From: an uncultured Chlamydiales bacterium
GTDB lineage: Bacteria; Chlamydiota; Chlamydiia; Chlamydiales; JAAKFR01
Assembly (NCBI GenBank): GCA_963699155.1
Contig: OY969414.1
Location: 32,001 to 96,000, forward strand
DNA length: 64,000 bases
Direction of reading: 5' to 3'
In this document: piece after piece, positions 1 to 64,000 of the stretch
Numbering within the stretch: the first letter of the stretch is position 1
Layout of the letters: each line of letters opens with the position of its first letter
Notes under the pieces: generated by a model
Databases searched by the model: none
Told to the model about the DNA's origin: nothing
What the model saw: only the letters and a program-made list of their open reading frames with translations
Position numbers and translations under genes: made by a program

Positions 1-440
1 AAGTCCATTTGCCATAATTCATTTGGATAATCTCTTTGAAATCGTATACAGCCCTGTCTTTTAGATGTTTCCATAGCTGAAATTTGGTTCTGACGATGCA
101 ATATGCGATTGAAGGAAGCAATGCTTGGTAAAACTTGATGGCCTTCATTGATCAATACCTGTCGTAATTTTTTTGCTCCCCAGCAAGGATATTGAGCTCT
201 TTTAGACAAAATGAGCTCCACATTCTCTGTATCTAATCTAGAAGGCATATGAGTAGGCCGTTTAGACCGATTGTTAAGGCCCAACTTCCCCTCTTCTGCA
301 TATCTCTGGAGCCATTTATAGGCAGTTTTTCGACTGATACTGTATTTTCGAGCTAGATTACTAATCGTATCTATTTTTTCTTTGGCCGCGCTTATAAATT
401 CTTCTCTTAAAGACATAAGTCCTCTGTTATCCCATGGCAT
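1..440 (-). CDS. IS481-family transposase, N-terminal part (truncated by window edge)
   Basis: Mirror of 1179-1618; ATG at 440-438. Confidence 0.9.
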   Translation of the reverse strand, partial: MPWDNRGLMSLREEFISAAKEKIDTISNLARKYSISRKTAYKWLQRYAEEGKLGLNNRSKRPTHMPSRLDTENVELILSKRAQYPCWGAKKLRQVLINEGHQVLPSIASFNRILHRQNQISAMETSKRQGCIRFQRDYPNELWQMD

Positions 441-516
441 AGTTACCTCATCAAAAAATTAATGAGTGTAACCTATGTCCTGATACAAAGTGTTACCTAT
501 GTCTTGATACTATACA
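1..516 (-). mobile_element. IS481-family insertion sequence, copy 1 (left end and 5' part; runs off window start)
   Basis: 1-516 is the reverse complement of 1103-1618 (position x pairs with 1619-x); left terminal TGT at 516-514 on the minus strand. Confidence 0.95.
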
Positions 517-1102
517 CGCCAACGGCGCGAGGGGCCCTCCCCTATTATTTCTGCGAGTCGACACGAAAGGGGCCCCGCTAAGAGACGAAGTCCGGCGGGG
601 TATTCGTGCATGAGCAGCCCACGGCCGCAGATTGCAAAGCCAGATCGCTTCCGGAGCTGAGCGAAGCGCCCCGTCCGCAGGCAGGAGTGGCGAGGCGTTA
701 CTCACGCAAGATATAACCTGAGATAGTTTCATTTCCTCAGGGTTTAACCAGCACCTGAAAGTGCGGGGCCGCGCGGAGCGCGGGGTCTAGTGCTTTGCAC
801 AGACCCCCAGCGAGGAAGCGATATGGCAAAGCAAGATGCGGCTCAACGGGGACAAGGTACCTCAAAAAGCCTCCAGTGGAGGGTTTTTGATGGGTTGTCC
901 GAGAGTTCACAAGTTTACTTGTGAACCGAGGGGAAGCAGGGGGTTGCTGACACGAAGTGACGCAACCGCCCGACACATCTATAAGCTGCCATTTAAGATC
1001 AATTGCTATGTCTTGGATAAATAATCGGTCAGGCAGGCAAACCCTCTCCAAACATGGGTGGGAGAGGGGTTAAAGGGGAGGGGGGGGGGAGCGCCAAGGG
1101 CG
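517..1102. other. GC-rich, hairpin-dense non-coding region between the two IS copies (candidate structured RNA or element end)
   Basis: Many nested stems (cacgaa/ttcgtg, ccccgc/gcgggg, aacctgag/ctcagggtt, ccgcgc/gcgcgg, gggtct/agaccc, gttcacaag/cttgtgaac, accctctcc/ggagaggg); overlapping ORFs look non-coding. Confidence 0.55.
851..933 (-). repeat. ~80-nt structured repeat, copy A (copy B at 38091-38165)
   Basis: Shares cccctcg, tctcggacaa, ccatcaaaaa, ccactgg and tttgaggtaccttgtc blocks with 38091-38165. Confidence 0.85.
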
Positions 1103-2345
1103 TGTATAGTATCAAGACATAGGTAACACTTTGTATCAGGACATAGGTTACACTCATTAATTTTTTGATGAGGTAACTATGCCATGGGATAACAGAGGAC
1201 TTATGTCTTTAAGAGAAGAATTTATAAGCGCGGCCAAAGAAAAAATAGATACGATTAGTAATCTAGCTCGAAAATACAGTATCAGTCGAAAAACTGCCTA
1301 TAAATGGCTCCAGAGATATGCAGAAGAGGGGAAGTTGGGCCTTAACAATCGGTCTAAACGGCCTACTCATATGCCTTCTAGATTAGATACAGAGAATGTG
1401 GAGCTCATTTTGTCTAAAAGAGCTCAATATCCTTGCTGGGGAGCAAAAAAATTACGACAGGTATTGATCAATGAAGGCCATCAAGTTTTACCAAGCATTG
1501 CTTCCTTCAATCGCATATTGCATCGTCAGAACCAAATTTCAGCTATGGAAACATCTAAAAGACAGGGCTGTATACGATTTCAAAGAGATTATCCAAATGA
1601 ATTATGGCAAATGGACTTTAAAGGGTTTTTTGCTGTGATTGAAGGCCGATGCTACCCACTCACCGTTTTAGATGATTGTTCACGATTTTCAATATGCATT
1701 AAAGCCTGCGGCGCAGAGGATACCATTTCGGTTCGTACAGCATTGGAAGAGGCATTTCGTGAATATGGGCTTCCAGATGCAATGACTATGGATAATGGCT
1801 CTCCTTGGAAAGGCTACCCTACCCAAAGGTTATCCAAGCTGACGATTTGGTTGATGAGACTTGGCATTAAAGTTGGACACTCTAGACCACATCATCCTCA
1901 AACCCAAGGGAAGGATGAAAGGTTTCATCGGACTTTGAAAGCAGAAGTCTTAAAATATCATAATTTTAAAGATTTGGCAGATGCTCAAAGGGGTTTAAAT
2001 GAGTGGAGGAATGTATACAATTACATTCGGCCACATGAAGCCATAGATATGCTTTGTCCTGCACAAAGGTATAAACGCAGTGAAAGAGAATTTCCTGAAA
2101 AGCTCCCCTCGATAGAGTATGAAATGGAAGATGAAGTAAGACAGGTTAGACGAGGAGGAGAAATAAAATTTAAAGGACGACAGTATTATGTAGGAGAGTA
2201 TCTACATGGAGAGCCTGTAGCATTACGCCAAAAGGGAGAACGTAGATGGGACATTTACTATGTCAAGACTAGGATTGGTAGTTTTGATGAAAAAGTGTAA
2301 CCTATGTCTTGATACAAAGTGTTACCTATGTCTTGAGACTTTACA
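1103..2345 (+). mobile_element. IS481-family insertion sequence, complete copy 2 (1243 bp)
   Basis: TGT...ACA termini; ~50-bp imperfect terminal inverted repeats each holding two 24-bp-period subrepeats (gtatcaRgacataggtWacact); 7-bp direct repeat AAGGGCG at 1096-1102 and 2346-2352. Confidence 0.95.
1179..2300 (+). CDS. IS481-family DDE transposase
   Basis: N-terminal HTH (ISRKTAYKWLQRY); integrase-core motifs WQMDFKG, TMDNGSPW, PQTQGKDERFHRTLK, YNYIRPHEA. Confidence 0.95.
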   Translation: MPWDNRGLMSLREEFISAAKEKIDTISNLARKYSISRKTAYKWLQRYAEEGKLGLNNRSKRPTHMPSRLDTENVELILSKRAQYPCWGAKKLRQVLINEGHQVLPSIASFNRILHRQNQISAMETSKRQGCIRFQRDYPNELWQMDFKGFFAVIEGRCYPLTVLDDCSRFSICIKACGAEDTISVRTALEEAFREYGLPDAMTMDNGSPWKGYPTQRLSKLTIWLMRLGIKVGHSRPHHPQTQGKDERFHRTLKAEVLKYHNFKDLADAQRGLNEWRNVYNYIRPHEAIDMLCPAQRYKRSEREFPEKLPSIEYEMEDEVRQVRRGGEIKFKGRQYYVGEYLHGEPVALRQKGERRWDIYYVKTRIGSFDEKV

Positions 2346-2372
2346 AAGGGCGCGAGGGGCCCTCCCCTTAAT

Positions 2373-3185
2373 CTATATTATACTATCGACATCGGTGAGT
2401 TGCCAGGTGCGGTAGAGGCCGAGGGTGACGGTGGCAAAGCTGAGTGGGAGGCGGAGCCAGGGCGGCACTGTTGTTTGGAGCATCTTTGCGCTATCGGAGA
2501 TGATGTGAAGGCCATTTTCGATGATGCCTGTTGTTAAATAGGCCATCCTTTTTGAATAGATCTCGCAATCTTCGGCCTGTGAGGCTCTCTTGAAGGCTTT
2601 CTGCTCATAGGCCAACTCACAGCCTAAAGCGACAAACCCAGCGCAATGCTTGGCCAAAGTGAGGGTTTGATAGCTGCTGGCAATGGAATCTAATGGCTCT
2701 GATAAAGAGACGCTCGAGTAGGTCTGGAGATAGAGGAGGGGCTGGCAGACTGTCGTGGTGAAAAGGCTGAATCCTGTCTTGGCCGTTCGAGCCGACAAGA
2801 AACCTAGACATAAAATTTTTTCTGTATTGCCATGGGCCACTGAATTGTAGCTTGGGGCACTGTGAAGCTGTACATCTTGACCGGTTTTAAAGCTGAGAAG
2901 AAGTTGACCTTGAAGTTTCAGAGCATAGAATAAACGAGGAAGAAGGTGAAAGATGATGTAGCTCACTGACTGGAGATGCTGCATCACGCGCAGGACCACA
3001 CGCCCAGCTGCTAACCCTCTCACAACCTCTTCTCGAGTCTGAGCAGCCTGTGCAATTTCGCTCGCAGCATCGAAGAGACAATCGGCCGCTTTAATCAATC
3101 GATAACCGGTCTGAGGATGGCTAAAGAAGCGATAAGCATGGCTTGATAATGCAGATTCAAAAGAAGAGCGAGCGACGATGCTCAT
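2373..3185 (-). CDS. Hypothetical protein with hydrophobic segments, translationally coupled to fmt
   Basis: ATG at 3185 overlaps the fmt stop (ATGA); ~270-aa open frame; no recognisable family. Confidence 0.7.
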   Translation of the reverse strand: MSIVARSSFESALSSHAYRFFSHPQTGYRLIKAADCLFDAASEIAQAAQTREEVVRGLAAGRVVLRVMQHLQSVSYIIFHLLPRLFYALKLQGQLLLSFKTGQDVQLHSAPSYNSVAHGNTEKILCLGFLSARTAKTGFSLFTTTVCQPLLYLQTYSSVSLSEPLDSIASSYQTLTLAKHCAGFVALGCELAYEQKAFKRASQAEDCEIYSKRMAYLTTGIIENGLHIISDSAKMLQTTVPPWLRLPLSFATVTLGLYRTWQLTDVDSII

Positions 3186-4111
3186 AAAAATTTCAGTTGC
3201 TCGAGAGAAATGCCTCTTAAGAAAGCATCCACTGGGACTTTTTTCTTTCCTTCCAGCTGCACTTCGAGAAGCTGAAGGGCACCTTCTTGACAACCTACCA
3301 ATAACTCTGAGGGATTGCGGGAGAGAATCTTTCCAGGCTCTCCTGAAACATCAGGAAGCGGCAACGATTTATGGATGCGAAGCCTTTTCTTCTCTCCTTT
3401 GACCGAGATCCAACACCAAGCGCCCGGATTAGGGCTCACGCCTCTGATCTGATTATGCACGACAAGGGCAGGACGCTGCCAAAGGACCTCGGCATCCTCC
3501 GTTTTAATTTTCTTCGCATGGGTAGCTTGGGAGCTATCTTGGTGGAGGGGTTGGATAGTATCGAGATGTTGGATCACCTCCCAGAGAGCCACTTTGCCGA
3601 GATCTGCAAGAGCATCCATCAGTTCACCCGCTGTCATTTCGAGCGGGATCTTGATCTTATGGATGGCGAGGATATCGCCCACATCCATCTGTAGAGCCAT
3701 TTTCATGATAGTCACTCCCGTTTCGGTTTCGCCTTCCATGATCGATCGCTGAACAGGTGCTGCTCCCCGATATTTGGGCAAAATACTCCCATGGACATTG
3801 ATGCATCCCTTTTTGGGAACATCGAGGAGGTGTTGCTTAAGAATTTCAGCATAGGCAGCCACCACAAAAAGATCGGGATTGAGCGATTTCAAAAAGGAGG
3901 TAAATTCGGGATCTGAGGCTTTGTCCGGCTGGAAGAGTGGAATGTGGTGTTCGAGGGCGCACATTTTGACAGGGGTCGGCTGCGGGGTTCCTGATCGGCC
4001 TTTCGGTTTATCCGGACGAGTCACTACGGCGACGATTTGAGCCCCTTGTCCGATGAGGTACTCTAAGATGGTGCGCGCAAATTGCGGTGTCCCAAAAAAG
4101 ATGATTCTCAA
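3182..4111 (-). CDS. fmt: Methionyl-tRNA formyltransferase
   Basis: MRIIFFGTPQFA, INVHGSILPKYRGAAPVQ, ETGVTIM motifs. Confidence 0.97.
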   Translation of the reverse strand: MRIIFFGTPQFARTILEYLIGQGAQIVAVVTRPDKPKGRSGTPQPTPVKMCALEHHIPLFQPDKASDPEFTSFLKSLNPDLFVVAAYAEILKQHLLDVPKKGCINVHGSILPKYRGAAPVQRSIMEGETETGVTIMKMALQMDVGDILAIHKIKIPLEMTAGELMDALADLGKVALWEVIQHLDTIQPLHQDSSQATHAKKIKTEDAEVLWQRPALVVHNQIRGVSPNPGAWCWISVKGEKKRLRIHKSLPLPDVSGEPGKILSRNPSELLVGCQEGALQLLEVQLEGKKKVPVDAFLRGISLEQLKFL

Positions 4112-4989
4112 CGTGCTCCCATTTCCACCAGTAGATCTTCAGGAGAGACATCGCTCTCCTCCTTATTCGAGCTTGTACGCTTGTTTGAAATGCCCTGTAC
4201 CACTCCCTGGATACCGATAAGTCCCCGTTTGGTATCGCGGCAGAATTTGACAAAATGGAGCACTTCCGGCAAAGGGGGCACTTGCGCCTCGATCTCTTCT
4301 AAGGCCTCTGTCAGATGGAGTCTCGAGCGGTAGACTAGTCTATAGGCTGTGGCGAGAGCACGTCTTGTTTCGAAAGAGAAGCGCCTTCTTTTCAAACCGA
4401 TCCGATTGATACCTCCTAAACTATAGGGAATGCCCCCTCCAACTGTGTAGGGAGGCACATCATGCGTCACGCGGCTCATCCCTCCCACCATCGAATGGCA
4501 GCCGATCCGAGAAAATTGATGGACTGGAGTCATACCGCCGATAATCGCATAGTCCTCTACGATCACATGTCCCGCCAGTAAAGAGTTGTTACTCATGATG
4601 ACATGATTGCCTACCTCACAGTTGTGAGCGATATGGCAGTAGGCCATGATCAGACAGTTATCGCCGACGCGGACAGTCGACCCTTCAAAGGTGGAGGAGT
4701 TGATGGTGACAAATTCGCGAATCTCGGTGTTTTTTCCGATAACCACGTAGGTCTTCTCCCCTCGATATTTGAGATCCTGAGTTTTGGTCCCAATGCTGAC
4801 AAAGGGCCAGACCACTGTATGGCTACCAATCGTTGTGTGGCCATCGATGTAGGCGTGCGATTTGATCGTGACGCCATCCTCTAACTTGACCGACCCTTTG
4901 ATGATCGCGTAGGGTTCGATCGTGACCTCTTTTCCGATTTCAGCCCCTGGCTCGATAAACGCTGTCGGATGGATTTTAGATTGTCCCAT
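4108..4989 (-). CDS. lpxA: Acyl-ACP--UDP-N-acetylglucosamine O-acyltransferase
   Basis: IHPTAFIEPGA hexapeptide repeats, QDLKY, IREFVTI, MAYCHIAHNC; start placed at ATG 4989. Confidence 0.97.
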   Translation of the reverse strand: MGQSKIHPTAFIEPGAEIGKEVTIEPYAIIKGSVKLEDGVTIKSHAYIDGHTTIGSHTVVWPFVSIGTKTQDLKYRGEKTYVVIGKNTEIREFVTINSSTFEGSTVRVGDNCLIMAYCHIAHNCEVGNHVIMSNNSLLAGHVIVEDYAIIGGMTPVHQFSRIGCHSMVGGMSRVTHDVPPYTVGGGIPYSLGGINRIGLKRRRFSFETRRALATAYRLVYRSRLHLTEALEEIEAQVPPLPEVLHFVKFCRDTKRGLIGIQGVVQGISNKRTSSNKEESDVSPEDLLVEMGAR

Positions 4990-5005
4990 ACTTCTCCGAT
5001 GATCT

Positions 5006-5476
5006 TTAAATGTTTTCTTTTTTGACCAGCGCAAAGCCGAGCTCAGCTTCGACTGCGACTTTTGACCCAACGAGGGCTTTCGTTTTCACCCGGCCCCCTT
5101 TCGCACTGAATACTGTGCCTTCCGCATAGAGAAGCAGAACATCACCTGGTTTGACTGGGCTGCGGAATTTGGCGTTGTAGACACTCAGAAAAAGGGCAAT
5201 TTTATCTGTGAAACCTTTGGAATGGACAAGAATCCCACCCGTTTGAGCGAGCGCCTCCAAGATCAATACACCAGGCATAATCGGTGCGTCAGGAAAGTGA
5301 CCCTGAAAAAAAGCCTCATTCATCGTGACATTTTTCTGTCCCAGAATGGAGGGCTTATCCAGATCCATCTCGACGATCTTATCGACGAGAAGAAATGGAT
5401 AACGGTGGGGCAAGATCTCGCAGATCTTTTTGATATCGAAAACCGGTCTTTCTAATACATTCATTTCTCTACTCAT
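5006..5476 (-). CDS. fabZ: 3-hydroxyacyl-ACP dehydratase
   Basis: [30 protein letters not shown]; start at ATG 5476 overlapping the lpxC stop. Confidence 0.97.
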
Positions 5477-6315
5477 GAAAACTGCTTGACTAACTCTCTT
5501 CCTAATGCAACATTGGCGGCATGGCCTGTGCAAATCGCGATGATGTGGGCTAAAAAGGGAATGCCCACCAAAGATAAATCTCCGATCAGATCGAGCATTT
5601 TATGCCGCACCATCTCATCTGGGAAACGGAGACCCTCTTTGCTGAAAATCACATTGTCTTTGATCACCACAGCATTCTCTAAACTCCCCCCACGGATCAA
5701 ACCATGATCCATCAGATAGGTAATTTCCTCATAGAGGGCAAATGTCCTTGAACTGGCGATCTGCTCCTTAAAATTTTTAGGTGTGATCACCAGCGAGAGA
5801 TATTGACAGCGGATCACTGGTGTATTGGGATAATGAAGAGTGTAGCTGATCCGAAATTCGTCGGAGGGAATGGCGACCAAGTGAGTTTTGCCGGAGGTAA
5901 AATGGACAGGATGCTTTAAGGAAACGACCCTCTTTTGGGCGTTCTGCTCTTCAATTTCTGCCTCTTCGATCAGGTCGACAAAGGTTTGCGAGCTCCCATC
6001 ACCTATCGGTGGCTCCCCTTCTGTCACCTGGATGCAGAGATTGTCAATCTGGTAGGCGTTGAGCGCGGCTAAAACATGTTCGACCGTTTGCACGCTGCAG
6101 TTCCCGATCCCGATCTTCGTGCTCCGTGAAGTATCTTGAACATACTCGACAGCCGCCGGAATCGTCGGCTTTCCGGGAAGATCGATACGCTGAAAAAGAA
6201 TGCCTGAGTGGGGAGGTGCTGGGCAAAAACGGAGCTGCACCTCTTTTCCAGTATGGATTCCCACGCCAGCAAAGGAAACAGTTTTTTTCAATGTCCGTTG
6301 GGGACGTGTGACCAT
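5473..6315 (-). CDS. lpxC: UDP-3-O-acyl-N-acetylglucosamine deacetylase
   Basis: [31 protein letters not shown] zinc motifs. Confidence 0.97.
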
Positions 6316-6353
6316 CTACCGCTCTCAAAAACCAAAAAAATAGATGCCAAAAT

Positions 6354-8108
6354 TTAACGGATAGCTTTGTTTTTCCGCAAGGAGTAAAAAAAGAATGATT
6401 TTATGGCCAATTTCTTTAATTTAAAATAGTTAATAACCAAAAAAGCCATAAATAAAAGAGCGGCACTCGATATTAAAGGTAGATCTCCCCAGAATGCATA
6501 GAGTGTCGGGTAGTGATAGAGGGGTAGCTGCGTTGCCAGAACCGCGGGTGAAGAGGAGTGGTGGGCTGTTTCACAGGGCAGCTCCCCCACGATACGGCCC
6601 AAACTATCGACCGCGCAGGTGACACCTGTATTACAGGAGCGCAAGAGCGGCACTCCTAACTCTATCGCACGGAGACGCCCATGAAAAAAGTGGACCCGGG
6701 GAAGACGCGTCTTTGGAAACCAGACATCATTGGTCAGATTGACGAGCAGGGAGGCGCCTTTTAATCTGCTCTCGCGCATCAAATAGCCGAAAGTTTCTTC
6801 GTAACAGATCGAAATGCCCGCGCGGGTGCGTACCAGGGGAAAGACTAGCGCCCCTTTTCCGGGTGTGTAGGAGTCCATGATCCCATATTTCGAGAGAATT
6901 TTCTTACACCACTCAAAAGGAATGTACTCTCCCATTGGTACGAGAACCCTTTTTTCATAACGCTGGTAACTCTCTGAAAGTGGACGGAAGAGAAAAGCGG
7001 CATTATAGTAGCGCCAGCGACTCTCTTCAGCTGATCGCTCCCCATCTTCAAGTCCAGCGAGGATGTCAGCTCCTGTCACATCTGCTAGAGCTTGTGCCCA
7101 ATTGCCATTGCAGAGACGCTGTTTGTCTGGGAGGGTGAGGAGCTCTTTTCCCAAAATCTCTTTGAAAGCCTGAATCAACTCTTCTCGGGGGTAGATGGGA
7201 GCATGCGTTCCATAGGGAACAGCCCCTTCAGGTAAAACGATCAGCTCAGGGGAAGAGTCGATATGAGGAGCTAAAAGTGTGAGAATCCTCCGCCACTGAT
7301 CGAGGGGCGAATAGGGCTTGGAACCTTTGAAGGGCACTTTATCTTCGGGATACAGAGCCGTCTGAATAAGGAGAGTCTTTAGGGGTGGCTGTGGAAAGTG
7401 GGCCAGACGTTGGGTGTAATAGAGAAGGTGGGCTCCACCGAGGAGATAAGGGATGAGTAGAATGATCGACCATTGGAAAAAGTGCCTTTTCGATGGCAGT
7501 GAGAACCATTTGAGGGCGATGAGATTGGTAAAAAAAACGAGAAAGCTGAGTCCATAGATGCCGACAGCAGAGGCCACTTGCATGCCGGCCACTGTTCCAC
7601 TCAGCGCTATTCCGATGGGATCAAAAGAATAACCCGACAGAATAAAGAGGCGTGACCACTCGAGAAGTGCCCATCCTCCACTCAGCCCCAACATGGCCCA
7701 CCCTTTCAACTGCTTAGGATCGCCTATCAGCAGCGTCATCAGGGCAAATTGCACTCCTAGCCCGAAGAAAAGGATGGCCAGGAAAAGATAGATGTAGCCC
7801 CCCATGTAACGATCGGCAAAAAACCAGTTGAGATGGATCGCTGAAAGCGCACCAAACCAGAGAACAGAGAGCCCAAATCGACTCGATTTCTTGGGAAAAG
7901 TGAGAGCCCCTTTCCAAAAAAGAGCATATCCTAAGCAGGAGGTCAAAACGCAAGCGAAAGGGCTCCAGTCAGGCTGCGCCCTGGCAACGATACCAAATGA
8001 AACGATCAGAAAGAGAAAAGGAGTGATCTTATTCTTTCTTACAGCAAGAGCAGCTATCAAAGCTCCACCGCCCAGGGCCATAGCTCCACAACAGGAGTAG
8101 GCCACCAT
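6354..8108 (-). CDS. lnt: Apolipoprotein N-acyltransferase (start uncertain)
   Basis: N-terminal TM helices; nitrilase-fold motifs LPEGA, YEKRVLVPMGEY, ICYEE, NLTNDVWF, NTGVT. Confidence 0.93.
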   Translation of the reverse strand: MVAYSCCGAMALGGGALIAALAVRKNKITPFLFLIVSFGIVARAQPDWSPFACVLTSCLGYALFWKGALTFPKKSSRFGLSVLWFGALSAIHLNWFFADRYMGGYIYLFLAILFFGLGVQFALMTLLIGDPKQLKGWAMLGLSGGWALLEWSRLFILSGYSFDPIGIALSGTVAGMQVASAVGIYGLSFLVFFTNLIALKWFSLPSKRHFFQWSIILLIPYLLGGAHLLYYTQRLAHFPQPPLKTLLIQTALYPEDKVPFKGSKPYSPLDQWRRILTLLAPHIDSSPELIVLPEGAVPYGTHAPIYPREELIQAFKEILGKELLTLPDKQRLCNGNWAQALADVTGADILAGLEDGERSAEESRWRYYNAAFLFRPLSESYQRYEKRVLVPMGEYIPFEWCKKILSKYGIMDSYTPGKGALVFPLVRTRAGISICYEETFGYLMRESRLKGASLLVNLTNDVWFPKTRLPRVHFFHGRLRAIELGVPLLRSCNTGVTCAVDSLGRIVGELPCETAHHSSSPAVLATQLPLYHYPTLYAFWGDLPLISSAALLFMAFLVINYFKLKKLAIKSFFFYSLRKNKAIR

Positions 8109-8463
8109 AGATTGTGATATTTTTTAGAAAATTGGCCATCTGCACCATCTGCTCTTGACCCTCGTAATGCCAGAAATTATGAAATGCGAGAGTAGTTGGG
8201 AAGAGAAAAATCATTAAAATCGCCACTCCAATGCGAGTTTTCCAGCCCAAAAGAATTAATACTCCCCCGATCAATTCGCAGAGCAGAGCGATGACTGCAA
8301 GTAGCGTCGGCACTATGATCAGCCCCGCACCTCGAATCGCCTCCACGGTTGGCTGAAAGTGAACAATTTTCATCAATCCTGACAAAATAAAAATTTGGCT
8401 AATGAGCAAACGCCCTAAGAGCGGTCCTACAGCAGGACTTTTTCCATTCGTCATCTCACACAT
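8029..8463 (-). CDS. DoxX-family membrane protein
   Basis: LGRLLISQIFILSGLMKI, ELIGGVLILLGWKTR, FLKNI, GPGRWSFD. Confidence 0.9.
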   Translation of the reverse strand: MCEMTNGKSPAVGPLLGRLLISQIFILSGLMKIVHFQPTVEAIRGAGLIIVPTLLAVIALLCELIGGVLILLGWKTRIGVAILMIFLFPTTLAFHNFWHYEGQEQMVQMANFLKNITIYGGLLLLWSYGPGRWSFDSCSCCKKE

Positions 8464-8503
8464 CCTTTCAGTTATGAATTTTAATTAACGCGTTGTATAA
8501 TAT

Positions 8504-9643
8504 ATGATAATGAATATCTCATTTCCTGAAAGACATCTCTTTCAACTGTTAAAACAGTTTGAAAATCAACATCTGCCCCTTGACCTCTTTCTGAGTCACT
8601 ACTTTCGAGCACATAAGTCTCTTGGTTCCAAAGACAGACAGCTTATTGCTGCTGCTGTCTATGGCATGACACGCTGGAAGAGTTTATTAGATTATCTCAT
8701 TGGAACGGGCGCCTTATGGGAGCAGCGCTATGCGCTCTATCGCAGTTTTCAGCCCTCACAATATCTTCTCGTCAACTCCATTCCCCTCCATACCCGTGTG
8801 AGTTTCCCCAAAGAGCTCTTTTCCCTTCTGGAAGAAGATTATGGCGAAGAAAAAGCGGTCGAAATCTCTCAGATCAGCAATACTGAAGCGCCCATCACTA
8901 TCCGCGTAAATCCCCTCAAAACGACTCGTGAAAGACTTTTGGCAGAGTGGCAAGCCCACTATGCGATCGCTCCCTGTGAGAAATCAGCGCTGGGGATCCA
9001 ATTTAAAAAGAGAGTTCCCTTAACAGCCATGGCTGAATTTAAAGAGGGCTATTTTGAAATTCAAGATGAAGGAAGTCAGCTGGTCGCCGAGTGCGTGCAA
9101 GCTGAGCCAGGCCAACAGGTCCTCGACTTCTGCTCAGGCGCTGGCGGCAAGACACTCGCCTTTGCCCCACGCATGCAGAACAAGGGCCAAATCTATCTCC
9201 ACGATATCCGCCCCTTCATCCTCGAACAGGCCAAAAAGCGGCTTGCCCGCGCGGGCATCCAAAATGTCCAATTTCTCCCCGAAGGCCACACCTCGCTCAA
9301 AAAACTGCACAAAAAAATGGATTGGGTACTTGCCGATGTCCCTTGCTCCGGAACCGGAACCCTCCGCCGCAACCCCGATCAAAAATGGAAATTTTCTCTC
9401 GCACTCCTCAACCGCCTCGTCGGCCAGCAGCGGATGATCTTCGAAAAGGCGCTCAGCTTTGTCAAACCCGGCGGCACCCTCATCTACGCCACCTGCTCGA
9501 TCCTCCGCGCCGAGAATGAAAAGCAGATCGAACACTTTCTCTCCTCCTATGGCGTCGAACTCGCCGCCCCCACTTTCGCCTCCACACCCACCCTAGACGG
9601 CATGGATGGCCTCTTCGCCGCCATCCTCCGCAAAAAGAATTAA
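8504..9643 (+). CDS. rsmB: RsmB/NOP (Fmu/Sun) family RNA m5C methyltransferase
   Basis: EIQDEGSQ, VLDFCSGAGGKT, DVPCSGTGTLRRNPD, YATCS, ENE. Confidence 0.9.
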   Translation: MIMNISFPERHLFQLLKQFENQHLPLDLFLSHYFRAHKSLGSKDRQLIAAAVYGMTRWKSLLDYLIGTGALWEQRYALYRSFQPSQYLLVNSIPLHTRVSFPKELFSLLEEDYGEEKAVEISQISNTEAPITIRVNPLKTTRERLLAEWQAHYAIAPCEKSALGIQFKKRVPLTAMAEFKEGYFEIQDEGSQLVAECVQAEPGQQVLDFCSGAGGKTLAFAPRMQNKGQIYLHDIRPFILEQAKKRLARAGIQNVQFLPEGHTSLKKLHKKMDWVLADVPCSGTGTLRRNPDQKWKFSLALLNRLVGQQRMIFEKALSFVKPGGTLIYATCSILRAENEKQIEHFLSSYGVELAAPTFASTPTLDGMDGLFAAILRKKN

Positions 9644-9706
9644 TACGATCAGTTGGGCCAAACCCTTGTCAGTCTGACTGACATCTTCGACCTATTTTAA
9701 TTTTGT

Positions 9707-10972
9707 TCAACGGAAGGTGCGGGAGGGTTTTCTTCGCATCGCGAAGAAGAAGAGGAGAAGAAGGCTGGCGCCCCCGCCAAAAGCCAAAAGGCGTCCCAAC
9801 CTGAAGTGGCTGAGGCGGTGCCAGAGGGTCGGTTTGATCTCTTGGAGTGTCAAAAGGGGAGCTGTTTTGAGTGTGGTTCCTTGAGCATCGATGATTTTGA
9901 CTGTGCCGATCTGACTCCCTTTGGCGATGGGGAGAGGGGGAAAATTCCAGGTAGCAGTGAGTTTGACAGAGGTTGGTTCACTTGGGAAAGAGTCGTAGGC
10001 AATAGCTTCAGTGAGATAGGTGCGCACTTTTCCTCTGGCCCCCGGGATTTTGGCGCTGATTTTCTGCTCCCCATGGGGAAGGAGTTGGATGCGAATTCTT
10101 TTTTCGTTGAAAGCAGACTCAAACATCTTGATAACATCGTCGTAGAGCTCAGAACGGGCTCCTCGATAGCCGAGGACCACGATGATGAGTTCACGATCGT
10201 CTGATTTGGCTGCGGCTACGAGATTCTTTCCTGCAGCAGAGGTGTAGCCCGTTTTCACCCCGATCGCATTGCTATAATGGTGAGAACCATTTCTCAAGAG
10301 ATGATTCCCCTGAATAAAGGTACGCTCTTCTACCAAGTTAGTCTGAGGGCAGATGTAGCGGGGGGTCGAGACGACCTTGCGGAAAAGGGGGTCCTGCAAG
10401 GCCAATTTGGCCATCAGCGCTAGATCATAGGCCGTTGAGACGTGATCTGGATGGTGCAGGCCGTGGGGATTGGTGTAGTGGCTATCGTGACAGCCAATCT
10501 TCTGAAGATAGTCGTTGAGCTCTACCATAAAGTCAGGGATAGAGGAGGAGAGGTTTTGGGCAATCACATTGGCGGCATCATTGGCAGAGGCGACCAGCAG
10601 GGCGTAGAGCAGGTCATAGAAGCGAAATTCTTCTCCATTCTTGATGCCGATGTGGGTACTATCGCTCTCAATCCAGTGTGAAGGGCTTCGATAGTTCGAT
10701 TGTCTCTTGGCTTGAGGGGAAATGGAGGCGATTGTCTCCCGATCAGCGACAAAGGTGCGCCCTAGCTGATCCCGCCCTTTGTGAAGCGCTAAAAGAGCAG
10801 TGGCAATTTTAGTAGTACTTGCCGGATAGGACTTTGTGCGGCCATTTTTCTCGAAAAGCACCTTCCCAGTTTTCGCATTTATCAGGATGGCCGATTCTGC
10901 CCCGATATTGAAATGGAAAGCATCGCCAAAAAGAGGGGTAAGTAGGAGGAAAGTCAAAGAAAACCAGCGCAT
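9707..10972 (-). CDS. dacC: D-alanyl-D-alanine carboxypeptidase (S11)
   Basis: PASTTK (SxxK), SAND (SxN), NPHGL, VKTGYT; signal peptide from MRWFS; C-terminal TM anchor. Confidence 0.9.
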   Translation of the reverse strand: MRWFSLTFLLLTPLFGDAFHFNIGAESAILINAKTGKVLFEKNGRTKSYPASTTKIATALLALHKGRDQLGRTFVADRETIASISPQAKRQSNYRSPSHWIESDSTHIGIKNGEEFRFYDLLYALLVASANDAANVIAQNLSSSIPDFMVELNDYLQKIGCHDSHYTNPHGLHHPDHVSTAYDLALMAKLALQDPLFRKVVSTPRYICPQTNLVEERTFIQGNHLLRNGSHHYSNAIGVKTGYTSAAGKNLVAAAKSDDRELIIVVLGYRGARSELYDDVIKMFESAFNEKRIRIQLLPHGEQKISAKIPGARGKVRTYLTEAIAYDSFPSEPTSVKLTATWNFPPLPIAKGSQIGTVKIIDAQGTTLKTAPLLTLQEIKPTLWHRLSHFRLGRLLAFGGGASLLLLFFFAMRRKPSRTFR

Positions 10973-11073
10973 AAGGATAACAATAAACGATAAGGTCTGA
11001 AGCGCGAAAGACATAAAAATTATTTGACACCCCTTCATTATTTTTCTTAAAATAATCCTGTGGGGGGATCATC

Positions 11074-11496
11074 GTGCATAATCCAGAAGAGTTCGAAGCT
11101 GATTTTAATAAATATATCGGCGACTTAAAAGCTTTTGCTCCTGACGGAGTGGTGGAAATCGATCTATCTTTGCTTCATGACTTAGGTCTTCTCTCCTGTG
11201 AGGAGGCCGAGGAGCAGTATGAGGATACTCTGACCCACCACTTTTATGTGGTCGAGTCATCAGATAAGTTGACCCTCTTCAATCAAAAATATGTCGTATG
11301 GATTGTCCCTCAACTCATCAAGGAAATCCCCACCACCTACACTCTCATTGCGTTGAATGATAAAAAAGAGACCCATCTCGAGATGGTTTTCGCCACTTCA
11401 GGGGTCTATAACCATTCCAGCCTGGTTTTACGCATCCTCGAGAAATTTCTCGATCAGATCGAGGAAAACGAACAGGAGATCTGCCCCTATAATTAA
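11074..11496 (+). CDS. Conserved chlamydial hypothetical protein
   Basis: Acidic 140-aa ORF between dacC and rsbW, as in the chlamydial gene order (HHFYVVES, KLTLFNQKYVVWIVP). Confidence 0.8.
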   Translation: MHNPEEFEADFNKYIGDLKAFAPDGVVEIDLSLLHDLGLLSCEEAEEQYEDTLTHHFYVVESSDKLTLFNQKYVVWIVPQLIKEIPTTYTLIALNDKKETHLEMVFATSGVYNHSSLVLRILEKFLDQIEENEQEICPYN

Positions 11497-11891
11497 CTCA
11501 GTGCAAAGGCTAAGCGCAAAATGTTCTCATTACCGATGCGTTGATAGGAGGCCTCATCGATCGCTTTACGAATCAGAAAGATCCCAAGCCCACCGACCCG
11601 TCTTTCTAAAACAGGCTTATCGAGTTGCGGATTGACATCGACATCGATCGGATTGAAAGGCAATCCTTCATCGCGCAGCATGATTTCAAAACGGTCTCCT
11701 CTTTTCATACACTCAATCAACAAGGGACCTTTTTCTTCAGGATAGGCATAGGAGATGATATTGACGATCGCCTCCTCACAGGCGAGCTCCATTTTATGGG
11801 CCGTTTTCTCATCCATCCCGTTGCGGATCGCCTCAGAACGGAGATGTTCCATCATCTGATCGAGATTGTTGAGATCTGCCAAAAATTCCAT
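11493..11891 (-). CDS. rsbW: Anti-sigma-factor Ser kinase RsbW
   Basis: ELACEEAIVNIISYAY, RDEGLPFNP, GGLGIFLI (HATPase_c_2). Confidence 0.92.
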   Translation of the reverse strand: MEFLADLNNLDQMMEHLRSEAIRNGMDEKTAHKMELACEEAIVNIISYAYPEEKGPLLIECMKRGDRFEIMLRDEGLPFNPIDVDVNPQLDKPVLERRVGGLGIFLIRKAIDEASYQRIGNENILRLAFALS

Positions 11892-11922
11892 CGGCCTTAG
11901 AGAGTTCTACCTTTTTCGGATT

Positions 11923-12513
11923 CTACCAACAGTTGTTGACGTAGTCTACAATCTTTTCGGCGAGGAGGGTATAGAGAGGAGGGAAGGTGGCATCTTGAGC
12001 GATATTGTGCATCTCCAACTGTCCTAAAGAGAAGCGGTTTTCGTTGATGTCGCCGAGGTCAGGTTCAAAATCATAATCGAGCCAGCTTTCGACAAGTAGC
12101 GGACCGAAGATCGAACAACCTGTCCGGCGATCGAGGAGCGATACCTGGGCGCGCATCCTGAGGCGGGCCTCATTAGCTGTGGTGACTTTTGAGGGTTTTT
12201 TTTCTTGTTTATCGGGAGCATAGATAAACCCAATATTGAGATCATCGGGAGGCAAAAGACAGACATTGAGGCTTAAATCGGCGCTATAGTTCACATAGGA
12301 GAGAGCTCCCCGTTCACTCATCGCTTGGATGAGGCGCGTTGTGAAGATCCCACTCTCATCCCCTTCAACGTAAGGGATACAGACTGTCGAATAGCGCTCA
12401 AGCAGCTCTCCACGACCAAAGCGGTAGCCACAGCTGCTCAAAGAGAGAGCAACGATGAGGGCCAATACAAGGTTAGGCGCTTTTCTTGATCGAAATTTTG
12501 CCCAATCGGTCAC
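11923..12513 (-). CDS. LptE-like lipoprotein (start uncertain)
   Basis: Lipobox LSSCGYRF; lies after the bamD-like gene as in chlamydiae. Confidence 0.7.
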   Translation of the reverse strand: MTDWAKFRSRKAPNLVLALIVALSLSSCGYRFGRGELLERYSTVCIPYVEGDESGIFTTRLIQAMSERGALSYVNYSADLSLNVCLLPPDDLNIGFIYAPDKQEKKPSKVTTANEARLRMRAQVSLLDRRTGCSIFGPLLVESWLDYDFEPDLGDINENRFSLGQLEMHNIAQDATFPPLYTLLAEKIVDYVNNCW

Positions 12514-13435
12514 GGCATCTCGCTGCAGCTAGGGTTTCCGGATACCTCAGAATCGCATCCTGATAATAGATGAGCGAGGCGTGAGGTTTTTTCTTCCTTT
12601 CATAAAACCGACCGGTCTCATAAAGACTATTGGCGTAAACCTCTTGCATCGCAACGAGAGTGCGGTGAGCCTGCTCTACGCGCTCATCCGAAGGGAAAGT
12701 TCTCCCAAATTTTTGGATATTTACGTGAGCAAGAGCGAGAAGATCAGGATTTTGTGACTCCCTACGGCTCTCTTCCAGATAGATTTCGGAGATACGCAGG
12801 TAACTTTCTGCCGCTAGAGTATGTTTAGGAAATCGTCTCGCTAAAGTTTGTAGCGACTCGATACTCTCCTTATATTCTTTTTTATTCCTTTCAAGATCGG
12901 CTTTTTGATAGAGGGCGATAGCTGCCAGTTCATGGGCAGGTAGCGCAGCAATGATCTCATCATAAACTTCGACTGCATCCGATTTGGCAGAAGCCCATTT
13001 GGGCAGCTTCTCCACCCCAAACAGATGCTTCTTCTTACCTTCAGCAAATTGATTGGCAATTGCCAATTTATATTCAAAAACTTTTTCAAAATGCTTCAGT
13101 TTGCCACCGAGCGCGAGATATTTATTAAACTGCTTGTTTGCCAGATCGCATTCTTTTTTCTGGTAGTAGCAGACAGCAGAATAGAAGAGGGCATCGCTGT
13201 AAAAAGGAGATTCAGGGTAGTGATAAGCGATCACCATGAAATGTATGAGGGCTTCATCCCAATGATTTTCAGCAAATTCTTGAGAGCCTTGATCATAGTG
13301 CTCTTGCATCGACTGAGTGGGGGTAAAGGTATCTGGAGACCATTTCCCACTGACGCGACTATAGCCACCAAAGAGTAAGATAGGGACCAATGCGATCGAT
13401 AAAAAGTATGGAAATAAACGCATCATTTTCTCCAA
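12473..13435 (-). CDS. bamD: BamD/ComL-like TPR outer-membrane assembly protein
   Basis: Signal peptide; TPR motifs (HYPESPFYSDALFY, RRFPKH, TGRFYER, LRYPET). Confidence 0.75.
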   Translation of the reverse strand: MEKMMRLFPYFLSIALVPILLFGGYSRVSGKWSPDTFTPTQSMQEHYDQGSQEFAENHWDEALIHFMVIAYHYPESPFYSDALFYSAVCYYQKKECDLANKQFNKYLALGGKLKHFEKVFEYKLAIANQFAEGKKKHLFGVEKLPKWASAKSDAVEVYDEIIAALPAHELAAIALYQKADLERNKKEYKESIESLQTLARRFPKHTLAAESYLRISEIYLEESRRESQNPDLLALAHVNIQKFGRTFPSDERVEQAHRTLVAMQEVYANSLYETGRFYERKKKPHASLIYYQDAILRYPETLAAARCRDRLGKISIKKSA

Positions 13436-13505
13436 AAAAAGAAGGGGCCGATCATAATCGGTCGAACCGGTTCATGTCAAACGGAGATAAAGTAGAGTTA
13501 AAGAT

Positions 13506-14462
13506 ATGGCAAAATATTTAGTAACAGGCGGATGCGGATTTATAGGCTCCCACCTAGTTGATCTACTCGTAGAAAAGGGGCATCAGGTCAGGGTGATCGA
13601 TAACTGCATCAATAGCTCTCCTCGTTTTTTACCCCCCGAAGTGGAGTTTTTACCTGCCTCGATCACCGATGAGGAAGAGGTGAAGCATGCGGTCAAAGGG
13701 GTCGATGGCATTTTTCATTTGGCTGCCTTGGTCTCTGTAACCGATTCCATCGACCATTGGCACTCTAACCATCTGGTCAATGGGGCTGCAACCATTCGCC
13801 TCTTCGAGTTGAGCAAAGGAGTCCCTACCATTTTCGCCTCTTCTGCAGCGGTTTATGGGAACCGGCTGGAGCTTCCTCATCTAGAAGAGATGCAACCTAG
13901 CCCCTTATCACCTTATGCCGTCGACAAATATGGTTCAGAGATGCAAGCAAAACTAGCCTGGGAGCTCTTTCAGACCCCAACCCTTTGTTTCCGCTTCTTT
14001 AATGTCTATGGCCCAAGGCAAAACCCATCCTCACCCTATTCAGGAGTCATTTCTAAATTTGCGGAGGCAGTGACTCAGAATCAACCGCTCACGATTTTCG
14101 GAGATGGGAAGCAGGGCCGCGACTTCATTTTCGTCAAAGATGTGGCTGAGAGCCTCTTCAAGGCGATCGGATCCCTCCATCGAGGCGCTGGAGTCTACAA
14201 TCTCTGTACAGGTCAAGGAATCACGATCAATGACCTTGCCCAGTTGATGGCACGAATTGCTCAAAAAAAGATCGAAATTCACTACAAGCCCGAACGTCCT
14301 GGTGAGATCCGCATCTCCCTTGGAGACCCTTCTAAAGCTGAAAAGGAATTGGCCATTAGAGCGAAAACCTCATTGGAGGAGGGGCTTTTTGAAACCCTGA
14401 AATGGCTTTCTAATCCATCAAGCAGGGCAGACAAGTTAAAGCAAACAGGGCAGATCCGTTAA
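13506..14462 (+). CDS. NAD-dependent epimerase/dehydratase (extended SDR, UDP-sugar 4-epimerase-like)
   Basis: VTGGCGFIGSH, HLAA, ASSAAVYG, YAVDK (YxxxK), RFFNVYGP. Confidence 0.92.
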   Translation: MAKYLVTGGCGFIGSHLVDLLVEKGHQVRVIDNCINSSPRFLPPEVEFLPASITDEEEVKHAVKGVDGIFHLAALVSVTDSIDHWHSNHLVNGAATIRLFELSKGVPTIFASSAAVYGNRLELPHLEEMQPSPLSPYAVDKYGSEMQAKLAWELFQTPTLCFRFFNVYGPRQNPSSPYSGVISKFAEAVTQNQPLTIFGDGKQGRDFIFVKDVAESLFKAIGSLHRGAGVYNLCTGQGITINDLAQLMARIAQKKIEIHYKPERPGEIRISLGDPSKAEKELAIRAKTSLEEGLFETLKWLSNPSSRADKLKQTGQIR

Positions 14463-17400
14463 AGCCTTCTGGAAGCTCACCATGTTCACGCCGTGAGTGA
14501 GATGGAGCGTGCCGACGCATTTTCCATCGGCATAAAACTGCATGTGCGTGGGATTGGCTCCAGGATGGGCTTGCAGGAGCTCTTTGAGCTTGAGGATGTG
14601 GGTATGGCGGGTTAAGCGAATATCCACTTTGATCTCACAGAGCTTAGGCGGCTCTTTCGATTTTTCTTGCATAGAACCCTGTTTTGGTTGAGGTGTGAAA
14701 CGGAAAGCTTGCATTTTGGCCCGATCATAGACCTTATCGCAGGCTTCGATCACATTTTCATTCACTTGAGTCAGATCTTCGAGCCATTTGCAAGAGAGGC
14801 GCGTGCTCTCCTCGCGCTTGTCGATCTGGAGAACGGCGTAGAGGAGCTGGTTTTCTAAGAGCAGTTGGCTCTTTTCCTCGTACAGATCGGCCCAAACGGG
14901 GAGTTCATAACTCTCCATCCCATCACTGATATTCAAAATGGCAAACTTCTTCTGATTTTTTTGTGAAATGCGGGTCTGGACCGTTTCTACGATAAAGGCA
15001 GAGCGAATCACATCATTATGGTTGCGATTTTCAATCTCGCAGAGCGGGACACAGGAAAGGCGCTGCAAAAGATGGCTGTAGGCGTCCATCGGGTGTCCCG
15101 TGAGGAAAAAGCCGAGTAGCTCCTTCTCTTTCTTCAAAATATCTGCTTTTGAGCTCGGTCTAGCCACTTTAGGACATTGGGAGAATCGCTTTCCCTGATC
15201 CTCCCCCATGAAGCCAAAGAGGGTGAGAACTCCCACAGCTCTCTCTTTTTGTTCCTGAGAGACCACTTCATAGATCTCTTCGATGCTCTGTTTCAAGGCA
15301 TCTCGAGGCCAGCCTGTAAAGTCGAAACTCCCCGCCTCAACGAATGCCTCGATCGTCTTTTTGCCGACTCTGGCGAGATCGATCCGTTTGAAAAAGGAGT
15401 AGAAGTCGGCAAAGGTTCCTCCCCTAGCTCTTTCTTGAAGAATAGCCTCTACAACTCCCTCTCCAATCCCTTTGATACCGTTCATGGCAAAGCGGATCCC
15501 CTTCTCCGTAGCGACAAATTCTTGACCCGCTTCATTGATATCAGGGGGGAGCATGGTGATCCCCATCATCTGACATTCCCGAATAAATTTGGCCACTTTG
15601 CTGAGATCATCGCGATCGCAAGTCATCAAAGCTGACATCCACTCTTTTGGATAGTTAGCCTTCAAATAGGCTGTCACATAAGTGAGAAAGCCGTAAGCTG
15701 CCGCATGTGACTTGTTGAAACCGTATGAGGCAAATTTTTCAATTTTATCGAAAATTGTCCTTGCCGTCTCCTCGGGGATCCCATTGGCAACAGCCCCTTT
15801 ACGGAATTTTTCCCGCTCCTTCTCCATCTGAGCATGATCTTTTTTCCCCATCGCCTTACGCAGTACATCGCCCTCTCCCAAAGAGTAGTTGGCCAATTTC
15901 TGAGCGATCTGCATCACCTGCTCTTGATAGACCATGATCCCGTAGGTCTCTTCGAGAATCGAAACTAACCATGGATGGTCATAATCGATCGGCTCACGCC
16001 CATGCTTGCGATTGACAAAGGAGGGAATCATATCCATGGGGCCCGGACGGTAGAGAGCGCCGATCGCAATGATCTCCTCAAATTTGTCAGGCATCAACTG
16101 ACGACCCAACTCTTGCATACCTCCAGACTCCATCTGGAACACACCAAGCGTTCTTCCTTGATGGAGCACTTCATAAGCAGCATGGTTATCCAGGGAGAGA
16201 TTGACCCAGTCGATCTCATGACCCGAATTGCGCTTCACTGCATTACAGGCGATCTGAATCGAAGTGAGTGTTTTGAGCCCCAGAAAATCGATTTTGAGCA
16301 TACCGACAGCTTCGACCGGTTTCATCGAATATTGCGTAGCGGCCATCTCAGAGTCTTTTGCCAGGCAAATGGGAATATAATCGGTTAAAGGCTCACCACA
16401 GATGATCATCCCCGCAGCGTGTATTCCGGTATTGCGGATCGATCCTTCCAATTTGCGCCCTAGATCGATAATTTTTTTCGCCTCTTCATCTTCAAGATAC
16501 ATCCGATTGAGGTCGGGATCTATCTCAAGCGCTTTTTCCAGCGTCATTTTGGGATCTTCAGGAACATACTTGGCGATCTGATTCACTTTGGAAAGGGGAA
16601 CAGAGAGGACTCTTCCCACATCCTTAATCGTCATCTTCGCCTTCATCGTACCGAAGGTGATGATCTGAGCCACATTGTCCTTGCCATACTTGCGGACTGT
16701 ATAATCGATCACTTCATTCCTTCGATCCATGCAGATGTCGACATCGATATCGGGATAGGAGATCCTTTCGGGATTGATGAACCGCTCAAAGAATAGATCA
16801 AAACGCAGCGGTTCAATATCGGTCACTCCAATCAAGTAGAGCGTGATAGATCCGGCCCCAGAACCCCTTCCAGGGCCCATCGGAATCCCATTTTTTTTGG
16901 CCCAATTGATGAAATCCCAGACGATCAGAAGATAATCGCACATCTCCTTTGAAATGATCAGCTGCAACTCAAGCTCGAGGCGCTCGCGCACCGTCTGCAT
17001 CGGATCTTTGTTAGGGTATTTTTCAGCGACTTTAGCGAGAGCCTCTGCATGGTAGCGCTTTTCGATTCCCTCTTCACAAAGCTCTCTCAAGAATGCCGCT
17101 GTAGCCACTTTTCTCTTTTCCTGTGAGTACCTTTTTCCCTCGAGAGAGGGAGGAAGATAAACTGGATAGTGCTTGGTATTGAAATCAAATTTCAATTCAC
17201 ACTTCGCGGCCACTTCTAGCGTATTGGTGAGTGCTTCAGGCAGATCGTGAAACCGCTCCGCCATTTCAGCCGGCGATTTAAAATAGAGCTCCTGGCTTGC
17301 ATAAACGCGTCTTTTTGGGTTGGGAACTTTAAAAGTATTATTTCCAAAACTATCCTTCTCCCAAATCTCGACAGGCTCTCCCGATTGGATATTGAGCAAG

Positions 17401-18137
17401 ATCTCATGAGCGTGACAATCTTCTGGTTCCAGATAGTGACTATCGTTGGTCGCCACCAGCTTGATGCCCCATTTTCTGCTTGCTTCGACCAAAAGCTTAT
17501 TGAGCCGCGTCTGCTTGTCGATAAAGTCACGGTAGTATTGCTGTAGCCAGGTTTCGGTGAGAGTGGCCACCTTTTCCTCCGCCATGGCATGTCTCTGTAG
17601 CTCGAGATAGTAATCGTCACCAAAGAGCTCCCGGTGCCAGGCAATTTCGGCCTCAAATTCTTCTTGGGATCCATAGAGAGCCGCTTGAGCCACCTGGCCA
17701 GAGAGACATGCTGAGAGGCAGATCAATCCTTGATGGCACTCCTTCAAAAGCTCCTTATCGATGCGTGGATGGTAATAAAACCCCTCCAGATAACCCTTTG
17801 AGCTCAATCGGCAGAGGTTATGATAGCCTTCCTCATTCTTGGCTAGAAGGATCAAGTGATAGGCTGTCTTCTGATGGGCTCCCCCCTTCTTTTTCTCAAA
17901 TCGCGAGGTTGGCGCCATGTAGACCTCACAGCCGATGATCGCCTTGACCCCCACCGCCTTGCATTCCTTATAGAAATCGATCGCCCCATGCATGTTGCCG
18001 TGGTCGGTCAGCGCTACCGCCTGCAGGCCTAATTCCTTCGCTTTCGCAGCAATACCCTCTATCGAGGCTGCCGCATCAAGAATTGAGTATTGGGAGTGAC
18101 AGTGTAGAGGTACCCACATAGTGTCTGAGGATATCAT
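14436..18137 (-). CDS. dnaE: DNA polymerase III alpha subunit
   Basis: PHP domain LHCHSQYSILD, TDHGN; GPGRGSGAGS, PDIDVD, YGFNKSHAAAY; no intein motifs seen. Confidence 0.98.
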   Translation of the reverse strand: MISSDTMWVPLHCHSQYSILDAAASIEGIAAKAKELGLQAVALTDHGNMHGAIDFYKECKAVGVKAIIGCEVYMAPTSRFEKKKGGAHQKTAYHLILLAKNEEGYHNLCRLSSKGYLEGFYYHPRIDKELLKECHQGLICLSACLSGQVAQAALYGSQEEFEAEIAWHRELFGDDYYLELQRHAMAEEKVATLTETWLQQYYRDFIDKQTRLNKLLVEASRKWGIKLVATNDSHYLEPEDCHAHEILLNIQSGEPVEIWEKDSFGNNTFKVPNPKRRVYASQELYFKSPAEMAERFHDLPEALTNTLEVAAKCELKFDFNTKHYPVYLPPSLEGKRYSQEKRKVATAAFLRELCEEGIEKRYHAEALAKVAEKYPNKDPMQTVRERLELELQLIISKEMCDYLLIVWDFINWAKKNGIPMGPGRGSGAGSITLYLIGVTDIEPLRFDLFFERFINPERISYPDIDVDICMDRRNEVIDYTVRKYGKDNVAQIITFGTMKAKMTIKDVGRVLSVPLSKVNQIAKYVPEDPKMTLEKALEIDPDLNRMYLEDEEAKKIIDLGRKLEGSIRNTGIHAAGMIICGEPLTDYIPICLAKDSEMAATQYSMKPVEAVGMLKIDFLGLKTLTSIQIACNAVKRNSGHEIDWVNLSLDNHAAYEVLHQGRTLGVFQMESGGMQELGRQLMPDKFEEIIAIGALYRPGPMDMIPSFVNRKHGREPIDYDHPWLVSILEETYGIMVYQEQVMQIAQKLANYSLGEGDVLRKAMGKKDHAQMEKEREKFRKGAVANGIPEETARTIFDKIEKFASYGFNKSHAAAYGFLTYVTAYLKANYPKEWMSALMTCDRDDLSKVAKFIRECQMMGITMLPPDINEAGQEFVATEKGIRFAMNGIKGIGEGVVEAILQERARGGTFADFYSFFKRIDLARVGKKTIEAFVEAGSFDFTGWPRDALKQSIEEIYEVVSQEQKERAVGVLTLFGFMGEDQGKRFSQCPKVARPSSKADILKKEKELLGFFLTGHPMDAYSHLLQRLSCVPLCEIENRNHNDVIRSAFIVETVQTRISQKNQKKFAILNISDGMESYELPVWADLYEEKSQLLLENQLLYAVLQIDKREESTRLSCKWLEDLTQVNENVIEACDKVYDRAKMQAFRFTPQPKQGSMQEKSKEPPKLCEIKVDIRLTRHTHILKLKELLQAHPGANPTHMQFYADGKCVGTLHLTHGVNMVSFQKALTDLPCLL

Positions 18138-18156
18138 TCCCCCCGTTTGTTGTCAC

Positions 18157-19290
18157 TCACGCTGTCGAAGAGAGGGTCTTGCGGAAGCGCATCAAAGAGA
18201 TCAAAAATAGGAGAACACCCATCAAAAACAGATAGAAGAACTGTGGCAAAACCACCGCCAGACCTGCTCCTCGAAATAAGATAGACTGGGCAAGTTGCAC
18301 AAAGTGGATATGGGGAGTAAATGCCATAATATTCTGGATAATGGGGGGCATGCTATCACTCGGCGTTACCCCCCCTGAAAGAACGAGCAGGGGTACAAGT
18401 ACCAAGATGAGAATGATGGCGAACTGGGGCATAGAGCGAGAAAATGTGGCTAGAAAGATCCCTAAAGAGGCTGTGGCGAATAGGTCTAGCAATACGCCTA
18501 TCATGAATAAGAAAAGAGAACCTTCAATCGGCATGGAAATGAGAGGTTGTAGAACGGTCAATAATGAGATGAAAGAGATGACGAGTATCACAACCATCAT
18601 GGGCCATATTTTACTCACCATCATTTCGAAGGGTTGCACTGGCATGACGAGCAGATGGTCAATAGTTCCATGTTCCCTTTCTCTCAAAAAAGCTGCTCCT
18701 GTGAGGATCACAGCGAGCATGGTGATGTTATTGATCAGCTCCATCACCCCCATAAACCAGCTCTCCTTCAATTCTGGGTTGTAGAGTATCCTGAAAGGAA
18801 CATCAATGAGAGAAGGAGTCCTCTTTGACCCCTCTTTTTGCATAAAATCGTTAATTTCGCCCAGGATGAGTTGCTGGATATGCTGATTGCCACTTAAAGC
18901 TTGACTCACATTTGTGGCATCGATGTTGAGTTGGATGGTCGCTTTTTTTCCCGCAAGTAGGTCTTGTTCAAACTTCGGAGGTATGCCTACTGAAAAATTA
19001 TCGAGGCCAGCGTTCATCCTATTATCTATTTCACCGAGATTAATTAAAGTGGGAGAAGCGAAATAAGGAGGGTAAAAGGCATCGATAATTCTTCGAGAGA
19101 GTTTCGAATGATCTTCATCAACGATCGAAATGGTTGCTTTATGAAGAGTTTCTGGCATAGAGATCGCTGCGAGATAGATTGAGAGAGTAAAAGCATAGAT
19201 GATAAACCCGATTAAAATAGGATCCCGACGCAGACTTATCAGCTCTTTAACACCGAGAAAGAAGATGTTTTTTAGATGCCTATGGATCAA
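18157..19290 (-). CDS. yhhJ: ABC-2 type permease, YhhJ-like
   Basis: LGVKELISLRRD, REREHGTIDHLLVMP, LSGGVTP, ILFRGAG. Confidence 0.85.
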   Translation of the reverse strand: MIHRHLKNIFFLGVKELISLRRDPILIGFIIYAFTLSIYLAAISMPETLHKATISIVDEDHSKLSRRIIDAFYPPYFASPTLINLGEIDNRMNAGLDNFSVGIPPKFEQDLLAGKKATIQLNIDATNVSQALSGNQHIQQLILGEINDFMQKEGSKRTPSLIDVPFRILYNPELKESWFMGVMELINNITMLAVILTGAAFLREREHGTIDHLLVMPVQPFEMMVSKIWPMMVVILVISFISLLTVLQPLISMPIEGSLFLFMIGVLLDLFATASLGIFLATFSRSMPQFAIILILVLVPLLVLSGGVTPSDSMPPIIQNIMAFTPHIHFVQLAQSILFRGAGLAVVLPQFFYLFLMGVLLFLISLMRFRKTLSSTA

Positions 19291-19291
19291 T

Positions 19292-22036
19292 TTACCGCTC
19301 CTGCTTTTTCAGAAAGAGGAGGGAAAGTCCGAACAATATTGGAATAGTGATCAGTAGGGGGATGAACCTAGACATGAGATCGTGAAAGCCAAGGCCTTTC
19401 GAAAAAACACCTCTTGTAATGGTCAAATAATAGCTGGTGGGAAAAATGTGACCAATAAAGGCTCCTACCCCTTCCAAAGAGGAGACAGGATCGAGCAAAC
19501 CAGATAAATTATTCGTGGGCAGAAGGACCAGAATACTTGTAGCGAAGATCGCAGCCGTTTGGCTTACGGTGAAAGTGGAAACTAATAATCCAAATGCAGT
19601 TGAGATGATAACGAATAGAATCGTGGCCAAGAGCAGCGTCAAGAAACTCCCTTTAACCGTCATACCAAAAATAAAATAGGCGAGGATGACCATGATAAAA
19701 AAATTGATCAGCGCAATGACGATGTAAGGGATTTGTTTACCTACCAAAAACTCTAGACGTCTGGTAGGAGAGACATAAAGGTTCACTATGGAACCAAACT
19801 CTTTTTCTCTCACCACAGAAAGTGCGCTGAGTATGGCAGGAATCATCATAAGGATGATAGCAAAAGCTGCCGGCACGATGACTTTCTCACTTTTAACGTC
19901 AGGATTGTAAAGAAAACGCGCTTCAATAGATACAGGCTCCTGTGGCGTATGGAGCCACTTCCGCGCTGTGTTTTCCTCCCAATGCAGATTGGCCCCTTGT
20001 ATATATCCGCGGATAGTTTCTGCATATTTTGGCATAGCTCCATCAATCCAAGTTCCAATACTCACCTGTTTACCGTGGAGTATGTCACTGGCAAAGTTTG
20101 GGGGTATCTCTATTGCTAGACTAATATCGTCGTTGCGCATTCGTCGATCCAAATCATGGTAATCTTTGAGAGGAGGACGTTCAGTAAAAGAGGCGGAGGC
20201 GGCCAGATTGTAGATATAGTCACGACTAATATCTGTCTGGTCTCTATCCAGAACAGCAAATGGAATATTTTTGACGTCTACACTGATTCCATAGCTCAAT
20301 GCTACTAAGAGGACAATACATCCAACCACGGAAAGTGCCAAACGGGTGACATCTCGATAAAGTTCTAATGCCTCTCTCTGAATATAGGCTCCCATGCGTT
20401 GCAAGCTGAAGAGAGGCGGCTTTTTTTTAATAAAATTTGAATTTTTTAGTTCAACCTTCTTTTGGATAGATGGTGAAGGCTCTTCTTCTTTATGAGCACC
20501 GGCATCTTGAAGAAATTTGACGAAAGCGTCCTCTAGTGTTTTTGCTTTGCATTGTTCTCTCAAGACAGATGGCGGGGCAGTGGCCAATACACGCCCAGCA
20601 TGCATGAGTGAGACCCTATCACAGCGTTCTGCTTCATTCATAAAGTGGGTGGAAATGAAGATGGTGACTCTATCTTGTCTCGACAGCTCAATCATCATTT
20701 GCCAAAAAGCATCTCGAGCGATAGGGTCGACACCTGTGGTCGGCTCATCCAAAATCAAGATTTCTGGATCATGGATCATCGCTACAGCCAAAGAGAGCCT
20801 TTGACGCTGTCCCAGCGGAATCGCTTTTGGCAGACTGTGGCCCTCCGCCTCAATTCCAAAGCGATGCATAATCTTTTCAACTTTTTCGGGGATTTGCTCT
20901 TCGGGAATATTGAAAAGACGGGCGTGGAGAAAGAGATTTTGTTTGACCGTAAGCTCATTGTAAAGTGAGAAGAATTGAGACATATAGCCGACACGCTTTC
21001 GCGTTTCGATATCGTGTGGATTTAAAACGTGACCGAAAAGTTTAGCCTCTCCTTCACTAGGTGGTAAAAGCCCTGTCAGCATCTTCATCGTGGTCGTCTT
21101 GCCACAGCCATTGGATCCCACAAAGCCGAAGATTTCACCCCTATCTATCTTGAAATTCACATGATCGACCGCAGTGAAATCACCAAATCGCTTCGTGAGA
21201 TTGTGAGCTTCAATGAAAGTTTCGGTCGTAGACTGCCTAGGAGGAATCGTAAAGATAGGCTTGTAATTGATAAGCTTCGATTTCGGTAGCATGGAAATAA
21301 AGGCCTCTTCTAAGGAAGAGGAGCCTTCTCGAGCCAAAAACTGGTCAACTTTTCCTGAAAAGAGAAGATGACCACTATCCATGGCGATCAGCCAATCAAA
21401 TCCTGCCGCCTCTTCCATATAGGCAGTAGCCACTACTACATTTAGGCCTGGGCGCGTGCTTCGGATACTCTCTATGAGCTTCCAAAAAAGCCTTCTTGAT
21501 AATGGGTCAACACCTGTTGTGGGTTCATCGAGGATCAAGATATCAGGCTCATGAATCAACGCACAGCAGATCCCCAGTTTTTGCTTCATACCTCCCGAGA
21601 GCTGACCCATAAGACGCTCTTTAAAAGGGGCCAATTCTGTGATCTCTAAAAGCTCATCAATACGTTCTCGACGTTCATTTTGTGGAAGGCCAAAGAGGTT
21701 TCCAAAAAAATTGATATTCTCATAAACAGAGAGAGTTGCATAGAGATGATTGCCGAGCCCTTGCGGCATATAGGCAATTCTAGGACAGACCAACTCTCGA
21801 TGCTTCCTATCGGACATGTCCCCTCCAAACAGCTCGACCTTCCCCGTTTGGATTTTTCTTGAGCCAGATATCAGCGACAAAAGGGTAGATTTTCCGACGC
21901 CATCGGGACCTATAACCCCCACAGTACAGCCTGCGGGAATATCGAGATCGATCGCATCGAGCGCGGTAATCTTACCATGCCTCAGAGTGACTCCCCGCAT
22001 CTTTGCTACAGATTGCAGGGATCGATCGACACTCAT
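19292..22036 (-). CDS. rbbA: Ribosome-associated ATPase / ABC exporter RbbA (two NBDs plus permease)
   Basis: GPDGVGKS, YMPQGLG, LSGGMKQK, GSNGCGKTT, LPLG-type second signature, C-terminal ABC-2 permease. Confidence 0.9.
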   Translation of the reverse strand: MSVDRSLQSVAKMRGVTLRHGKITALDAIDLDIPAGCTVGVIGPDGVGKSTLLSLISGSRKIQTGKVELFGGDMSDRKHRELVCPRIAYMPQGLGNHLYATLSVYENINFFGNLFGLPQNERRERIDELLEITELAPFKERLMGQLSGGMKQKLGICCALIHEPDILILDEPTTGVDPLSRRLFWKLIESIRSTRPGLNVVVATAYMEEAAGFDWLIAMDSGHLLFSGKVDQFLAREGSSSLEEAFISMLPKSKLINYKPIFTIPPRQSTTETFIEAHNLTKRFGDFTAVDHVNFKIDRGEIFGFVGSNGCGKTTTMKMLTGLLPPSEGEAKLFGHVLNPHDIETRKRVGYMSQFFSLYNELTVKQNLFLHARLFNIPEEQIPEKVEKIMHRFGIEAEGHSLPKAIPLGQRQRLSLAVAMIHDPEILILDEPTTGVDPIARDAFWQMMIELSRQDRVTIFISTHFMNEAERCDRVSLMHAGRVLATAPPSVLREQCKAKTLEDAFVKFLQDAGAHKEEEPSPSIQKKVELKNSNFIKKKPPLFSLQRMGAYIQREALELYRDVTRLALSVVGCIVLLVALSYGISVDVKNIPFAVLDRDQTDISRDYIYNLAASASFTERPPLKDYHDLDRRMRNDDISLAIEIPPNFASDILHGKQVSIGTWIDGAMPKYAETIRGYIQGANLHWEENTARKWLHTPQEPVSIEARFLYNPDVKSEKVIVPAAFAIILMMIPAILSALSVVREKEFGSIVNLYVSPTRRLEFLVGKQIPYIVIALINFFIMVILAYFIFGMTVKGSFLTLLLATILFVIISTAFGLLVSTFTVSQTAAIFATSILVLLPTNNLSGLLDPVSSLEGVGAFIGHIFPTSYYLTITRGVFSKGLGFHDLMSRFIPLLITIPILFGLSLLFLKKQER

Positions 22037-23139
22037 ATATTAACCTTGAAATCGTTCGGCCATGGTTTTTTTGGATCGAGCCGAATGTAGGCATTGCCTG
22101 ACAAACCTACTTTAACCTGGTTAATATGCTTTTTAAGAAGCTCTGGAGAAATACGCGCTTTGACTCGGAACATGAGTTTTTCTCTTTCAGATGTAGTTTC
22201 CACACTTTTGGGAGTAAATTGAGCCACATCAGAAACATAGGAAATGTAGGCTGGGATAACGGTTTTTGGCGCTGCATCGAGTATCAACCTCACCTCTTCT
22301 CCAATAGCTATACGCCCTGCAGAGGCCGTAGAAAGAAAGAAAGTCATGTAGACATCACTTAAATCCACGAGACTGACCACAGGGCGGCCAGCCTCAACTA
22401 CTTCACCCGGCTGGGCAACACGGTACTGCACCCGCCCATCACGAGGGGCCCTGAGCGTGCTATCTCTTATTTCTGCCTCGATCCGCTCTACATTCCCTTT
22501 TGCTGATTTCACTTTTGATTCAGCTCCTATCACCTCTTCTTGTGCGGTGTCAATAGCTGCATTGGCCGCATCCATGTGTGCTTGAGAAGTATCCTTAGAA
22601 GTCATTGCATTTTTATAAGCGACCCAGTCATCATCAGCACTCTGTTTCGAAATGGCCCCTTCTGAAAGGAGCTTCGAAGAGCGGTTCCATTTTCTTTCAG
22701 CCGCTTCCATTTCCACCTCACGCTGACTAAATTGAGCTTCTGCCACACTTTTCTCGCTCTTACTCTGTGAGAGTCTGCTTTGGCTGATCGTGACCAAACT
22801 ATCTGCTTGAAGCTCTATTCCTTGAGCTTCTTTTAGCTGAGCATTCAGGACATCTGTATCCATGTAGGCTATCACCTGACCCGCATTGACATAATCTCCC
22901 TCGTGAACAAGAATCTCCTTAACCCTTGCAGACATTCGAGGAGCAATATTAATTTCAGTGGCCTCGATGCGTCCATTGCTTTTGATAATATTCCTGTGAC
23001 CCGCTCCTCCGAAGTATTGCCAGATCATGATAAGGAGGATTATTCCAATTACAATCAGGCTAAGCGGAATCAATAACCTTCTATTTTCTTTTATATTCGC
23101 TATCCATGTATTGAATCGCTCAGAATTCATAACCCCCAC
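22033..23139 (-). CDS. yhiI: HlyD-family membrane fusion protein, YhiI-like
   Basis: N-terminal TM, SNGRIEATE, LRAPRDGRVQYR, AQFTPKSVET, REKLMFRVK. Confidence 0.88.
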   Translation of the reverse strand: MGVMNSERFNTWIANIKENRRLLIPLSLIVIGIILLIMIWQYFGGAGHRNIIKSNGRIEATEINIAPRMSARVKEILVHEGDYVNAGQVIAYMDTDVLNAQLKEAQGIELQADSLVTISQSRLSQSKSEKSVAEAQFSQREVEMEAAERKWNRSSKLLSEGAISKQSADDDWVAYKNAMTSKDTSQAHMDAANAAIDTAQEEVIGAESKVKSAKGNVERIEAEIRDSTLRAPRDGRVQYRVAQPGEVVEAGRPVVSLVDLSDVYMTFFLSTASAGRIAIGEEVRLILDAAPKTVIPAYISYVSDVAQFTPKSVETTSEREKLMFRVKARISPELLKKHINQVKVGLSGNAYIRLDPKKPWPNDFKVNI

Positions 23140-24106
23140 CTAAGGCAGTATATAAGTTAACTTCGCTAGCAAGCAAAGCGCGTTGCGTCTGCACAAAGCC
23201 CTGTGCAGCAGAAAATTTCTCTCTCTCAGCATCGATAACTTCTAAAAATGGAGAGGTGCTATCCATAAATCTTAACCATGCTAATCGAAACCTTTCTGTT
23301 AGTTCATCTAACAAGCTTTTTTGAATGAAAATCTGCTCTGTAAACCAGGCATGATCAGCTAAAGCATCTCCAATTTCTCTATAGGCCGACTGAATGGTAT
23401 GTTCATATTCTGTAAATGCGATCTTACTCTCCACTTGTGACAAGCACATATTGCATGATCTATATTTAGCAGAAAGCACATCTGGGCGATTGCAGAGTAA
23501 TTCTGTAAATGTTCCTGAACAGATCTCTTTTCTAAAATAGGATTCAACCTCAGAAAGCAGATGATTGCCAGCGCATATCGGAAAGCCAACCAGAAGTGTC
23601 TGCGCGTTCCAGTTCAAATCACGCTTACGTTGCAATCCGACAAGAAGGCTTGCCGCTTCTTGCAGAAATGAGTCTGCTGCCAGCAAGTCAAATTTTGCCG
23701 CAGCGCCCTCCTCGAAGCTTAATTTCACGATGCGATTGATCTCTTGGCGCTCTTGAATGGTTTGTTTTGTAATGCAGATCAACTCATTGATCTCGGCTTC
23801 CATTAAATAGGTGTTGGCCACTTGCCCTATCAATCGAAGAGCTGCCGCATTCAAATCCTCTCGAGTCGCTAAATCAAATGGTGCACCTTGTACCCGCAGC
23901 CTTGCTACTCTTAGATCTCGGTTATTATACAAAGCCAAAGTGATCAACTGTTGTAGGTCGGGATCATCGAAAAAGTCTCGCCAGCAGAGGCACCGTATGT
24001 CCACGCAGCTCTCGGCACATCCCCCCTCTACAATTGGCAGGGAATGCCTTGCAGAGCAGCACGATAATATGAAGAGAGAAGACAAAAGAAATGATCTTAT
24101 TAACAT
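23120..24106 (-). CDS. Short OprM/NodT-like outer-membrane-factor lipoprotein (328 aa; beta-barrel segments apparently absent)
   Basis: Lipoprotein-like signal MLIRSFLLSSLFILSC; WRDFFDDPDLQQLI..AL.NNRDLRVA, LL.NRPDV..A, LEVIDAER, VNLYTALGGG. Confidence 0.8.
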   Translation of the reverse strand: MLIRSFLLSSLFILSCCSARHSLPIVEGGCAESCVDIRCLCWRDFFDDPDLQQLITLALYNNRDLRVARLRVQGAPFDLATREDLNAAALRLIGQVANTYLMEAEINELICITKQTIQERQEINRIVKLSFEEGAAAKFDLLAADSFLQEAASLLVGLQRKRDLNWNAQTLLVGFPICAGNHLLSEVESYFRKEICSGTFTELLCNRPDVLSAKYRSCNMCLSQVESKIAFTEYEHTIQSAYREIGDALADHAWFTEQIFIQKSLLDELTERFRLAWLRFMDSTSPFLEVIDAEREKFSAAQGFVQTQRALLASEVNLYTALGGGYEF

Positions 24107-24221
24107 TCGAGTTCCAAATAGAATGGCTCTTTCTCGTTCTATAGAACATTTCAGATTTAGAGAACAGGGTTGAGTGATTAGAGGATAAATTTTATAGTGG
24201 GCCTTCTTTAGTGGAGGAAAT

Positions 24222-24782
24222 ATGGCTGCGATTGGAAATGTGATGAGTGCTGATAGTGTAACTGTCAATCAGGGTTGTAAATGGGGAACTGCCATCGTTG
24301 TAGCTCTCGCTGTGATTGCTACGTTAACGATCGCCCTGAGCGCCTGGTCCAATGCGAGAGTGGCTACTGTCTATGGGGGCGAAGGGATTCTCCGCTTTTC
24401 TCCCTACACGCTGCTCTTACCTGCCGGGATCGTGACTGTGTGTGCCTTTGTGGCCACTGTTTTTCTGATGGCACCAGCAGTGCAGATGAGACAAGGGGTG
24501 CATCCATCAGTAGTTGTAGAGTCTCAACCGGCAGTTGCAGTATCTCAACCAGTAGTTGCAGTGCCTCAACCAGTAGTTGCCACTATGATGGGGCAATGCG
24601 TTAGTCTTCTCGTCCAGGAGGGAGAGTGGGTGGAGGTGGGCGCACCTCTCTATCGGATCGAAGTGATGAAAATGGAGCTAGAGATACGAGCTGACCGCGC
24701 AGGGCGGGTCCTACAGATCCACACCACTGCCGGCACCATTCTTAACAAAGGCGACCCTGTCGTTACGCTCGTGCCGATCTAG
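24222..24782 (+). CDS. Membrane-anchored protein with C-terminal biotinyl-attachment domain
   Basis: Two hydrophobic segments, Val/Pro linker, then LVQEGEWVEVGAPLYRIEVMKMELEIRADRAGRV with the MKM biotinylation motif. Confidence 0.8.
   Translation: MAAIGNVMSADSVTVNQGCKWGTAIVVALAVIATLTIALSAWSNARVATVYGGEGILRFSPYTLLLPAGIVTVCAFVATVFLMAPAVQMRQGVHPSVVVESQPAVAVSQPVVAVPQPVVATMMGQCVSLLVQEGEWVEVGAPLYRIEVMKMELEIRADRAGRVLQIHTTAGTILNKGDPVVTLVPI
24510..24581 (+). repeat. ~3.4 tandem copies of a 21-nt unit encoding the (VVAVxQP)n linker
   Basis: gtagttgtagagtctcaaccg / gcagttgcagtatctcaacca / gtagttgcagtgcctcaacca / gtagttgcc. Confidence 0.85.
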
Positions 24783-25272
24783 CCGGTCTCATCTTTGCTT
24801 TTTTCCACTTGTTGAGTAGGCAGAGGAGGAAAACCATGGCGATGGGTGTGAGGAGATCGGAGTAGAAGACCACGCCAGTGTTGATGTTGGAGAAGTTGTG
24901 GTTGATGAACATGTCGTAAATGTGGTCTACGGCATCTCCAAAGAGCCAAACTGAGCTGCCGATGATGGTCGCTGTCCAAAAAGTGCCGCGGAACCAGATG
25001 CACATGATCCCTAAGACGCCAAAGCCTAGGCTTGCGTTGGCCAATTCCTGCTGATAATGCGATGTCGGCCAATTCATAAAGTTAGCAGCCACTTGAGGAT
25101 AGAGGGTGTGGCCTAAAAATGAGAGAATGCCTAACACACCGATACTGAAGACAAGCTGATAGAGTAGCATCAGTTCGAGACAATTTTCTTTGGTCTTTGG
25201 CTTTTTTCCCATGAAAAAATGGATCAACCATCCGACGATACTTAATAGGACAATAAAGCTATAAACAATCAT
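24763..25272 (-). CDS. Small multi-pass membrane protein (DUF6790-like), coupled to czcA
   Basis: Several TM helices; SHYQQELANASLGFGVLG, GDAVDHI, NFSNINTG; ATG overlaps the czcA stop. Confidence 0.7.
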   Translation of the reverse strand: MIVYSFIVLLSIVGWLIHFFMGKKPKTKENCLELMLLYQLVFSIGVLGILSFLGHTLYPQVAANFMNWPTSHYQQELANASLGFGVLGIMCIWFRGTFWTATIIGSSVWLFGDAVDHIYDMFINHNFSNINTGVVFYSDLLTPIAMVFLLCLLNKWKKAKMRPARSARA

Positions 25273-28200
25273 GATTCTCTCCCGTTTGGTATATATGTTA
25301 GGAAGCGGCTGCAAAGCAATGGAATGATAAAAAGGGTGAGCAGCGTGGAACTAATAAGACCGCCAATGACCACAGTCGCTAGTGGTTTTTGAACCTCTGC
25401 ACCAGCACCTGAAGAAAGGGCCATTGGAATAAACCCTAGGGAGGCCACTAAAGCTGTCATCAAAACAGGTCTGAGGCGCGTCAGAGCACCCTGAATCACA
25501 GCTTTCTTAGGCGGCACACCCTTCTGAATCAATTGCGAGATATAGGTCACCAGAACGAGGCCATTCAAAACGGCGATCCCCGAAAGGGCGATAAATCCGA
25601 CGCCAGCTGAGATGGAAAATGGGATCCCTCGCATAGCCAGAGCGATAATGCCTCCAGTAATCGCAAGAGGGACTCCGCTAAAGACCAGAAGCGCTTTTTT
25701 GATCGACTGCAGAGCACTGTATAAGAGGAAAAAGATGACGAGGAAGCAGAGAGGGACTAGAATCATCAACTGCTGACGGGCCGATTCCAAATTCTCAAAC
25801 TGTCCTCCCCACGAGATCCAGTAGCCGGGCGGCAGTTTCACTTGGCTCTGCACCTTTTCTTTAGCCTCGTTGACAAAAGAGCCCAGATCTCGTCCTCTGA
25901 CATTAGCCTGAACGATAAAGACCCGCTTGCTATTTTCGCGATTCACTTCATTCATCCCTTCCTGCAAGGAGAGCGTCGCGACCTCTCTCAAAGGGACGTA
26001 AGGGTACGAGATGCTGCTTTTCTCACGCGTAGATAACACGACGGGCAGATTCTCTAAGGAGACAAGATCATGGCGGAGGGGCTGAGGAAGGCGGATAATG
26101 ATATCAAAGCGGCGATCTCCTTCGAAGATTGTGCCTGCCTCTCTTCCTCCAATCGCTGTCGCAATGACATCCAGAACCTCATTTCCATTGAGTCCCAAAC
26201 GGCTCAAACTGCGATTATCGACATCGATCGCCAGCGTAGGCTGTCCCTCCGCTTGAGTGACTCTGAGATCTTCCGCCCCTTTGATGGTGCCGATCGTGTG
26301 GTGGATTTGGGAGCCGATTTTTTCCAAAACTCGATAGTCATCCCCATAAATTTTGATGGCTAAATCCCCTCTTGTTCCCGCAATCAGTTCATTGAAGCGC
26401 ATTTCAATGGGCTGGGTGAATTCATACATGTTCCCTGGGGCCTCTTGCAGGGCCGTTTCGAAACGATCGATGAGAGCCTCTTTATCTAGATGAGGATCGG
26501 GCCACTCCTTTTGCGGCTTCAACATGATAAAGGTATCGGACACATTGGGAGGCATCGGATCAGAAGCCGCTTCCGCCGTGCCCGTCTTGGAAAAGACATA
26601 GTCGACTTCGGGCTGCTTGAGAAGAATCGCTTCAACCTGCGTCTGCATCTGACTCGATTGAGTGAGAGAGGTGCTCGGAATGCGGATCGCATGCATGGCA
26701 ATGTCTTTTTCATCCAAAGTGGGAACAAATTCCTGTCCTAGCATGAGGAAGAGGGCAAATGCGCCCACTGTCAATATTGTAGAGCCCGTCAAGAGGGCAA
26801 CGGGCCGTTTCACCACCTTGATCAAAAGGGGCCCATAGAAATTTTTCATCTTCTGCATGAAGAAGCTCTCTTTCTCCTGCACTTTTCGCGAAATGACCAT
26901 GGTGATCATGGCGGGGACAAAGGTGAGGGAGAGGATAAAGGCGGCGATAAGAGCAAAAATAACAGTCAACGCCATCGGCTGGAACATTTTACCTTCCACC
27001 CCCTGGAAAGCCAAGAGTGGAACATAGACAATCATGATGATCGCCTGCCCAAAGACGGTCGGCTGGATCATCTCTTTGGTCGCTTTGGTGATCACATCGA
27101 TCCGTTCAGGACTTGTCAGCGCTCTTCCGAAACTCTGCTGCCTTTTGGCCATCTTACGGAGGCAATTTTCCGTGATGATGATCGCCCCATCGACGATCAA
27201 GCCAAAGTCGAGTGCGCCTAAACTCATCAGATTGCCACTGATTTCAAATTTCACCATGCCGATAGCTGTCAACAGCATCGAGAGAGGAATCACAGAGGCC
27301 GTGATGAGCGCAGCTCTGAAATTATTCAACATCAAGAAGAGAACTAAAATGACGAGAAGTGCCCCTTCAGAGAGGTTGAGAGCGACTGTTTTGATGGTTG
27401 AATCGACCAGCTTGGTGCGATTTAAGATGGGAGTGATGACGATATCTTCAGGCAAACTCGAACGGATCGTTTCCAACCGGTCGTGGACAGCGCTAGAAAC
27501 GGTTCGGCTATTGGCTCCAATCAGCATCATTGCCGTCCCAATCACCGTCTCACGACCATCTTTGCTGGCGCTTCCCGTTCTCAGCTCCTCACCAATGCCA
27601 ACGCTGGCTACATCTTGGATGCGTACAGGAACACCCCCTTTCGAAGTGATCACGACCTGCAGCAGCTCTTCAAAATTTTTGACCCGATTGTCAGAAGTGA
27701 CGATGTAGGTTTCATTTTTCAACTCTAAATAGCCTGCGCCGATACTGGAGTTGTTTGTCTCAATGGCGCCGATCAGATCGGAGAAGCTCACTCCTAAAGC
27801 GACCATCTTCTCAGGGTCAGGAGTGATATGGTATTGACGGACGAAACCGCCGATCGAATCGATATCGGCAATGCCGGTGACCCCTTTCAGCTGGGGGCGG
27901 ATGATCCAATCCTGAACGGTTCTTAAATAGGAAGAGAGCTCGGTTTCGCTTGAGAGCTGCACTCCTTCGGGTGTCAAGTATGAGCCATCCGATTGCCAAC
28001 CTGCTTCGCCCGGGTGGATCTCTGCTCCGACACCGTGAGGATGGGCATACTCAACAGACCACATGTAGACCTCTCCCAGTCCCGTCGAAATGGGTCCCAT
28101 TTTCGGCTCGACGCCATCGGGTAGGAGCTCTTTGGTCTGAGTTAGCTTCTCATGAATTTGCTGACGGGCAAAGTAGATATCGACCTCTTCGTCAAAGATC

Positions 28201-28484
28201 GCCGTCACTTGAGAAAAGCCGCTGCGTGAGAGTGAACGGGTCGATTCCAACCCAGGAATCCCTGCAAGGGTAGTCTCGATGGGAAAGGTGATCTGCTTTT
28301 CCACATCCACAGGTGAAAGCCCCATAGCCACTGTATTGATCTGGACCTGCTTGTTGGTGATATCAGGAACCGCATCGATGGGTAAATGGTTCAACGCATA
28401 GACGCCGTAAGCGGCAGCGAGCGCCGTCAGCAGAACGACGAAGAGGCGATGGTGGATGGAAAAGCGAAGGATTTTTTCGAGCAT
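25269..28484 (-). CDS. czcA: CzcA/CusA-family heavy-metal RND transporter
   Basis: LPIDAVPDITNKQVQINT, GNLMSLGALDFGLIVDGA, EGKMFQPMA, RLRPVLMTA, GAEVQKPLATVVIGG. Confidence 0.95.
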   Translation of the reverse strand: MLEKILRFSIHHRLFVVLLTALAAAYGVYALNHLPIDAVPDITNKQVQINTVAMGLSPVDVEKQITFPIETTLAGIPGLESTRSLSRSGFSQVTAIFDEEVDIYFARQQIHEKLTQTKELLPDGVEPKMGPISTGLGEVYMWSVEYAHPHGVGAEIHPGEAGWQSDGSYLTPEGVQLSSETELSSYLRTVQDWIIRPQLKGVTGIADIDSIGGFVRQYHITPDPEKMVALGVSFSDLIGAIETNNSSIGAGYLELKNETYIVTSDNRVKNFEELLQVVITSKGGVPVRIQDVASVGIGEELRTGSASKDGRETVIGTAMMLIGANSRTVSSAVHDRLETIRSSLPEDIVITPILNRTKLVDSTIKTVALNLSEGALLVILVLFLMLNNFRAALITASVIPLSMLLTAIGMVKFEISGNLMSLGALDFGLIVDGAIIITENCLRKMAKRQQSFGRALTSPERIDVITKATKEMIQPTVFGQAIIMIVYVPLLAFQGVEGKMFQPMALTVIFALIAAFILSLTFVPAMITMVISRKVQEKESFFMQKMKNFYGPLLIKVVKRPVALLTGSTILTVGAFALFLMLGQEFVPTLDEKDIAMHAIRIPSTSLTQSSQMQTQVEAILLKQPEVDYVFSKTGTAEAASDPMPPNVSDTFIMLKPQKEWPDPHLDKEALIDRFETALQEAPGNMYEFTQPIEMRFNELIAGTRGDLAIKIYGDDYRVLEKIGSQIHHTIGTIKGAEDLRVTQAEGQPTLAIDVDNRSLSRLGLNGNEVLDVIATAIGGREAGTIFEGDRRFDIIIRLPQPLRHDLVSLENLPVVLSTREKSSISYPYVPLREVATLSLQEGMNEVNRENSKRVFIVQANVRGRDLGSFVNEAKEKVQSQVKLPPGYWISWGGQFENLESARQQLMILVPLCFLVIFFLLYSALQSIKKALLVFSGVPLAITGGIIALAMRGIPFSISAGVGFIALSGIAVLNGLVLVTYISQLIQKGVPPKKAVIQGALTRLRPVLMTALVASLGFIPMALSSGAGAEVQKPLATVVIGGLISSTLLTLFIIPLLCSRFLTYIPNGRES

Positions 28485-29623
28485 CAGTGGTGGTGCTCCC
28501 CTTCTTCTTTTTCATAGTCTGCCTTGAGGGTAAAGGTATTGGTCGCTGCAAACTTTACCCCGGGCTGTAAACCAGAAAGAATTTCCACATTCGCCCGGTC
28601 CATTTTTCCCAATTTGACATTACAGGGACAAAATCCCGTTTCACCATCCTCGATAAAGAGACAGGACTCTCCATTGATGAGCTGGACAGCCTCTTTGGGG
28701 ACGACGAGGCTTACAGCAGATTTCTCCGTCTCCAGATGAGCTGTGATAAACTCACCCGGCTTCCAGATGCCTTCTGAATTATCTAAAACAGCGATGGCTG
28801 TTGCCTTTCGTGTCTCTTCACTGATGGTCGGATTAAAATGGGAGAGTTGTGCACTCGTAGATAAATGGTGGGCAGCGATAATCTCTATAGGCAATCCCTC
28901 CTTCAAATAGTGGGCGTCATTGGCTGCCACATGGAGTTCGACCCAAACCTTGTCGAAATTGGCAACCCGGAAAATTTTACAACTGGCACCCACATGCTCC
29001 CCTAAGGTCAAATCTCTCTCAAAAATTTTCCCCGATAAAGGCGAACGGATCTGGTAATAACGGAACTTTTCTGGACTTTCCTGAGCGACTTGGCGCACAT
29101 CAGCTTCTGTCAAACCCAATGCGTAGAGATGCTGGAGGGCCACTTGAGCATGTACCAACGCCTCTTCAGCAGCGAGCTTGGCTTCCAGATAATCCTTCTC
29201 AGCTGAAATCCGACGTAAGTTGGCTTCTCGCTGCAGAATCAGCTGCTGGAGCTCCGCCTTTTTTTCTGCCGTCAGATAGGCTGCCTTCGCTGCCGCCATC
29301 TCTTGACTCTCCAGAAGAGCGATCACCTCTCCTTTCTCAACAGAGTCGCCCACATTTTTGTAGATGGCCTGGACTGTTCCTTCAATTTTGGGCATGACAA
29401 TTGCGAGATTATCAGGATGAGCTGCGATTTTCCCAGAAACGGGGACGATCCGCTGGATCATACCGGGGCCTGCAACCTGCGCGAGAATATTGGCTGCCGC
29501 CATCTTCTCTTGAGTCCAATGGAAGAGAGGCTTCTCCTCCTCTCCCGTAGTATGGTCGTGAGCGTAACCCAGATAAGGTAATAGCGCTAAAAGATAATAA
29601 ATTTTATTCATTCCATCCCCCAC
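28484..29623 (-). CDS. czcB: CzcB-family RND periplasmic adaptor
   Basis: Signal peptide, His-rich termini, IRSPLSG, VWVEL, WKPGEFI, VVPKEAVQ. Confidence 0.9.
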   Translation of the reverse strand: MGDGMNKIYYLLALLPYLGYAHDHTTGEEEKPLFHWTQEKMAAANILAQVAGPGMIQRIVPVSGKIAAHPDNLAIVMPKIEGTVQAIYKNVGDSVEKGEVIALLESQEMAAAKAAYLTAEKKAELQQLILQREANLRRISAEKDYLEAKLAAEEALVHAQVALQHLYALGLTEADVRQVAQESPEKFRYYQIRSPLSGKIFERDLTLGEHVGASCKIFRVANFDKVWVELHVAANDAHYLKEGLPIEIIAAHHLSTSAQLSHFNPTISEETRKATAIAVLDNSEGIWKPGEFITAHLETEKSAVSLVVPKEAVQLINGESCLFIEDGETGFCPCNVKLGKMDRANVEILSGLQPGVKFAATNTFTLKADYEKEEGEHHH

Positions 29624-30863
29624 AGAGACGTGCTAATTCAGCTTGATGCAGATGGTAGTCTAATAGCGAAGCGACATACTTTTCTTGCACTTCATAGACC
29701 ATCTTTTCTGCTTCGAGCAGTTCCATATAATCTAATTTTCCACCCTGGTATCCCTCTTGGGTCCAGCAAAAGGCCTTCTCCGCACTGGTCAAAAGCCCTT
29801 GAGAAATGGTAAGGCTAGTTTCATAAGCGATTTGAAGGTGTCCATAAGCCAGAGTGATTCCTTCCTGTAAAAGACGTACCGATTCGTCTAAGAGAAATCC
29901 TGCCTGACCCCACTCTGCAGCAGCACGGCGGATATTACCGAGATTACAATTGAAAAAGGGAATCGGCATTTCAGCAGCGACGACTCCCCCCACTGCATTG
30001 GAGTCATTGAACCAGCGTACTCCCGCCGTCAACACCAGATCAGGAATGCCACATACCTTCTCTAAACAGAGCAAGCGAGAGGCACGTGTGACCGCCTGCT
30101 TGGCCCTCGCATAGTCGGGTGTCTGATATAAACCGGGTAGCATGAGATCAAGCGAGGTCGGCGGGCAAAAGGCATAAAGGTCAAAGAAAACCCCTTCAAA
30201 ATCGGGACAGGGAGTTCCCCATAAAAGGGAGAGCTCTCTTTTTGACTCTTCATAAGCCGCAAAGGCCTCCCTCTCCTCAAGATAGGCCTCTTCCAGCTGA
30301 ATCTCAGCCTTTAACTGATGAAGAGGCGAACATTTGCCCCCTTGCACTTGGGCAGCAACGCATTCCCAGAGCTTTTCGACCGTCTCTCTTTTTTGCTGAG
30401 AAAATTTAAAGCACTCATGCGCAGCAGCGACAGTAATGAAATGGGTGACTAGCTCAAGCCTAAGATCTTGTCGGGCGATTTGCAGATCCCAAAAGGCGAC
30501 CCTCGCTTCTGAGGAGGCAAGCTCAAAACGCGCCCTCCGCTTCCCTCCCAGCTCAAAGAGCTGCGAAACAGCGAACGTCGTTTGGGGCGGCTCTGCATTC
30601 CTATTATGGCCCGTTACTCCCAAATTTTCCGCCTCCACCTCTAAAAGAGGATTGGGCTTCAGCGACGCCTGCAGCGCCTCTCCCTGCTTGGCAACGATCC
30701 CAAGATTCGAGGCAGCGAGCCCTGGAGAACAGTGGAGCACTCTCTCCCATGCCGTCTCCAGATCGAGACAGTTGGCATCTGCCACCATTCCCGAAATGCT
30801 CAAGACATCTGTCCCTGCTGCCAATACCAAAATGTATAAAAGAGTTGATAGAGAACGCCGCAT
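29604..30863 (-). CDS. czcC: CzcC/TolC-family outer-membrane factor
   Basis: QASLKPNP.LEVEAEN, SQLFELGGKRRAR, PIPFFN.N.GNI, YQGGKLDYMELLEA. Confidence 0.88.
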   Translation of the reverse strand: MRRSLSTLLYILVLAAGTDVLSISGMVADANCLDLETAWERVLHCSPGLAASNLGIVAKQGEALQASLKPNPLLEVEAENLGVTGHNRNAEPPQTTFAVSQLFELGGKRRARFELASSEARVAFWDLQIARQDLRLELVTHFITVAAAHECFKFSQQKRETVEKLWECVAAQVQGGKCSPLHQLKAEIQLEEAYLEEREAFAAYEESKRELSLLWGTPCPDFEGVFFDLYAFCPPTSLDLMLPGLYQTPDYARAKQAVTRASRLLCLEKVCGIPDLVLTAGVRWFNDSNAVGGVVAAEMPIPFFNCNLGNIRRAAAEWGQAGFLLDESVRLLQEGITLAYGHLQIAYETSLTISQGLLTSAEKAFCWTQEGYQGGKLDYMELLEAEKMVYEVQEKYVASLLDYHLHQAELARLCGGWNE

Positions 30864-30953
30864 AATTCCCTCCCCATAACAGAGGGAAACTCTTTCTGTC
30901 AATAGTGAAATAAATAAATTTTTAATTTATAATTAAATTAGGAGGAGGTAGTT

Positions 30954-31553
30954 ATGTTAAAACTTTATTCACTGTTAATGCGATTAGCAGAAGATCAAGA
31001 ATACAAAAAGCGATTTAAAACCGACCCCCAAAAATATCTTAAGGAGGTATGTGGAATCGTCTATTCTGAAAAGGTTAAGATAATAATCTTCGAGAATTCG
31101 GAAGAAAAAATTTATCTCGTGCTCCCTTTATTAGAAAAAGCTATGGAACGCTATCAAGAAGCTAAAGAGAGCGATCCCGAACACTCACTCTATTACCAAA
31201 AAATTAGTGATCCGGCGATTAGGGAGCGCCTCATCCAAGCTCCAAAAGAAACCCTAGAGAACGAGTTCCATATTACATTTCCTGAGAAGTGTCAAGTCGA
31301 GTTGCTAGAAGAGAGGGAGGGAGAGAAATACCTCGTTATACCTGCCCTAAGTCAGATAGGCGAAATGTCAGATCAACAGTTGGCTGAAATCTCTGGAGGG
31401 GCGGGGCTTTATGCCTCATCCCAACTCATGACTTTATTCACAAATATCTTTAGCTTAGAAGAAAAAGCTCCAGCCAAACAAGTTTATGTGGTCGGTCCCC
31501 CTAACCTCAATACACTGGGCATCACAATACGCACCCCACCCCGCGTGCATTAG
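30954..31553 (+). CDS. NHLP-leader RiPP precursor-like protein with duplicated leader domain and double-Gly site
   Basis: Two NHLP-like units ending YLVLP (aa 54-58) and YLVIP (aa 126-130), then EMSDQQLAEISGG (aa 137-149) and a 50-aa tail; strong RBS aggaggagg. Confidence 0.8.
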   Translation: MLKLYSLLMRLAEDQEYKKRFKTDPQKYLKEVCGIVYSEKVKIIIFENSEEKIYLVLPLLEKAMERYQEAKESDPEHSLYYQKISDPAIRERLIQAPKETLENEFHITFPEKCQVELLEEREGEKYLVIPALSQIGEMSDQQLAEISGGAGLYASSQLMTLFTNIFSLEEKAPAKQVYVVGPPNLNTLGITIRTPPRVH

Positions 31554-31593
31554 ACATCATATTCACGGGCATGAGAATTAAGCCTTGCGCACC

Positions 31594-32967
31594 CTAACCA
31601 GCAGTAGGCTCGGGTTCGCTGGGAGCTTTGCCTGCGGTTGCGGCAGTTTGAGCACGGGCATTCCACATGGGGAGAAAGAGAAGGACTGTGACAACGCAAC
31701 ATGCAGAGAGGATCGCGAAATAACCACCCCAGCCAAAGTCTTGGGCGACTTTGCCGAGCGGATAGCCCGCTGCAGCAGCTCCAAAGTAGGCAAACCAGCC
31801 TGCGAAACCGCTGGCGGTACCGGCTGCTTTTTTATGAGAGAGCTCAGCAGCAGCAAGGCCAATCATCATTTGAGGACCGAAGAGGAAGAAGCCGATGGTG
31901 AAGAGGGCTACAGAATCGATCCAGACACCGATCTCAGGGAAGAGCCATAAACAGAGCACCGAGAGAAGCATCCCGAGTGAGAAGACCACATTCATCGGCC
32001 CCCGTCTGCCCGCATTGATCTTATCGGAAAGCCAACCGGCCACCAACATACCAAAGAGGCCTCCAATCTCAAAGAGGGAGACGCACGCATTGGCTTGGAT
32101 CATCGAATAATCTTTTGTCTCGATCAGATAGAGCGCGCTCCAGTCATTGATCGCCATCCGAACGATATAGACAAAGAAGGAGGCGATTGCCAACATCCAG
32201 ACCCATTTATTATTGAGGACATACTTGAAGAGAATCTCTTTAGTCTTCAGCTCTTTCTCTCGTTGATCGGCCTTCTTTTTGTCGGGGAAGTCGTTACGGT
32301 ACTTCTCAATAGTCGGCAACCCTAAAGATTGGGGGGTATCGCGCAACCGGTTCATCAGGATGAATCCCATAATGATACAGAGAACCCCTGGAATAAACAT
32401 GGCGTAACGCCAACCTAAATATTCTGCACAAGCCCCAGCAAGGATAGGAATTAAAAAGCCACCGACATTATGGGAGGTGCTCCAGACGCTCCACCAGGTT
32501 CCCCTCTCTGATTGGGAGTACCAGTGGGTCAGAAGGCGCGCACAAGGAGGCCAACCCCATCCCTGGAACCAGCCATTTAAGCCCCAAAAGAGCGCAAAGA
32601 GGAGGAGGGAGGAGGCAAAACCGAAGAGAATGGTGCTGATACCTGTAATAATCAATCCAAAGGCCATGAAGAAGCGAGGGTTGGATTGGTCTGATATCAC
32701 CCCACTCGCAAACTTGCTGAGACCATAAGTAATATAAAGGATGCTACCCAAGATGCCGAGTTCGGCTTTGTCATACCCCAAATCGCTCATCAAGGCGGGC
32801 ATGGCGAAGGTAAAGCTTTTCCGTGTGAAGTAGTAAAAAACGTAGCCGATGAACATCGAATAAAAAATCCGCATGCGCCAATATCGGTATTCCTTCTTGA
32901 CAATCTGCGGATCTTCAATCTCTTTAAGATGTTCAGCTGGCTTTAAAAAATTTAACACACCATTCAC
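31594..32967 (-). CDS. uhpC: Hexose-phosphate transporter (MFS, OPA family)
   Basis: YYFTRKSF, GWFQGWGWPPC, ERGTWW, SHNVGG, RDTPQSLGLP, FGPQMMIGLAAAE. Confidence 0.95.
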   Translation of the reverse strand: MNGVLNFLKPAEHLKEIEDPQIVKKEYRYWRMRIFYSMFIGYVFYYFTRKSFTFAMPALMSDLGYDKAELGILGSILYITYGLSKFASGVISDQSNPRFFMAFGLIITGISTILFGFASSLLLFALFWGLNGWFQGWGWPPCARLLTHWYSQSERGTWWSVWSTSHNVGGFLIPILAGACAEYLGWRYAMFIPGVLCIIMGFILMNRLRDTPQSLGLPTIEKYRNDFPDKKKADQREKELKTKEILFKYVLNNKWVWMLAIASFFVYIVRMAINDWSALYLIETKDYSMIQANACVSLFEIGGLFGMLVAGWLSDKINAGRRGPMNVVFSLGMLLSVLCLWLFPEIGVWIDSVALFTIGFFLFGPQMMIGLAAAELSHKKAAGTASGFAGWFAYFGAAAAGYPLGKVAQDFGWGGYFAILSACCVVTVLLFLPMWNARAQTAATAGKAPSEPEPTAG

Positions 32968-33142
32968 AGCACTCTCCTATCTAAAGAGATTTATTAACGC
33001 TCATGATTTTCCCGTAACGATAAATATAGCATGAAAAAGGCGAAAAAGTCACCACTCTTTTCTCCCTCGGCTGGTCGATGAGGTTATGGAAGAGGTCTAT
33101 TGCTTCTTGACCTTCTGTTTAAGATATGCTAACAAAAGAGAG

Positions 33143-33595
33143 ATGAGCAATAATATATCGGAAGATGAGGTCGACGCACTGCTAAAGGGCAACGCTTCTG
33201 AGCCTCAATCCACCAAAGAAGAATCTCTTGAAAAACTGCTTGAAGAGATCATGAGCACCGCTCCCTCAGCCCCTGCTGCTTCGGCGCTCTCCCCAGAAAG
33301 AGCGCCCCTCTTTGCTACCCAAACCGAAAAGCAAAAAAAGAATCGCTACCTACCCCTCTGGCTCAGCAGCGCCGTTTTAGGCGCTTTTCTCCTCGGCGGC
33401 GCATTTGGCTTTTATTGGGGAAAGAATGATCCTTCTGCCCCCACCTTGAAAGCCCTCCAAGAAGGAATCACCCAACTCACCGACCAGGTCAACCGCTTAG
33501 TGAAAGCGATGGAACCTCCCTCCACCGCCTCCTCAGAGATCATCGAGCCCCTCCCTTCCCCCATCAAAAAGAAAGCCAAAGAAGCCATTCTTTAA
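33143..33595 (+). CDS. Hypothetical single-pass membrane protein with coiled coil
   Basis: Acidic N-terminus, one TM helix (LWLSSAVLGAFLLGGAFGFYWG), heptad-like LQEGITQLTDQVNRLV. Confidence 0.7.
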   Translation: MSNNISEDEVDALLKGNASEPQSTKEESLEKLLEEIMSTAPSAPAASALSPERAPLFATQTEKQKKNRYLPLWLSSAVLGAFLLGGAFGFYWGKNDPSAPTLKALQEGITQLTDQVNRLVKAMEPPSTASSEIIEPLPSPIKKKAKEAIL

Positions 33596-33776
33596 CATAG
33601 CTCCCCATCTGCTGCTGCAGGCGATCCTCTTATCCTGTAAAAAAAATAGGAATTATTATGGCACTAGAACCAAAGGCGGCTTTTATCGCCTTCACACTGC
33701 TCTGGCTTCTCAAAATGTAGTGAAGATTTAATCCCCATCGTCTATTCTGATTTGCCATATTTTATTTGTATAGGTT

Positions 33777-35072
33777 ATGCAGTACCGCACCGCGAAAGGG
33801 GTCTTTGACATCCTGCCTTCCGATCCTGATCCTGAAGGACGGTGGCGGGAGTCCCATCTCTGGAACTATCTTGAAGGGGTCATACGCCACCTCGCCCTCC
33901 AGTTTGGTTATCGAGAGATAAGAACCCCTCTCTTTGAAACGACCGATCTCTTTACGCGCAGTATTGGGACAGGCACCGATATCGTCACCAAAGAGATGTA
34001 CACCTTCCAGGACAAAGCCGAGCGTTCTCTTACTTTACGGCCGGAGGGGACTGCGCCGGTGATGCGCGCCTTTATCGAAAAGCAGCTCCACAACCAAGCT
34101 CCGATCCACAAATTTTTCTATATCTGCCCCATGTTCCGCTATGAGCGGAGCCAAGCGGGCCGCTATCGCCAGCACCATCAATTTGGTGTGGAGGCGATCG
34201 GCAGTGCGCTGCCGCAACAGGATGCCGAGTGCATCCATCTTCTCTGGTCACTCTATCACCGGCTTGGGCTGAATGGATTGACGCTTCACCTGAACTCGAT
34301 CGGCGATAAAGAGGCGAGAGCTGAGTTTCGCCATGCTTTAAAGATCTATTTGCGTCCCCACTTAGAGGTTCTCTCTCCTGATAGTCAAGAGCGGTATGAG
34401 ACCAACCCTCTACGCATTCTCGATTCCAAAGATCCGCAGGACCAGAAATGGCTCAAAGAGGCGCCTCATATTCTCGATTTTCTCAATACTGACTCGAAAG
34501 CCCACTTTGAGGCGCTGCGTCAGCTGCTCACAGCTATCGGTATCCCCTACCAGATCAACCACCGGCTGGTGCGTGGGCTCGACTATTACAACAACACCGT
34601 TTTCGAGATCACTGCAAACGAATTGGGCTCTCAAAATAGTTTAGGAGGCGGAGGTCGCTACGATGGCTTGATCCCGCAGCTCGGCGGTCCCGACCTGCCC
34701 GCATTTGGGTTTGGAGCCGGTTTAGAGAGAATCATTCAAACAGCTTTAGCGCAACAGGTCTTTATCCCCAGTTCCCCAGTCTCCGATCTGCTGCTCATTC
34801 CATTGGGCGATCAGGCAGCCACCGAATGTTTCAAACTGCTCTGTGCGATGCGCGACCGTCGGTTGAAGGTCGAGATGGATCTCACAGGTAAAAAACTTAA
34901 GGCAGCGATGCGCTATGCAGACGCCGCTAAAATCCGCTATGTCGCCGTCGTCGGCGATCAAGAGCTCGAGAGTGGTCAGATCGAGCTCAAAGAGATGGCG
35001 ACAGCCACTTCCCAAACCCTTTCTATCGATAGGTTAGTCGATGCGTTACAAGAGAAGTCATTATTGCAATGA
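33777..35072 (+). CDS. hisS: Histidine--tRNA ligase
   Basis: EIRTPLFE, LRPEGTA, MFRYER.QAGRYRQHHQ, LVRGLDYY, GGGRYD. Confidence 0.98.
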   Translation: MQYRTAKGVFDILPSDPDPEGRWRESHLWNYLEGVIRHLALQFGYREIRTPLFETTDLFTRSIGTGTDIVTKEMYTFQDKAERSLTLRPEGTAPVMRAFIEKQLHNQAPIHKFFYICPMFRYERSQAGRYRQHHQFGVEAIGSALPQQDAECIHLLWSLYHRLGLNGLTLHLNSIGDKEARAEFRHALKIYLRPHLEVLSPDSQERYETNPLRILDSKDPQDQKWLKEAPHILDFLNTDSKAHFEALRQLLTAIGIPYQINHRLVRGLDYYNNTVFEITANELGSQNSLGGGGRYDGLIPQLGGPDLPAFGFGAGLERIIQTALAQQVFIPSSPVSDLLLIPLGDQAATECFKLLCAMRDRRLKVEMDLTGKKLKAAMRYADAAKIRYVAVVGDQELESGQIELKEMATATSQTLSIDRLVDALQEKSLLQ

Positions 35073-36810
35073 CCTGACAAAAGAGAATATCGGAGAGAGC
35101 GTTTCTCTTTGTGGCTGGGTCCACAGACGCAGAGACCATGGAGGCCTCATCTTTATCGACCTGCGCGACCGTTATGGGCTCACTCAGATTGTCTTTCGGC
35201 CTTTCTATCCTGAATTGCACGCCCAAGCGGGTCACTTACGCTCCGAATGGGTCATCGCTGTCAAAGGAACGGTGGCAGCTCGTGCAGAAGGGATGGCCAA
35301 TCCCAAACTAAAAACGGGCTCAATCGAAATCGAGGCTAAAGAGCTCGACGTGCTCTCTATTGCCAAGACACCTCCTTTTTCTATCAGCGATGAGCATATC
35401 GAGGTCAACGAAGAGCTCCGTTTCAAATATCGCTACCTGGATATCCGCAGGGGGGAAATTGCGAGAAGGCTCATCCTCCGTCATCAGATGCTTCTCGCCG
35501 TCCGCAACTTTCTGGACAAACACCGCTTTTTGGAGATCACGACACCAGTACTCGCCAAATCAACTCCTGAAGGTGCTAGAGACTACCTAGTCCCATCCAG
35601 GATCTATCCAGGAACCTTTTTTGCACTCCCTCAATCGCCACAGCTCTTCAAACAGCTCCTGATGATCTCTGGCATGGATCGCTATTTCCAGATCGCTACC
35701 TGCTTCCGTGACGAGGATTCCCGAAGCGACCGTCAGCCCGAATTTGCTCAGATCGACGTCGAAATGAGTTTTGGTTCACAAGATGAGCTCTTTGCCCTGA
35801 TGGAGGGCCTCTGTGCCGCCATTTTCAAAGCCTGTTTGGGTCTCGATTTGAAAACCCCCTTCCCCCGCATGCCCCACAAAGAGTCGATAGAGAAGTATGG
35901 GTGTGACAAACCAGATCTTCGCTTTGGCATGCCGCTGATCCGTGTCGATGAGATTGTTAAAGAGTCTCAATTCTCCGTCTTTAAAGAGGCGCTGGCAACA
36001 GGAGGCACTGTCAAAGGTCTCTGCGTGAAAGGTGGCGCTGAACTTTCCCGCAAACAGATTGAAGAGTACACCTCATTTGTCGGCCGCTTTGGTGCTCAAG
36101 GACTCGCCTGGATGAAGATCACAGATGAGGGACCCACCTCCAGCATCGTCAAATTCTTTGATCAGCCATGCCTAGAGCGTTTGATGAAAACAATGGGCGC
36201 CGAAAAAAACGACCTGCTCCTCTTTGTCGCCGCAGAGAGATCGACCGTCAACCAATCTCTCGACCACCTACGCCGCCGTTTAGGAAAAGAGCTGGGGCTG
36301 ATCGATCCTGAGCAATATGCCTTCACCTGGATCACCGAATTTCCGCTCATGCAGTGGGATGAGGAGACGCAGAATTATGCCTGCGAACACCACCCTTTCA
36401 CCTCACCTCATCCCGATGATATTCCCCTTCTCGATAGCGATCCGCTAAAGGTGCGCTCTTCAAGTTACGACCTCGTGCTGAATGGCTATGAATTGGGATC
36501 GGGCTCTCAGCGCATATTTGATGGAGAGCTCCAGGCAAAAATTTTTCGCCTGCTCAAACTTTCCCCCGAAGATATCCAAAAACGTTTTGGATTTTTCATC
36601 GAGGCTTTACAGTATGGGACACCGCCTCACATGGGCATCGCACTCGGCGTCGACCGCATCGCGATGCTGCTCAGTGGAGCTGAAAGCATCCGCGATGTGA
36701 TCGCCTTCCCCAAAACGCAAAAAGCCTTTGACCTGATGCTGGATGCCCCTTCAGAAGTGGCGCAACATCAATTGACAGAACTCAAAATTCATGTGGAGAA
36801 ACCCGAATGA
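35041..36810 (+). CDS. aspS: Aspartate--tRNA ligase
   Basis: GWVHRRRDHGG, STPEGARDY, LPQSPQLFKQ, CFRDED, HHPFT, PPHMGIALG. Confidence 0.98.
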   Translation: MRYKRSHYCNDLTKENIGESVSLCGWVHRRRDHGGLIFIDLRDRYGLTQIVFRPFYPELHAQAGHLRSEWVIAVKGTVAARAEGMANPKLKTGSIEIEAKELDVLSIAKTPPFSISDEHIEVNEELRFKYRYLDIRRGEIARRLILRHQMLLAVRNFLDKHRFLEITTPVLAKSTPEGARDYLVPSRIYPGTFFALPQSPQLFKQLLMISGMDRYFQIATCFRDEDSRSDRQPEFAQIDVEMSFGSQDELFALMEGLCAAIFKACLGLDLKTPFPRMPHKESIEKYGCDKPDLRFGMPLIRVDEIVKESQFSVFKEALATGGTVKGLCVKGGAELSRKQIEEYTSFVGRFGAQGLAWMKITDEGPTSSIVKFFDQPCLERLMKTMGAEKNDLLLFVAAERSTVNQSLDHLRRRLGKELGLIDPEQYAFTWITEFPLMQWDEETQNYACEHHPFTSPHPDDIPLLDSDPLKVRSSSYDLVLNGYELGSGSQRIFDGELQAKIFRLLKLSPEDIQKRFGFFIEALQYGTPPHMGIALGVDRIAMLLSGAESIRDVIAFPKTQKAFDLMLDAPSEVAQHQLTELKIHVEKPE

Positions 36811-37568
36811 TGAATAAATGGATCGTATGTACGCTATTGGCCTTTTCTGTGCCGCTATGTGCTTCAAAAGGCACAGACAAGCCAACCGAGGCGCAGGCAG
36901 CGCCCACGCCTGCTGAAGAAAAGAGCCCTGTTGATTTTGGACGCCTCTCTGAGACGTTAGGACATCTCATTGTCCGCCAACTACAGCAGCCCGGATTCAC
37001 CTTCGACTTAGATCGTGTAATCTTGGGGATGCGGGATGAACAGTCGGGCAAACCCTCCCCGATGAATGAAGAAGAGTATGAGCGGGTAGTCTCCTCTCTT
37101 CAGGAACAGCAGTTCCTCCAAGCTGCGGAAAAGAATCTGGCAGAAGCCAATGCTTTCTTGCAGGAAAATTCAAAAAAAGAGGGAATACAGACAATCGATG
37201 AGAAATTGCAGTATGTGATCTCATCTACAGGTATTGGAGAGGCTGTCGGTCCCGAATCGATCCCGCTCATCCATTACAAAGGACAGCTTCTCGATGGCAC
37301 CATCTTCGCAAGCTCAGAGGGAATGACACAGCCGATCGCCCTCCCCATCAAACAATCGATCCCCGGCTTTGCCAAGGGGCTTGTTGGCATGAAAGAGGGT
37401 GAAAAGCGGGTTCTCTATATCCATCCTGAACTCGCTTACGGCTTGTCTGGCCATCTTCCCCCCAATTCACTGCTCATCTTCGAGGTGGAGATCGTCAAAG
37501 CCAACGCTTTGCCAGCGAGTGAAATAGCCAAACAAGAGGGTGAAAGCAGCGTCAAAGTCGAACAGTGA
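36807..37568 (+). CDS. mip: FKBP-type peptidyl-prolyl isomerase Mip
   Basis: Signal peptide; HYKGQLLDGTIF, IPGF..G..GMKEGEKRVLYIHPELAYG, LPPNSLLIFEVE. Confidence 0.93.
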   Translation: MMNKWIVCTLLAFSVPLCASKGTDKPTEAQAAPTPAEEKSPVDFGRLSETLGHLIVRQLQQPGFTFDLDRVILGMRDEQSGKPSPMNEEEYERVVSSLQEQQFLQAAEKNLAEANAFLQENSKKEGIQTIDEKLQYVISSTGIGEAVGPESIPLIHYKGQLLDGTIFASSEGMTQPIALPIKQSIPGFAKGLVGMKEGEKRVLYIHPELAYGLSGHLPPNSLLIFEVEIVKANALPASEIAKQEGESSVKVEQ

Positions 37569-38005
37569 ACATTGTTCTCTTTGCGCCTGAAATCCCTCAA
37601 AACGCCGGTAATATCGCACGCAGCTGCGCTGTTACCGGCGCTACCCTGACACTTGTCCGCCCCCTCGGCTTCAACCTCACCGACAAACAGCTCAAACGCT
37701 CCGGCCTCGACTACTGGAGCACGCTCAACTTCCGCATCGTCGACAGCCTCGAGGAGGCCCTCCAGGAACCCTTCTACTTCTTCTCAACAAAAGGTAAAAA
37801 GAACTACACCGATATCGCCTACTCACCCCACTCCACACTCATCTTCGGCTCCGAAACTGCCGGCCTGCCCCCCTGGATCCACGCCCAATGGCCCCACCTC
37901 TTCCACACCATACCCATGAAGCCCCCTGCTCGCTCCCTCAACCTCTCCAACGCCGTCGCCATCGTCCTCTACGAAGCCCTCCGCCAGTTAGATTTTAAAT
38001 TTTAA
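37565..38005 (+). CDS. trmL: tRNA (cytidine/uridine-34-2'-O)-methyltransferase, SpoU family
   Basis: PEIPQNAGNIARSC, LKRSGLDYW, FGSETAGLP, RSLNLSN. Confidence 0.95.
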   Translation: MNIVLFAPEIPQNAGNIARSCAVTGATLTLVRPLGFNLTDKQLKRSGLDYWSTLNFRIVDSLEEALQEPFYFFSTKGKKNYTDIAYSPHSTLIFGSETAGLPPWIHAQWPHLFHTIPMKPPARSLNLSNAVAIVLYEALRQLDFKF

Positions 38006-38008
38006 CTA

Positions 38009-38172
38009 AACGCAAAGACGCCAAGACACAAAGAAGGGGGGTACGCGAAGCGCTCCTATTTCTTTGCGACTCTGAGTCTTTGCGCCTTTACCCCTCGCTG
38101 ACTTCGTCAGTCTCGGACAATCCATCAAAAAAGCGCCACTGGCGCTTTATTTGAGGTACCTTGTCGTTGAAT
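38009..38172. repeat. REP-like palindromic element built of 8-mers, interrupted by the ~80-nt structured repeat
   Basis: aacgcaaagacgccaagacacaaagaagg..gggtacgcgaagcgctc..tttctttgcg is nearly identical to 51902-51970. Confidence 0.85.
38091..38165 (+). repeat. ~80-nt structured repeat, copy B
   Basis: Homologous to the reverse complement of 851-933, with swapped or compensated stems. Confidence 0.85.
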
Positions 38173-38206
38173 TTTTTAGGCGGATTTTTCCCCACGAGCC
38201 TTACGG

Positions 38207-38530
38207 CTAGAGAGCTTCAGTGACGAGGCGGCGGAGTGAGTCGAGGTCTTTGAGGCCGACGACCCGTTTAACCTGCTTTCCGTTTTTGAAGAGGATCAGG
38301 GTGGGGATGGAGGTGACCTCGAAGCGGGCAGCGACACTGACCGACTGATCGGTATCGACTTTGGCAACTGTGAGTTTTCCAGCCATTTCTTGAGCGAGCT
38401 CTTCTACGATGGGAGTCAGCATCCGGCAGGGGCCACACCAGTCAGCATAAAAATCGATAAGAACGACACCCTGGGCAATGCCCTGATCGAAGTTGTCGTC
38501 ATTAAATTGTTTGAGATTTGACCCAGCCAT
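38207..38530 (-). CDS. trxA: Thioredoxin
   Basis: DFYADWCGPC, SIPTLILFK. Confidence 0.98.
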   Translation of the reverse strand: MAGSNLKQFNDDNFDQGIAQGVVLIDFYADWCGPCRMLTPIVEELAQEMAGKLTVAKVDTDQSVSVAARFEVTSIPTLILFKNGKQVKRVVGLKDLDSLRRLVTEAL

Positions 38531-38613
38531 TTTAACTCCTCAAAAAGATTGGTAATCAGATCATAACCTGAGAGTGGAAAAAATTCAAGGGTATGGTTAT
38601 GATTTTTGCCCAT

Positions 38614-38697
38614 GCGGCCATGGCGGAATTGGTAGACGCGCTAGATTCAGGTTCTAGTCGGGGCAACTCGGTGGATGTTCGAGTCATCTTGGCCGCA
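38614..38697 (+). tRNA. tRNA-Leu (CAG)
   Basis: gcggcca/tggccgc acceptor stem, D loop GGAATTGGTAGA, anticodon arm ctaga-ttCAGgt-tctag, long variable arm, GTTCGAG T loop; CCA not encoded. Confidence 0.95.
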
Positions 38698-38703
38698 AAT
38701 ATA

Positions 38704-38728
38704 AGCCATTCCTGCTCTGGGAATGGCT
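38704..38728 (+). terminator. Hairpin directly downstream of tRNA-Leu (possible terminator or processing stem)
   Basis: agccattcc / ggaatggct stem; no clear U tract (a MITE is inserted just after). Confidence 0.5.
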
Positions 38729-38734
38729 CAAATA

Positions 38735-38904
38735 GGGGCTGTATTGAAAAATTTAAGCCGCTCGAATTTAGCCAGATTTGGCCTCCAGTTTTGGAAGCAC
38801 GAGTGAAGAAGATAGCCCCAGCGCTATCTTCGATCGAGTGGTTAAAAAAATGGAGGACCAAAGATGGTTAAAGGCGAGCAGCTTAAATTTTTCAACACAG
38901 CCTC
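38735..38904. mobile_element. 170-bp palindromic MITE
   Basis: 30-bp terminal inverted repeats with 3 mismatches (ggggctgtattgaaaaatttaagccgctcg / cgagcagcttaaatttttcaacacagcctc); AAATA repeated on both sides (38730-38734, 38905-38909). Confidence 0.8.
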
Positions 38905-38921
38905 AAATAGGTGATAGTTAG

Positions 38922-40118
38922 ATGATCCGAGCCATCCTTGCAGCTCTCTTTATTGCTGGGATTTGCATTGGGATTGCCTATTTTAATGTCCCGATTTTGA
39001 CAGGAATCATCGGCTTCATTCCAGGCACGGTGATGACTGTCATTGTCTGGGTTTTTACCCTTTCGATCTGTTTACTTTACGCTGAGGCCACCCTGACACA
39101 ACCGGATGGCGCTAATTTGGCCTCAATCTCATACGCCTTGCTGGGCCGTACCTGGATGGTCATCCTCTCGATTTTCTTCATCATCAATGTGATTTCCTAC
39201 CTTGCCTCTTACGCCTATGTCACCACGGAATTCTTGCAATGGTTCTTTCAAGACCGCTGGCACCATATCCTTCCCCCCTTTGCTGCTGAACTCTTGAGCC
39301 TTCTTCCTCCCCTCATTATCATCTATCTCGGCGTCAAATTTTCCATTCATGTTCAAGCCCTCTTGATGGTCGGCCTCTTCGTCTCCTTTATCCTACTCTG
39401 TTACTGGGGAAGTGGGTCTGTGGTCCCAAGCCGTCTTCTTGAATCTCAGTGGACCTACACGATTTTCTCGGTGCCAATTTTGTTCAGCGCTTTCGGCTTT
39501 GCGGGGATTGTTCCTGTCATCTGTACCTATCTTAAACGCAATCCTTTCCATATCAAATTCGCCCTCTGGATCGGAAGTGTCATCCCATTGATCATCTATA
39601 TTTTTTGGCAGTGGTTCATGCTCGGATCCTTCTCATCAGACAACTTTTGGGTCCTATTTGAAAAAAAAGCCTCTCTTGATTCGGTTGTCGCACTAGCTCA
39701 AACGATTCCCCATATCATCTACCCTCTGAATTATCTCATCTTTTTCTCGATGATCACTTCTCTGATCGGCAATGGGACCACGATGGTCGAATTTTTTAGC
39801 GACCTCTTTAAAATTCCTCTCCAAGAAAGAAAGGGATGGATCCGTTTAGGTTTAAGCTGCCTTGTCTTTGCACTCACCTTTCTTGCCTCTTTCTACAAAG
39901 GACAATTCTTTGTCTCACTCGTTCAGACCGTGACCGCTTCTTTGGGAGCCTTTTTGACCAACGGGATCATCCCCCTTATCATGGTGATTCAAGCCCGCTA
40001 TTTCTATAAACTTCAAACCCCTCGCCTCTTGGGCGGGGGCACCGTTACCCTATTCTTACTCGGATCCGGCCTTCTCCTTCTGCTCTATTTGGAAGGCGTT
40101 GACTATATTAGTTATTAA
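38922..40118 (+). CDS. Aromatic/hydroxy amino-acid permease (TyrP/Mtr-like), paralog 1
   Basis: ~11 TM helices; LLYAEATL..PDGANLASIS, PILFSAFGF.GIVP, FFSDLF. Confidence 0.8.
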   Translation: MIRAILAALFIAGICIGIAYFNVPILTGIIGFIPGTVMTVIVWVFTLSICLLYAEATLTQPDGANLASISYALLGRTWMVILSIFFIINVISYLASYAYVTTEFLQWFFQDRWHHILPPFAAELLSLLPPLIIIYLGVKFSIHVQALLMVGLFVSFILLCYWGSGSVVPSRLLESQWTYTIFSVPILFSAFGFAGIVPVICTYLKRNPFHIKFALWIGSVIPLIIYIFWQWFMLGSFSSDNFWVLFEKKASLDSVVALAQTIPHIIYPLNYLIFFSMITSLIGNGTTMVEFFSDLFKIPLQERKGWIRLGLSCLVFALTFLASFYKGQFFVSLVQTVTASLGAFLTNGIIPLIMVIQARYFYKLQTPRLLGGGTVTLFLLGSGLLLLLYLEGVDYISY

Positions 40119-40135
40119 TTTTATCTCTTGGTCTC

Positions 40136-41332
40136 ATGTGGCGCTCTGTTGGTGCAGCTTTTTTTATCTTCGCTTTCTGCACAGGAACCAGCTTCATCAC
40201 ACTCCCATTCACTGTCAGCCATGCCGGTTTTTGGCCCTCTGTAGTCGCTCTCTTCGTCTCCTGGCTTTTTCTCATTTTCACAGCATTCTATTACCTCGAA
40301 GCTGTTTTAACGATGCCTCCAGGCGCCAATATCGCATCGATCTCTAGGCGCTACTCTTCCCGTTCGATCGTCATCCTCAATACAATCATTTTCCTCGCTG
40401 CCTGCTACGGCTACTTGCTAACAACTTTCTGCTTCGGCATTCCGATGCTCATTTCTCTTTTAGAGTTTTATCAGATCCCTGCACCACAATTCTTGGCCTA
40501 TCTTTTTTTCGCTCTGGCCCTCTTTGTCACGGTCGCTATCAGCGTGCGCTGCGCTGTCATCGTCAACTTCTTCCTGCTCATTTTATTGGGTTTTGTTTTT
40601 TACTTCTCTTTTCGTTCAGGTCTTGTCGCCTACAAACCTGAGACCCTCAACCATTTCACAGCAGCTTACCTCTTTGTTGTCATCCCCTCCCTCCTAAATT
40701 CTCTCTTCTTCCAGGTCATGATTCCCACCCTGGCAAACTTTTTAAACTACAGTGTGAATCGTTTGCGAATGGTCATACTGAGTGGAGTGACACTGGCAAC
40801 TCTTCTCTTTATCGCTTGGCTCTGGTTGGTCATTACCTCGACCGGTACCAAGAGCTTTGGAAACATCAATTGGCTGGCTCCCAAAACTGTCAATTTTCTC
40901 AAACTCTACCATGTCGAAGGGATCGGTCATTGGCTACCCTCACTGCTGATCCTCATTCTAACAACCAGCTCGATCGGAGCAGGGACAATCATGGTCGACT
41001 TCTTCTCCGACCTCTTTCGAATTCCATCAGAGGAGAGAAAGGGAGTCAAAAGAGTCCTCTTGGCGCTGCTGATCTTTCTGCCCCCTCTTCTAGCTTCTTA
41101 TCTACCCACTCCACTTCTGCTCAAAGTGATGATCTATATCACCGATGTGGGTGGTCTCTACCTCTGTGGGATCCTCCCCATCTGGTGGATCTGGACCATT
41201 CGCTATTACCATCAGGTGAAAACAAAAAATTTAGTTCCCGGCGGAAAGGTGACCCTGACCATTTTAACCATCTTGGCCTTCTTTTTCCTCTACCTAGTTG
41301 GCCTCGAATTCCTCTATCAAGCCCTGATTTAA
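40136..41332 (+). CDS. Aromatic/hydroxy amino-acid permease (TyrP/Mtr-like), paralog 2
   Basis: Same length (398 aa) and motifs as paralog 1 (YLEAVL..PPGANIASIS, IPTL, FFSDLF.IP..ERKG, VPGGK). Confidence 0.8.
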   Translation: MWRSVGAAFFIFAFCTGTSFITLPFTVSHAGFWPSVVALFVSWLFLIFTAFYYLEAVLTMPPGANIASISRRYSSRSIVILNTIIFLAACYGYLLTTFCFGIPMLISLLEFYQIPAPQFLAYLFFALALFVTVAISVRCAVIVNFFLLILLGFVFYFSFRSGLVAYKPETLNHFTAAYLFVVIPSLLNSLFFQVMIPTLANFLNYSVNRLRMVILSGVTLATLLFIAWLWLVITSTGTKSFGNINWLAPKTVNFLKLYHVEGIGHWLPSLLILILTTSSIGAGTIMVDFFSDLFRIPSEERKGVKRVLLALLIFLPPLLASYLPTPLLLKVMIYITDVGGLYLCGILPIWWIWTIRYYHQVKTKNLVPGGKVTLTILTILAFFFLYLVGLEFLYQALI

Positions 41333-41399
41333 TTGGACTTTGTGGATAAACAGTCCCTCTGATATACTGTCCAACTAAAAACAGAATTTGAGGCATCGG

Positions 41400-42116
41400 A
41401 TGGCCCTTCCAGAATCCACAAAGAACTCGCTTTTGCAGTTTTTGCAAGAAAGACGCTCACCAGAGCTCCTTGCAGCCTATCTTTTTTATCTAGAGCAGCA
41501 CTTTCATCTGCAACCAGTCGTCTTTGTCAGAGATAAAATCATCTATCAAAGCGCCGATACGGCCATTAAGAAATTGGAAGGGGAAGGAAAAGTTTGGCGC
41601 GAAACTGAAATTAAGATCGGGTATGGTCCTCCCTCTGTCAATGACCAGACAAAAAAAATCTATATCTGCCCCTTTACAGGAAAAGTTTTTGCTGACAATA
41701 CCCATCCCAATCCCCAAGATGCGATCTATGATTGGGTCTCAAAATGCCCTGAAAATACAGAGAGAATCGGTGGCGTACCTGCTAAACGCTTCTTCGTTTC
41801 TGAAGATCTTGAAGTGATCCGCAACTACATCAAACCCCCTAAACAGCCGATCTCGAAAACTGTCTTCTCTTCTGCCGTGACTGGGAAACTCTTCAATTCG
41901 AAAGAGGCCGTCATCAGAGATTTTAAAGAGCACTATTTGAAACCGATGACACTGGTGGAGGTTCAGAACCAGAACCGGTTCCAACTCGAAGACTCCTTCC
42001 TCAACTTCATCCAAGACCATCTCCAAGAAGATAAAATCGCCTCATTTGTTGAAAATTTAGCGGAAGATCCCGCCTTTCATCCCTATGTCAATAAATGGGT
42101 CGAGGCAGCTGAGTAA
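41400..42116 (+). CDS. Conserved chlamydial protein (DUF2709-like)
   Basis: KKIYICPFTGKVFADN, NPQDAIYDWVS.CPEN; upstream of tsaE as in chlamydiae. Confidence 0.8.
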   Translation: MALPESTKNSLLQFLQERRSPELLAAYLFYLEQHFHLQPVVFVRDKIIYQSADTAIKKLEGEGKVWRETEIKIGYGPPSVNDQTKKIYICPFTGKVFADNTHPNPQDAIYDWVSKCPENTERIGGVPAKRFFVSEDLEVIRNYIKPPKQPISKTVFSSAVTGKLFNSKEAVIRDFKEHYLKPMTLVEVQNQNRFQLEDSFLNFIQDHLQEDKIASFVENLAEDPAFHPYVNKWVEAAE

Positions 42117-42579
42117 AACCGAAATTACTACTTCGGCAGAAGAAACTATTGCCTGGGGAAAAGAGCTCGCCAAAGAGCTGCGACCTGGTGCTGTGGTTTG
42201 CCTTTTTGGCGATTTAGGGGCGGGAAAGACAACACTGATAAAAGGAATCGTGGAGGCGGTGACAGGGAATAATGCTGACTCTGTCTGCAGCCCTACCTTT
42301 TCTTATTTAAATATCTATCCTGGCCCCTGTCCGGTTTATCATTTTGATCTCTATCGACTCCAGGATGCCGAGGATTTTATCAGCATGGGATTTGAAGAAT
42401 ACCTTCTAGGCGAAGGGATCTGCTGTGTGGAGTGGAGCGAAAGAATCGAAACCATCCTGCCCTCCCACTGCCTCAAAATCAGCCTAGAATATGGTGGAGA
42501 AGAGGAGAGAAAGATTCATTATGAAGTTCCAAGACGCTCACTTTCTGATCACGGTTGCCAATGCCGAGGATCTTCCTGA
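42085..42579 (+). CDS. tsaE: tRNA threonylcarbamoyladenosine biosynthesis ATPase (start uncertain)
   Basis: GDLGAGKTT, SPTF, HFDLYRL, VEWSE. Confidence 0.95.
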   Translation: MSINGSRQLSKTEITTSAEETIAWGKELAKELRPGAVVCLFGDLGAGKTTLIKGIVEAVTGNNADSVCSPTFSYLNIYPGPCPVYHFDLYRLQDAEDFISMGFEEYLLGEGICCVEWSERIETILPSHCLKISLEYGGEEERKIHYEVPRRSLSDHGCQCRGSS

Positions 42580-43108
42580 CAATGAGAAGTTCCCTGAAAT
42601 TGCTGTCCTAGGGCGCTCCAACGTAGGAAAATCGTCCCTGCTCAACAATCTTTTTGGCTCCAAAAACTTGGTAAAAACCTCCTCCACGCCAGGGAAAACA
42701 CGCGCTCTCAACTTTTTTCTCGTCGACAAACAGCTCATTTTTGTCGATATGCCCGGTTATGGTTATGCTGAGGCTTCTGCCCAAGAAAAAAAACGGTGGG
42801 CCAGCCTGATGGAACACTATTTAAACTCGCGCACCGCGCTAAAAGCCCTTCTCTTTCTCTTCGATATCCGCCGGACTCCAGGGGCCGAGGACCTTCAAAT
42901 GCTAGAATGGATCCGCTATAGAGAGTTGCCTACTCTTCTCATTCTGACCAAAGTAGACAAAGTGGGGCAATCGGAAAAGGTCCTTCAGACCCGGCGAATA
43001 ACCGATAGGATAAAAGAGATCCCCTATGTACACTATTCTGCAACGAAAAATGTGGGGAGAAAGGAATTGATCGCGCAGATTACAGGGTATGTTCATGGTG
43101 CTGCTTAA
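42521..43108 (+). CDS. engB: Ribosome biogenesis GTPase EngB/YihA
   Basis: GRSNVGKSS, SSTPGKT, VDMPGYGY, TKVDK. Confidence 0.95.
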   Translation: MKFQDAHFLITVANAEDLPDNEKFPEIAVLGRSNVGKSSLLNNLFGSKNLVKTSSTPGKTRALNFFLVDKQLIFVDMPGYGYAEASAQEKKRWASLMEHYLNSRTALKALLFLFDIRRTPGAEDLQMLEWIRYRELPTLLILTKVDKVGQSEKVLQTRRITDRIKEIPYVHYSATKNVGRKELIAQITGYVHGAA

Positions 43109-43844
43109 ACAGGCAACCCTCGTCTGTCTCGATTGCGAGTTTACGGGGCTCGATCCGGAAAATGACCGCATTATCGAGTTGGCAGCCGCCAAATTCAATG
43201 GCACAGAGATCCTCGATACGATCGACCTCCTAGTCAGTCCTGGCTGCGCCATCTCTCCAGCCTCCCTCGCCATCCACCATATCACCGAAGAGATGGTAAA
43301 GGCGAAGCCTCCCATCGAAGCGATTCTTCCCCAGTTTTTCAATTTTATCGGTCAGAGCACCATCGTCGGCCACGCTGTCGGCTGCGACCTCGATATGTTG
43401 GAAAAGGCAGCCGGAAGAGCAACCATCCACTATCCCCTCAAATCGCGTTCCTATATCGACACGTTGAGGCTGGCCCGTCTTTATGGGGATAGCCCCAATA
43501 ACTCGTTAGAAAGCCTTGCCACCCATTTCAATGTTCCCAATCCTGGCTCCCATCGCGCCCTCAATGATGTGATGATGAATATCGAAGTCTTCAAACACCT
43601 TGTCCGTAAGTATCAGACCCTTGACCAGCTCTTCCAGCTCCTCTCCCATCCTATCAAGATGAAATATATGCCACTCGGTAAACACAAAGGGAGATTATTC
43701 GGCGAAATTCCTCTTCAGTATCTCCAGTGGGCTGCTCATATGGATTTCGATCAGGATCTTCTTTTCACCATTCGGACAGAATTAAAAAAACGGAAGAAGG
43801 GAGGCGCCTTTGGACAGGCCGCAAACCCTTTTGCCGAACTATAG
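43089..43844 (+). CDS. dnaQ: DnaQ-like DEDDh 3'-5' exonuclease with C-terminal MPxGK domain
   Basis: LDCEFTGL, VGH...D, IDTLRLAR, HRALND; YMPLGKHKG..EIPLQYLQW. Confidence 0.88.
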   Translation: MFMVLLKQATLVCLDCEFTGLDPENDRIIELAAAKFNGTEILDTIDLLVSPGCAISPASLAIHHITEEMVKAKPPIEAILPQFFNFIGQSTIVGHAVGCDLDMLEKAAGRATIHYPLKSRSYIDTLRLARLYGDSPNNSLESLATHFNVPNPGSHRALNDVMMNIEVFKHLVRKYQTLDQLFQLLSHPIKMKYMPLGKHKGRLFGEIPLQYLQWAAHMDFDQDLLFTIRTELKKRKKGGAFGQAANPFAEL

Positions 43845-43853
43845 GTAAGCTCT

Positions 43854-44738
43854 ATGAAAGAAACAGGCTCCTTTGCAGTGAAATTGGGTCTCTCTGAGAT
43901 GCTCAAAGGGGGGGTTATCATGGATGTCACCACCCCTGAGCAGGCGAAGATTGCTGAGGAAGCAGGTGCCTGCGCTGTCATGGCCCTAGAGAGGATTCCC
44001 GCCGATATCCGTGCTGAGGGTGGTGTCTCCCGAATGTCTGCACCCCATCTCATCGAAGCCATTCAAGAGGCGGTGACGATCCCCATCATGGCAAAATGCA
44101 GGATCGGCCATTTTGTTGAAGCCCAAATTCTGGAGGCGCTGCAGGTCGATTTTATCGATGAAAGTGAGGTTTTGACTCCTGCCGATGAGGAGTATCATAT
44201 CGACAAGCACCCTTTCCTTATCCCTTTTGTCTGTGGAGCACGTGATCTGGGAGAGGCTCTTAGGCGCATCGGAGAGGGTGCCGCCATGATCCGCACTAAA
44301 GGCGAAGCGGGCAGTGGCAACATCGTCGAAGCGGTGCGCCATATGCGCTCCATCCAATCGGCGATCCGTCGGCTCAAAACGATGGAGAAGAGTGAACTGA
44401 TGGCAGAATCCAAACGGCTGATGGCTCCCTATGACTTAGTCTGCCAAGTGGCTGAGACGGGAAAACTCCCTGTCCCTAACTTCTCAGCTGGTGGCATCGC
44501 GACCCCAGCTGACGCAGCCCTGATGATGCAGCTTGGGGCAGAAAGCATCTTTGTCGGCTCGGGTATCTTCAAATCGAATGATCCCGCCAAAAGAGCCCGT
44601 GCTATCGTCCTTGCCGTCACCTATTATCAAGATCGGGGCAAACTCGCAACGATCTCTTCGGGATTGCTGGAAGGAATGAAAGGGATCGACTTACGCAAAC
44701 TTGCCAAAGAGGAGCTCTTGGCTCACCGTGGCTGGTAA
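43854..44738 (+). CDS. pdxS: Pyridoxal 5'-phosphate synthase, lyase subunit
   Basis: [51 protein letters not shown]. Confidence 0.98.
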
Positions 44739-45315
44739 AATCGGTGTCCTGGCTCTTCAAGGAGCCTTTGCGAAGCATCTCTCCCTACTTCACAAATTGG
44801 AGATTCCCGCCATCGAAGTGCGCTATCCAGAGCAGCTGTCAGACTGCTGTGGGCTCATTCTCCCGGGTGGAGAATCGACCACTATGACGCGCCAGATCGC
44901 CTCTATGGCAATGGAGGAGCCTTTGCGCCACTTTGCCGAAGAATCTCCTCTTTTTGGAACCTGTGCAGGCATGATTTTGATGTCTCGAGCAGGAATCTTG
45001 TCGCTCTTGGATATCGTTGTGGACCGCAATGCCTATGGCCGGCAAGCCGATTCATTCACAACCCCTCTCACCTTTCGTGGATGCACCTTTCCTGGCTTTT
45101 TCATCCGCGCTCCGCGCATCACGGCGATTACCTCACCCGATGTCAAAGTGGTTGTCTCATACGAAAATGAAGCTGTCTGCGTCCAGCAAGGCCACCATCT
45201 CGCAGCCTCCTTCCACCCCGAATTGGCAGGTAACCCCATTTTGCATCGCTATTTTATAGAATTGTGTTATGGCGACAAGCGGGTAATGAGCCAATCGCTG
45301 TTCTCTTTGACATAG
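44728..45315 (+). CDS. pdxT: Pyridoxal 5'-phosphate synthase, glutaminase subunit
   Basis: [43 protein letters not shown] start at 44728. Confidence 0.97.
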
Positions 45316-45908
45316 AGGAAGCGGTCGTGGAGGCGGTTAGCGCGCCCCTGCCAAAACTCTATCCTCTCAGGAATTAACCGGTACCCACCCCACATTTTCG
45401 GACAAGGAACCTCTTTTCCACGATATTTTTTCTGGAGACGACCAAATAGTTCCTCAAGCTCCTGCCGAGATGCTAGCGGGGCACTCTGATGCGAAGCAGC
45501 GGCCGCCAGTTGCGCTCCCCGAGGTCGTGAATGGAAGTAGCGGAGCGTCTCTTTCCTAGAGATCTTTTCGACCCTTCCCTCCAGACATACTTGCCGGTAG
45601 ATCTCTTTCCACCAAAAGGTGAGAGAGCCGTAGGGATTGAGCGCCAGATGTTCCCCTTTACGGCTCTCATAGCTGGTGTAAAAGACAAAACCGTGCGCAT
45701 CGAACTCCTTCAGTAAGACAGTACGCGCAGCCGGCCTCCCTACGCTGCTAACAGTCGCAAAGAGCATGCCATTCGGTTCAAAAATAGCTGCTCGGATGGC
45801 CTCCTCGAGCCAGATGTGGAACTGGGCAATCGGATCCTCCTGCAAACTCTCTTCTAAGAGAGGTTCATTCCCATACTCCCAGCGCAACTTCGCTATAGAA
45901 CGTTTCAT
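45267..45908 (-). CDS. pdxH: Pyridoxine/pyridoxamine 5'-phosphate oxidase
   Basis: RTVLLK, FYTSYESRKG, YFHSRP, WGGYR, EFWQGRANRLHDR, RLSP. Confidence 0.97.
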   Translation of the reverse strand: MKRSIAKLRWEYGNEPLLEESLQEDPIAQFHIWLEEAIRAAIFEPNGMLFATVSSVGRPAARTVLLKEFDAHGFVFYTSYESRKGEHLALNPYGSLTFWWKEIYRQVCLEGRVEKISRKETLRYFHSRPRGAQLAAAASHQSAPLASRQELEELFGRLQKKYRGKEVPCPKMWGGYRLIPERIEFWQGRANRLHDRFLYVKENSDWLITRLSP

Positions 45909-45930
45909 ATACCTATGCTATATCAATGTT

Positions 45931-47142
45931 ATGACAAAATTAACTATTCAAGATTTAGACATCAAAGGGAAAAAGGTACTGCTGAGAGCCGATCTCAATG
46001 TGCCTCTCGACGGGGATAACAATATAAGTGATGCCTCACGTATCGAGGCGAGCCTTCCCTCCATTCAATACATTCTCGATCATGGCGGCGCAGTGATTCT
46101 GATGAGCCACTTGGGGCGTCCGCGCGGAGCTCCGCTCGCCGATCTCTCATTAGCACCTATTGCCCACTTTCTGAAAGCAGTGCTGGCGGCGCCTGTTACC
46201 CTGGCTCCTAATTGCATCGGGAGCAAGGTGCAGGAGAAGGTTGACGCGCTCAAGCCGGGCGAGGTTCTGCTACTCGAAAATTTAAGATTCCATCGCGCTG
46301 AAGAACATCCTGAAGAGGACCCTTCCTTCGCTAAAGAGTTAGCGAGCTATGGCGACTGCTATGTCAACGATGCCTTTGGATCTGCCCACCGCAAACATAG
46401 CTCCACCTACACGATTGCACAATACTTCCCCGGGAAAGCTGCAGCAGGCATTCTCATGGAACAGGAGATCCGCTTTTTAGGGAAACTGGTAACAAATCCC
46501 GAAAGACCCTTTGTGACACTGCTTGGTGGGGCCAAAATTTCAAGTAAACTGGGTCTCATCAAAGCATTATTGACAAAAGCAGATCGTCTCTTGATCGGTG
46601 GCGGAATGACCTACACTTTCTTAAAAGCCCAAGGGATTGCCACAGGTGATTCTCCGGTGGAGGAGGAGCTCGTACCCTTAGCCGGCTCTTTGATCAAAGA
46701 TTATGGTGATCGCCTCGTTTTGCCAGAAGATTTAGTAATCGCTGCTGACTGCAGGGAGAATGCCCCTGCGAAAACGATTATTTGCCAAGAAGGCATTCCT
46801 CCTGGCTACCAAGGGGTCGATATCGGACCTAAAACCCTCGAAACATTTAAAGCGCTGCTCGCCCCTGCCAAAACGGTACTCTGGAATGGCCCTCTCGGTA
46901 TTTATGAATGTGAAAGCTTTGCCAAAGGCACCCTAGGGATTGCCCACTATCTCGCCACTCTCAAAGCCACTACAGTGGTCGGTGGAGGCGATTCGATCGC
47001 TGCCATCAATCAGGCCGATGTTGCCGACAAAATCACCCATCTCTCCACCGGCGGCGGCGCCACCCTAGAATTTCTCGAATATGGCACCCTCCCCGGCATC
47101 GATGCCCTCTCCGACAAGAAAAGTCAGCCAGTCGGCAGTTAA
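45931..47142 (+). CDS. pgk: Phosphoglycerate kinase
   Basis: RADLNVP, SHLGRP, LLENLRF, NDAFGSAHR, WNGP, GGGDS, STGGGA. Confidence 0.98.
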   Translation: MTKLTIQDLDIKGKKVLLRADLNVPLDGDNNISDASRIEASLPSIQYILDHGGAVILMSHLGRPRGAPLADLSLAPIAHFLKAVLAAPVTLAPNCIGSKVQEKVDALKPGEVLLLENLRFHRAEEHPEEDPSFAKELASYGDCYVNDAFGSAHRKHSSTYTIAQYFPGKAAAGILMEQEIRFLGKLVTNPERPFVTLLGGAKISSKLGLIKALLTKADRLLIGGGMTYTFLKAQGIATGDSPVEEELVPLAGSLIKDYGDRLVLPEDLVIAADCRENAPAKTIICQEGIPPGYQGVDIGPKTLETFKALLAPAKTVLWNGPLGIYECESFAKGTLGIAHYLATLKATTVVGGGDSIAAINQADVADKITHLSTGGGATLEFLEYGTLPGIDALSDKKSQPVGS

Positions 47143-47146
47143 GCGA

Positions 47147-47732
47147 TCATTCAAGAGTTCTAAGCTTTTGCCAATAAAAGAATAAGGCATTAACCCCCGA
47201 ATCAAAATCATGGTCGAGCTCACATTCCCGCGCCATCTCACTAAACGATTGTCTCCAGTTATTTGGAGGTTTGGGCAATTGGAGAGGTACTCTCGATTCA
47301 CCACAGCGATGAAAAGTATTCTGCAGGCATAGTAGGAAATCGAAATCCCCCATAGGGAGCTGATTCGATTAATTTTGCTGCAGGCTCTATACGAAAGAGA
47401 AAATAATCCTCCATCTCGAGCATCGCATTCTTTTGCAGTTCCTCAAGGAGAAATGCAGACTGCACATCAGCCGTCCCTTTCATCTTCAACTGCATCGCCA
47501 AGTCGAGATCCTTCGTAGCACGTGCCACATTAAGTCGAGTTTCTAATGCATATCCTCCCTTTAACAACCAGAGGCAAGGCTTGTTTAAGAACAACCGCGC
47601 CAAAAATCGTTCAAACGCGACCTTCCTGCGTACCCTTTCGAGGTCCATCCCACTTTCTTTTGAAAAGGTTTGTAACCGTACTTCTAAACTTTGTCGAAAA
47701 CTTGCAGGAGAAGAAAATGTCTTATTCATCAC
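47147..47732 (-). pseudogene. abiEii: AbiEii-family nucleotidyltransferase toxin, internally deleted and frameshifted
   Basis: N-terminal LLKGGYALE..RATKDLD motif (47298-47732) joined out of frame near 47335 to a C-terminal-like piece TFHR..VPLQLPKPPNNWRQSF..MAREC (47147-47353 frame). Confidence 0.75.
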
Positions 47733-48334
47733 TTTGTCACCCTATTCACAATACGCTTAATCCGTTCCGAATTCGATTCGAGGTCCAGTTTCGTGAGAAA
47801 TGCCAGGGAGATCACTCCCTTTTGCAATCCATCTGACAGGGCTTGCATAACAATTTCATCGGAAATCGTCTCATCCAAAAGTACATCACAAATTGTCCTT
47901 TCGGGAGTTGTAACTCTGTATCCCTCAAACTCAGACACCTCCTTCTCTTCAAGCTTGTCGAAATGGAGCCTTAAGCTTTTAGGAGGTTTATGAAATCTCC
48001 GAAAATGCTTCGGAACCGTAAAGTGATAAAAAGCAGGCATTGCATCACTCAAATTGTGAATCGCCAAAGCGGTTTGATGAGAAAAAACACCTTCCACCTT
48101 TCCCAATCGATTGCAGGACCACAAGCTCCAATAAACTAAGTCAGCCCGCTCACCAATTGGATAATTGGCCAGTCGATAGATGCCACGCCCCTCTCGAATC
48201 CATCTTCCTCTCTTTACATGATAAGAAAACCTACTATCCGAATAACCTGCCTCTTTTGCTTGGCGGGCTGTAAAATGCCCTTGTTGAAGACTGGCTATTT
48301 GATAAAGATGGTCTTCCATTTCACTTGCTTTCAT
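47729..48334 (-). CDS. abiEi: Type IV toxin-antitoxin antitoxin, AbiEi family
   Basis: IASLQQGHFTARQA wHTH, RGIYRL, SHQTALAIH, VTTPERTICD; stop overlaps the toxin start. Confidence 0.88.
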   Translation of the reverse strand: MKASEMEDHLYQIASLQQGHFTARQAKEAGYSDSRFSYHVKRGRWIREGRGIYRLANYPIGERADLVYWSLWSCNRLGKVEGVFSHQTALAIHNLSDAMPAFYHFTVPKHFRRFHKPPKSLRLHFDKLEEKEVSEFEGYRVTTPERTICDVLLDETISDEIVMQALSDGLQKGVISLAFLTKLDLESNSERIKRIVNRVTK

Positions 48335-48370
48335 GTATAAATCCTAACTAATGGTTAGGTTTTATGTCAA
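48335..48370 (-). promoter_or_regulatory. Sigma-66-type promoter of abiE with overlapping inverted-repeat operator
   Basis: Minus strand TTGACA-N18-TAGGAT-N6-ATG; IR ataaatcctaac (48337-48348) / gttaggttttat (48354-48365), 1 mismatch. Confidence 0.7.
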
Positions 48371-48485
48371 TACCCCCCCCCGTACTGGGAAAACAGATCA
48401 ACCTTCGCTATAGTAATTCCAGTTGTTTTTTTATTAGTTCTTAATAATTTTAGTAAATACTTATACCTAAACAGGAAAAATAAAG

Positions 48486-48836
48486 ATGTTCCGATCAGAG
48501 TTTTCTAGAGAAGAATTTCCTAATATTCAACCAGCATATCTCTCTTCACAAAACATGAAAGAGAGTGCCGTTAGGGCTCGCATCGTTTTCGTATTAGGCC
48601 TTATCGGAACGATTGCTTCAATCATCATTTTGACTCTTGGCTGTTCATCAATTTTTGGACCTAATAGAAGTCCGGGGTTCATTGGATCTATTACCAGTGG
48701 CTCTATTGGTACATTTCTTTTCTCTGTACCTGCCGCTGTTTTACTCATCTCGCGCCATCTAGAAATGAAAACTATAGAAAATGAATTAAAAAGTATTAAT
48801 GAAGCTAATGGCAAAGAGTCTGTCTTTGAAAAATAA
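48486..48836 (+). CDS. Inc-like small membrane protein
   Basis: Bilobed hydrophobic hairpin followed by a charged, coiled-coil-like tail; RBS aggaaa. Confidence 0.7.
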   Translation: MFRSEFSREEFPNIQPAYLSSQNMKESAVRARIVFVLGLIGTIASIIILTLGCSSIFGPNRSPGFIGSITSGSIGTFLFSVPAAVLLISRHLEMKTIENELKSINEANGKESVFEK

Positions 48837-48865
48837 GGTCCTTCGCGATAGCGAGCCAGGGGTCA

Positions 48866-48924
48866 TTTTTTCTTAATTTGACAGCATTGCCTTATAACCC
48901 CAATGCTATCAAATTAAGAAAAAA
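48866..48924. repeat. 24-bp inverted repeat (1 mismatch, 11-nt loop)
   Basis: ttttttcttaatttgacagcattg / caatgctatcaaattaagaaaaaa. Confidence 0.85.
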
Positions 48925-48973
48925 AGGCCTCTAGATTAGCTCTGATTGGCTTAAGCGACTTTTACCTGCAACT

Positions 48974-49066
48974 AAAACAAGATAAGATGATCGGCTAACG
49001 TCGGTAAGATAAGCAAGCTAATCTTGCCTATCCTGCCAGCGTAAGCTGATCATCTTATCTTGTTTT
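48974..49066. repeat. 44-bp imperfect inverted repeat (5-nt loop)
   Basis: aaaacaagataagatgatc...gcaag / cttgc...gatcatcttatcttgtttt; outer 19 bp perfect. Confidence 0.85.
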
Positions 49067-49107
49067 GGCCCCCACTGAGACACTCAGCTGCTGACGCAGC
49101 CTCGGTC

Positions 49108-49596
49108 TCAGGCGAGGGTGGGTGCTGGGCCTGGGGGAGGCTGATCTGATGAGATGTGGGGCTGGGTGGAGATGCGCTTGTGGTAGGCGTAGACCATCAT
49201 TCCGATGGCAATAGTTCCTGAGAGAGTGGCAACTCCAATTAAGGCGATTCCGAGCTGGGCAGAAGTCAGGACGCCAGATGCGCCAAGGGCGCCAAAAGTG
49301 ATGATGAGAGCTGCGAGGCAGAGACCCGAAATCCAATCGACCTTTCTTGTGGCAAATGAGCCGCCCAGCAGCTTAGCCCCTGCATATCCCACGCCGAGAC
49401 CTAAAGCTGTCCAGCCTGTGGTGTGGGAGGGGAAAGCGTGCGCCGCTGCAGTAATTCCGATGATTAAAAGAGCGATCATGATGCAGCTGCCCAGAAGATG
49501 GGTCATCCGTGTCTGATCGCTCTTGTTTCCGATCAGGTTGTCATAATCGTCTTTATAAGTAGCGCCATATCCCGCTACACGAGTGAGTGAGCACAT
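49108..49596 (-). CDS. Inc-like membrane protein, paralog A
   Basis: Two hydrophobic hairpin repeats; Pro-rich C-terminus. Confidence 0.7.
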   Translation of the reverse strand: MCSLTRVAGYGATYKDDYDNLIGNKSDQTRMTHLLGSCIMIALLIIGITAAAHAFPSHTTGWTALGLGVGYAGAKLLGGSFATRKVDWISGLCLAALIITFGALGASGVLTSAQLGIALIGVATLSGTIAIGMMVYAYHKRISTQPHISSDQPPPGPAPTLA

Positions 49597-49609
49597 ATTT
49601 TTAAGAAAC

Positions 49610-49634
49610 GAGGGAGTTTCCTCCCTCTTTTTTT
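49610..49634 (+). terminator. Intrinsic-terminator-like hairpin between the Inc-like paralogs
   Basis: gagggag-tttc-ctccctc followed by T7 on +; weaker tail on -. Confidence 0.5.
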
Positions 49635-49656
49635 AGCCCCAAAAAGGTTGTTCTTA

Positions 49657-50121
49657 CTATCGTTCTGCTCCTGCTAGAGCCATGCAAGCACAAGGTGCAC
49701 AGCAGTAACAACAGACAATACCGATTGCCAAAATAGCAAGCGTGGGACCGATGACACACCAACCTGCGACAACGGGAGTGACAATCCCTGCGACAGCTAA
49801 AGCTCCGATGACAATGAGGGCTATAGTGATCAGCAAAGGAATGGCATTAGCAGCCTTTTCCCCTGGAGTTCTTCCAGCAATGGCGCCTATGACATAACCA
49901 ATCAGTGAGGGGATCGATAAGCCAACGATGCACCAGCCGATGGTCACACCATTCATGGCCCCTGCTGCTGCGACACAGCCGATAACGAAGAGAGCGATCC
50001 CAATAAGAGCATTACAGCTCTGAGTGCTGATTGCGACTGTTTGGGCTAGATCACCCTCTTTTTGTAGATGCTGAGCTTTAACAGCTTCAGGCATCGATAG
50101 ATTTAAACTAAGAGAAGACAT
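49657..50121 (-). CDS. Inc-like membrane protein, paralog B, Cys-rich tail
   Basis: Two hydrophobic hairpin repeats; C-terminal CCYCCAPCAC; RBS ggagg. Confidence 0.72.
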   Translation of the reverse strand: MSSLSLNLSMPEAVKAQHLQKEGDLAQTVAISTQSCNALIGIALFVIGCVAAAGAMNGVTIGWCIVGLSIPSLIGYVIGAIAGRTPGEKAANAIPLLITIALIVIGALAVAGIVTPVVAGWCVIGPTLAILAIGIVCCYCCAPCACMALAGAER

Positions 50122-50223
50122 TAAACCTCCAATTTAAAAATGAAGGTCTATTATAATGGTATTGGTTTAAGAATTCATCAAGAAAAAAAAGAGTTTACAA
50201 TTGCAGCTCATACCTTGTAGACC

Positions 50224-50252
50224 TTGCTTGATAAGAGAGGATTCTGTATAAT
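50224..50252 (+). promoter_or_regulatory. Putative sigma-66 promoter of the nucleotide translocase
   Basis: TTGCTT-N17-TATAAT, ~85 nt upstream of the ATG. Confidence 0.5.
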
Positions 50253-50337
50253 AACGCTCTCCTTAAACAGCTAAAGACTGCAATGTCGAGCTTCGCCTTC
50301 ATCGTTTTTTCTCCCATTTTACTCACTGGATCTTGTC

Positions 50338-51885
50338 ATGGCGCGCGCTAAAGGCACTTTTTCTCCTTTGAGAGCCTATTTCTGGCCGATCCACTCCTAT
50401 GAGCTGCGCAAATTTCTGCCTCTGTTGGCAATGGCCTTCTTCATCGGATTTAATTACAACATCCTGCGCAATATGAAAGATGCCCTGCTGGTCACTGCAG
50501 ACCATTCGGGGGCAGAGGTCATCCCTTTCATCAAAGTCTGGGGAATCGTGCCGGGCGCTCTCCTTCTCACCTTCATCTACAGCCGGCTCAATAACCGGTT
50601 GAAGCGCGACCACGTCTTCTCTGTGATGATCGTGATCTTCCTCGTCTTCTTTGCTCTCTTTACCTTCTGCATCTATCCTCTGCAGAATGTGATTCATCCT
50701 CACCAGACAGCCGACCTTCTCGAAGCCCACCTCCCAAAAGGCTTCATGGGGCTGATTGCGATGTTCCGTTACTGGACCTTCAGTAGCTTCTACATCATGT
50801 CAGAGCTCTGGAGCTCGACCGTTTTGTCGATGCTCTTCTGGGGATTTGCCAATGAGGTGACTCGCATGCAGGAAGCGAAACGCTTCTATGGCCTCATCGC
50901 GATCGGCTTGAACGTCGCCGCCATCACTTCAGGCCAGGTCTCCTACTTCCTCTGCAGCACCCTCTTCAAATTAAACATTTCCTTCACAGCTAATCCTTGG
51001 CACCAATCGGTGATTCTTCTCACAACTGTGGTCATCCTCTCGGGACTCGCCATCCTAGGCATCTTCAGATATATCACCCGCGAGCTCCTTTCAAGAGAGG
51101 GCCACGAAGATGTCAGAATTATTCGGAAAGAGAAGATTAAAATGTCGATGCGCGAGAACTTTGCCATTCTCGGGCGCTCCAAATATCTCCTCTCGATCGC
51201 GATCATCGTTTTAGCCTATAACCTGGTCATCAACCTCGTCGAGGTAATCTGGAAAGATCAGGTGCGTCAGCTCTATCCCGACCCCAACCATTTCAACGCC
51301 TACATGAGTCAGATCACCACGATCACCGGCATCATCTCTTTCTTCACCTCTCTGCTCATTTCGGGACAGTTGATCCGCAAATTTGGCTGGACCCTCGGCG
51401 CTCTGATCACCCCTCTTATCCTCCTAGTAACCTCCTGCGCCTTTTTCTTCTTCTTTGGTCGTGATAGCATGGCAGGCGCATTGGCAATTCTCGGTACCTC
51501 TCCCTTAGCTCTCGTCGTCTTCTTTGGCTCTACGCAGAACTGCATTTCGAGAGCCTCCAAGTTTACCCTTTTTGACGCGACCAAAGAGATGGCCTTCATT
51601 CCGCTCAGCATCTCAGATAAGCTAAAAGGGAAAGCTGCTATCGATGGCGTCGGCTCCCGCCTCGGCAAGTCGGGCGGCTCGCTCATCCACCAAACCCTGC
51701 TCGTCGCCTTCTCTTCGATAGCCGCCAGCGCCCACATCGTCGCCGGCATTCTCTTCCTCGCTATCTTCTTCTGGATCGGCGCCGTCCTCTCCCTCGGCCG
51801 CCAGTTCAATGCCCTCCCCCATGCGCAACCCACACCCACACCCACACCCGAAAAACCAGCTCCCGAACTCGCCTCCGCCCCCTAG
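50338..51885 (+). CDS. ntt: Npt1/Npt2-family nucleotide translocase (TLC/AAA family)
   Basis: YELRKFLP, NYNILRNMKD, GAEVIPFIKVW, FWGFANE, EAKRFY, LFDATKEMAFIPL, KGKAAIDGVGSRLGKSGG; position next to pgsA/sohB/polA matches the npt2 locus. Confidence 0.95.
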   Translation: MARAKGTFSPLRAYFWPIHSYELRKFLPLLAMAFFIGFNYNILRNMKDALLVTADHSGAEVIPFIKVWGIVPGALLLTFIYSRLNNRLKRDHVFSVMIVIFLVFFALFTFCIYPLQNVIHPHQTADLLEAHLPKGFMGLIAMFRYWTFSSFYIMSELWSSTVLSMLFWGFANEVTRMQEAKRFYGLIAIGLNVAAITSGQVSYFLCSTLFKLNISFTANPWHQSVILLTTVVILSGLAILGIFRYITRELLSREGHEDVRIIRKEKIKMSMRENFAILGRSKYLLSIAIIVLAYNLVINLVEVIWKDQVRQLYPDPNHFNAYMSQITTITGIISFFTSLLISGQLIRKFGWTLGALITPLILLVTSCAFFFFFGRDSMAGALAILGTSPLALVVFFGSTQNCISRASKFTLFDATKEMAFIPLSISDKLKGKAAIDGVGSRLGKSGGSLIHQTLLVAFSSIAASAHIVAGILFLAIFFWIGAVLSLGRQFNALPHAQPTPTPTPEKPAPELASAP

Positions 51886-51898
51886 TCTTAAATTCAGA

Positions 51899-52070
51899 TT
51901 CAACGCAAAGACGCCAAGACGCCAAGACACAAAGAAGGAGGGTACGCGAAGCGCTCTTCTTTCTTTGCGCCTCTGCGTCTTAGCGTCTTTGCGTTGAATT
52001 TTGAAGAAGGCTTGGCGTCTTTGCGTTGAATTTTAACGAAGGGTTGGCGTCTTAGTGTCTTTGCGTTGAA
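51899..52070. repeat. REP-like palindromic element of 8-mer units with two extra right-arm copies
   Basis: ttcaacgcaaagacgccaagacgc... pairs with ...gcgtcttagcgtctttgcgttgaa; gtctttgcgttgaa occurs three times; lies between convergent ntt and pgsA. Confidence 0.88.
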
Positions 52071-52098
52071 TAAAATGGAAAGTTTTTCCTAGCGCGTT

Positions 52099-52608
52099 TT
52101 ATTGGGTGAGGGAGCGGCGGTAGCGGATCATTAGCTCGAGGAAGGCTAAGCCGGCCATCGCCATGAAGATGATGTAGACATAGGAGGGAAAGACGAAGTT
52201 GAGGGTGAGGCCGATGAGGACAACGAACTGAGCAACGGTGGTGATTTTGCCCCACCAGATCGCCTTGACCTCGTAGTTGGTCCATCCACGGACGAGACCG
52301 AGGAAGAGGCCGAAGAGGCAGATGGAGGCATCACGGGAGAGAAGGGCGCTGAGCTCGAAGAAGTTGATCTTCTCTTCCAGAAAGAAAATGCCTCCGGCGA
52401 AGAAGACGAAAAATTTATCCATGATGGGATCTAAAACAGCGCCAAACTGAGTGGTCATGCGTTGGCGGCGTGCCAGATAGCCATCGAGAAAGTCTGTCAC
52501 CATCGCCAGGATAATTGCAAGGAGGCGAATATAGGGATTGCTTTGAAGAAAGGCAAGTGCGAACCCAGCTCGAGAAAGTGAAAGGACATTAGAAAAATTA
52601 AGAATCAT
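52099..52608 (-). CDS. pgsA: CDP-alcohol phosphatidyltransferase
   Basis: NVLSLSR, TDFLDGYLARR....TQFGAVLDPIMDK, GKITT. Confidence 0.9.
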   Translation of the reverse strand: MILNFSNVLSLSRAGFALAFLQSNPYIRLLAIILAMVTDFLDGYLARRQRMTTQFGAVLDPIMDKFFVFFAGGIFFLEEKINFFELSALLSRDASICLFGLFLGLVRGWTNYEVKAIWWGKITTVAQFVVLIGLTLNFVFPSYVYIIFMAMAGLAFLELMIRYRRSLTQ

Positions 52609-53213
52609 GACTCGGTGGGCAGTTTATTACGCTTAATTCTTTTATACCAAATTAAACTTATCAATGCGACAAGAAATAAAGAAAAGATGACTATATTCGC
52701 GTATTTAACAAAATAAGAACAATTTTTACCACAAAAGTAGGCGAGTAAAAAGAGAGTCATGTTAGAGCAGAAGCAGGCGATGCCATCCGCTAATAAAAAT
52801 TTCCCGAAATGCATTTTCCCCATCCCAGCGGATGCAAAGAGGCAATTGCGAACTCCAAAGGGGATGAAACGGCCTACAAGTAGGGTGACGGAACCATATT
52901 TTTGATAGTATCTCTCAATCTTTTCCAATTTTTTAGGATGAAAGACCCGAGCAAACCAGCTGATTTTCCATAATTTAGGACCGAAATAGCGGCCCATCCA
53001 ATAGACAACCCAGTCGGAGATGTAGGCGCCGAGAAAAACCCCCAAAAAAAGTTTCAATGTATTCTCTGGCACGACCGTGCTGGCAAGAATGCCCGAGATA
53101 ACGATCAGGAGATCCTCACTGATGGGAACATTTAAGCCTGCCAGCATCAGGAGGCCAAAGACCACCCAATGGGCATATTGAGCATGGTCGACAATAAAGG
53201 GGATAAGATCCAT
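52605..53213 (-). CDS. DedA-family membrane protein
   Basis: GLNVPISEDL, SDWVVYWMGR, GRFIPFGVRN, AGM. Confidence 0.9.
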   Translation of the reverse strand: MDLIPFIVDHAQYAHWVVFGLLMLAGLNVPISEDLLIVISGILASTVVPENTLKLFLGVFLGAYISDWVVYWMGRYFGPKLWKISWFARVFHPKKLEKIERYYQKYGSVTLLVGRFIPFGVRNCLFASAGMGKMHFGKFLLADGIACFCSNMTLFLLAYFCGKNCSYFVKYANIVIFSLFLVALISLIWYKRIKRNKLPTES

Positions 53214-53295
53214 AATCCGAAAGATTTTAACAAAGTTGTGCTTAACTAGAAACAATAGTTTTCCAAAAAAGAAAACTTATGTAACCTGTTCCGTT

Positions 53296-54324
53296 ATGAA
53301 ACCTATCAATGAATCCGTTTTTATCAGTTCCGTTCGCGCCTTTTTCGTCACCCTGTTTGGGGCTCTCGGCATCGGTGCAGCCACTCTCGCCATTATTCTC
53401 TCCTATGTGCTGATTGTAGCCGGAATCAAGGAGGAATCGCTTCCTTCTAATGTCAAGGTCTTGGCTGATGCCTCGGGGAGCCGCAAGAAATTGAGCTCGA
53501 GCCATCCCGTCATTCTCGAAATTAGTTTTGATGGTGAAATCGGGAAAGATAAGCTGACTGGTAAGAATATTGAGGATCTGCTACTTGATACGCGCGAAGA
53601 TGCTCTGAAGGACCGGGTGAAAGGGATTCTTCTCGTCATTGACTCTCCTGGTGGTGGTGTCAACGACTCCGACAGGATCTATCGCCTTCTCAAAAAATAT
53701 AGAGAGCAATACAATATTCCGATCTATGCTTATGTCAATGGCTTATGCGCATCAGGTGGCTACTATATCTCCTGCGCCGCCAATAAAATTTATGCAAGCA
53801 ATATCAGCTTGATTGGATCGATCGGAGTTCTCTCCTGGCCCCCTTTCATGAATGTGACCGATACCATGAAGAAGATTGGGGTCAATGCTTTAACCTTAAT
53901 CGCAGGGACAGACAAAGATCAGTTGAACCCCTTCCGCGACTGGAAGCCAGATGAGCAGAAGCACTACCAATCGCTGATCAACTTCTTCTACAACGATTTT
54001 GTGCAGGTGGTCTCCCAGAACCGCTCCATTCCAAAAGAGAAAATTATCAATGAATTGGGTGCCAAAGTCTTCCCAGCTCCGGAAGCCATCTCTCTTGGAT
54101 TGGCCGATGTGGGTGAGAGTTCGCGTAACGAAACATTGACGGCTCTCGTGAATGCGGCTGGAATCAAGGATAAATACCAAGTGGTTGGTTATGAATCGGA
54201 AAGTTGGTGGAAAAAGCTGGTCAAAGAAGAATCGGACTCTCCGCTGCTCACAGGTAAAATTAAACATGAGCTCAGTTTGCCGACACACAACGGCAATCCG
54301 TTTAGCTTTATTTATCGTCCGTGA
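53296..54324 (+). CDS. sohB: S49-family peptidase (SohB/SppA-like)
   Basis: N-terminal TM; IDSPGG, CASGGYYISC, IGSIGV. Confidence 0.88.
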   Translation: MKPINESVFISSVRAFFVTLFGALGIGAATLAIILSYVLIVAGIKEESLPSNVKVLADASGSRKKLSSSHPVILEISFDGEIGKDKLTGKNIEDLLLDTREDALKDRVKGILLVIDSPGGGVNDSDRIYRLLKKYREQYNIPIYAYVNGLCASGGYYISCAANKIYASNISLIGSIGVLSWPPFMNVTDTMKKIGVNALTLIAGTDKDQLNPFRDWKPDEQKHYQSLINFFYNDFVQVVSQNRSIPKEKIINELGAKVFPAPEAISLGLADVGESSRNETLTALVNAAGIKDKYQVVGYESESWWKKLVKEESDSPLLTGKIKHELSLPTHNGNPFSFIYRP

Positions 54325-54341
54325 CACGCAAAAAAAGAAAT

Positions 54342-54507
54342 TAGACCTCTTGCGTAACCTCACGGGTGTAGAAAAAGGAGGGATTTTTGTTTAGATTTTT
54401 TTCCTCCCCTTTTCGACATACTCAAATTGAGTAGGCGAAAAGGGGAGAAAAAAAAGATAAACGAAAAGACCCCTTTTGCTGCCGCGGGAGGTAATGCAAG
54501 AGGTCTA
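54342..54507. mobile_element. 166-bp palindromic element resembling Rickettsia palindromic elements (MITE-like)
   Basis: Termini tagacctcttgcgtaacctc / gaggtaatgcaagaggtcta; inner stem ctccccttttcg / cgaaaaggggag. Confidence 0.8.
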
Positions 54508-54531
54508 TTAAACTCATAACCTTAATCGCTC

Positions 54532-57195
54532 GTGACCCACTCTCAACAGAAGCTATTTGTACTCGATGTTTCGGGTTTTATTTTTAGGGCCTATTTCGCT
54601 CTGCCCCCTATGAATAACGCTCAGGGAGAGGCGACTCACGCTCTCTTTGGCTTTATCCGCTCAGTTTTGAAGCTGATCAAAGATTTCAGTCCGGAACATA
54701 TGGTGGCTGTCTATGATGGTCCCGACAATAAAAAGCAGAGGCAAGAGCTCTACGAGCATTACAAGGCGCACCGCACCAAAGAATACGAAGACCTTCCAGA
54801 GCAGATTGAGAAGTCGAAAGAGTTCTGCACGTTACTCGGGATCCCTCAGGTCGAAGTTCCCGGTGTCGAGGCAGACGATGCGATGGGCAGCATCGCTACA
54901 TGGGCTGCAGCAGCGGGTGCGGAGGTCTATCTCTGCACTAGCGATAAAGATCTGGCGCAGCTCGTCACAAACAAGATTTTCGTCCTAAACCCTTGGAAAG
55001 AAAATCTCATCCTAGATGCTGCCAAAGTGGAGGAAACGTATGGGGTGCCACCAAAGCAGATCGTCGATCTTTTAGCGATCATGGGAGATAGCTCAGACAA
55101 TATCCCTGGCCTCTCCGGTTTTGGTCCCAAAACGGCCGTGCCGCTGCTCAAAGAGTTTGGATCACTGGAAAATCTTCTCGCCAATCCGGACAAGGTCAAA
55201 GGGCCGAAAAAGCAGGAGATGCTGCGCACCGAAGCCGAGCTGGCCCGTTTGAGCAAACAGCTCGCGACCATCTCTATCCAGGTCGATTTCCCCAAAGATC
55301 CGAACTACTTTGCCATCGCCAAGCCCAATCTCTCTGCACTGAAAGCCTTCTATCTCGACATGGACTTTGCCACCCTCGCGCGTGAGCTGGAAGCGGTCCC
55401 AGAGGTTGAGGAAAAAGTGGCCTACCACTTGGTCGATAGCCCGCTCGCCCTCCATCAGCTGGTGCAAACTCTGAAAAAAGCCCCTGAGATCGCTTTCGAT
55501 GTGGAGACGACTCACATCCGTCCCATGCGTGCCGCACTCGTCGGAATCGCCTTCTCAATTGCAACCAAAGAGGCCTACTATGTTCCCTTGAATGGTGAAC
55601 TGGACCGCAAACTAGTTTTAAATAGCCTCAAACCCCTCTTTGAAGATCCGACGCTCAAATTTATCGGCCATAATGCCAAATATGACCTGCACGCGCTTGC
55701 CAACGAAGGCATCGCTGTGGCCCACTTGAGCTTTGACACCATTCTAGCCTCCTACTTACTCAACTCCTCCAGTCGCCGCCACTCTCTCGATAACCTTGCA
55801 CTCCTCTATTTTGGAAAGGTGAAAACGCCGATCAAAGCGCTGATCGGAGTGGGAAAAAAGGAGATCACGCTTGACCAAGTTCCGATCCAGAAGGTGGCCG
55901 ATTATGGCTGCCAAGATGTCGATTATACGCTGCGACTAAAGCAGCTCTTTTCTCAGCAGCTCAAAGAGCGGGGACTCGAAAGCCTCCTTTATGATCTTGA
56001 GCTTCCTCTCACCTACCTTCTCTTCAAAATGGAGCGCACCGGCGTCTTTGTCGATCTCAAATCGATCGCTAGCTTCACCCAAGAGGTCATTCACGATCTC
56101 AAAAAGATCGAGGAAGAGATCTATGTTTTAGCTGGCGAAAGCTTCAATATCAGCTCTCCCAAACAGCTCTCGACGATCTTATTTGAAAAGATGGGGATCA
56201 AACCCCTCAAGAAGACGGCGACAGGCCATTCAACCGATGCCGATGTTTTGGAAGCACTCGCCGTGGAACACACCATTGCGAAAAAAATTCTCCAGTTCCG
56301 TTCGCTAGAAAAGCTGCGCTCAACCTATCTAGAGGTCTTACCGAACGAAATCCACCCAGAAACGCACCGGATCCATTCCACCTTTAACCAGTTTATCGCA
56401 GCTACGGGCAGATTAGCCTCCCAAGATCCCAATCTCCAAAATATTCCCGTGCGTACCTCCCAAGGGAAACGGATCCGAGAAGCCTTTCATCCTCAAGAGG
56501 CAGGCTGGAGCTATCTATCAGCCGACTATTCTCAAATTGAACTGCGCCTTTTAGCCCACCTCAGCGGTGATGAGAGTCTGATTGCCGCCTTTCGTGGGGG
56601 AGAAGATATCCATGCCTTTACCGCTTCCCTTGTCTTCGGCACCCCTCTCGAAGAGGTCAGCCCGTCGCAACGCTTCCAAGCCAAGGCGATCAATTTTGGC
56701 ATTATCTACGGCCAACAGGCTTATGGCTTATCCCAAGAGATCGGGGTCGATGTCAAAACAGCCCTCGCCTTCATCGAGAACTACTTCATCCGTTATCCCA
56801 AAGTCTTGGAATATGTCAATACCTCGATCGAAAGGGCGCGCAAAGAAGGAAAAGCTGTCACGATGATCGGAAGAGAGCGGGAAATCCCCGAGATTTTGAG
56901 CTCCAATTCCATTTTGCGCAGTGCCGCGGAAAGATTGGCCATCAATACCCCGCTGCAGGGTAGCGCAGCCGATCTGATTAAGTTAGCGATGCTCGAGATC
57001 GACCATCTCCTCAAAGAGCGCCACCTCCGCTCAAAAATGGTCATGCAAATCCATGACGAGTTGATCTTTGAAGCTCCCGATGAAGAGCTCGAGGAGCTCC
57101 ATGCTCTCGTAAAAAAAGGGATGGAAGGGGTCTTTGAACTGCAGGTTCCTCTCGTTGTCGACATCAATATTGGCAAAAATTGGGCGGAGTGTTAA
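54532..57195 (+). CDS. polA: DNA polymerase I
   Basis: 5'-3' exonuclease (FRAYFA, EADD, GDSSDNIPG), 3'-5' exonuclease (FDVETT, HNAKYD), polymerase (ATGRL, ADYSQIELR, QIHDEL). Confidence 0.98.
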   Translation: MTHSQQKLFVLDVSGFIFRAYFALPPMNNAQGEATHALFGFIRSVLKLIKDFSPEHMVAVYDGPDNKKQRQELYEHYKAHRTKEYEDLPEQIEKSKEFCTLLGIPQVEVPGVEADDAMGSIATWAAAAGAEVYLCTSDKDLAQLVTNKIFVLNPWKENLILDAAKVEETYGVPPKQIVDLLAIMGDSSDNIPGLSGFGPKTAVPLLKEFGSLENLLANPDKVKGPKKQEMLRTEAELARLSKQLATISIQVDFPKDPNYFAIAKPNLSALKAFYLDMDFATLARELEAVPEVEEKVAYHLVDSPLALHQLVQTLKKAPEIAFDVETTHIRPMRAALVGIAFSIATKEAYYVPLNGELDRKLVLNSLKPLFEDPTLKFIGHNAKYDLHALANEGIAVAHLSFDTILASYLLNSSSRRHSLDNLALLYFGKVKTPIKALIGVGKKEITLDQVPIQKVADYGCQDVDYTLRLKQLFSQQLKERGLESLLYDLELPLTYLLFKMERTGVFVDLKSIASFTQEVIHDLKKIEEEIYVLAGESFNISSPKQLSTILFEKMGIKPLKKTATGHSTDADVLEALAVEHTIAKKILQFRSLEKLRSTYLEVLPNEIHPETHRIHSTFNQFIAATGRLASQDPNLQNIPVRTSQGKRIREAFHPQEAGWSYLSADYSQIELRLLAHLSGDESLIAAFRGGEDIHAFTASLVFGTPLEEVSPSQRFQAKAINFGIIYGQQAYGLSQEIGVDVKTALAFIENYFIRYPKVLEYVNTSIERARKEGKAVTMIGREREIPEILSSNSILRSAAERLAINTPLQGSAADLIKLAMLEIDHLLKERHLRSKMVMQIHDELIFEAPDEELEELHALVKKGMEGVFELQVPLVVDINIGKNWAEC

Positions 57196-57795
57196 GATCG
57201 GAAGTAGAAGTATCAAGAAAATCGCTGTAACAGGCGGGATAGCATCTGGCAAAACAACAGTTTGCCGACTATTTGAGGAGCTCGGCGCTTATTATGTCAG
57301 CGCCGATGAGATTGTTCATCAGCTCCTTGTCCCTACAACAGACCTTGGACAAAAAGTGATCGCTCTCCTTGGCGACGACATTGTTGTAGGTGAATCGCTG
57401 AGCCGAGAACGGATCGCTCAAAAGGTATTTGATGATCCCCAACTGTTGCGAACATTTGAAAAATGGATTCATCCAGAAGTTCAGAGAGTAATCGATAGCA
57501 AATATAAAACCATCTCTCCTCAGAAATATCCCTTATTCGTCGCAGAAGTGCCGCTTCTCTTCGAAGCCCATCTGGAAGGCCATTACGATCTGGTGATCGT
57601 TGTGAAGGGAGAGGAAAAAGTCTGCAGAGAGAGATTCGACCAGCAATTTAAAGGTGAATACACCCGAAGAACTCAGAGACTGATGCCGATCGAAGAAAAA
57701 ATCCAAAAAGCCGCTGTCGTGATCGACAACAACGGCACCTTAGAAAATTTACGTCAAAACATTCAACCCCTATTCATTGCTTTGAAGGAAAACTT

Positions 57796-57799
<4 letters not shown>
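57134..57799 (+). CDS. coaE: Dephospho-CoA kinase (true start probably near 57190)
   Basis: IAVTGGIASGKTT, SADEIVH, IHPEV, EVPLLFE, VIDNNG. Confidence 0.93.
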
Positions 57800-59217
<1,418 letters not shown>

Positions 59218-59273
59218 TGTCATAATTTTTCGATTAGCTCATTAATTCTTAATATTTTATAATATTTTCCATC

Positions 59274-59630
59274 ATGGCTAATGGAATTCCTCCCACTTCA
59301 TCAAATTTCCCCTTATCGATGGAGTTGTTTGTTGCAGTTGTAAAAGATTTACCGATCACAGACTTGGCGCGAAGCTGTCTCGTCTGCACAACCTGGAAAG
59401 CCTGGATCGATAGCTTAGATCTTAGGCACCGGGTCGTTACACTCTTAACAACGGAAGGCGTCGATAAAAAAGGGTCTCTTATCCATATGATCAACTGGGC
59501 GGCCACCAGGAATTTACCTCTAGCTATTCTGTTAGCGCAAACTCTGCCCAATTTGGATGAGTTATTGGAGAGGCTACCTAACTACTTACAGAGCTTAGCT
59601 CAGGTCCGACCCACTTTAGCTCTCCAATGA
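59274..59630 (+). CDS. F-box-domain protein, N-terminal part (candidate host-directed effector)
   Basis: PLSMELFVAVVKDLPITDLARSCLVCTTWKAW matches the F-box pattern. Confidence 0.75.
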   Translation: MANGIPPTSSNFPLSMELFVAVVKDLPITDLARSCLVCTTWKAWIDSLDLRHRVVTLLTTEGVDKKGSLIHMINWAATRNLPLAILLAQTLPNLDELLERLPNYLQSLAQVRPTLALQ

Positions 59631-60790
59631 GATATCCCAGAGAAGCAGGAAAATCTCAATTTCTTGCTGCTGCGCATGCGGCGGATGCGGCCAAAGAAAA
59701 AGTTGAGGCTTCTGATTTGCCGCCCGAAAGTCGTGCAGAGAATCTACGCTGGGTCAAGCACTTCATCAGTAAGATCAAGAATCCTGTTGAATACCTTTCA
59801 CTCAAACTCAAGTTTGCCGGACGATTGGCAGCTATCGATCCCGATGAGGCGTGGATCATGTTTGCCAAGACAAAAGATGATCTGCTCATAGCAGTAGAGG
59901 GAGGGTCACCCTCTTTCCAACAACTTTTGGATTCTCTTCCGCTGACCGAATTCGAAATCTTGCTCCAGATGGCAAAAAGGAAAAACCCAGACCAAGTCCT
60001 TCTCTTTGCGCAACGTCTTCTTCCTGAAATTAAAGGCAAGCTGCTGATCGAAGCGATCCGTCGGCTGGCTATCGCAGAAGCCTCTGTAAAGTTAGAGAGG
60101 GCCACGAAAACTGCTCAACTGCTTGAAAAAATCATGATGGCCGAAGACTACCGGATGCTCATGATCGATCTTGCCAAAATCTACGCCCCATTTGATTCTT
60201 CCAAAGCAAAAAATATACTGAGTGAGCTCCGAGCAAAAACATCTCCTATAGAGGAGAAGATTCACCATGCCATTTTAGTCGCCTCCGTCGAATTAGAACC
60301 TGATCTAGGTTTAGGTATCGATGCGGCATTCGCTTCCGCTTATTCCTTTGAAGAACCTGTAGAGCAGATCGATGCTCTCCTCATGTTGGCACACCTAAAT
60401 CCTCAGGCCCTCGAATTTGCCAAAGAGATCAATAAAAACATGAGCTTGGATGGAAGTGTAGGGAGGGTTTTTGAGATTGCTTACAAAGTACTCGATATAG
60501 ACCCTGAACAAGCCATCATCATGGGAGCGACTTCTGATTCTTATCTACTGGGATATTTAGAAAGGATTATCCAAAAGCTGGCACCTCAGAATCTACCATT
60601 AGCCGCACTCCTCTCTTTGGCAACATATAACCTTCGATTAACAAGACCAAGCCTTCTCCCAGCTGCCATGCGCCACAACCCGACCATCGCCAAAGAGCTC
60701 ATCGAAAGACCCCCTTATGATGACTTCATCAACTCTCTTGATGAACTAGCTGATGCCCTCTTTGCCATCGTCGATGGCTCAACCCATTGA
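59627..60790 (+). CDS. Alpha-helical repeat protein, probably the continuation of the F-box protein
   Basis: Recurrent LAxxDPxxA / NLPLA-type helical motifs also seen at the end of the upstream ORF; ATGA overlap. Confidence 0.65.
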   Translation: MRYPREAGKSQFLAAAHAADAAKEKVEASDLPPESRAENLRWVKHFISKIKNPVEYLSLKLKFAGRLAAIDPDEAWIMFAKTKDDLLIAVEGGSPSFQQLLDSLPLTEFEILLQMAKRKNPDQVLLFAQRLLPEIKGKLLIEAIRRLAIAEASVKLERATKTAQLLEKIMMAEDYRMLMIDLAKIYAPFDSSKAKNILSELRAKTSPIEEKIHHAILVASVELEPDLGLGIDAAFASAYSFEEPVEQIDALLMLAHLNPQALEFAKEINKNMSLDGSVGRVFEIAYKVLDIDPEQAIIMGATSDSYLLGYLERIIQKLAPQNLPLAALLSLATYNLRLTRPSLLPAAMRHNPTIAKELIERPPYDDFINSLDELADALFAIVDGSTH

Positions 60791-60852
60791 ACTTAAAGAG
60801 AAAATTCCTTATTCATCACCGATCAAACGGGCCATCCCTACATTGCACACCA

Positions 60853-61018
60853 GACTCTCAGTGGCTCGGCAATTGGCGCCGTTGGGAGTGGCAGCGGCCC
60901 ATTGAGGGCCACGAACGACCTTCGGCGCCCCCACCCGCGCCTGTGACCGAGGCGCAGCCGAGTGTCGCAGCGACGGGCCGGCGCCGTAGGCGCGCGCGAG
61001 TAAACCGATTTACTCGCT
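60853..61018. other. GC-rich multi-hairpin element next to the tRNA-Ser 3' end
   Basis: Stems ctcggc/gccgag, ggcgccg/cggcgcc, ggccc/gggcc, gcgcct/aggcgc, gcgcc/ggcgc, gcgagtaaa/tttactcgc. Confidence 0.6.
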
Positions 61019-61035
61019 TCTCTCCTCACGTTGTT

Positions 61036-61123
61036 CGGAAAGAGAGGGATTTGAACCCTCGATACCCTTTAGGGGTATGCGTCCTTAGCAGGGACGTGCT
61101 TTCGGCCACTCAGCCATCTTTCC
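61036..61123 (-). tRNA. tRNA-Ser (GCT)
   Basis: Minus strand ggaaaga/tctttcc acceptor, anticodon arm cgtcc-ctGCTaa-ggacg, long variable arm, GGTTCAAATCC; CCA not encoded. Confidence 0.95.
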
Positions 61124-61217
61124 AGATATAAATGTCCATCATAGGGAGCTTTTTCATTTTCCTCAACTTGGGAATTTGGATTGAATCTTCGGGAGGAATC
61201 GGCTATTTTTCTCGGTC

Positions 61218-63929
61218 ATGGTGAAAAGTGGAAAAGTGAAAGCGGCTCCCAATTCGAAGGAGTCGGAGATGATGGTGCTGGGCTGCATGCTCACCAGCGT
61301 CAATAGTTTAAATATTGCCTCTGATGCGCTCGATGAAAATGATTTTTACTACACTGAGCATCAGATTCTCTTTCAGGTCTTAAAAATTGCTTATAAGCAG
61401 AATAGGCCGGCCGATGTCCATATCGTCTGCGAGGAGCTGAAACGGCTCGATAAATTAGATGCTATTGGCGGGGCCGCATACGTGACAACGCTGGCCCAAT
61501 ATGCAGGGACCTCCGCCTACATCGAAGAGTATGCCGAGATTGTGAAGTCGAAAGCAATTTTGCGGCGGATGATCCAAGCGGCACAGGTGGTCGAAAAAAA
61601 TGCCCTTGAAGAGCCTGGCGACGTCCATGAAGCACTCGATGAGGCACAAGGACTCTTCTTTAAAATCAGCCAGAATGCCAATCCGGGCGCAGGTATTCTG
61701 ATCAGCGATCTTCTAAGTGGGGTCAAAGCCACCACACAAATTCCCTTCCTGAAAGAGCTGCAGGATCGCCAAGAGGAATTCCGTTTAAAAGGCCCTCAAG
61801 AGGCCAAAATTACAGGAATCCCCACCCACTATCTCGACCTGGACAAACTGATCAACGGCCTCAACAACTCCAACCTGATGATCGTCGCAGGCAGACCCGC
61901 CATGGGAAAGACAGCCCTCGCCGTCAATATCGCCGAAAATGTCTGTTTCAAAAACAACATGCCAGTCGGCATCTTCTCGCTCGAAATGACCGCAGAGCAG
62001 CTTCTCCACCGTATCATCTGTTCTCAAGCCGAAGTCGAATCGGACAAGATCCGTACCGGAAACTTAACCGGAGCCGATTTCCAACGCATTGTCAGCGCTG
62101 TCGGCCAGATGCAGAAGCAGACGATGGTGATCGATGACCAACCAGGGCTCAAAATCACCGACCTGCGCGCACGCGCACGTCGCATGAAGGAGAGCTTTGG
62201 GATCCGCCTGCTCATCATCGACTATCTCCAGCTGATCTCCGGATCAGGCACCTCCCGAACCATAGAAAATCGCCAAAGCGAGATCTCCGAAATCTCCCGC
62301 ATGCTGAAGACCCTCGCCCGCGAGCTCAACATCCCCGTCATCTGCGCCTCCCAGCTCTCCCGCAAAGTCGAAGACAGAGCCGGCCACCGCCCCATGATGA
62401 GCGACCTCCGCGAGAGTGGCTGCCTCACCGGTGATGCTGAAATTCAAGATGCAGATACTGGAAAAATCTATACCATCAAAGAGCTTGCAGATAGGCAAGA
62501 GCAGACAACCCTCTACGTTCATGCCGTCGATGAAAAATTAAAAATAGGTCGACATAAGCTAGTCAAAGCATTCTATTCTGGCAAAAAAAAGGTCTATCAG
62601 CTCACCACACGTTCTGGACGTTCTATTAAAGCCAGCGCCAACCATCCTTTCTTAAAGCTAGGGGGCTGGACACCTCTCGAACAGTTAAAACCTGGTGATC
62701 GTATCGGCTTGCCACGGGAATTGCGCTCCCCTCTCCATGCAACAACAAATCGAAAAGATGAATGGGCATTTTTGGCTCATCTGCTTGGCGATGGCTGTAT
62801 CCTTCCCAAGCAACCTTACCACTTTACAAGCCAGGATGAAGAAAATTTAGCTACAGTGGGAAAGTTATCTAATCAATTGTTCCACATCCTTCCTCGTTAT
62901 ATCCCCCAAAGGAACTGGACTCATGTCTATTTCCCCTCGCCCTACCATCTCACGAAAGGGAAATACCATCCTATCACCGAATGGTTTAATAGCTTAAAAA
63001 TTAATCGTGTGCGCTCTTACGAAAAAAAGTTGCCCCAGGAACTTTTTGAAAGACCCTTAGATGAGATTTCTCATTTTCTCCACCATCTTTGGGCTACAGA
63101 TGGAAATATCAGCACAAAACGGTTAAGAAATAGAAGCCCTTCAGCCGCTATTTATTATGCTTCATCTAGCAAATTACTAGCCAATCAAGTGCAATCTCTT
63201 TTGCTGAGATTAGGCATCAGTAGCTCTACTCATGGCCGCTCCTCGAAAAAGGGATACCGCACCATGTATCATGTCCACATTCAGGGTGCTGAAAATCAGA
63301 TACGCTTTTTAAAGACCGTGGGATGTGCTGGTAAACGTGGCAAGATCATCCCTCAATTATTGGATGATTTAACAAGGATAGAAAGCAATCTCAACATAGA
63401 CGTAATCCCGAAAGAGGCTTGGAAACTTTTCGTTGAGCCCGCAAAAGTGAAAACGGGTATGGGTTGGCGCGAGGTTTGTGAAGGGCTTGAAATGTCCTAT
63501 TGTGGAAGCACTCTCTTCAAATCGGGAGTTTCTCGCCATCGAATGAAAAAACTTTTCCGGGTTTTAGGAGATGAAAAGCTACTGCAGCTGGCTCAATCTG
63601 ACGTTTATTGGGATGAAATCTCTTCAATTGAAGAATTGGGCGTTGAAGATGTTTACGATGCAACAGTTGAGGGAGTCCACAATTTTGTAGCTAACGATAT
63701 TATCGTTCACAATAGCATCGAGCAAGATGCTGATATTGTGATATTTCTGTTGCGCAGGGAGTACTATGATCCCAACGATAAGCCAGGGATGGCGGAGATT
63801 ATTGTGGGGAAAAACCGGCATGGAGCCGTCGGGAGCGTCAATATGACCTTCGTTAAGGAGCTGGTCCAGTTTAGGAACTATACGCCGATCAAGATGGAAG
63901 CGTATAACGACTCCTTCGCTAATCTTTGA
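61218..63929 (+). CDS. dnaB: Replicative DNA helicase, intein-containing (472 aa after splicing)
   Basis: AGRPAMGKT, FSLEM, IIDYLQL, SQLSR, SDLRESG | intein | SIEQDAD, KNRHG. Confidence 0.97.
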   Translation: MVKSGKVKAAPNSKESEMMVLGCMLTSVNSLNIASDALDENDFYYTEHQILFQVLKIAYKQNRPADVHIVCEELKRLDKLDAIGGAAYVTTLAQYAGTSAYIEEYAEIVKSKAILRRMIQAAQVVEKNALEEPGDVHEALDEAQGLFFKISQNANPGAGILISDLLSGVKATTQIPFLKELQDRQEEFRLKGPQEAKITGIPTHYLDLDKLINGLNNSNLMIVAGRPAMGKTALAVNIAENVCFKNNMPVGIFSLEMTAEQLLHRIICSQAEVESDKIRTGNLTGADFQRIVSAVGQMQKQTMVIDDQPGLKITDLRARARRMKESFGIRLLIIDYLQLISGSGTSRTIENRQSEISEISRMLKTLARELNIPVICASQLSRKVEDRAGHRPMMSDLRESGCLTGDAEIQDADTGKIYTIKELADRQEQTTLYVHAVDEKLKIGRHKLVKAFYSGKKKVYQLTTRSGRSIKASANHPFLKLGGWTPLEQLKPGDRIGLPRELRSPLHATTNRKDEWAFLAHLLGDGCILPKQPYHFTSQDEENLATVGKLSNQLFHILPRYIPQRNWTHVYFPSPYHLTKGKYHPITEWFNSLKINRVRSYEKKLPQELFERPLDEISHFLHHLWATDGNISTKRLRNRSPSAAIYYASSSKLLANQVQSLLLRLGISSSTHGRSSKKGYRTMYHVHIQGAENQIRFLKTVGCAGKRGKIIPQLLDDLTRIESNLNIDVIPKEAWKLFVEPAKVKTGMGWREVCEGLEMSYCGSTLFKSGVSRHRMKKLFRVLGDEKLLQLAQSDVYWDEISSIEELGVEDVYDATVEGVHNFVANDIIVHNSIEQDADIVIFLLRREYYDPNDKPGMAEIIVGKNRHGAVGSVNMTFVKELVQFRNYTPIKMEAYNDSFANL
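62421..63713 (+). mobile_element. DnaB intein (431 aa) with LAGLIDADG homing endonuclease
   Basis: Cys1 CLTGD, block B ASANHPF, LAHLLGDG and LHHLWATDG motifs, VYDATV..VHNFVANDIIVHN followed by Ser+1. Confidence 0.97.
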
Positions 63930-63973
63930 CACTATTTCGCCAAAAGTTTAGTGTCCGGCTTTTGGAGGTTCTC

Positions 63974-64000
63974 ATGATGAAGTGGATATTGCCCCTGATT
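63974..64000 (+). CDS. Possible start of the next gene (MMKWILPLI..., signal-peptide-like), truncated by window end
   Basis: GGAGG RBS five nt before ATG; only 9 codons visible. Confidence 0.4.

Follow-up and report, generated by a model that had tools for sequence, protein, structure and literature searches.

An IS481-family insertion sequence at the centre of a repeated palindrome in a chlamydia-like genome

Two inverted copies of an IS481-family element

The window, i.e., the whole 64,000-nt stretch of DNA from an uncultured Chlamydiales bacterium that we analyzed, holds two copies of a 1243-bp IS481-family element: a complete one at 1103-2345 on the + strand and another that is truncated by the window start. 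The complete copy (copy 2; copy B of the genome) reads TGTATAG...TTTACA. Its left terminal inverted repeat, which begins TGTATAG, lies at 1103-1161 (+), and its right terminal inverted repeat, which terminates in ...TTTACA, lies at 2287-2345 (+); the two are 59 nt long and 90% complementary. The left inverted repeat contains two GACATAGGT(A/T)ACAC boxes (1109-1130 and 1133-1154), an architecture of the left end that is also present in relatives. Copy 1 (copy C of the genome, 31274-32516) occupies positions 1-516 on the − strand, where the window covers its left inverted repeat (458-516, −), within which a 22-nt sub-repeat occurs twice in direct orientation, as well as the 5' part of its transposase gene. 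In a repeat comparison (pair I1), this copy is 99% complementary to window positions 1091-1618. A first-pass annotation, made from the letters of the window, had predicted that copy 1 extends 727 bp beyond the window start and is preceded there by CGCCAAC, and the genome matches this prediction exactly: the remaining 727 bp lie upstream of the window start, behind CGCCAAC.

The transposase gene of copy 2 (1179-2300, +), identified by its ORF and by domain search, is a single ORF that encodes a 373-aa protein of the DDE (rve) type. The protein scores 261 bits against NF033577, for which the cut-off is 224, and 130 against the IS3 model, which is under the cut-off of 160 for that model. Its Pfam domains are rve, rve_3, HTH_32, HTH_29, and LZ_Tnp_IS481. 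The assignment to the IS481 family, already made in the first pass, is therefore confirmed by the NF033577 score and by the domains. The layout is likewise that of the family, with one ORF that combines an N-terminal HTH, a leucine zipper, and a DDE core, and with no IS3-type two-ORF frameshift. Members of the IS481 family, as listed in ISfinder, have terminal inverted repeats of the form TGT...ACA and a length of ~1-1.3 kb; the ends (TGT...ACA) and the size (1243 bp) of the present element agree with this description. The short target-site duplication of the family is found as 7 bp in two of the four genome copies and is lacking in the other two.

These four copies, all full length and ~100% identical to each other, are contained in the complete 2.4-Mb genome. 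Copies A and D lie outside the window, 0.9 and 2.2 Mb away, in different surroundings. The transposase frame is open, with no stops, in all four, and such a set of ~100% identical copies with intact frames suggests, as far as sequence can tell, that the IS was recently active.

Junctions and the target repeat

Copy 2 is flanked on the left (1096-1102) and on the right (2346-2352) by the target-site duplication AAGGGCG, which comprises a hairpin loop and 4 nt from the 3' side of its stem. As judged from the sequence and the junctions, the outer arm GGGAGAGGGG..AAAGGGGAGGGG.. and the GCGCC 5' hairpin half of the targeted repeat lie at 1057-1095, and the final hairpin base and the GAGGGGCCCTCCCCTTAA arm of the same repeat lie at 2353-2371. 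Excising copy 2 together with one AAGGGCG restores GCGCC-AAG-GGCGC, i.e., a 5-bp stem and a 3-nt loop, within a longer imperfect palindrome, and this reconstruction, proposed in the first pass, can be read directly from the window. The duplication of copy 1 is CGCCAAC on the + strand (517-523; GTTGGCG on the IS strand). Its partner lies at genome 31267-31273, directly upstream of the window, and copy 1 thus also has a 7-bp duplication on both flanks. Next to copy 1, CGCCAAC-GGCGC is followed by a GAGGGGCCCTCCCCT arm that is also found at copy 2; this rest of the target repeat (517-543) retains 12 of the 13 hairpin bases and the arm. Positions 524-543 are identical to 2349-2368 (repeat family D2, with one mismatch in 23 nt, located within the loop). 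The presence of two oppositely oriented copies at GCGCC-N3-GGCGC repeats is therefore seen both in the sequence and in the repeat comparison.

The inward-facing left ends of the two copies are separated by a spacer of 586 bp (517-1102). This spacer is a non-genic, GC-rich mosaic of repeat modules, with target repeats at its edges and with 116 blastn matches in the genome. A search of window positions 1-2400 against Rfam at the gathering score found no family.

In all four genome copies, the left-end junction is GCGCC-N3-GGCG|TGT, where N3 is GTT, AAG, GTT, and AAC. Relative to the surrounding repeat, two copies point each way. The fixed register and the use of either strand, both deduced in the first pass from the two copies in the window, hold throughout the genome. 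None of the outcomes that the first-pass annotation would have counted against its own reading was encountered: CGCCAAC is present at the far end of copy 1, and the sequences adjoining the four genome copies belong to one repeat family. Since the 7-bp duplications of B and C have different loops, these two copies represent independent insertions.

The repeats that the four copies occupy all belong to a single family of two-tier palindromes, and each copy is placed centrally, flanked by the arms. Each unit of this family is built from an outer stem (AGGGGAGGG/CCCTCCCCT) and an internal loop of 6+6 nt, which enclose a centre that varies between units. There are ~30 units, namely 28 complete unoccupied ones and one head-to-head dimer, plus the four that are occupied; two unoccupied units, at genome 2084851 and 2085073, are identical to the restored site of C. 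Folding predicts two-tier hairpins for the reconstructed empty sites (-15.9 kcal/mol); for an unoccupied unit, the value is -18.2 kcal/mol. In the terms of the “type 1 association” of Tobes and Pareja (2006), the position is fixed, with 4/4 copies in one family and at one left-junction bond, and empty sites exist, both as unoccupied units and as the site that is restored when the IS and one duplicate are removed.

With ~30 units and four occupied ones, we regard the target as REP-like in form, but not as a classical REP. Classical REPs are described as having copy numbers above 100 per genome (PMC2817692). A search of the complete genome for RAYT (Y1 transposase, PF01797) gave no matches, with a control that was positive in 6 of 14 reference genomes.

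The hairpin GCGCC-N3-GGCGC occurs unoccupied 29 times in 2.4 Mb, compared with 1.4 occurrences expected from base composition (a ~20-fold excess), and the pattern read backward, which served as a control, occurs once. Given this excess and the location of 4/4 IS copies at one bond, we set chance aside.

Relatives and comparable elements

Relatives of the IS in Beta- and Gammaproteobacteria and in metagenomes are also located at palindrome tips, often with a duplication that equals the loop. In Actimicrobium, 3/3 copies have a 6-bp duplication that is the loop of a palindrome with an 11-bp stem. Both orientations occur, and 35 copies of this palindrome are unoccupied. The arrangement is the same in a Gammaproteobacteria MAG, with 25 unoccupied palindrome copies. 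With the pattern read backward as a control, neither genome gave a match. The register is 2 nt off the dyad in the present genome, compared with a duplication that is exactly the loop in Actimicrobium.

Across 40 related loci, counting only those with both IS ends defined, a flanking stem of at least 8 bp within 12 nt of the IS ends was found at 21, compared with 2.2% of ~2000 controls. No stem of at least 8 bp was found at the other 19, and no duplication of at least 4 bp at 22 of the 40. Loci of one genome are not independent, and after single-linkage grouping the stem is present in 4 of 9 groups. Among the 64 related loci, end-finding was unsuccessful at 20, and a further 8 had flanks of less than 25 nt.

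The closest relative, from the same genus and with 87% nucleotide identity, lies between two inverted arms of the same repeat family. The palindrome that flanks it (TTTTGCTC..GAGCAAAA) had no unoccupied copies in four genomes of the genus. Scanning metagenome contigs for an exact match to the shared IS end gave 0 matches, and scanning them at the protein level gave 38 loci. In a DNA search at the family level, just 1 other of 28 genomes proved to have a full-length copy, and a phylum-level protein search matched 4 of 401 genomes, counting G000. As matches at both levels are this scarce, copies of the exact IS are too few for a flank logo.

IS1397 and IS621, which the first-pass annotation named as known REP-targeting elements, are indeed both of this kind, but the list was incomplete, since Ngan, Parab, Bertels, and Gallie (2024; PMC11708052) describe an IS481-family element of Pseudomonas fluorescens SBW25 that occupies a single fixed position within REP sequences. 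Like the present IS, the SBW25 element has four nearly identical copies, all of them inserted into a repeated palindrome at one and the same point, and the sequence on the upstream side is conserved; its length of ~1.3 kb, its 49-bp inverted repeats, and its one copy without a duplication are further points of likeness (PMC11708052). Its host is gammaproteobacterial, its target is a RAYT-associated classical REP/REPIN, and its apparent duplication is 4 bp (PMC11708052), whereas the present IS uses a GC-rich two-tier hairpin in a chlamydia-like genome without RAYT, makes a 7-bp duplication, and occurs in both orientations. Compared by description, the SBW25 element would belong to the same clade as the present IS. 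Pseudomonas relatives of the present transposase have 42-47% aa identity to it and the same end architecture.

IS1397 and ISKpn1 (IS3 family) are specific for the palindromic units of enterobacterial BIMEs, and this specificity is attributed to the transposase (PMC1525189). They resemble the present IS in having a DDE transposase of a related family and in that nearly every copy lies in a repeated extragenic palindrome (PMC1525189). Unlike the present IS, they are IS3-family elements with two ORFs joined by a frameshift, and their target is the palindromic unit of E. coli/Klebsiella. The loop of that unit is the insertion point of both elements. Site-specific insertion into REPs is also shared by IS621, ISPpu9, ISPpu10, and ISPa11 of the IS110 family. 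For IS110-family REP elements, all copies are reported to lie in REPs (6/6, 7/7, and 7/7; PMC1525189, Table 2). In contrast to the present IS, these elements have a DEDD-type recombinase, no terminal inverted repeats, and no staggered-cut duplication. Their target choice is made by a bridge RNA (PMC11208160), which is neither expected nor seen for the present IS. The type members IS481 and IS1002 of Bordetella pertussis agree with the present IS in family, single ORF, short fixed duplication, and a small palindromic consensus, with a 6-bp duplication at NCTAGN (PMC3053399, citing Stibitz 1998); their 6-bp consensus is found anywhere, as opposed to the apex of a long repeated hairpin here. In the available portions of PMC2680597, PMC2869309, and PMC10433421, IS481 and palindromes are both mentioned but not connected, and the available portions of PMC3733652 and PMC1525189 do not mention IS481.

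Proposed mechanism and alternative explanations

In our assessment, it is highly probable that this is an active single-ORF IS481-family IS with a transposase that steers insertion to the apex of a palindromic repeat. The landing pad would be the one ~30-unit family of two-tier hairpins, with GCGCC-N3-GGCGC (5-bp stem, 3-nt loop) as the preferred centre. Two staggered strand transfers would take place 7 bp apart, one at the 5' stem/loop junction (GCGCC|N3) and the other one base short of the 3' stem end (GGCG|C), so that the duplication would be N3-GGCG and the left end of the IS would always abut ...GGCG. The palindromic target would offer this one register on either strand, which would account for the two orientations in the window. 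The transposase itself would read the stem-loop junction and the flanking arms, either via their structure or via a dimeric DNA-binding domain. Copies A and D would be secondary products, arising via IS-IS recombination, via adjacent deletion between neighbouring repeats, or via carried upstream flank bases.

These two copies have no target-site duplication. Their right-end junctions lie within the centre of units of the repeat family, in centre variants without the hairpin; the right flanks (CGCTTTGCGC and GCGAAGCG) retain almost all of these other variants. As such, the left junction that A and D share may be inherited or carried instead of chosen, and B and C are perhaps the only clean primary events among the four copies.

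We give a chance slightly short of even to the explanation that A and D are secondary products in the strict sense, i.e., that direct copies in neighbouring repeats recombined, or that an adjacent deletion occurred, leaving one IS with its left flank from one repeat and its right flank from another. Recombination and adjacent deletion are cited as frequent causes of missing duplications (PMC11708052). The target repeats are clustered, with B and C just 586 bp apart, a spacing at which a direct pair would collapse and an inverted pair is stable, and D has further units 240 bp upstream and 1.9 kb downstream. In addition, in two copies of the Gammaproteobacteria MAG, L023 and L024, one flank has the loop octamer in inverted form, and the two copies are nearly reciprocal in this respect, which is the signature of IS-IS recombination. 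However, this explanation needs insertions at other registers in hairpin-free centres, and D would also need a unit that combines its subtype with the hairpin, a combination not seen among the unoccupied units. A simple exchange of flanks among the present four copies was rejected as the source of A and D; none of the eight present flanks pairs with another, and therefore the partners of A and D, if these are secondary products, must have been lost.

An unlikely, though still appreciable, alternative is that the 12 left-adjacent bases (GCGCC-N3-GGCG) move with the IS, e.g., through a long circle-junction spacer. A and D would then be insertions of “12 nt + IS”, without duplication, between the arm and the centre of other variants, and part of the junction identity would reflect inheritance and not the choice of target. 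In agreement with this, neither A nor D has lost an arm of its repeat, and in each an alternative centre is almost entire; the 12 nt and the IS stand as an addition between this centre and an arm. The two arms of D, moreover, belong to a single subtype, and none of the unoccupied units of that subtype has the 13-nt hairpin. On the other hand, B and C have true duplications with different loops. The AAG loop of B must have been made on site, as AAG is absent from every other copy, and for the AAC loop of D there is no extant donor. In the 87% relative, quite different bases take the place of the 12 nt, which are therefore not part of the IS itself, a possibility that we also rejected in view of the loop varying among the copies. 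Moreover, no circle junction was seen, and twelve bases far exceed the reported 4 bp.

A more far-reaching proposal, which we hold to be rather improbable, is that the transposases of this clade read DNA shape, not sequence, at the hairpin apex and that the IS carries its upstream hairpin along without duplication. If so, the recognised feature would be the point where stem meets loop, at the tip of a hairpin that is extruded or exposed by replication, and this would explain why the palindromes are unrelated across hosts of three phyla yet the cuts lie at loop borders. Carriage of the hairpin (12 nt here, 4 nt in SBW25) would mean that the IS seeds its preferred hairpin into other units and remodels its own landing pads.

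It is quite improbable that the 13-nt GCGCC-N3-GGCGC alone is the recognition site, with any copy, including those at 38133 and 60981, as an equivalent empty target. The motif and its register are common to 4/4 left junctions, and its ~20-fold over-representation would fit this proposal. However, 25 of the 29 unoccupied hairpins lie outside the target family (15 in a “cccgcac” family, 7 in a terminator-like A-run/T-run family, and 3 single), and none of these has an IS, whereas the target family contains just four unoccupied ones. If the hairpin alone were sufficient, the chance of finding 4/4 copies in the target family would be (8/33)^4 = 0.0035, or 0.06 with only B and C taken as independent. 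That A and D have their right-end junctions in motif-free centres also speaks against it. The first-pass interpretation is thus partly supported: the hairpin stands at all left junctions, but its 13 nt are not by themselves the target, and the hairpins at 38133-38145 and 60981-60993 (genome 70133 and 92981), which had been listed as unoccupied sites, do exist but lie in other repeat contexts and are not equivalent empty sites.

Finally, that the inverted pair is an assembly fold-back, or that the repeat simply belongs to a larger duplicated stretch containing the IS, as identical inverted copies 586 bp apart could suggest, is hardly credible, given that the two copies have separate 7-bp duplications whose loops differ, that the outer flanks are unrelated and not mirror images, that two more copies lie 0.9 and 2.2 Mb off in different surroundings, that the orientation of the IS relative to the repeat varies among copies, and that flanks differ past ~30 nt, which argues against spread by duplicated IS-plus-flank segments. 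Contigs of four public runs came only as 150-310-nt pieces; none of them spans an empty site or both copies, and they show no joints. A candidate fifth junction was seen in run X1.

For P. fluorescens SBW25, an IS of the IS481 family that targets REPs has already been published (PMC11708052). Our analysis extends this habit to a chlamydia-like bacterium and to a repeat other than the classical REP. The two duplication-free copies, together with the SBW25 report, have a bearing on the origin of missing duplications. An IS that homes to intergenic hairpin repeats would avoid killing its host and would concentrate recombination substrates at the repeats. More broadly, a 1.2-kb, single-protein DDE lineage appears to pick palindrome tips of quite different sequence across phyla, and this lineage would be a simple candidate for testing the reading of structure by a DDE transposase.

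The insertion sequence and its junctions

The genome is a complete single contig of 2,399,326 bp (47.5% G+C), of which the window covers positions 32001-96000, and its host is named a chlamydia-like bacterium in related records. Copy 2 of the insertion sequence (IS) (copy B; window 1103-2345, + strand) is 1243 bp long, running from TGTATAG to TTTACA, and forms an inverted-repeat pair with the left part of copy 1 (copy C; window 1-516, − strand). The IS terminal inverted repeats span 59 nt with 90% complementarity, and each contains two 22-nt direct sub-repeats around a GACATAGGT(A/T)ACAC box. A single ORF (window 1179-2300, +) encodes the 373-aa transposase, which scores 261 bits against the curated IS481-family model (cut-off, 224) and contains the Pfam domains rve, rve_3, HTH_32, HTH_29, and LZ_Tnp_IS481. 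The IS481 family uses a DDE transposase related to that of IS3 and leaves a short duplication from a staggered cut.

The whole genome holds four full-length copies of ~100% identity: A (942951-944193, +), B (33103-34345, +), C (31274-32516, −), and D (2207156-2208398, +). This confirms the first-pass annotation, which had proposed two opposite copies at a hairpin repeat in the window, and extends it, since all four copies have the hairpin at their left junction. Its prediction that copy 1 reaches 727 bp beyond the window start proved exact, and the CGCCAAC expected before that copy was found on the + strand, ahead of copy C. An assembly fold-back as the source of the inverted pair is ruled out, since the two copies carry distinct duplications and are bordered on their outer sides by unrelated sequences.

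Read on the IS strand, the left-end junction is GCGCC-N3-GGCG|TGTATAG in all four copies, with N3 being GTT in A and C, AAG in B, and AAC in D. Copies B and C are flanked by 7-bp target duplications (AAGGGCG on both sides of B; GTTGGCG on both sides of C), and since these carry different loops, they represent two separate insertion events. The duplication consists of the loop and four bases of the 3' stem; as one border is the 5' stem/loop junction and the other lies one base short of the 3'-stem end, it is displaced by 2 nt from the dyad. The displacement reverses with IS orientation (A and C face one way relative to the repeat, B and D the opposite), such that ...GGCG always adjoins the IS left end, with 8 nt separating the right end from the nearer arm. 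These observations fit the earlier idea of one register usable on either strand of the palindrome, with clean support limited to two complete insertions and two half junctions.

The target repeat

The genome contains 29 unoccupied GCGCC-N3-GGCGC hairpins, compared with 1.4 expected from base composition and one occurrence of the backwards pattern. Grouped by reading of their flanks, 15 fall in a repeat family that adjoins a “cccgcac” module and mostly has a TAC/GTA loop, 7 in a terminator-like family set between an A-run and a T-run (as in bidirectional terminators), and 3 in single contexts; only 4 share the context of the IS-bearing repeat. Neither the “cccgcac” nor the A-run/T-run family carries the IS, though both have the 13-nt hairpin core. 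Window positions 38133-38145 and 60981-60993, listed in the first-pass annotation as unoccupied sites, do hold the hairpin, but in contexts other than that of the IS-bearing repeat: the former (genome 70133) in the A-run/T-run family, the latter (genome 92981) in a single context, ~40 nt from a tRNA gene (61036-61123).

The IS-bearing repeat is a two-tier palindrome in which a variable centre separates the left arm AGGGGAGGGCCCCTC from the right arm TCGCCCCCCTCCCCTT, with AACCCCTCTCCCACCC after the latter. Genome-wide, we counted 28 complete unoccupied units plus one head-to-head left-arm dimer. Two units, and the dimer twice, have the 13-nt hairpin as centre, 4 units have GCGC-TTT-GCGC, and 9 have GCTTCGC; several variants of 15-21 nt also occur. 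The dimer, which lies beyond the window at genome 2037307-2037369, is unoccupied and forms a long palindrome without mismatches; in it, two 13-nt hairpins with TGT/ACA loops flank a short GC palindrome. For the rebuilt empty B and C sites and one unoccupied unit, the predicted fold has the inner 5-bp hairpin separated by a 6+6 internal loop from an outer stem of 9-10 bp (−15.9, −15.9, and −18.2 kcal/mol; z-scores against mononucleotide shuffles of −4.8, −1.8, and −3.9, respectively).

If the hairpin alone were the target, the chance of all four insertions falling in the IS-bearing family would be (8/33)^4 = 0.0035; if the family alone were, the chance of the hairpin at all four left junctions would be ~(8/34)^4. 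Since both figures are low, these results point to a combined target, namely the 13-nt hairpin at the apex of one two-tier repeat family. With ~30 copies in a genome where a Y1/RAYT transposase search gave no match (the control was positive in 6 of 14 reference genomes), this repeat is REP-like in shape and not a classical REP.

The spacer between the two IS copies (window 517-1102) is a GC-rich mosaic of repeat modules with 116 blastn matches in the genome; it gave no Rfam family and no convincing ORF. Elsewhere in the genome, these matches include a head-to-tail series of ~112-bp units (739775-740794) and smaller series (756324-756776 and 2375370-2375714). A contig from a soil-metagenome run, matching window 2194-2345, joins the IS right end to 14 bases unlike the four assembled flanks and one base off the loop of another hairpin module (stem GGTTGC/GCAACC, 14-nt loop; 15 genome copies, one at window 951-964). 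It may represent a fifth insertion that is polymorphic in the population, once more within a hairpin loop.

Copies without a duplication

Copies A and D have no duplication, despite sharing the left junction of all copies. The right flank of A opens with CGCTTTGCGC and that of D with GCGAAGCG; in both cases, this is another centre type of the same repeat family, nearly complete and with its matching arm behind it. The arrangement resembles “12 nt + IS” set between an arm and an otherwise intact centre. The right arm of A is of the subtype paired with the TTT centre, whereas D has “cccccag”-subtype arms on both sides, and no unoccupied member of that subtype has the 13-nt hairpin. No pairing was found among the eight present flanks of the four copies.

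A secondary loss may account for A and D, through recombination between two direct copies in neighbouring repeats or through an adjacent deletion. The target repeats are clustered: B and C are only 586 bp apart, a pair that survives because it is inverted, and further units lie 240 bp upstream and 1.9 kb downstream of D. In addition, two loci of a related element in a Gammaproteobacteria MAG (L023 and L024) have the loop octamer in inverted form on one of their sides; the two patterns are almost reciprocal, which is the outcome of IS-IS recombination when copies lie in opposite orientations. Alternatively, upstream bases may travel with the IS, as Ngan et al. (PMC11708052) report for 4 bp in the IS481-family element of Pseudomonas fluorescens SBW25, in which the de novo copy likewise had no duplication. 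Finally, A and D may reflect capture at a palindrome break, a hypothesis put forward by the same authors. Whichever of the three explanations holds, A and D acquired their right-end junctions within the centres of units belonging to this repeat family.

Relatives, recognition, and known cases

The exact IS is rare. Of 401 genomes sampled across the phylum, 4 (G000 included) encode a protein match at E<=1e-60. One further IS copy (87% nucleotide identity), in 1 of 28 other genomes of the family, is bordered by two left arms of the IS-bearing repeat family in inverted orientation, with different adjoining bases and no duplication. Because these bases differ, the 12 left-adjoining bases (GCGCC-N3-GGCG) are ruled out as part of the IS.

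Distant relatives share the end architecture (TGT, a first box 13 nt in, and a second box). All three copies in Actimicrobium sp. (44% aa identity) duplicate the 6-nt loop of a palindrome with an 11-bp stem; two read GCGAAG and one CTTCGC, so that both orientations are represented, and the genome has 35 unoccupied palindromes of this kind with one loop copy each. The MAG relative (47% aa identity, 5 copies) shows the same pattern with a CTGGCC loop and 25 unoccupied palindromes, and the backward-pattern control gave none in either genome. In Pseudomonas sp. BN417 and one metagenome contig, a 5-bp duplication is central in a GGTGCGC...GCGCACC palindrome.

Both ends could be located in 44 of 64 related loci entered, and 36 of the 44 had at least 25 nt of sequence on either side; adding copies A-D brought the set to 40 loci. 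A stem between the flanks (at least 8 bp, one mismatch allowed, at most 12 nt from the IS ends) was present in 21/40, compared with 2.2% of ~2000 controls pairing a left flank with a shuffled right flank from another locus, and a direct duplication of at least 4 bp in 18/40. Since 19/40 have no such stem and loci from the same genome are non-independent, palindrome-tip insertion is, by these flank comparisons, common in the clade and not universal.

Several loci show additional features. The MAG palindromes form inverted pairs ~380 bp apart (e.g., L065, G030:C1:199130-202151) inside the long terminal inverted repeats of a ~600-bp non-coding, MITE-looking element, such that the IS lands at the ends of another mobile-looking element. 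At L023 and L024, the octamer repeat is inverted, not direct, which fits a chromosomal inversion caused by recombination of two opposite copies. Metagenome loci L089 and L102 have perfect inverted flank copies (45 and 35 nt) that extend to the IS ends and lack both loop bases and a duplication, and L101 shares the right flank of L102 beside an unrelated left flank; L089 and L102 may derive from a palindrome that was already perfect, from recombination, or from an effect of assembly. Isolated matches of ~50 nt to the two-box IS end, lacking a transposase gene, in two related genomes (L049 and L050; L044) may be solo ends or MITE-like derivatives.

The cuts are made at or beside the loop border of a repeated hairpin. 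The transposase would read the apex together with the flanking arms. Its N-terminal part, with HTH and leucine zipper, may bind the duplex palindrome as a dimer; alternatively, the protein may recognize an extruded stem-loop. The stem-loop option gains support because Chlamydiota, Beta-, and Gammaproteobacteria target palindromes alike in shape alone; a co-evolving sequence readout may apply instead.

IS481 itself prefers the small palindrome NCTAGN (PMC3053399). REP targeting is established, according to a survey (PMC1525189), for the IS3 (IS1397, ISKpn1, and ISPsy8) and IS110 (IS621, ISPpu9, ISPpu10, and ISPa11) families, as well as IS4, IS256, and IS5; IS481 is absent from that survey. For IS481 elements with palindromic or REP targets, we found one description, that of Ngan et al. 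(PMC11708052). After the SBW25 element, A and D are a second case of copies with a conserved upstream side and no duplication. The first-pass interpretation stands in its core, whereas its target definition, the hairpin, was too narrow and its account of known cases, IS1397 and IS621, incomplete. Our analysis adds a Chlamydiota host, a non-REP two-tier hairpin target, an off-dyad register coupled to orientation, and a cross-phylum comparison. The usual pay-off of hairpin targeting is a safe intergenic landing site present in many copies.
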